Numbered from the stretch's first letter, positions 1 through 20,000 are shown. The stretch: DNA of 20,000 nt from an uncultured virus (IMG/VR IMGVR_UViG_2687453124_000003) (IMGVR_UViG_2687453124_000003); one strand, 5' to 3'. Translations and numbers: made by a program. The notes: generated from the sequence alone by a model not told the origin.

Positions 1-1930
1 GCATACCCAGCGAGCGACCAACGCGACCGACACGGATCAACAGATCCAAGTAGCCGGGACGTTCCTTGAGGAACTCACCGAACTCGTCGATGATGACGAT
101 CAAGTCCGGAAGCGGAGGCCAGCTTGGATCGTTCGGGTGCTTCTTCTGCTGCTCCCGGTAGTCGAAGATGTCCTTGCAACCCTTTTCGGTGGTGATGAAC
201 TCCTCGCGGCGATTCACTTCGCCGTTGATCACCGCACCGAGTCGGTCGACCAGCTCCATCGTGTTCTCAAGGTTGGAGATGGATGCCACGACATGTGGCA
301 GCCCGTCCATTCCCAGGAACGTTGCGCCGCCCTTGAAGTCGGCCAGGATCAGTGCGACTTTGTCCGGGCCGTACATGGCGATGAGCGCCAGCACTATCGC
401 GCGCAGGAAGTACGACTTACCCGATCCGGTACGTCCGGCCACCGCGCCGTGCGGGCCGTTGCCGTCGCGGTTCTCCTCGTAGAAGTTCAGGTAGGTCAGC
501 TCTGAGGTAAGTTCGTCGCCCTTGCGGTAGTAGCCGAACGGAACCTTGATTTCATCGGTATAGGCGTTGCGCTTCCACACTTCGATCAAGTCGTGGGTCT
601 CGATATCGCCGATCTCGAGTACTTCGAAGAAGTCCGGAATGTGGTCGGGGCGATCGTCAACCACAGCTCCGTTGACGCCATAGTTGCGTGGGCGCCATTT
701 GTACATGGCCCGTGCGAATACCTCGGCTTGCGCGATCGTCACCGAGTCCGCGGCGGCCGCGTCGTAGTCGTCGACTGTTGAGACGCGACCGTCCTTGAGC
801 AGAATGCGGCTCTTCATCTTTACGGGGTCGGTGACCAGGTCTTGGCCGTAGCGCACCACGAACCACGTCATGCCGTTGACTCCGCCGGAGATGTTCGCCG
901 GCCAGGACACCATCGCGTCGGGCAGATCGATGATTAGCAGCAGGTGTGGTGGGCGCTCGTCGCTGGCCTCATTGCGCATCCGCTCGATCTGCGCCGCGTG
1001 CATCGCTGCGAATTCGTCGAGGCTGCGCCATGTGAGCAGCCGCGCGCCCAGCCCCTTTTCAACCCGCGTCACATCTTCGGTATGTGGCAGCCACTTCACC
1101 CATTCCCACGTCTTGGGGTCGTTGGTCACCACGCCGATGTTCAGATCACTGGGCCGATGGTTGAACGCCAGCGACATAAGCATGGCCCGTACAAGCCCTA
1201 GCCTGCCTTCCTCGTCACCGCGCATCGCATAGGCGGGAAACTCGTTGAGCCGCACATCGATCGGAAGGTTGGCCACTACAGACAACGTGTTGATGGCGCG
1301 GTCGTAGCGCACCATTGTCGCCGGTTCCTGCATCTCGGGGACGACGTCGTCCGCCTGGATCAGCTTGGGATACAAGGGCGCCACACCGATCCCGACACGG
1401 GCACGCAGGTATGGGTTGGACGTCAGATTCTTGACGTCCGGGTCCGATTCAACGGCTGGCGCAACTACCCGGCCGATGTCGAGATTACGGTCGGCCTGCC
1501 ACATCTCGTGAGTGCCGACCAGCGACAGAAGGTCAGCCGGATGCGGGAAGCACATGGTACGTAGGTCGTGCATAGCGCGGCCCTGGTCGTAGATCTCGAA
1601 ACGCCTCTCGCGCAGCTCGAGATCGTATTCCTCTATCTCTTGGTCGATGTCGCCCCCGCTGCTGCCCTGGTTGCGCATCTGCATGGCGTACATCAGCGGC
1701 ATCATGAGCATGAGCGGCATGCTGGAGAGCATGGTGACGATGGCGCGCTGACCGGTGACCAGTGACATCACCACCATGCCGATCATCACGGCGACCATGA
1801 TCAAAGGCATTGCGCGAAGCCAAATGGGCCGCTTGTCCGGAGCGGGCAAGCCGAGCGGTTCCTTGATCTGCACACCGGTGGGCAACAGCTGAACTGACTC
1901 TCGCGGCGGTGCCCGGAAAACGGTAAACAT
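1..1930 (-). CDS. eccC: Type VII secretion FtsK/SpoIIIE ATPase EccC (EccCa-like), 3' end runs off the window
   Basis: ATG at 1930 with upstream GGAAGGAA RBS. Manual translation MFTVFRAPPRES... shows two N-terminal hydrophobic helices, Walker A GRTGSGKS (~415-440) and Walker B LIVIIDEF (~80-105). Lies directly downstream of eccB. Confidence 0.9.
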   Translation of the reverse strand, partial: MFTVFRAPPRESVQLLPTGVQIKEPLGLPAPDKRPIWLRAMPLIMVAVMIGMVVMSLVTGQRAIVTMLSSMPLMLMMPLMYAMQMRNQGSSGGDIDQEIEEYDLELRERRFEIYDQGRAMHDLRTMCFPHPADLLSLVGTHEMWQADRNLDIGRVVAPAVESDPDVKNLTSNPYLRARVGIGVAPLYPKLIQADDVVPEMQEPATMVRYDRAINTLSVVANLPIDVRLNEFPAYAMRGDEEGRLGLVRAMLMSLAFNHRPSDLNIGVVTNDPKTWEWVKWLPHTEDVTRVEKGLGARLLTWRSLDEFAAMHAAQIERMRNEASDERPPHLLLIIDLPDAMVSWPANISGGVNGMTWFVVRYGQDLVTDPVKMKSRILLKDGRVSTVDDYDAAAADSVTIAQAEVFARAMYKWRPRNYGVNGAVVDDRPDHIPDFFEVLEIGDIETHDLIEVWKRNAYTDEIKVPFGYYRKGDELTSELTYLNFYEENRDGNGPHGAVAGRTGSGKSYFLRAIVLALIAMYGPDKVALILADFKGGATFLGMDGLPHVVASISNLENTMELVDRLGAVINGEVNRREEFITTEKGCKDIFDYREQQKKHPNDPSWPPLPDLIVIIDEFGEFLKERPGYLDLLIRVGRVGRSLGM

Positions 1931-1950
1931 GAGTGTTCCTTCCTTGGCGG

Positions 1951-3684
1951 TCAGCGACCGGCAGTTGAGGGATCGTTGACGGCGGGCACAGGCGTGGCGG
2001 TCTCACCGCTTGCATTGGCCGCGGGATCAGCGGTGGGCGGGCCCGGTTGTTGTGGGGACGAGGGTTCTTGCTCTTCTTCTTCTTCGGAAGGCGGGGGCGG
2101 CGGCGGTTGCCCTTGCGTAGAAGGCGGATTCGGAACCTGGGATGAGGGGTTGATGGTTCCTTGCATGACTTGGGCGTTCTTGATCGACAAGGTCGCGCCA
2201 GGGGCATAGAGCTTGGCAACAGCCGCCGGAATCGGTGTCGGCGAAATCGAATCGAATCCCAGCGCTTTGACGGTTGGGTCATACGAGACTCCGCCGTTGC
2301 GCGCGATTACCACGTCGATGGGGAATCGAGTTCCGTTGGGGTCGATCCACAGCAGTTGCTCCGCTGCAACTGAATCGGTGCTGTCGCCGGTGATGCGCGC
2401 GTACCAGCCGTAACCGGGACGGGTGATTGAATCGGTCGCCTGATCAGTGGTTCCGTTGTTCGGCAGTAGGTGTACTGCCGACACCCGGCCCGACTCGGTA
2501 ACTGGCATACGCGAATTGGTGAAAATCCGGGTATGAGCTGTGAGTTCACCGACGGTCTTGGTCCAGCTCCAGCACAGGGCAGGCTCACTGACCAGCGTCG
2601 GCACCTGAGCGGGGAAACGTGAATCGTCCACGATTGCGATCCGCGGCATCGCCTGCACCGAGGCCGGGTCGTCGACGAGCTTCTGCGCGGCTCCCGTGTT
2701 GATCATCATCTGCGCGAGAACAGGACTGACTTGCTGTACTCCCCCAGACCCGACCAGGTAAAAGGCCCGCGCCCCTGAGGCGGTTGTCACTGTCAGCACA
2801 TCGCCGATGGCTGAACCGTTCACTGTCGGGCTGGGCTGGCCCTGGTTGACGAGCCTTGGCGCGGTGAGCACCGGCGAGGGAGCGATCGTGGCGAGCAGCG
2901 AGGGAGAGACGGTCACTGCGGATTCGATCAGCGATGGTGTCAGGCCCAGCGCGGCCTGGGCGGCATAGTCGCCGCGACCGACTTCTGCCCGAGTGTCCCG
3001 ATACAGCAGCCACAACCGCGTCGGGTCACCAGCGGGTTTAACCAACACCGCGCGGGTGTTTCCCAGATCAGTTCCACCATCGAGCATGTCGTCTCCGGCG
3101 ATCACAGCTGTGGTGATGTCGCCGGTCTTGAGCAGCGAGAGCGGTACCGCGGTGTCACGCCAGTCGCACACGGTCCACACCGCTGTTTCATCAGTTCGGG
3201 GCGACAACAGATTCGGCGCGCTGGGGATGCCCATGAGCGGGCCGGTGGGCAGCGAACGCAGCGCTGCGTCGGTGGCCACTTTGGCTTCCTCCGGCTTGCC
3301 GACGATCAGGCGTGCCGAAGCCAGGTTGGTTACTGGGTGCAGCCGGCCGTTGAACTGAACGAAGATGCCGCCGGAACGAGTTGTCATGATCGCGGCGACG
3401 CCTGAATCGGGCTTGGGGTTGATCAGCGAGACGATGAAGGCCGCCACGAGAACAAGCACGCCGCCCACGAGGCTCACTGACAGCGACCCCCGCAGACGAG
3501 TCAGGGGCGAGCCGACACCGCGCACATCCTGACGCGACAGTGCTTCGTCGATGCGATTGAGTTCACGCTTGTACCCTTTGATCTGGCGACCGGTGGTCAC
3601 GTACCAAGGCACTGCTGTATCGGTGCGATTGCGTGCACGCTTGGGCCCCTCGGCCTGTCGGCCATCGGCAGAATTCCCGGCCAC
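1951..3684 (-). CDS. eccB: Type VII secretion membrane protein EccB
   Basis: TTGRQIKGY N-terminal motif, single TM helix, LHPVTNLASARLI and GIPSAP motifs, W-T-V-C-D and LCWSW cysteines, Pro/Glu-rich tail. GTG at 3684 is preceded by GAAGGAG (the ORF track starts at 3750). Confidence 0.92.
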   Translation of the reverse strand: MAGNSADGRQAEGPKRARNRTDTAVPWYVTTGRQIKGYKRELNRIDEALSRQDVRGVGSPLTRLRGSLSVSLVGGVLVLVAAFIVSLINPKPDSGVAAIMTTRSGGIFVQFNGRLHPVTNLASARLIVGKPEEAKVATDAALRSLPTGPLMGIPSAPNLLSPRTDETAVWTVCDWRDTAVPLSLLKTGDITTAVIAGDDMLDGGTDLGNTRAVLVKPAGDPTRLWLLYRDTRAEVGRGDYAAQAALGLTPSLIESAVTVSPSLLATIAPSPVLTAPRLVNQGQPSPTVNGSAIGDVLTVTTASGARAFYLVGSGGVQQVSPVLAQMMINTGAAQKLVDDPASVQAMPRIAIVDDSRFPAQVPTLVSEPALCWSWTKTVGELTAHTRIFTNSRMPVTESGRVSAVHLLPNNGTTDQATDSITRPGYGWYARITGDSTDSVAAEQLLWIDPNGTRFPIDVVIARNGGVSYDPTVKALGFDSISPTPIPAAVAKLYAPGATLSIKNAQVMQGTINPSSQVPNPPSTQGQPPPPPPSEEEEEQEPSSPQQPGPPTADPAANASGETATPVPAVNDPSTAGR

Positions 3685-3837
3685 CGCAACTCCTTCTTCG
3701 CCAAGCCAGCCGGCCAGGCGGCCGGTCTCGATGCGTGGGGAGGGTGGCAAAAACCAGCGACTACAGCAGCCCGCGGCGCGAGGTGCGACAAAAGGGCAGC
3801 CGCGTCTGGCACCGCTGTTCAGACAAGCCGTGGTGTA

Positions 3838-3854
3838 TTCTCCGTTTTAGAGAA
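3838..3854. promoter_or_regulatory. Palindromic operator TTCTC-N7-GAGAA in the divergent eccB/XRE intergenic region
   Basis: TTCTC-CGTTTTA-GAGAA. The same motif recurs at 4877, 7314 and (one mismatch) 7719. Confidence 0.6.
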
Positions 3855-3883
3855 CTTGCGTTGTATACCAGGAGGCATGCCTT

Positions 3884-4186
3884 ATGCGCACCGACTCCGC
3901 CACACCCAAGAGGGCAGGCGGCCCACTATTGCTGACGGATTCAGCCATCGGCGCAGCAATCCGCAGCCGCCGAGGCGAGGTTCAACAAGGTGAAGTGGCT
4001 AGACGCGCAGGGCTCAATCTCAGCGTGTACTCCCGCATCGAGCGTGGTGAACGGCCCTGCCGCGTATCAGAAATGGTGAGCATCGCCAAGGCGCTCAACA
4101 CCCCTGAAGACGAGATGCTCAAACTGATCAGGGAGCACGTCGCCGAGCAAGAGGCAGCGAAAAGCCTCAGGAAAAGCAATGGTTGA
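3884..4186 (+). CDS. XRE-family helix-turn-helix regulator
   Basis: QQGEVARRAGLNLSVYSRIERGER HTH_3-type signature; AGGAGG RBS. Confidence 0.88.
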   Translation: MRTDSATPKRAGGPLLLTDSAIGAAIRSRRGEVQQGEVARRAGLNLSVYSRIERGERPCRVSEMVSIAKALNTPEDEMLKLIREHVAEQEAAKSLRKSNG

Positions 4187-4805
4187 CAGCGCACTACACA
4201 TCGGAATCGACATCGACGGAGTGCTGGCCGACTATATGGCCGGAGTCGCCGCCGTTGGCCAGAGCATGGGGCTGACGATGGACGGATCGGCGAGCGGACC
4301 CACCAAATACGGCCTAGTGGAGCTCGGTTGGTTTCCTGACGATGAATCCGCGTCGAAGGCAATGGCCCAGTTGCGCGACAGCGGAGGCCTGCGCAAACTA
4401 GCGCTGCTTGACGCCGGAGCCGCCGCGGCTATCAGGCGCTTGCGCATTGCCGGCCATCGCGTATCGATCGTGACCGCCCGGCATTCCGGCGGACGCTACT
4501 CACAGTCGCGCGACGAGCAGCGCATCGCGCGCGAAACCATCGACTGGCTGACAGAACACGAAATCTTGCCCGACGACCTGAGATTTGAGCGGCGCAAGAG
4601 CGTGGTCGGCTGCCAGATCTACATCGATGACGCACCACACATCATCGAGGAACTGCGCCAGAACGGTCGCCGCGCCGTTGTCTACGACCAGCCGTACAAC
4701 CGACACCTGCCAGGTGAGCGCGTATCCAATATGACTGAATTCGCCGAATTGGTCCTGGCCGCAGCCGATGAACCCAAAACCGTAGGTGCGAAAGCATCGT
4801 TCTAG
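4179..4805 (+). CDS. HAD-superfamily 5'(3')-deoxyribonucleotidase-like (NT5C-like) protein
   Basis: Motif I DIDGVLAD, VTAR motif II, IYIDD motif IV and QPYN C-terminal motif; overlaps the XRE stop codon. Confidence 0.82.
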   Translation: MVDSALHIGIDIDGVLADYMAGVAAVGQSMGLTMDGSASGPTKYGLVELGWFPDDESASKAMAQLRDSGGLRKLALLDAGAAAAIRRLRIAGHRVSIVTARHSGGRYSQSRDEQRIARETIDWLTEHEILPDDLRFERRKSVVGCQIYIDDAPHIIEELRQNGRRAVVYDQPYNRHLPGERVSNMTEFAELVLAAADEPKTVGAKASF

Positions 4806-4876
4806 GCCCACGAACGAGTCTGCTGCCCCTAATCGCTGGCGAGCCCATCGGCCGGAGATGTCAGAGTGTCCTGATA

Positions 4877-4893
4877 TTCTCTAAAATAGAGAA
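4877..4893. promoter_or_regulatory. Palindromic operator TTCTC-N7-GAGAA
   Basis: TTCTC-TAAAATA-GAGAA just upstream of the 4903/4909 start. Confidence 0.6.
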
Positions 4894-4908
4894 ATAGATG
4901 AGGTGGTC

Positions 4909-5265
4909 ATGAAGCAACTAGCTCGCCAAGAGAGCAGCACTGAGAACACGACAACTCAGCCCTCCTTCATATGTGGGTTCGACGACGGAGCGAGGTCCAC
5001 TGCGTGCACCAATCCGGCTCCCGACGATGCCAGTTATTGCAGCCAGCACGACCCTGAGGTAGTCACTATCGAACGCAGCTACCTGGTCCGAGTGGTACAG
5101 ACCTACACCGGCAGACTCCCCGAAAGCCGGGAGGAACGTACTGACGATGTCGACCAGTTCATTTGCGACAACTTTCTTTTGGTCAGCGACGAAACCGAGA
5201 CCGTCGACGAGGACGAACTTCAGGTGATCCTGCGACACCCCGATGGATCAGCCGAAGCGCTCTGA
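4909..5265 (+). CDS. Hypothetical acidic protein with Cys/His cluster (possible Zn finger)
   Basis: ATG 4909 after GAGGTGG RBS; C..C..YCSQH pattern. Confidence 0.65.
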   Translation: MKQLARQESSTENTTTQPSFICGFDDGARSTACTNPAPDDASYCSQHDPEVVTIERSYLVRVVQTYTGRLPESREERTDDVDQFICDNFLLVSDETETVDEDELQVILRHPDGSAEAL

Positions 5266-5310
5266 AATCTCCATTGACGCCACATCCACAACCCGAGAGG
5301 AACTCGGCTC

Positions 5311-5568
5311 ATGGCCAACGCAACGCACACGGTTCGGACAATCACTGAGCACCGGTTCACCGTGCCATGCGAATCGCCTCACGGCGGGAACTGGCAGGAC
5401 TTCGACGTCGCACGCGCGATGGCCGAGAACGTCGCACGTGAGCAGGGCATCAACACCGGGACCGACGGTTGGTCTCGGCTGCGCTGCGAAGATGATCAGT
5501 TGGTGATCGTCTTGACCATTGAAGGGCCGGACGAACTACCACCAGCTCATAGGCCTGGCAATGTCTGA
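5311..5568 (+). CDS. Hypothetical protein
   Basis: GAGAGGA RBS; 85 aa; stop overlaps the next ATG. Confidence 0.7.
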   Translation: MANATHTVRTITEHRFTVPCESPHGGNWQDFDVARAMAENVAREQGINTGTDGWSRLRCEDDQLVIVLTIEGPDELPPAHRPGNV

Positions 5569-6037
5569 GCCCCCAACACTGCCCCCGTTCAGCGGTTATC
5601 CGCTGGATATGTTTGCGCCCATTGACATGGAGCGCCCCGGCCTCCAGCCACCGGACACTCCCCTGGTTCGCATCCTGCGCCGCGGCCGCTCCGCCTACGA
5701 AGGTGGAGCTGTCAACTGGTTACATGAGGCCCGCGACGAGGTGAGCCGCCACAGTGAGACGGACTTCTTCGAACGATCGACTCAGCAGTGGGCGCATCCA
5801 CCCGACGCCGATGGTTGGTTCTACAGCTACTGGAGCTATCCGGTACACAGTTGCGATCACGGCTGCGACGAGGAGCCCTTCGTCGATGTACGTGCCGTGC
5901 GCTGGGTGAACGCCGACCAGATCCCCGAGGGCGAACGCCACGTCGCGGGTCGACCGCTGAACCCAGATGGAACGCCGCATCAGCGCCGGCCCCAATCGAC
6001 TCGTCGCCGCGGCTTCGCCCAAATCGCAGTCAACTAG
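5561..6037 (+). CDS. Hypothetical Trp-rich protein
   Basis: ATG 5561 overlaps the upstream stop (ATGTCTGA), consistent with translational coupling. Confidence 0.65.
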   Translation: MSEPPTLPPFSGYPLDMFAPIDMERPGLQPPDTPLVRILRRGRSAYEGGAVNWLHEARDEVSRHSETDFFERSTQQWAHPPDADGWFYSYWSYPVHSCDHGCDEEPFVDVRAVRWVNADQIPEGERHVAGRPLNPDGTPHQRRPQSTRRRGFAQIAVN

Positions 6038-6083
6038 ACCCGCACTTTCTGCGTATCCGCAATTTCTGCGGTATTGTATCGCC

Positions 6084-6476
6084 ATGGATGACAGATACGA
6101 CCAGATTCGCGAGGAGCTGCGCCAGGCCGAAAGCGCCACCGCTGCCGGCTCTCTGCCGCATCTTCGCGTTGCGGTCGATTTGGCGAGCCAGCTGATCGAC
6201 GAGCACATGGCCGAAGCTGTTATCGACGGGAAACTCAGCATTCGCGCTGCCGGCGCCCAGGTCGGGCTGACCGAGAACTCGGTGGGACCGCGGCTGGCGC
6301 GAACCCCACAACTGAATCCCTACGCACGCGGTGACGGGCGGGTCACCGCGTCGGAGATCAATCGGGCCCGCTACGACCGCGAGGCCGGAATCCCCGCGCC
6401 GACACCAGCGGAGCAGCCCGAACCACTGCGATTCAAACCGCGCCGCAACAACACTCAACCCAAGGAGACGAAATGA
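6084..6476 (+). CDS. Hypothetical protein, possible HTH DNA-binding protein
   Basis: MDDRYDQ start; SIRAAGAQVGLTENSVGPRL is HTH-like; coupled to the vWA gene. Confidence 0.7.
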   Translation: MDDRYDQIREELRQAESATAAGSLPHLRVAVDLASQLIDEHMAEAVIDGKLSIRAAGAQVGLTENSVGPRLARTPQLNPYARGDGRVTASEINRARYDREAGIPAPTPAEQPEPLRFKPRRNNTQPKETK

Positions 6477-7111
6477 CCAACCCTGACCTCACCTGGATTC
6501 TGTTCCTACTCGACCGCTCCGGATCGATGAGGCGGATCAAAAAGGCCACCGAAGAGGGTTTCGATGCCTTTATCGCCGAGCAGCGCAAGGCGCCCGGCCA
6601 GTGCGCGGTAACACTGGCCCAGTTCGATACCGAATACGAAGTTGTCTACTCCCAGAGGCCACTCGATGAGGTTCCGCCGCTGACTCTGGTACCGCGCAAC
6701 AGCACGGCTCTGCTCGACTCGATGGCCAACCTGATTGTGGAATCTGGGCTTCAGCTCGCAGAGCTGCCCGAAGCAGAGCGTCCAGGCACAGTGATCGTGG
6801 CGATCATGACCGACGGGCTGGAGAACGCAAGTCGCGAGTGGACGCACCCCATGCTCAAGGAGCTGGTTCAGCAGCAGACCGAGCAGTACGGCTGGCAGTT
6901 CCTGTACATGGGAGCCAACCAAGACGCGATCGAGGAAGGCGCCAAGCTTGGAGTGTCTGGTGACTACTCACTCGATTTCGCCGGGGCCAACGTGGGGCAG
7001 GCGATGACTGTCACCTCGCAGAATGTCGTGTCATATCGATCGGCGCGGTCTACCGATCTGACCGCGTCGATGCCGACATACACCGCCGAACAGCGGCGCT
7101 CATCAAAGTAG
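6473..7111 (+). CDS. von Willebrand factor A (vWA) domain protein
   Basis: MIDAS DRSGS, TALLD, IMTDGLENAS and FLYMGAN motifs; AAGGAG RBS. Confidence 0.9.
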   Translation: MTNPDLTWILFLLDRSGSMRRIKKATEEGFDAFIAEQRKAPGQCAVTLAQFDTEYEVVYSQRPLDEVPPLTLVPRNSTALLDSMANLIVESGLQLAELPEAERPGTVIVAIMTDGLENASREWTHPMLKELVQQQTEQYGWQFLYMGANQDAIEEGAKLGVSGDYSLDFAGANVGQAMTVTSQNVVSYRSARSTDLTASMPTYTAEQRRSSK

Positions 7112-7313
7112 GCACACACCGCGACCGGCGTCTGGGGGTAGACCCCAGGCCCGGTCGCTTCTGCATGGTCAGACATGGCTCCTGGGCACAGCATCTGCTG
7201 CGAATTGATCCAGCTGCGGCCTCGCTGCTCCAGGTGCAAATAACAGCAAGAGACATCACGATGTTGTCACGTCCCTGGCGTGGTTCCCTTGGCTAGCGCG
7301 CTACCAGGGGATA

Positions 7314-7330
7314 TTCTCCGCATTAGAGAA
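7314..7330. promoter_or_regulatory. Palindromic operator TTCTC-N7-GAGAA
   Basis: TTCTC-CGCATTA-GAGAA upstream of the second XRE gene. Confidence 0.6.
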
Positions 7331-7352
7331 TTTCTGGCCCCGAAAGGACCCT

Positions 7353-7628
7353 ATGCCTGTCTCTCCGCAGCGGAAGTTCGAGCTACAGGATTCAGCTGTC
7401 GGTGACGCCCTCAACGCGGCGCGCCGGAAGGCTCAGCTCGAGTTGCAGGACGCGGGACCGCTCGCCGGCCTTGATTGGCGAGTCCTTTCACGCATCGAGC
7501 GCGGCGAGCGACCCTGCCGTGTGACCGAGCTCGTGGCTCTCGCCGCCGCCTATTCACGCCCGCCGGAAACGATCCTGCTCGCAGCGACCGGGGACCCAGA
7601 AGCATGGAAAGAGCTTCTCAACCCGTAG
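7353..7628 (+). CDS. XRE-family HTH regulator, paralog of 3884..4186
   Basis: Shares DSA(I/V)G and SRIERGERPCRV.E.V with the first XRE; GAAAGGA RBS. Confidence 0.85.
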   Translation: MPVSPQRKFELQDSAVGDALNAARRKAQLELQDAGPLAGLDWRVLSRIERGERPCRVTELVALAAAYSRPPETILLAATGDPEAWKELLNP

Positions 7629-8518
7629 CAGTCCGATTCCCCGGAGCACGGCACCAACCCAATCTCGCCGATCACATCGTCGAAGGTTCCAAGCAAATCG
7701 CCTGCAATCTCGTTCGATATCTCTATAACCGAGAACGCATCGATTGCACCAACATCTTTAGCGGTGGCCAGACGCTACACCGCCTGATCAGCTGAAACCA
7801 CACTCTGCGGCCAAACGCAGCGCCTCACCTCCCCGAATTTAGCTGGGCAATGTCGCTGACCAGTGATACCGTCAGCTCGTGACTTTGATACGCCTCGACC
7901 AGCGAGTTGCCGGGATGCAGACAGCATCACCGGCGGCTTTGTCGTGGCTGGAATCGGTCATCAAGACCCAAGAGCTCTCCACGGCCACGAGCCACGATTT
8001 CGGCCAGCCCAGACGCTTCCGGTCACCCCGATATGACCTATCCGCCCTCCCCGTGGGCGAGCGCCCCGATCGGAAGCAAGGGCCAGGGAACAAATCTCAT
8101 AAAAATCTCAATATTTGCGTTTCTGCTGATAGGGATGTCCGCTGACACTCCCTTAGTTCATCACGCTTTGAATTACCTTGCCGCACAGCCGATTTAGATA
8201 AATTGTGCTTTACAAGACTCGTATTCCGTAGCACCATCATGTTCAGCACGAACGAGAAGATCGCTCGATTCGCTGCCGCACGCGGGACGCTAAGGCGTTC
8301 TCCTGCCAGGACTTTGAAAACTCCAGAGTGTGTGATGCACCGCCCCTCACGAGGGTCGATGAACAAGCCGTCTCGGCGCCCGGGGCTCCCAAGAGAGTCA
8401 ATGACCGGTCAGCCAGTCGAGCATGCTCATCCTCAATCCTCCTGTCGGGGCGGTCCGCCGGGCGCCGCCATGCGCCCGGCCCTCATGCCAGCTTTCCGTT
8501 AGGAAGCAGGTATGAGTT

Positions 8519-8560
8519 CCGTTTGGTTGGATTGGTGTCAAATCCATTGCAACCAAACGG
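8519..8560. repeat. 11-bp inverted repeat immediately before the first tRNA
   Basis: CCGTTTGGTTG (8519-8529) / CAACCAAACGG (8550-8560). Confidence 0.7.
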
Positions 8561-8564
8561 ATAT

Positions 8565-8638
8565 GCGCCTCTAGCTCATCTGGCCAGAGCACCTGACTCT
8601 TAATCAGGGGGTACGGGGTTCGAGACCCCGGGGGCGTA
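8565..8638 (+). tRNA. tRNA-Lys(CTT)
   Basis: Cloverleaf; anticodon arm CCTGA-CTCTTAA-TCAGG. Confidence 0.93.
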
Positions 8639-8640
8639 CG

Positions 8641-9124
8641 TAGCGTGACGTGCGGTGGAGTAGACCGCACACGTACCAGCGGGTGGTGCCGGGTACTGGG
8701 TACGCGGCCAAGGTGCCGCAACCGACCACCAATCGGCTCCTACCCACTCGCAGATTCTTCCGGTGTCAGAACCGGTTGGGGTGTGGGGACGGCACCCATA
8801 GGCGCGAGGTATACCGCCAACCGTCCACGGCTCGATTGCTCCGATCCCACTCCTCCTTCGCAAGGCGGAGCGGCGCGGCATCTCACCGCGAAACGACAAC
8901 CCGTTCACCCAGTAGGGGCACCTAACGGTGAGCGGCACGGTGCAGGGTAAGACACCTTCGAGTGGGTCGAATCAGAGAGGGACACCGGCACACCGGTGTG
9001 GCGCCGTGGACAGACACGGGGGCGATAATGCAGCCCTTGACGGAGCAGGAGCCGCCTCGTTCTGGCGGCAGGCTAGAAATCCGAACACCGAGTGGTCCCG
9101 TCGGGCGCAACAATCCGGGACACT
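8641..9124 (+). ncRNA. Unidentified large, highly structured ncRNA candidate (~480 nt)
   Basis: No convincing ORF; more than 10 hairpins plus nested long-range stems; exactly bounded by tRNA-Lys and tRNA-Gly. Confidence 0.6.
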
Positions 9125-9196
9125 GCGAGCGTGGTCCAATGGCTACGACCTCAGACTTCCAATCTGATGATGCGGGTTCGATTCCCGTCGCTCGCT
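9125..9196 (+). tRNA. tRNA-Gly(TCC)
   Basis: TCAGA-CTTCCAA-TCTGA; U73. Confidence 0.93.
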
Positions 9197-9198
9197 CT

Positions 9199-9300
9199 TG
9201 GTGCCCACGACGGTGGGTAGGGACAGAGGACGGTCCCTTCGCCACGGGGTTCGATTCCCCGCGTTGGCTTCGGCCCGCGGTGCGGAACTGGTGATGCCAG
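9199..9300 (+). ncRNA. Circularly permuted tRNA-like element (YrlA-like topology), candidate
   Basis: T arm CGGGG-TTCGATT-CCCCG, then a 7-position acceptor-like stem closed by UUCG, then a D-loop-like GCGGAACTGGTGA. Confidence 0.45.
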
Positions 9301-9349
9301 CTGGTCGGTGCCAGGTACCGGATCACTGCCGACCTTCTCCAAACATCTC

Positions 9350-9434
9350 GGCCCTGTGGCGAAACATGGCAGCCGCGCCGGATTCAAACTCCGGTGTCCG
9401 ACAGGACGTGTGGGTTCGATTCCCTCCAGGGCTA
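9350..9434 (+). tRNA. tRNA-Leu(CAA)
   Basis: CCGGA-TTCAAAC-TCCGG; long variable arm; A73. Confidence 0.92.
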
Positions 9435-9452
9435 CCGCGTCCGAATGAACAA

Positions 9453-9524
9453 TGCCTTGTGGGGTAATCGGCAGCCCACTGGATTTTGGCTCCGGGAGTT
9501 CAGGTTCGAGCCCTGGCGAGGCAG
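9453..9524 (+). tRNA. tRNA-Gln(TTG)
   Basis: CTGGA-TTTTGGC-TCCGG; U1-A72, G73. Confidence 0.92.
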
Positions 9525-9550
9525 CAGGTCGGCGGACCCGAAACGCACAT

Positions 9551-9622
9551 TGCCCGGTGGTCTAACGGCAGGACTCCTGATTCTGGATCAGGTCGGTGGA
9601 GGTTCGAATCCTCCCTGGGCAG
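9551..9622 (+). tRNA. tRNA-Gln(CTG)
   Basis: CCTGA-TTCTGGA-TCAGG; U1-A72, G73. Confidence 0.92.
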
Positions 9623-9735
9623 CATCGCGAATTCCACTGTGCGGAGTTAATCGCCCGCGTGGCAGTGGTCTTCGCAGGTGGCGTTCCAGGAGCATGTTCG
9701 ACGCTATGGCCCCATTCCAGGATCGCCGCCACAAC

Positions 9736-9812
9736 GCCCTGATAGCTCAGTCCGGCCAGAGCGGCTGCCTTGTAAGCAGTGTCCGTCGCCGGTTCGAATC
9801 CGGCTTGGGGCT
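9736..9812 (+). tRNA. tRNA-Thr(TGT)
   Basis: GCTGC-CTTGTAA-GCAGT. Confidence 0.9.
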
Positions 9813-9832
9813 CTCCTGCGCCTTCGGGTGTT

Positions 9833-9907
9833 GCCGCCATAGCTCAGTGGCAGAGCGCTTTCTTGGTGAGAAAGAGGTCTCGGGTTCAACCCCCGATGGT
9901 GGCTCCA
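9833..9907 (+). tRNA. tRNA-Thr(GGT)
   Basis: CTTTC-TTGGTGA-GAAAG; encoded CCA. Confidence 0.9.
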
Positions 9908-10047
9908 CGGTTGTCGGTGACCAGCCCGCTGCGCGAGCGGCACGCGGAACCGTCAGACTCGGCACTCCTCTGCCCACGCAGGGGTCATTGGCTGGCTAAG
10001 CCGCACCGAGCAAGTCAGCTGCAGCTGGCCGAAAGGCGTGGGTGTCT

Positions 10048-10123
10048 GTGGATGTAGCGCAGCTGGTAGCGCGTCTCGTTGCCAACGAGAAGGCCGCGGG
10101 TTCGAATCCCGTCTTCCACTCCA
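10048..10123 (+). tRNA. tRNA-Gly(GCC)
   Basis: TCTCG-TTGCCAA-CGAGA; encoded CCA. Confidence 0.93.
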
Positions 10124-10257
10124 GCACTTCTCCCCTTCGCGGGAGGTGTGGGGGCTGGTTCCGGCCCCGGCGTCAACGGAGGGTTCGCGTGGACCCTGTA
10201 CCGCCCGATTGAGGTTGGCGGACGCAGAGCGCAGGTAACCCCTGTGGCAGGACACAT

Positions 10258-10331
10258 GCCCCTCTGGCCCAACTGGCAGAGGCGTCGGCTTCAGGTGCCG
10301 AAGGTTCCCGGTTCGAATCCGGGGAGGGGTA
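10258..10331 (+). tRNA. tRNA-Leu(CAG) lacking the long variable arm
   Basis: TCGGC-TTCAGGT-GCCGA; Leu-type D arm and A73, but only a 5-nt variable loop. Confidence 0.85.
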
Positions 10332-10334
10332 CAA

Positions 10335-11109
10335 CGAGGCATGGCTCGATAACCGGAGGTGACTCCGGGAAAGGTGGGTGTGACACCCCGCCGCCACATC
10401 TCTACGGGGATGTGGCACACCATGCACGGCTCCCGCAAGGAGTACCTGGGCAACCGGGTGCCACAGCGGTCCGAGTTCGGCGACAGAAGGGACGGCGAGT
10501 GCTCACCTTCGCGCCGGCGCCACGCAGCGCCGGCACCGCCACGTGAACGAGGACTGCCAGCGGGGTGCGGGGGAACACCAGTCCGAGCTCGCCAGGCGAG
10601 GGCGGTTCCCATGACCTCGGAATCCGGTGGGCGCATCGGTGCACGACGAAGAGCGCAGCGGCTTGGCGGCCAAGCGCGAGGGTGTGAAGCATTCTGTGGC
10701 TCAAAAGGTTACGGAACTTCGCGGGAAAGCACATCCTCAGTCACAAACACTAGCTCAATTGGCAGAGCAATCGTTTCTGGAACGGTAGGTCGCCGGTTCA
10801 AGTCCGGCGTGTTTATCCAAGCGAAAGACTTTCCCTGCCACGGCTCGAAAGCGCCGTAATCCTCGGCCCTGCACAGGGAATCGAGGCAACCGTGAACTCG
10901 CAAGGTGATCGGATGTCCGTGAGGCAGTAGAGCAATACAGGGGTTAGCTCCCCCTGTGCGAATCGAAACCTGCGGAGTAGATCGTGGCATGACGAGTGGC
11001 TGCCGCAAGCAGCCCGGCGTGACGGTTACCAGGGGAACCTGGATGGATAAGTCGGGAAACCATAATCCGATGAGAGACCGTTGCTTTGGGGCCTAATCTC
11101 AGCCCCAAA
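10335..11109 (+). ncRNA. GOLLD-like large ncRNA
   Basis: ~775 nt structured non-coding stretch with GNRA hairpins, a GGCTCAAAAGG motif and 3' hairpin TTTGGGGC-CTAATCTCA-GCCCCAAA whose loop can pair with upstream TGAGA. These resemble GOLLD features as recalled; the 5' boundary is approximate. Confidence 0.75.
10744..10819 (+). tRNA. tRNA with CTG anticodon (Gln-like) embedded in the GOLLD-like RNA
   Basis: ATCGT-TTCTGGA-ACGGT; C1:A72 mismatch, U73, encoded CCA. Confidence 0.8.
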
Positions 11110-11116
11110 TAACCAA

Positions 11117-11191
11117 TAGCTCGTAGCTCAATTGTGGCAGAGCGCGCGACTGTTAATCGCGTAGTTGGAGGTTCGACTCCTCCCGGGCTAG
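11117..11191 (+). tRNA. tRNA-Asn(GTT)
   Basis: CGCGA-CTGTTAA-TCGCG. Confidence 0.93.
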
Positions 11192-11203
11192 CGCTTCATA
11201 TTT

Positions 11204-11274
11204 GGGGCTGTAGTTCAACGGTAGAACAGGGCTTTTGCACGGCTCTGATCGGGGTTCGATTCCTCGTAGCTCCA
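11204..11274 (+). tRNA. tRNA-Ala(TGC)
   Basis: GGGCT-TTTGCAC-GGCTC; G3:U70 pair. Confidence 0.92.
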
Positions 11275-11338
11275 CGGGCGCATCCGCGCCATTCCGGCCC
11301 GCCCACAACACGGAAAGACATCTCGTGAAGTTAAGAAG

Positions 11339-12574
11339 TCAAGCGGCGAGCACGGAAGGAGGTGGGAAGGCGTGGGTTTCGTTGTAGCTGGTACTGGTTT
11401 GCAGGCAGTGGTGCAGTTGTCCGAGGAATTTGTTGAACAGGTGTCGTTGGGCTTGCCGGTTCCAGTCTCCGCGTTCTCTCCGAGTCTGAAAATGGTGTTT
11501 GGCGCCGGGCGATGCCTTCAACGAAGCCAGGGCCCAGATGGAACCGGCGGCGGCGAGGCGGTTGTTCTTGATGCGCCGGTAGGTGATGACAGTTTTCTTG
11601 CCACTGGAGCGGGTGACCGGTGCGGACCCGGCGAAGGCTTTGAGACCTCGTGCGTCGGCGAATCGGGTGCGGTCGTCGCCGATCTCGGCGAGCACCCGGG
11701 CGCCGATGAGGGTGCCCATGCCAGGGAAGCTGCCGATCACCTTGGCGTCGGGGTGTCGTTCAAAATGGTCGCGAGCCGCTGCTTCCAGGTCGTCGGAGGT
11801 GCGGCATGCGGCATCGAATTGGACCAGCAGCGCGGTCAACCCGATGCCCATCGCATCCTCCACGACACCTGGTTGACGCAGGTGCTCACGGCGGAAGATG
11901 GCGTGCAGGCGGTCGGCTTCCTCGTCGATGCCGCGTTTGCGTCCGGCCTTGGTCAGCAGCGCCCGCAGTTTCGCGCGGGTGAGCTTTGCGGCCTTGGCTG
12001 GTGTGGATGCGGCAGCCAGGATGGTTCGTGCCTCGGGTCTGGCCAGACCGCCGTTGGGCATCCCAGCGAAGGCGTCCAGCGCCGCCGGGTAGAACTCTTT
12101 GAGCAGGGAGCGGAGCTGGTTGCCGAGCTTCTGCCGTGCCCACACGGCGTCTTGTTGAGCGCGGGCCAGGACGCGAACTGCCTGGGCCAGTTCGGTATCG
12201 GCGGGCAGCGGCCGGTGAGCGGCGGCGTCGGTGCGCAAGATGTTGGCCAGCAGCACCGCGTCAGTGGCATCAGCTTTGGCGCCCGACACTTGATGGCGTG
12301 CCCGGTATCGCGAGGCTGCCAACGGATTCAATGGATAGACAGCGCGTCCGGTAGCGCGCAAGCCAGCGACCAGCAGACCGCGGTCGGTTTCGAGTGCGAC
12401 GGGAATCGGGTCATCGGCGCTGTCCCCGGCTTCGGCCAGCATGTCGAGCAGCTCAGTGAAACCTGTTGCGTCGGCGTTGATCTTCGCCCGGCTGATCGCC
12501 GTCCCGGCCTGGTCGATGATTGCGACGTCGTGTCGGGATTCGCCCCAGTCGATGCCACAGTACAAGCTCGTCAT
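11339..12574 (-). CDS. IS110-family DEDD recombinase/transposase
   Basis: GIDWG, ALE and KADATDA (DEDD RuvC-like) motifs; C-terminal Tnp domain AGSAPVTRSSGK. ATG 12574 with GAGGAGG RBS. Confidence 0.96.
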   Translation of the reverse strand: MTSLYCGIDWGESRHDVAIIDQAGTAISRAKINADATGFTELLDMLAEAGDSADDPIPVALETDRGLLVAGLRATGRAVYPLNPLAASRYRARHQVSGAKADATDAVLLANILRTDAAAHRPLPADTELAQAVRVLARAQQDAVWARQKLGNQLRSLLKEFYPAALDAFAGMPNGGLARPEARTILAAASTPAKAAKLTRAKLRALLTKAGRKRGIDEEADRLHAIFRREHLRQPGVVEDAMGIGLTALLVQFDAACRTSDDLEAAARDHFERHPDAKVIGSFPGMGTLIGARVLAEIGDDRTRFADARGLKAFAGSAPVTRSSGKKTVITYRRIKNNRLAAAGSIWALASLKASPGAKHHFQTRRERGDWNRQAQRHLFNKFLGQLHHCLQTSTSYNETHAFPPPSVLAA

Positions 12575-12609
12575 GATCCTCCTCGTGTGTCGCGGTGGTT
12601 CGTCTCGAA

Positions 12610-13000
12610 CCCGAAAGGGGTTACCCGGCGCCCTAATCGCAGAACTCGTCCGTTCGTCATCTCGTTGGCCATCTCGCAACCCCAGCGCACCGCAGGATCT
12701 CGTTCTGTCGAAGAGTTCAAGACTCCGGAAGAAACGGGGAGCTCACTCCTGTGGCGGGCTCGGACAACGACATTGCAGCACCAACACCGGCATGGACCCC
12801 GCTGGGCGCGCCGCTCTTTCCGGAGAAGTCAAGACATCAGGAGGCGCACAGGCGTCACCCAGCGGAGACCACCACTACCGCCGAGCTGCGCCGCTCTTGC
12901 AGGAGGCGTCCACGCATCGCCCGGAGGTTGACAGGCGTCAGTTGCCGGTAGCTACGTCAGAACACAGACCAGGGGGTGGCAGTCCCACCATCCGCGAACC
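12610..13000 (-). ncRNA. IS110 bridge RNA with two target-binding-loop units and one donor-binding loop
   Basis: Guide segments match both insertion flanks (12839-12847, 12816-12822) and both IS ends (12658-12665, 12633-12638). Transcript ends are approximate. Confidence 0.8.
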
Positions 13001-13027
13001 AACCACAAGATTAGGAGGCGCGGCGCC

Positions 13028-13495
13028 ATGACGACGATCGTGCCCGCGCCTTCCGTGCGGGTGTTCAACGCCGACTATTCGTTCCTCGACACCGTGCGCT
13101 GGCAAGACGCGGTCGGCATGCTTCTACGTGACGTGGCGTACGCGCTGGAGGCCCACGTGCCCCCGCGCATCGTCCGCTCGCCAAGCGCCGAGGTGGAGGT
13201 GCCCAAGTCGCTTCTGCTGACTCGGTACGCCCCTGTCCCCTACCGGCGTGATCCGGAGTTCGCCTCGCGTGCCGAGATTCTGCGCAGGGACAACTACCTG
13301 TGCCAGTACGTCGGCTGCGGGGCCAAGGCCACCACGATCGATCACGTGTTCCCGCGTTCGCGCGGCGGCGCACCGTCAACGTGGACGAACCAGGTAGGCG
13401 CGTGCGAGCCGTGCAACGGCCGCAAGGCAGACCGTACACCGGAGGAAGCGGGTATGAAGCTGATCCGCGAGCCTTTCCGGCCAGCGCACATCTGA
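13028..13495 (+). CDS. HNH endonuclease
   Basis: RRDNYLCQYVGC...TIDHVFPRSRGG...NQVGACEPCNGRKADRTPEEAGM. Confidence 0.95.
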   Translation: MTTIVPAPSVRVFNADYSFLDTVRWQDAVGMLLRDVAYALEAHVPPRIVRSPSAEVEVPKSLLLTRYAPVPYRRDPEFASRAEILRRDNYLCQYVGCGAKATTIDHVFPRSRGGAPSTWTNQVGACEPCNGRKADRTPEEAGMKLIREPFRPAHI

Positions 13496-13539
13496 CGACG
13501 GGGAACAGACCCGTGACGGTTCGGAGAGACGAGCTTCAT

Positions 13540-13610
13540 GGTCCGTTCGGTTAGTGGCAGGCCCCGGGATTCTCAGTCCCGTTACGCGGGTTCGATTCCC
13601 GCACGGACTA
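13540..13610 (+). tRNA. tRNA-Glu(CTC)
   Basis: CGGGA-TTCTCAG-TCCCG. Confidence 0.9.
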
Positions 13611-13617
13611 CGTTGAG

Positions 13618-13685
13618 TGGCGTTGAAATCGGGTTTGATTCCCGCAGGCCGACAGTGTGCCTGGTTGGTGTGGTGCCGCACGCCA
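13618..13685 (+). ncRNA. Second circularly permuted tRNA-like element, candidate
   Basis: Closing stem TGGCGT/ACGCCA around a T-like arm, an acceptor-like hairpin and a GG-containing D-like arm. Confidence 0.4.
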
Positions 13686-13747
13686 TGTGAGAGCCGTGCG
13701 AATCGGCGAAAACTCTACCGCTGCCGAGGAATCGGCAAGTAGAGCAT

Positions 13748-13820
13748 GGTCCCGAAGCTGAACTGGTTCAAGCGCTCGGTTGAAGCCCAAGAGAGGTCGG
13801 TTCGATTCCGGCCGGGACCA
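13748..13820 (+). tRNA. tRNA-Phe(GAA)
   Basis: CTCGG-TTGAAGC-CCAAG (one C:A mismatch). Confidence 0.85.
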
Positions 13821-13829
13821 CTTTTGTAT

Positions 13830-13917
13830 GTCGGTGTGGCGGAATGGCAGACGCACCAGCTTGAGGAGCTGGCGCCCATCACAGGGTGTGCAGGTTCGAC
13901 TCCTGTCATCGACACCA
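13830..13917 (+). tRNA. tRNA-Leu(GAG)
   Basis: CCAGC-TTGAGGA-GCTGG; long variable arm; CCA. Confidence 0.93.
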
Positions 13918-13918
13918 A

Positions 13919-13991
13919 GCCGCGGTAGCTCAGTGGAGAGAGCACCTGCCTACGAAGCAGGGGGCCGGGGGTTCAAATCCCTCTCGCGGTA
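13919..13991 (+). tRNA. tRNA-Arg(ACG)
   Basis: CCTGC-CTACGAA-GCAGG. Confidence 0.93.
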
Positions 13992-14021
13992 CAACGGTCC
14001 AGAAGACCGAAGATCTCAAAA

Positions 14022-14098
14022 CGACCTGTAGCTCATCTGGTTAGAGCGCCGCCCTGATAAGGCGGAGGCAGTTGGTTCAAATCCATCCAGGTCGACCA
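14022..14098 (+). tRNA. tRNA-Ile(GAT)
   Basis: CCGCC-CTGATAA-GGCGG; CCA. Confidence 0.93.
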
Positions 14099-14118
14099 CG
14101 CGGCAATCCGCCGCGAAT

Positions 14119-14192
14119 GCCGGTGTAGAGCAGCTGGTTAGCTCGCCACCCTGTCAAGGTGGAGGCCGCGGGTTCAAGTCCCGTCACTGGCG
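14119..14192 (+). tRNA. tRNA-Asp(GTC)
   Basis: CCACC-CTGTCAA-GGTGG; G73. Confidence 0.94.
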
Positions 14193-14217
14193 CAAGCGGT
14201 GCATTGGGCACCGTCTC

Positions 14218-14294
14218 AGTCTCGTAGCTCAGTTGGAAGAGCACCTGGTTTACACCCAGGGTTGTCGGGGGTTCGAATCCCTCCGGGACTACCA
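14218..14294 (+). tRNA. tRNA-Val(TAC)
   Basis: CCTGG-TTTACAC-CCAGG; CCA. Confidence 0.93.
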
Positions 14295-14295
14295 T

Positions 14296-14376
14296 GCCGG
14301 CACGGCGCAGAGGCGAGGCGCAGCGGCCTGTAAAGCCGTTCTTTCGGGTGAGTGGGTTCAATTCCTTCTGCCGGCA
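14296..14376 (+). tRNA. tRNA-Tyr(GTA)
   Basis: GCGGC-CTGTAAA-GCCGT; variable arm. Confidence 0.88.
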
Positions 14377-14407
14377 CCGGGCCCGCGGCGGCCTCAACGA
14401 CGCGAAA

Positions 14408-14481
14408 CGGGATGTGGCGCAGCTTGGTAGCGCATCTGCTTTGGGAGCAGAGGGTCGCACGTTCAAATCGTGTCATCCCGA
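14408..14481 (+). tRNA. tRNA-Pro(TGG)
   Basis: TCTGC-TTTGGGA-GCAGA; C1-G72. Confidence 0.94.
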
Positions 14482-14495
14482 CAAACAAGATTTCA

Positions 14496-14568
14496 GCCCG
14501 CGTAGCTCAGTGGATAGAGCGCCTGCCTCCGAAGCAGGAGGCCCCGAGTTCAACTCTCGGCGTGGGTA
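14496..14568 (+). tRNA. tRNA-Arg(CCG)
   Basis: CCTGC-CTCCGAA-GCAGG. Confidence 0.93.
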
Positions 14569-14572
14569 CTTC

Positions 14573-14651
14573 GCCTCCATAGCTCAGTCTGGTCCAGAGC
14601 CACCGACTTTTAATCGGAGGGTCGCAGGTTCAAATCCTGCTGGGGGTACCA
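14573..14651 (+). tRNA. tRNA-Lys(TTT)
   Basis: CCGA-CTTTTAA-TCGG; CCA. Confidence 0.92.
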
Positions 14652-14674
14652 GGCCGCACCGCCGGCCGAATCTT

Positions 14675-14757
14675 GGAAGATGAACGCGCCCGGCGCGCGC
14701 ACGGCTTCGAACACCGTTGGTCGCTTCGGCGATGGGGATCAGGGCCTCCGTCTTCCG
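14675..14757 (+). tRNA. Non-canonical 8/4 tRNA-Ser(CGA) (allo-tRNA-like fold)
   Basis: 8-bp acceptor GGAAGATG/CGTCTTCC, 5-bp D stem, loop TTCGAAC, UUCG variable arm, 4-bp T stem with loop ATCAGGG, G73. Confidence 0.7.
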
Positions 14758-14780
14758 CTTTACGGGTATCTATCCCCTAT

Positions 14781-14853
14781 GCGTCCGTGGTCTAGCGGCT
14801 AAGACGCCGGTCTCCAAAACCGGAAGACGCAGGTTCAAGTCCTGCCGGGCGTG
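14781..14853 (+). tRNA. tRNA-Trp(CCA)
   Basis: CCGGT-CTCCAAA-ACCGG. Confidence 0.93.
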
Positions 14854-14919
14854 CAAGTACCCGACCATCGAACGGTGGTCGGATCCAGAGGTCGCGACGA
14901 CAGTCGCGGTCTCGTCCAT

Positions 14920-14992
14920 GGCGCTGTGCTGTGATGGCTAGGCACCCGGGCTTTCATCTCGGGACGCGCGGGTTCAATTCCCGTCGGCGCTA
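14920..14992 (+). tRNA. tRNA-Glu(TTC)
   Basis: CCGGG-CTTTCAT-CTCGG; atypical D arm. Confidence 0.85.
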
Positions 14993-15054
14993 CTCGATTT
15001 TTCGGCGTGTCGCGACGCCTGGCTGGCCCTTGACGCCGACGTCGAACAAGCTGA

Positions 15055-15165
15055 ATGCGCGAGATCCCGTGTCAACGCCAACCCCCCCGTTATCACCTGG
15101 CGAAGGCATCTCCACGACGCCGCATAGTCTCGGACGAGAGGTGACCTGCACGGGATCTCGCGTAT
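15055..15165 (+). repeat. 17-bp inverted repeat enclosing a structured 77-nt interior
   Basis: ATGCGCGAGATCCCGTG (15055-15071) / CACGGGATCTCGCGTAT (15149-15165), with one G:U pair on the + strand. Confidence 0.75.
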
Positions 15166-15167
15166 AT

Positions 15168-15243
15168 GCCCCTGTAGCTCAGAGGACAGAGCGACGCGGT
15201 CCTAACGCGACGGCCGGCGGTTCGAATCCGTCCGGGGGCACCA
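15168..15243 (+). tRNA. tRNA-Arg(CCT)
   Basis: CGCG-GTCCTAA-CGCG; CCA. Confidence 0.9.
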
Positions 15244-15271
15244 TGGCATCAATCGCAAAGGAGCAGCAACC

Positions 15272-15880
15272 GTGGACAGCTCTCCCCGCCTGTTACCGGC
15301 CGGAATCGGGTCCGTGTTCATCGTCGACGTCGAGGCCACCTCGCGCACACCGTTCAGTGGTGTGATGACGGAGTTCGCCGTGGTCCATCTGGTTTCGGGC
15401 ACTTCGTTCTACGGGCACACCTACCGCAACCATCCACATCCGGACAATCCCGCGATCCCTGTTGCAGATCTCGACGGCGGGGGTGACTACATCAGCGAGG
15501 CGTACTGGATTATGGACGGCAAGGACGTCGCAAACTCGGTGGCAGGTTCGGAACCGGCCGATGTCGCTAGCGCACTGCGCACATGGCTCGACGGATTCGG
15601 TTTACCACGCCGGGTACTGGTCAGCGACAACAACGGCTACGACGCGATGTGGCTGAACTGCTTCACTGACCTCTGGACGGGTGAGGTCTTTTTCGGCCAC
15701 TCGTCGCGGCGCATCGGTGACTTCTACGCAGGCACTCGGCAGAAGTGGGCTGATCACTCCTCATGGAAGAGTCTGCGCCGCACACGACACACCCACCATC
15801 CACTCGACGACGCACGGGGTAACGCTGAGGCTCTGCGCACGCTGCTGGGCATTGATGTCGATCGCAAAGGCGAGGATTAA
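15272..15880 (+). CDS. DEDDh-family 3'-5' exo(ribo)nuclease
   Basis: ExoI VDVEAT, ExoII SDNNGYD, ExoIII HHPLDDA; AAGGAG RBS. Confidence 0.87.
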   Translation: MDSSPRLLPAGIGSVFIVDVEATSRTPFSGVMTEFAVVHLVSGTSFYGHTYRNHPHPDNPAIPVADLDGGGDYISEAYWIMDGKDVANSVAGSEPADVASALRTWLDGFGLPRRVLVSDNNGYDAMWLNCFTDLWTGEVFFGHSSRRIGDFYAGTRQKWADHSSWKSLRRTRHTHHPLDDARGNAEALRTLLGIDVDRKGED

Positions 15881-15882
15881 CC

Positions 15883-16128
15883 ATGCCGACGATGACCCTG
15901 TACACCCTGTGGTGCGAGGGATACGCCGCCACCGGAGAGCATGGACGCGCGCGTTCACTGGGTACCTGGGCCGCGGAGTCATTCGACTCTGCTGTGGAAC
16001 TGTGGAATGCGACCAAGAACCGAAATTCGATGTACGGAAACCTCGTTCACCACGAGAACGGTTCCTGGACCTTGTGGGGCTGCCGGTTATTCGACAACGA
16101 GGCCGATGCCCGCCGAGCGTTCGGATGA
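15883..16128 (+). CDS. Hypothetical protein
   Basis: GAGG RBS; follows the exonuclease by 2 nt; WGCRLFDNEADARRAFG C-terminus. Confidence 0.75.
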   Translation: MPTMTLYTLWCEGYAATGEHGRARSLGTWAAESFDSAVELWNATKNRNSMYGNLVHHENGSWTLWGCRLFDNEADARRAFG

Positions 16129-16252
16129 ACGGCTCCAGCTGACAACTAGCGGTGTCGGCGTGTCGCGCGGTCACAGTGGATTCGAGAGTTCTTGCAGCAG
16201 AGGCTATATGCCAGTGCTCGAACCGCACCAATCGCCGAACCTTGGAGGGCAT

Positions 16253-16456
16253 ATGAAACTCTGCGTCACCGCTGTGATCGCGGCGGCACCCTTGTTGATC
16301 TTCGCTCCATTCGCCAGCGCGGGGCCGCGCTGCCTCCCAGATCAAACAGCCTGCTGCCCCAGCGGCTACATAGTGGCTGAACACCCCAGCGGTGCGATGA
16401 CGTGCTCTCCTGACGTCGATGCCCAGTCCGCCGCCCGAAACAGCATCCCGATCTGA
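16253..16456 (+). CDS. Small secreted Cys-containing protein
   Basis: GGAGG RBS; signal peptide MKLCVTAVIAAAPLLIFAPFASA; 4 Cys in the mature part. Confidence 0.65.
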   Translation: MKLCVTAVIAAAPLLIFAPFASAGPRCLPDQTACCPSGYIVAEHPSGAMTCSPDVDAQSAARNSIPI

Positions 16457-16518
16457 TCGGTAGACAATCCACCCCCGCAGTGTGCGCCCGCTGCGATTCA
16501 GAGGTGTTCAGGCGCAGG

Positions 16519-16593
16519 AGCGGAGTAGGGCAGCTCGGTCAGCCCGCGTGGCTCATAACCACGAAGTCGCAGGTTCGAATCCTGCCTCCGCCA
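16519..16593 (+). tRNA. tRNA-Met(CAT), initiator-like
   Basis: CGTGG-CTCATAA-CCACG; A1:C72 mismatch; purine11-pyrimidine24 D stem. Confidence 0.88.
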
Positions 16594-16896
16594 CGACGTC
16601 CCACATGAGCTGCAACAAGGGATAACAGAGGGCACGACAACACCGATGGCGGTATGAGACATGGCTAATGATCCTGGCCGACGAACTGCGGAAAAACGCT
16701 CGTGGCGTCGTGAGATTGACGTGGAGGCAACAGCCCAGGTCGAGCCGTTCAACCCGTACGCGCACTGCATAAGCCTGGTGGAGTGCCGCACAACCTGCGT
16801 CTATGTGGGCCAAGGGTGTTCAGAGGTGCACAGAAATCACTACCGCGATCTCTCTGCTGATGAAGGGGTACCACCACCCCTAACTCAGCGAGTCAA

Positions 16897-16969
16897 CGCT
16901 CCGTAGCTCAGTTGGTAGAGCTCCGCACTCATAATGCGAAAGTCGCGGGTTCAAGTCCCGCCGGAGCAA
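16897..16969 (+). tRNA. tRNA-Met/Ile2(CAT)
   Basis: CGCA-CTCATAA-TGCG; C1:A72 mismatch. Confidence 0.88.
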
Positions 16970-17051
16970 CGAGTTCTAGCCCCTTGCGGGCCTGAACATT
17001 TGGAGGGTGCTTCCGACGAATGGCGCCGTCGATGTGGCGCTGTTCTGCCCT

Positions 17052-17501
17052 TCAGAACTGAATGTTGGCGCTCATCGAGTATCGATCGAACTGGGAATGT
17101 CCGAGCAGGCCGTCGAGAAGCCGGGCACGCTGCATCTCGGGCTCGCTGACCTTCATCCCGATCACGCCTTTCCCATCTTCGCTTATGGTGTTTCCGCTCG
17201 GCAGAACGCAGCGACCGCCATCGACGCTCAAAACAAGATCACGCTGAATGGGCACACCGTTGTATCGGATGTCGAGCCAGTGGCCGTAAATCTTCTTATC
17301 TGGGAATCCGCCAGATTCGGACCATGCCTCGGTCCAAGGCTCACCATCGAGATGGTCCTTGCCCCAGGCAAGGCTAATTGCGGCGTCCTCGTGAAACACG
17401 TACAGCTGCCGGTGACCATCCTCAGTGGTCACATTCTCGACCTTCGTCCAGTCGTCTGGAGAACTCGCCTCAACCTTTGTGAGGATCGAAAAGTAGTTCA
17501 C
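17052..17501 (-). CDS. Hypothetical protein, antisense to the array
   Basis: 149-aa ORF with globular-protein composition, filling the gap between two tRNAs. Confidence 0.72.
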   Translation of the reverse strand: MNYFSILTKVEASSPDDWTKVENVTTEDGHRQLYVFHEDAAISLAWGKDHLDGEPWTEAWSESGGFPDKKIYGHWLDIRYNGVPIQRDLVLSVDGGRCVLPSGNTISEDGKGVIGMKVSEPEMQRARLLDGLLGHSQFDRYSMSANIQF

Positions 17502-17609
17502 GGCTGAAATCTAACCAAGACCCATCGAATATCACCTGGCTTACGCGAATCTGGCCTATGCACCTTTCTTCATCACATCCTGAACCGCCGGATAGCCTCC
17601 GGCAGAAAT

Positions 17610-17699
17610 GGAAGACCCACCCGAGGGCTGGCGACGGGCGCTGTCTTGAAAACAGTTGGGGCCGAGAGGCCCGTGTCGGTTCGATCCCGACGTCTTCCG
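17610..17699 (+). tRNA. tRNA-Ser(TGA)
   Basis: GCTGT-CTTGAAA-ACAGT; long variable arm; G73. Confidence 0.9.
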
Positions 17700-17833
17700 C
17701 GCAACCCAACCGGCTCACAACTGGAAGGGAACCGCTCGGCTGAGATGCCGGGTGCGGATGGCTCCGCCTGCGTGACTGTGGACAGACGGCGCGCAGATAG
17801 CGGCCCGGGCTGGGCCTGTCCCCGGCTCGACAT

Positions 17834-17909
17834 GGCGTCGTTAGCTCAGCGGTAGAGCCCCGGTTTGTGGAACCGGTAGTCGTCGGTTCGATCCCGACAC
17901 GTCGCCCCA
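17834..17909 (+). tRNA. tRNA-His(GTG)
   Basis: CCGGT-TTGTGGA-ACCGG; G-1/C73; CCA. Confidence 0.93.
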
Positions 17910-17969
17910 TCGGCTGCGGCACCGCGTCGCGTTCGTCCGGACGCGGTGCCGCGGCCCAACATCGTCGAC

Positions 17970-18218
17970 ATGAGTGACACACGCAATGACCCACTCGACC
18001 ATCGTCTTGCTGCTGCCGGAGGGTCCTGGGAGCCGCGCCTCCCCGAGTACCACGGGCCCGACCAGGAATACATCGCTCCGGGGCGACGAGTAGCGCACCT
18101 ACCCGGTTTCAGCTGGCCGAACACCCCAGAGAAGTGCATTGCGGGCCACCTCGACACGGTCTGGGTTCTCGACGGGCAGCTACTCCTCTGCACGGGTTGC
18201 GGGCTGGACGGAACCTGA
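17970..18218 (+). CDS. Hypothetical protein with C-terminal CxxxH...CxxC Zn-ribbon-like motif
   Basis: CIAGH...CTGC; ATG 17970. Confidence 0.6.
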   Translation: MSDTRNDPLDHRLAAAGGSWEPRLPEYHGPDQEYIAPGRRVAHLPGFSWPNTPEKCIAGHLDTVWVLDGQLLLCTGCGLDGT

Positions 18219-18345
18219 CAGGTAAACGTTGTCGACCTCGCGGTAACGACCAGGGTTAGTGCGCTAGGCGAGGATCGGGCGCGAGAGTGACCGGAGTGGC
18301 CCTGGTGACAATCTCCAGCTCAACATGACCGTTCGGCACGCACAG

Positions 18346-18418
18346 GCCTCCGTGGCGCAACGGATAGCGCACCGGCTTTCTACTCCGAGGGTTGCCGGTT
18401 CGAATCCGGTCGGGGGCA
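18346..18418 (+). tRNA. tRNA-Arg(TCT) with weak anticodon stem
   Basis: CCGGC-TTTCTAC-TCCGA (3 pairs); Arg identity A20 in the D loop. Confidence 0.82.
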
Positions 18419-18452
18419 CCGAGTTCGACACCGACAAGCTTCGAAAGATCCA

Positions 18453-18527
18453 CAGGCTGTGGGAAAGTTTGGTCAATCCACCTGGCTGGGGGCCAGGAAA
18501 TCGCGTGTTCGAATCGCGCCAGCCCGA
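18453..18527 (+). tRNA. tRNA-Pro(GGG)
   Basis: CCTGG-CTGGGGG-CCAGG. Confidence 0.88.
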
Positions 18528-18711
18528 CCGCCAGTTCGCACCTCACTGTCCCGTAACGCGATGTACGGCGGTGAGGTCGACGAGAGTGTGATCGATAACC
18601 GCGTTGCAGGCCGCTATCGACCGTACAGAGGAGGTTGGTGTGATTGAACCGTGAGACCTTCTGGCAGAACGTATCTGAACCAGCCAAAAGTCTATTTCCC
18701 AGGAGACAGCC

Positions 18712-18948
18712 TTGTCGAAACACATAACCCCCATGGCGGCCCTCAAGAAACTTGAGCAGCAGAACAACCGACTCAAGTCCTCCTATCACACCGCGAGCGA
18801 GAAGCGTGCGATGAAGGCCGCACGCGAGAAGCGGCAAGCTACGCGAGCCGAAGCTAGTGCGGAAGAGCTTCAGGAGATGTTGGACGCCGATATACGTTGG
18901 CTCGACAGTCTTGGCCCCAGGCTCAGCCAAAAAAGGTCTGACACTTAG
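18712..18948 (+). CDS. Hypothetical basic coiled-coil protein
   Basis: TTG start after AGGAG; helical Lys/Arg/Glu-rich 78 aa. Confidence 0.55.
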   Translation: MSKHITPMAALKKLEQQNNRLKSSYHTASEKRAMKAAREKRQATRAEASAEELQEMLDADIRWLDSLGPRLSQKRSDT

Positions 18949-19015
18949 CCTTCGGCAACACTTCCCAACTTGAACATTGAGCTGGCCCAGCTCCACCCGC
19001 GCTAGCGCGGGTCCT

Positions 19016-19089
19016 GTCTCCGTGGCCGAGTGGTTAAGCAGCGGCCTGCAAAGCCGTCTACGCCGGTTCAAGTCCGGCCGGAGACTCCA
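19016..19089 (+). tRNA. tRNA-Cys(GCA)
   Basis: GCGGC-CTGCAAA-GCCGT; U73; CCA. Confidence 0.93.
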
Positions 19090-19111
19090 CACTGGCCCAC
19101 CGGCCAGCAGC

Positions 19112-19186
19112 GCCCCTTTAGCTCAGATGGCCAGAGCGCCCGCCTCGTAAGCGGGAGGTTCGTGGGTTCGACTCCCGCAGGGGGCT
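19112..19186 (+). tRNA. tRNA-Thr(CGT)
   Basis: CCCGC-CTCGTAA-GCGGG. Confidence 0.93.
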
Positions 19187-19212
19187 CAAACGGACACGCG
19201 CAGTGTCTGATT

Positions 19213-19286
19213 CGGGGTATGGGAAAGCTTGGCAATCCGCCTCGTTCGGGACGAGGAGACCGGCGGTTCAAATCCGTCTACCCCGA
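19213..19286 (+). tRNA. tRNA-Pro(CGG)
   Basis: CCTCG-TTCGGGA-CGAGG. Confidence 0.93.
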
Positions 19287-19330
19287 CGTTGGTTTTGCAC
19301 ACTACCTGGCAGTATCTTTTGAATAGATGA

Positions 19331-19353
19331 TAGTATCTGTCAAACAGATACTA
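19331..19353. promoter_or_regulatory. Perfect 10-bp inverted repeat, probable operator
   Basis: TAGTATCTGT-CAA-ACAGATACTA directly before the RBS of the HTH gene. Confidence 0.6.
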
Positions 19354-19364
19354 AGGGAGTGGAC

Positions 19365-20000
19365 ATGACCTACCCCGACACGAGCGTCGCGCACCCCACC
19401 GATATCGTCCGCGAGGCTGATGCGCCTTGGCATGCGGGCGACGTGTTCAGCCTTCGCGGCTTGGTCGACGCCGCAGTGCTGATCCGCCCCTTGTCCAGAC
19501 ACGTTTACGCATCGCGATGGAGCCACGACGGTAGAGCAACGGCGATAGTCGCCGATATAGCGGTGCTAGAGGACCACAACCATGCCGCCAGCCTCTACAG
19601 CCAAGTCACCATTTTTCAGCCGAACGTCGTCAAGGCGCTGTGCGCGGTTCTGGACAATCCACACGTCTTCACCGTCGCCGGCGCGGTGTCCACGATCGGC
19701 GACAGTGGGCGACGCGCCTGGGTACTCGCTCCGTTGCCGGAGGCCCTGATCCCTGTAGCAGCGGCAGAAGCAGCAGCGCGGGACTGGGACTATCCCCCGG
19801 ACTACGACGCAATCGTGGGCCGCAAGATCGCCGCTCTGCGCAGCGATAAAGGACTTCCCCAGGCCGCCCTAGCGGGCGTATTGGGTGTCATGCAGTCGGG
19901 CGTATCCGACATTGAATCCGGACGACGGTCATTAGACCTCAAGAAGTTGTATGCCATCGCATCTGCACTGAGCGTGCCAGTGCATGAGCTGTTGCCCTGA
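19365..20000 (+). CDS. Protein with C-terminal XRE HTH domain
   Basis: IAALRSDKGLPQAALAGVLGVMQSGVSDIESGRRSL; AAGGGAG RBS; TGA at 19998-20000. Confidence 0.85.
   Translation: MTYPDTSVAHPTDIVREADAPWHAGDVFSLRGLVDAAVLIRPLSRHVYASRWSHDGRATAIVADIAVLEDHNHAASLYSQVTIFQPNVVKALCAVLDNPHVFTVAGAVSTIGDSGRRAWVLAPLPEALIPVAAAEAAARDWDYPPDYDAIVGRKIAALRSDKGLPQAALAGVLGVMQSGVSDIESGRRSLDLKKLYAIASALSVPVHELLP

Follow-up and report, generated by a model that had tools for sequence, protein, structure and literature searches.

A conserved, folded and abundantly expressed RNA module in the first spacer of a mycobacterial tRNA array: a putative accessory RNA of an uncatalogued family

The DNA analysed here, referred to throughout as the window, is a stretch of 20,000 nt from an uncultured virus (IMG/VR IMGVR_UViG_2687453124_000003). 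It carries 35 tRNA genes, all on the + strand (ARAGORN), and its array is of the plasmid-like mycobacterial 'tRNA array unit' type described in PMC5966550 and PMC12803027. The array opens with tRNA-Lys(ctt) (8565-8639, +; Rfam tRNA model 56.2 bits). This gene and the following tRNA-Gly(tcc) (9125-9197, +; 63.5 bits), both called by ARAGORN, enclose a + strand spacer of 485 nt (8640-9124) with a GC content of ~64-65%, just as an earlier, sequence-only reading of this region had placed it. A GOLLD RNA (10677-11105, +; Rfam RF02032, 198.5 bits against a gathering score of 150) with an embedded tRNA-Gln(ctg) at 10744-10819 lies 1.5 kb downstream of the spacer. ESX/type VII secretion genes for EccB and an FtsK/SpoIIIE-type ATPase adjoin the array upstream (2-3750, - strand) and an HNH endonuclease gene lies within it (13028-13495); the presence of both fits the plasmid-borne arrays described in PMC12803027.

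The leader of the array contains a 22-nt palindrome (CCGGGCGC..GCGCCCGG; window 8458-8479) that has hardly changed across the five related arrays, with three single-base differences spread over two of them. A long hairpin immediately 5' of tRNA-Lys (8519-8560) varies in sequence between arrays but keeps its pairing. This leader, which is transcribed from the + strand at a depth of 100-122 in RNA run X21, could serve as an operator or as a signal for processing.

We compared the window with four syntenic Lys(ctt)-Gly(tcc) spacers, each likewise preceded by tRNA-Lys(ctt). The spacers of plasmid pCBMA213_1 (locus L001; 190 nt) and genome G665 (L028; 176 nt) correspond to window positions 8640-8826 only. 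In the 238-nt spacer of Mycobacterium sp. D16Q14 (L002, G001), positions 8642-8826 are fused straight to 9082-9121, and a 255-nt core of the window's spacer is missing from all three of these shorter versions. The 705-nt spacer of genome G237 (L005, L043) begins with unrelated sequence that includes a small ORF and continues with a homologue of 8757-9122. Because its parts occur in different sets in related arrays, the spacer is best described as a chain of separable modules, which we call A, B, C and D: pCBMA213_1 and G665 carry A and B, D16Q14 carries A, B and D, G237 carries the small ORF with B, C and D, and the window carries all four modules. The earlier proposal of a single RNA of ~480 nt does not survive this comparison, since its parts are found separately in relatives. 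The sequence that takes the place of module A in G237 (L005 1174-1494) contains a small acidic ORF, which has 72 aa if it starts at GTG 1276 and 106 aa if it starts at ATG 1174, and in which no Pfam family scored above its cut-off.

Module C is present in only two of the five arrays, those of the window and G237, and its distribution does not follow that of the array backbone. The backbone nearest to that of the window is the one in D16Q14 (GOLLD 91.6% identical, tRNA block 78.9%), which lacks C, whereas the GOLLD and tRNA block of G237 are 85.7% and 62.3% identical to those of the window. Across 268 aligned positions the two copies of C are 85.4% identical, a level that equals that of GOLLD and far exceeds that of the tRNA block beside it. 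This indicates that C was gained or lost independently of the backbone, and since the closest array lacks it, an array can do without it. The first spacer behaves like a swap site, with A, C, D or else a small ORF depending on the array, and such behavior suits cargo better than it suits a required processing signal. GOLLD, in comparison, occurs in all five arrays. A full Rfam match was obtained in four of them (197-217 bits across the arrays' GOLLDs), and the GOLLD of G665 was detected by BLAST only, in two pieces ~1.26 kb apart (query 2-292 and 290-429; G665:C1:59838-61526), which suggests an insertion inside it.

The modules other than C also appear to be folded on the + strand. Module A (8643-8751, +) is a compact folded domain closed by a helix of GCGTG 8643-8647 with CTCGC 8747-8751, in which the window copy has a U-U mismatch. 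It is 72-86% identical to its counterparts in pCBMA213_1, D16Q14 and G665 and is absent from G237. Its hairpin at 8650-8670 (GTGCGGT/ACCGCAC) has a matched A/T pair added in relatives, and the four-sequence RNAalifold consensus is more stable than column shuffles (z -5.0 on the + strand and -2.7 on the - strand). Module B (8757-8826, +), the sole module common to all five arrays, comprises a hairpin (CCGGT 8760-8764/ACCGG 8771-8775) and a helix of GGACGG 8787-8792 with CCGTCC 8821-8826 around GGCG/CGCC. Relative to G237 it shows two compensatory changes, U-A to G-C and A-U to G-C (8789/8824), but its column-shuffle scores are weak (z -2.2 on the + strand, -3.0 on the - strand). In the four-sequence consensus of A and B together only two pairs are compensatory, several cells are broken and the covariation term is positive. 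Module D (9095-9121, +) is a hairpin of the GTCCCG/CGGGAC type (stem 9094-9121) directly 5' of tRNA-Gly; it is also found in G237 and D16Q14, is absent from pCBMA213_1 and G665, and its substitutions are pairing-neutral (U-A to U-G or C-G; C-G to U-G).

Module C itself (8826-9094, +; ~270 nt) is predicted to fold into a multi-helix domain (8831-8979) with a closing helix at 8842-8852/8960-8969, followed by four hairpins at 8982-8999, 9004-9019, 9020-9036 and 9051-9069. Folding of the whole 485-nt spacer as a single sequence gave energies that are unremarkable relative to shuffled sequences (z -1.2 on the + strand, -1.1 on the - strand). This is expected at 65% GC, where a single sequence cannot separate structure from chance and relatives are needed. 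Module C alone gave z -3.4 on the + strand in the window copy, a stability that none of 200 shuffles equalled, and -1.2 on the - strand, but the G237 copy alone (z -1.5) was no better than shuffles.

We therefore aligned C and D of the window (8826-9124) with their homologues in G237 (alignment A5) and derived an RNAalifold consensus. Its 77 pairs include six with compensatory changes and six with one-sided (wobble) changes, and none is broken; in a control in which pairing partners were slid, only 38-48% of the cells remained paired. Extending the two-sequence alignment to 8750-9124 gave 95 pairs in 16 helices, with eight compensatory, seven one-sided and no broken pairs. Sliding the 3' partners of this longer consensus by one to three columns left 37-49% of cells paired and no compensatory pair, and the observed values were reached in 5 of 500 partner shuffles. 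Because RNAalifold by construction prefers pairs that fit both rows, we also ran a control of 200 column shuffles, each of which was refolded. For 8826-9124 the consensus energy had z -5.0 on the + strand and -3.8 on the - strand, and the shuffles had 2.05 compensatory pairs on average against the six observed (six reached in 1 of 200 shuffles). The corresponding values for 8750-9124 were z -5.4 and -4.1, and eight compensatory pairs against a mean of 3.65 (eight reached in 2 of 200). These z values are somewhat generous, as column shuffling loses dinucleotide content.

Within C, all 18 substitutions that fall in paired columns preserve the pair, and 23 others fall in unpaired columns. The helix CCGTTCACC/GGTGAGCGG (8901-8909/8927-8935), which carries a GG-GGCA-CC cap, shows three C-G/U-G switches between the window and G237. 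Read from the opposite strand, such switches would give C-A mismatches, so they fit the + strand only. The hairpin ACACCGG/CCGGTGT (8982-8999) has changed from G-C to A-U at 8988/8993 in the relative and the hairpin CCGTG/CACGG (9004-9019) from U-A to C-G at 9007/9016, while the hairpin GCCGCC/GGCGGC (9051-9069) is invariant. The only large insertion in the G237 copy of C is an 18-nt segment that pairs with itself as a hairpin capped by GCAA. The local stems listed in the sequence-only reading are all present at the positions it gave, and most of them are kept in relatives by pairing-preserving changes, although the one at 9051-9069 never varies.

The long-range helices fare less well. Among those of C, compensatory change is found only in 8842-8852/8960-8969, where CCCACTC 8846-8852 pairs with GAGTGGG 8960-8966 and G237 shows both U-A to C-G and C-G to U-G changes. 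The sequence-only reading had assigned this downstream strand to a stem between modules A and C (8742-8750/8959-8967), but G237 lacks 8742-8750 and yet retains GAGTGGG, and positions 8742-8751 pair inside module A in the arrays without C. A second proposed long-range stem, GGTGTC 8762-8767 with GACACC 8951-8956, is likewise contradicted, as G237 has GGGATC here and two of the six pairs would break. The two ends of C could pair with each other in either of two ways, CAC 8826-8828 with GUG 9092-9094 or GCUCG 8830-8834 with CGAGU 9089-9093, both of them invariant. When single-sequence folds were transferred to the other copy, the window fold kept 12 changed pairs and broke 12, and the G237 fold kept 11 and broke 8, the broken pairs being mainly in long-range helices. 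This poor transfer makes the long-range architecture of C uncertain. We thus regard the hairpins and the helix 8842-8852/8960-8969 as supported by the aligned sequences, and the remaining predicted long-range architecture as provisional. With only two divergent copies of C available from the searches, covariation between them is suggestive but cannot reach statistical proof. Collecting homologues, as the sequence-only reading had proposed, thus yielded four syntenic spacers, but for C only one divergent homologue with six to eight compensatory pairs, too shallow for a test of the R-scape type.

We used published RNA-seq runs to examine transcription of the spacer. Six RNA runs contain all or part of the stretch and four were mapped onto 8450-9350. 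The stranded raw reads of X21 (3373 mapped, of which 3057 are at least 99% alike), counted in 30-nt bins by reads whose first mate lies on the - strand, gave a depth of 100-122 over the upstream leader (8450-8573), 9-20 over module A and 45-93 over module B; over 8636-8790 as a whole the depth was 9-45. Depth then rose to 208 at 8822-8852 and to 608-949 across 8853-9038, and fell to 327 and then 196 over 9039-9100, to 50 at 9101-9131 (module D) and to 35-39 over tRNA-Gly. C therefore accumulates 10- to 100-fold above neighboring spacer segments. The + strand tRNA genes and the leader share this first-mate-minus polarity, which indicates that the library is reverse-stranded and that the C RNA comes from the + strand. 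First-mate-plus depth over C was 62-183, corresponding to ~10-20% of reads with the opposite polarity.

The trapezoid formed by these depths fits an RNA of ~8822-9100. Forty molecules end at 9092, a 3' end that comes from one library (X21), and the adapter-joined ends seen at 8850, at 8972 and at other positions may reflect fragmentation rather than a mapped 5' end. Assembled contigs from two other RNA studies cover the 3' half of C only (8953-9077 in X19, at depths of 1598 and 889; 8949-9107 in X17), and X15 yielded a single flat contig of 2520 nt, which is not proof of transcription. Fourteen DNA runs from five studies, under three organism labels, contain all sampled words of the stretch; they are possible sources of it and so not independent support. 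A discrete + strand transcript is present, as the sequence-only reading had anticipated, but it corresponds to module C rather than to the whole 485-nt spacer, with reads piling up over ~8822-9100 only. Since the ends of the abundant RNA (a 3' end at ~9092 and a rise after ~8822) do not lie at tRNA borders, processing of the flanking tRNAs, the release mechanism suggested earlier, is by itself an insufficient account of it. At position 8847, 43 of the 238 X21 RNA reads have C>T. The partner of this base, G8965, lies in the supported helix, and the change would give U-G from C-G; either a variant of the strain or of this copy, or an artefact close to where reads begin, could account for it.

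We next asked what is recognizable in the spacer. None of the 4227 families of Rfam 15 matched inside it at gathering thresholds. At E<=10, a search of 8500-9350 and of the G237 spacer returned, inside the spacer, only a chance match to mir-1228 (E 1.5, - strand). Neither copy thus matches GOLLD (RF02032), ROOL, tmRNA, RNase P, introns, T-box or riboswitch models at E<=10, in agreement with the sequence-only reading, which had seen no tmRNA, RNase P or intron hallmarks and no known family. No tRNA or tmRNA was found inside 8640-9124 by ARAGORN or with the Rfam tRNA clan at E<=10. The spacer is non-coding: no Pfam family matched in it at E<=0.1, every shared reading frame is interrupted by 1-nt indels (alignment columns 32, 220 and 291), a shared GTG-started ORF diverges past ~30 aa and runs into the tRNA, and substitutions are distributed by position modulo 3 as 17/14/10, without 3-base periodicity. 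The conserved protein-coding signature that the sequence-only reading had named as a possible refutation was thus not found. Neither C nor A+B is repeated within the window, the signal for an intermolecular duplex between C and GOLLD is within the range of shuffles, and a promoter and terminator scan, otherwise uninformative, found no terminator-like site on the + strand between 7600 and 9500. In passages of four papers on mycobacterial tRNA arrays (PMC5966550, PMC6582537, PMC9569102 and PMC12803027; Morgado et al. 2020 lies outside this set), the only components named are tRNAs, tmRNA, GOLLD, described there as a '~430 nt structured RNA', and the HNH endonuclease.

The known distribution of C is very narrow. 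We searched by BLAST ~820 distinct genomes of Mycobacteriaceae (401 at family level, 21 of the genus of G237 and 401 of the genus of G001, the latter without G630), taking one genome per species, so that the search covers diversity between species rather than between strains. Only G001, G237 and G665 matched, and C is known in two copies, those of the window and G237. The other 21 family-level matches, of 21-65 nt (E 7.7e-4 to 0.009), were attributed to chance. In blastn searches, 50,697 phage records returned nothing and 72,556 plasmid records nothing beyond A+B. Exact-pattern scans with three patterns found nothing in viral contigs, a first such scan of metagenome contigs found nothing, and the scan of genome contigs found D16Q14 only. 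A second metagenome scan returned eight loci that we regard as chance 22-nt matches, as seven have no tRNA, the eighth has only a distant one, and none shows blastn similarity outside the pattern itself. A covariance model of 194 columns covering 8826-9000 of C (R1) recovered just the two known copies. Across 21 and then 151 further genomes (172 in all) it gave two weak matches (E 0.01-0.07) with no tRNAs nearby, which were rejected. R1 and a corresponding model of A+B (R2) found nothing in the arrays of phage Rey, prophi86-1, G768 and G626, and a 185-nt spacer after tRNA-Lys(ctt) in G768 gave no convincing alignment to A+B. Arrays of this kind are themselves rare, with GOLLD detected in 4 of 400 genomes of the genus of G001, so that the denominator for C is small.

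Module C is a conserved, folded + strand RNA that has the orientation of the array, builds up strongly and is an optional part of it. There is good evidence that it is real and limited evidence for its exact fold. Taken together, we think it probable, with real room for doubt, that the spacer consists of four independently conserved + strand RNA modules and that C encodes a stable and highly structured non-coding RNA, putatively a trans-acting accessory RNA, whose family is uncatalogued. C would be cut by endonucleases from the polycistronic tRNA precursor, near the B/C and C/D borders rather than at tRNA ends, and trimmed to its folded core, and might then persist thanks to its compact fold. 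Our best guess is that C acts in trans as accessory cargo of the array, and its likeliest role would be to bind proteins as a decoy or scaffold, in connection with tRNA metabolism or with an anti-defence role that has been proposed for such arrays. The term 'putative antidefense system' is that of PMC12803027. A bolder version, for which we would claim only a small chance, is that C founds a family of array-borne ornate RNAs acting either as an RNA-only assembly, like GOLLD and ROOL, or as a decoy for host nucleases that target tRNAs in defence, with the first spacer as a swap site for RNA cargo (A, B, C, D or a small ORF).

The abundance of C might instead be that of a stable processing by-product, a GC-rich segment that folds tightly by chance, survives tRNA excision and has no function. 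The absence of C from three of the five related arrays, including the closest one, would fit such a by-product, as would the 64% GC content, which eases stable folding, the whole-spacer z of only -1.2, the z of -1.5 for the G237 copy and the very narrow family (2 of ~820 genomes by BLAST, none in the 72,556 plasmids beyond A+B and none in the 50,697 phage records). Nevertheless, a functionless segment would not be expected to remain 85.4% identical between arrays whose tRNA blocks are 62% identical, nor to keep pairing through all 18 of its paired-column substitutions with six compensatory pairs. An alignment-level z of -5.0 and an insertion in G237 that is itself a capped hairpin also argue against it, and we consider a by-product unlikely. 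Alternatively, C might act in cis as a leader element (an attenuator, a T-box-like element or another sensor) controlling transcription or processing of the downstream tRNAs. Its place would suit this, as C directly follows the first tRNA near the array's 5' end, with a conserved leader upstream, and its transcript builds up as a discrete short fragment with an end at ~9092. However, the + strand has no terminator-like site between 7600 and 9500, and RNA depth downstream (100-167 over 9225-9317) is not below that upstream (100-122 over 8450-8573). Neither a T-box nor a riboswitch matched at E<=10, and three related arrays manage without C. Control in cis therefore seems to us quite improbable.

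The original proposal that all 485 nt form one ornate RNA, a divergent member of the GOLLD/ROOL class freed by processing of the flanking tRNAs, has in its favor the tRNA-array setting with GOLLD 1.5 kb downstream and some conserved + strand structure in all four modules. We now find it very hard to uphold, given that the modules are found apart in relatives, that the long-range stems between A and C fail in G237, that RNA depths over A and C lie up to 100-fold apart, and that neither GOLLD nor ROOL matched at E<=10. What stands of it is that the spacer is non-coding, transcribed and structured on the + strand and that it matches no known family; a tie by descent to GOLLD or ROOL does not. Least credible of all is that the spacer consists of decayed former tRNA genes. 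In prophi86-1 and Rey a tRNA-Ile does lie between tRNA-Lys(ctt) and tRNA-Gly, and the next spacer of the window contains a tRNA-like stretch (9203-9268), but nothing tRNA-like was found inside 8640-9124 with ARAGORN or the Rfam tRNA model at E<=10, and the conserved fold is a multi-helix junction rather than a series of cloverleaves.

The known systems closest to C are GOLLD, ROOL and the Ms1 or 6S-type RNAs. GOLLD and ROOL have recently been shown to build RNA-only cages, and Ms1 and 6S-type RNAs are abundant, structured mycobacterial RNAs of ~300 nt. C resembles the latter in abundance, structure and size, but it has no Rfam match, is predicted to form a branched multi-hairpin fold rather than a rod with a central bubble, and is plasmid or array cargo rather than a core gene. 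GOLLD, like C, is a structured non-coding RNA within tRNA arrays of mobile elements, known from mycobacterial tRNA clusters (PMC6582537, PMC9569102), and the two are about equally conserved between the window and G237 (85.7% and 85.4%). In contrast to GOLLD, C gives no match to the GOLLD model at E<=10, is ~270 nt rather than ~430 nt long here, has no embedded tRNA and is found in two rather than all five of the arrays. ROOL, according to PMC12286853, is a highly structured RNA of ~660 nt in phages and prophages that often lies by tRNA islands and forms RNA-only cages. C shares with ROOL its structured nature and tRNA-array setting but, at ~270 nt, is much shorter and gives no match to it at E<=10. 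Because C fails to match either model, its likeness to GOLLD and ROOL is one of context only and it is a member of neither family. In our view it is a family of its own, new but of a kind already known, the RNAs of tRNA arrays.

Should this hold, the same mycobacterial arrays would contain a second folded RNA unrelated to GOLLD, and arrays would carry modular RNA cargo besides their tRNAs. Being abundant and yet optional among close arrays, C offers a natural presence/absence contrast on what such RNAs do, and with ~270 nt already covered by published RNA-seq it is tractable for structure probing and cryo-EM, its narrow distribution being the caveat.

Three further features touch on the array and its relatives. 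The window's GOLLD has relatives at 67-71% identity in Rey-like mycobacteriophages, and short 5' matches in prophages of M. abscessus. A GOLLD-like match with 68% identity at 10228-10604 of another locus (L050, G626:C38) has no tRNA gene within 14 kb and so lies outside any array. Within the window, the spacer between tRNA-Gly and tRNA-Leu contains at 9203-9268 the tRNA-like stretch mentioned above, with a weak match to the mascRNA-menRNA model (23.8 bits, E 0.028). This stretch may be a decayed or non-canonical tRNA, and RNA depth in X21 is 100-167 over 9225-9317.

Follow-up and report, generated by a model that had tools for sequence, protein, structure and literature searches.

The window, the whole 20,000-nt stretch of DNA analysed here, is a tRNA-array island with 35 tRNA genes detected by ARAGORN and a GOLLD RNA detected with Rfam. 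The GOLLD RNA is full length (10677-11105, plus strand; 198.5 bits where the gathering score is 150, E 9e-56), has a tRNA-Gln (10744-10819) embedded in it and lies within the 35-tRNA array (8565-19287), in which an HNH endonuclease gene and small ORFs are scattered among the tRNA genes. An IS110-family insertion sequence, which we refer to as W, occupies the minus strand between tRNA-Ala (11204-11275) and the HNH endonuclease gene (13028-13495, plus strand; Pfam HNH_5/HNH; PHROG HNH endonuclease, 1.9e-26). Its recombinase (transposase) gene (11339..12574, minus strand) encodes a 411-residue protein, P0001, with the Pfam domains DEDD_Tnp_IS110 (PF01548, 3.3e-34) and Transposase_20 (PF02371, 1.4e-11). 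P0001 resembles the IS621 transposase only remotely (E 1.2e-4), and in the alignment their GID, E, DxxD and SG motifs lie opposite one another. The protein has the N-terminal DEDD RuvC-like domain and the C-terminal Tnp domain with catalytic Ser of the IS110 group. Antisense within the gene (11648-11730, plus strand) lies a match to the actinobacterial sRNA Ms_AS-4 that is below the Rfam threshold (40.6 bits against a gathering score of 50).

We placed the boundaries of W at 11318..13012 (1695 bp, minus strand) from an empty-site joint and from alignment of its ends with those of homologs. The empty site comes from RNA-seq run X9, a strain of the same species label in which the element is absent: 83 reads join 11315 to 13013 and skip 1697 nt. 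The 2-nt ambiguity at this joint is the CT/AG core, which is present as a single copy in the empty site and on either flank of the inserted element (13014-13013 and 11317-11316, minus strand, read from the sequence and the joint). Both flanks are transcribed in X9 (11100-11320 and 13013-13300, first mate mostly on the minus strand), and position 13132 is the start point of many X9 RNA molecules. On the minus strand the left junction reads GCGCCTC-CT/AATCTTG... and the right junction ...CACGAGATGT/CT-TTCCG, the slash marking the end of the element; there are no terminal inverted repeats, and the ends of W match those of its homologs in alignment (left end AATC..., right end ...GAGATGT). Sequence and empty site together define the target as GCGCCTC-CT (left target plus core, 13013..13021, minus strand), which is part of the ribosome-binding site (RBS) of the HNH gene, and CT-TTCCG (core plus right target, 11311..11317, minus strand). 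In gene orientation the target is thus the RBS itself, CGGAA-AG-GAGGCGC, followed 7 nt later by the ATG. W is oriented away from the gene, which its insertion parts from the upstream half of the RBS (AAGGAGG).

The non-coding left end of W is 438 nt long and contains three guide modules, two tandem paralogs of a target-binding loop (TBL) and a separate donor-binding loop (DBL), rather than the canonical complement of exactly one TBL plus one DBL. From 5′ to 3′ the order is a small stem-loop, unit 2, unit 1, a spacer of ~110 nt, the DBL and the recombinase gene. The left-end start (12954..13012, minus strand), with the 5′ stem-loop GGTGG...CCACC at 12989-12975, was delimited from a fold of the whole left end and an 82% alignment with a homologous element, L080. 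No curated Rfam family matched 12575-13012 in a scan of 10500-14000 at E<=1.

Unit 1 (12794..12870, minus strand) is the target-binding loop used at this site. Its 5′ guide strand (LTG), GCGCCTCCT at 12847-12839, is identical to the minus-strand flank 13021-13013, which comprises left target and core, and its 3′ guide strand (RTG), CGGAAAG at 12822-12816, is complementary to minus-strand CTTTCCG at 11317-11311, which comprises core and right target. By position it is also orthologous to the lone TBL of related elements, with the 3′ scaffold 175-176 nt before the RDG of the donor loop. Directly 5′ of it lies unit 2 (12874..12952, minus strand), an extra TBL paralog found at the same position in L080 and two further elements, L081 and L082, with a predicted closing stem at 12952-12946/12880-12874. 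The two units have the scaffold TGACGCCTGT ... AGCGGCGC in common, seen on the plus strand as the repeats GCGCCGCTCT at 12808 and 12888 and ACAGGCGTCA at 12848 and 12931, and each has its own closing stem (CCGCTGGG/CCCAGCGG and CTACCG/CGGTAG). Their guide letters differ. Unit 2 carries CAACCTCCG (12930-12922) as 5′ guide and CTGCAAG (12902-12896) as 3′ guide, both assigned from the sequence, which predicts the target CAACCTC-CT-TGCAG, an AAGGAGG site on the gene strand.

The DBL (12617..12683, minus strand), which lies about 130 nt further downstream, was located by its fold and by its covariation with the right end. A stem, GGGGTTGC/GGGTAACCCC, encloses an internal loop with a small hairpin; the LDG, ACGAGATGAC at 12665-12656, repeats the right end ACGAGATG-T-CT, and the RDG, GCGATTAG at 12640-12633, contains a GATTAG that complements CT-AATC where the left end begins. 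The guides of the loop thus match the right and left ends of the element itself, as in donor loops of the IS110 group. The two variable nucleotides before GAGATG take the states GT, CT, AT and AC among homologs, and LDG and right end agree at them in 31 of 36 unique rows, a level reached by 0 of 5000 permutations. The target and donor loops of an ordinary bridge RNA are alike in design, so that one of the units could have been taken for the donor loop; since the DBL lies elsewhere and covaries with the donor, neither unit is. We also rejected unit 2 as a donor or excision loop on direct comparison: its 5′ guide reads CAACCTC against GAGATGT of the left donor, the reverse complement of its 3′ guide reads CT-TGCAG against CT-AATCT, and both donor halves and the hybrid junctions are unmatched. 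Within the donor loop, two GAGATG-containing 12-mers adjoin at 12651-12674 of the minus strand (CGAGATGGCCAA and CGAGATGACGAA), of which the first has diverged in relatives (for example, GCGACATGGCTA).

Much of this had been anticipated by a sequence-only reading of the window. That reading proposed an IS110-type bridge RNA organized around a CT core, and both the TBL and DBL logic and the core were found. The strings and coordinates that it quoted were all correct when re-read in the sequence; the element ends that it implied are those of the X9 joint (11315 to 13013, 83 reads); its assignment of LTG and RTG in unit 1 held at two insertion sites (below); and the address of unit 2 is, as it had predicted, also a GGAGG-type site. 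Its inventory of loops was right about the two TBL units and lacked the donor loop at 12617-12683.

We surveyed relatives of W by protein-guided scans of genomes (the best 80 of 193 relatives, giving 79 distinct loci), viral contigs (one relative, one locus) and metagenomes (80 loci kept of 263 relatives). Left ends could be anchored on the RDG motif in 157 cases, 135 of which had a recognisable left terminus. A single TBL was present in 129 of these 135, with 278-327 nt between terminus and RDG, and two TBL units in the other six anchors, where the distance was 339-372 nt. The latter represent five distinct elements: W, L080 (to which L083 is identical), L081, L082 and L111. The tandem layout is therefore rare, with five elements among about 130 measured left ends. 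The single-TBL relatives, from Mycobacterium, Rhodococcus, Pseudonocardiales and Streptomyces, share 60-72% amino acid identity with W, together with its TBL scaffold, its DBL (..GAGATG.. and GCGATTAG) and its ends (AATC... and ...GAGATGT). Like W, they enter an RBS antisense to the target gene (nnnnnTC-CT-TTCnn), and they differ from it in their one TBL and shorter distance from left end to RDG. We take them to be the RBS-targeting IS900/IS901/IS902 group.

Further collections were examined for the tandem form. A pattern for tandem units, which catches W, L082 and L111 and misses L080 and L081, was absent from all 401 genomes sampled in one actinobacterial family (that of G004). All 153 matching records of a plasmid collection, which include an 'IS110-like element IS117 family transposase', align from query position 180 or later and, judged by this, are presumably single-unit. 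A clade-specific 18-mer occurred in viral contigs in L080 alone. Against phages, W had no megablast match, and distant blastn gave just two uninformative 168-nt hits, one to a transposase of Mycobacterium phage Feyre, the other to IS1601. The closest genome match (L001, 80% amino acid identity) is without its first 40 codons and its left end. One MAG contig holds at least 21 copies of a single-TBL relative (L030-L050 and L076) with the target consensus nnnnnTC-CT-TTCTC, the distal left-target positions being matched loosely; two of these copies (L035 and L042) have a second copy close by, and in another (L032) the right end is followed by the left-end-like CTAATCGG, a possible tandem or nested copy.

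We next asked how well the extra units conform to the ordinary target loop. A covariance model, R1, was built solely from alignment A2 of 86 unique single-unit TBLs (88 positions, 23 pairs), and the second unit of each tandem element was found by a sub-region search because overlapping matches are suppressed. R1 detected two units in all five tandem elements, with scores for units 1 and 2, respectively, of 51.8 and 21.1 bits in W, 28.1 and 16.8 bits in L080, 55.8 and 33.3 bits in L081, 27.7 and 48.5 bits in L082, and 67.6 and 52.7 bits in L111. The match to unit 2 of W is local (model positions 22-70) and has an E value of 1.4e-5 within the 153 nt searched. The nucleotides expected to pair with the core, AG at the RTG end and C[C/T/G] at the LTG end, are kept in 10 of 10 units. 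The shared scaffold of the two units, one of the claims of the sequence-only reading, is thus far beyond chance, and we conclude that unit 2 is a true paralog of the target-binding loop.

To place the tandem elements among their relatives, we used a quick IQ-TREE phylogeny of 118 distinct recombinases, taken from 148 loci with a usable ORF after duplicates were dropped. In this tree a single clade (SH-aLRT 100) unites W, L080, L081 and L082, and the tandem form is present in four of four of its members; L111 falls outside it, as sister to the single-unit L051 (support 86). The comparison of loop number among homologous left ends that the sequence-only reading had called for thus finds the tandem kept throughout the clade, and in L111 besides. 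The tandem form in L111 probably arose independently of the W clade; the tree requires two changes, and its starred branches by themselves leave one origin possible. The four clade members are roughly equidistant from one another, with pairwise identities of 79-82% (nucleotide) and 81-85% (amino acid) for the recombinase, 60-73% for unit 2 and 58-76% for unit 1.

Folding was assessed sequence by sequence, together with shuffling of helix arms; MAFFT/RNAalifold applied to the five unit-2 sequences misaligned the closing helices. Across the clade each unit folds on its own into one shape, with a closing stem, a short scaffold stem, a large internal loop and an inner hairpin, and the closing stems differ in sequence (GCUACCG/CGGUAGU, GCUAUCGUC/GGCGAUGGC, CCACCGA/UCGGUGG and CCCGAG/CUCGGG). 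We shuffled the 3′ arm of each closing helix 2000 times and counted the shuffles that reached the observed duplex energy. For unit 1 this number was 0 in all five elements; for unit 2 it was 3 in L080, 5 in L081, 5 in L082, 76 in L111 and 133 in W, so that the helix of unit 2 is the weaker one in five of five. These counts indicate that unit 2 is under structural constraint, yet has a consistently weaker helix. Unit 2 of W has the weakest fold and closing helix among the ten units; its minimum free energy structure is another fold (z -0.34), the canonical class being possible with P about 0.07. In L080 it is unit 1 that is altered, its scaffold being remodelled and its 3′ guide sequestered in a hairpin. 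The two units of L111 are identical in scaffold and inner hairpin and differ at 6 of 17 guide positions against 0 of 32 others (Fisher p 8.9e-4), a pattern that, as far as sequence goes, suggests two loops holding different addresses. L111 is a dead copy with the recombinase truncated near residue 362 (the last ~50 codons and the right end are absent) and 4 nt of left flank, so its targets are unreadable.

We then compared the guides of both units with the sites at which the elements reside. For calibration, 133 single-unit loci had an aligned unit and 111 of these had both flanks, giving 103 unique guide/target pairs. Over the 12 non-core positions, cognate pairs in this family match at a mean of 8.55/12 and non-cognate pairs at 6.62/12, the background being high because nearly all targets are RBS-like (nnnnnTC-CT-TTCnn). 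Log-odds scores (LLR) derived from position-wise match frequencies had means of +2.1 bits for cognate and -2.4 bits for non-cognate pairs.

The sites of the W clade divide between the two units. At its site in the window, W is matched by unit 1 at 12/12 positions (LLR +5.79) and by unit 2 at 7/12 (LLR +0.25); among 103 other natural guide pairs or targets, 12/12 is never reached. A second site became apparent from assembly. The 1708-nt unitig that carries the element has about twice the depth of its neighbours in the contigs of two runs that contain the stretch in full (349 against 155-173; 52 against 28-33) and two alternative flanks on each side, which indicates a second copy in the source isolate. 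This site reads ...CCAAGTAC-CGGAA-AG-[IS]-AG-GAGG-GGCACAATGACC... on the plus strand or, in the orientation of the element, GCCCCTC-CT-TTCCG, one mismatch from unit 1 (11/12, LLR +5.02; unit 2, 7/12, LLR +0.25). Given the perfect and one-mismatch fits, both insertions in the source isolate are unit-1 events. The L081 site is also closer to unit 1 (10/12, LLR +0.56, with just 3/5 in the right target) than to unit 2 (4/12, LLR -7.46). The L080 site shows the reverse, with 1/12 for unit 1 (LLR -8.05) and 10/12 for unit 2 (LLR +2.17); its flank TATCAATCAC-CT-TGTGT compares with unit-2 strands TATCAATCTCC (5′) and CTTGTTT (3′), a fit reached by 0 of 103 other targets or guide pairs. At the L082 site unit 2 is preferred (9/12, LLR +3.44, against 8/12, LLR -2.53), a preference that rests on position weighting given the raw counts. 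Three of the five sites (from four elements, one or two per element) thus fit unit 1 and two fit unit 2, and we conclude that, in the clade as a whole, target choice can fall to either loop.

The sequence-only reading had held that the element stores two target specificities and had suggested looking for two site classes in the flanks of its copies and homologs. Across the clade, the L080 and L082 sites fit unit 2 and the other three fit unit 1; in the source isolate both copies (2/2) are at unit-1-type sites. A unit-2 target with up to two mismatches was absent from the 20-kb window, in which five matches, all with three mismatches, compared with 1.85 expected. Viral contigs contain two exact copies of the unit-2 target 17-mer (L163 401-417 and L164 401-417); by sequence both matches apparently lie inside coding sequence (..TCKEVD..), away from an RBS, and are probably unrelated to the element. 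L080 resides in a 39-kb provirus whose completeness its record puts at 97% and which has one copy of the element; there it occupies (L162, G001:C1:8000-27000; IS ~8066-9739) an RBS between the major tail and tail-assembly-chaperone genes. PHROGs assign further genes of this provirus to terminase, portal, scaffold, capsid, tape measure and minor tail proteins. Handshake-guide positions, compared by eye, showed no clear correspondence.

From these results we consider it somewhat more probable than an even bet that the left end of W encodes a three-module bridge RNA with two TBLs and one DBL. Each TBL would act as an internal loop, with a 5′ strand (LTG) that copies left target and core and a 3′ strand (RTG) that complements core and right target, and the DBL would apply the same logic to the element's own right and left ends. 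Unit 1 would have directed both known insertions of W, at the RBS-like sites (GCGCCTC/GCCCCTC)-CT-TTCCG, and unit 2 would be a diverged copy of the unit 1 module with a different address. Either TBL of the transcript could then load a recombinase dimer that synapses with a DBL-loaded dimer, giving two alternative insertion specificities or, as a minimum, a spare loop able to drift towards a new one. In the IS621 structure the recombinase dimer bound to the TBL and the dimer bound to the DBL form separate modules, whose loops apparently come from different RNA molecules (Hiraizumi 2024, PMC11208158), so a second TBL could be accommodated without a new mechanism. Function of both loops within a single element, activity of unit 2 in W and the presence of the modules on one RNA are inferred rather than observed. 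The fuller form of this proposal, a natural multi-guide bridge RNA in which one transcript carries a donor loop and two target loops with independent addresses, we put forward tentatively, at a little under even chances.

The main rival reading, in which target loops duplicate and turn over, is in our view less likely. Each present-day element would then have one active loop, which one depending on the lineage, and the other would be a relic or would be kept for RNA folding or stability; unit 2 of W would be inactive. The loop that fits the target is indeed the one that scores higher with R1 in W (51.8 against 21.1), L081 (55.8 against 33.3) and L082 (48.5 against 27.7), and the one that folds better in W and L081, but in L080 the used loop scores lower (16.8 against 28.1 bits). 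The degenerate scaffold and sequestered 3′ guide of the other L080 loop fit a pair of one active and one decaying unit, and the poor folding of unit 2 in W likewise favours turnover. Decay sits less easily with the persistence of both units in four of four clade members despite ~20% nucleotide divergence of the recombinase gene, with closing helices that have changed in sequence across the clade and still pair, and with unused loops that all keep the core-pairing nucleotides and RBS-like addresses; in L111, moreover, the differences are confined to guide positions. Both copies of W are at unit-1 sites and no single element was seen at both site classes, as turnover would have it. Dual use and turnover differ mainly in whether both loops work simultaneously, and under either of them the tandem target loop is real and a substrate for target switching.

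We regard it as improbable that unit 2 serves another role altogether, such as excision at hybrid LT-RD/LD-RT junctions, a second donor loop, a recombinase-binding decoy or a regulator of recombinase expression. Unit 2 is the module nearest the 5′ end, and a preprint describes a truncated TBL RNA that exists separately and serves a second pathway of transposition (10.1101/2025.10.25.684509), both of which would suit such a role; the match of unit 2 to an intact target in L080 and, less strongly, in L082 argues against it. A chance repeat or an assembly artefact has next to no probability, given an identical IS unitig with zero variant letters in two independent runs and the same layout, matched by R1, in four other elements from other sources.

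The three-module arrangement that we favour shares features with IS621. Both systems have a DEDD/Tnp recombinase, a guide RNA in the left end upstream of the gene, a CT core and an analogous DBL, with the target loop 5′ of the donor loop (PMC11208160, PMC11208158), and in both the LTG is identical to left target and core as read on the top strand, while the RTG is complementary to core plus right target (PMC11208160). W differs from IS621 in having two tandem TBLs instead of one, ~110 nt between TBL and DBL and a much longer RNA region, and the LTG of its clade usually has C or G at the second core position, where IS621 has U. For scale, beside the 438 nt of the non-coding left end of W, Durrant and colleagues are said to have put the IS621 bRNA at ~177 nt in 2024.

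The nearest precedent, on the donor side, is provided by expanded IS110 loci. These have tandem non-coding repeat units by the recombinase gene, and one locus has several predicted donor-binding loops (10.64898/2026.08.14.744561). As in W, more than one guide loop of one kind occurs per locus and adjoining non-coding units duplicate. There, however, the account ties the donor-side loops to partial circles, with repeats that are >=95% identical (10.64898/2026.08.14.744561), whereas in W it is the target loop that is duplicated, the copies have diverged to different addresses and both persist in a compact 1.7-kb element. The truncated TBL RNA of CazIS110-1 resembles W in having a TBL as a module apart from the full bridge RNA; it is a second RNA species from one single loop, as opposed to a second loop with another specificity (10.1101/2025.10.25.684509). 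Variants with extended guides and with unusual structures are described in a preprint survey of 32,190 bRNAs, and tandem target loops are absent from its section 2.4 (10.64898/2026.10.21.760802). A full-text phrase search for two, tandem, second or duplicated target-binding loops returned no paper.

Bridge recombinases are under development as programmable genome-writing tools, and the published natural and engineered bRNAs that we found all have a single target loop. Tolerance of two tandem target loops by a natural scaffold would show the RNA to be more modular than the two-loop model and would offer a ready natural design for multiplexed or fallback targeting. It would also give highly site-specific insertion sequences a route to a new target, in which the guide duplicates, one copy drifts and the element switches. 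If the multi-guide reading is true, a 1.7-kb element could home to two site classes, and IS110 elements could acquire or switch targets by duplication and divergence of the target loop, bypassing a non-functional state. On the model outlined above, it is a possibility that two TBL-loaded dimers synapse and recombine two chromosomal sites. Because the family aims at RBSs, including sites in prophages and in a tRNA-array island, these findings bear on the silencing and rewiring of phage and island genes.

A further feature concerns the right end. A sigma-70 scan of the linear window, which is uninformative for actinobacteria, returned 0 promoter-like sites and missed a TTGACT that we read directly from the sequence at 11337-11342 (minus strand). 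Junction promoters have been described for other circle-forming IS elements. The TTGACT is kept in W, L080, L081, L082 and the 21-copy family, and in a circular RE-LE junction it would stand 18 nt before TCTAAT, so that the pair may form a candidate junction promoter.
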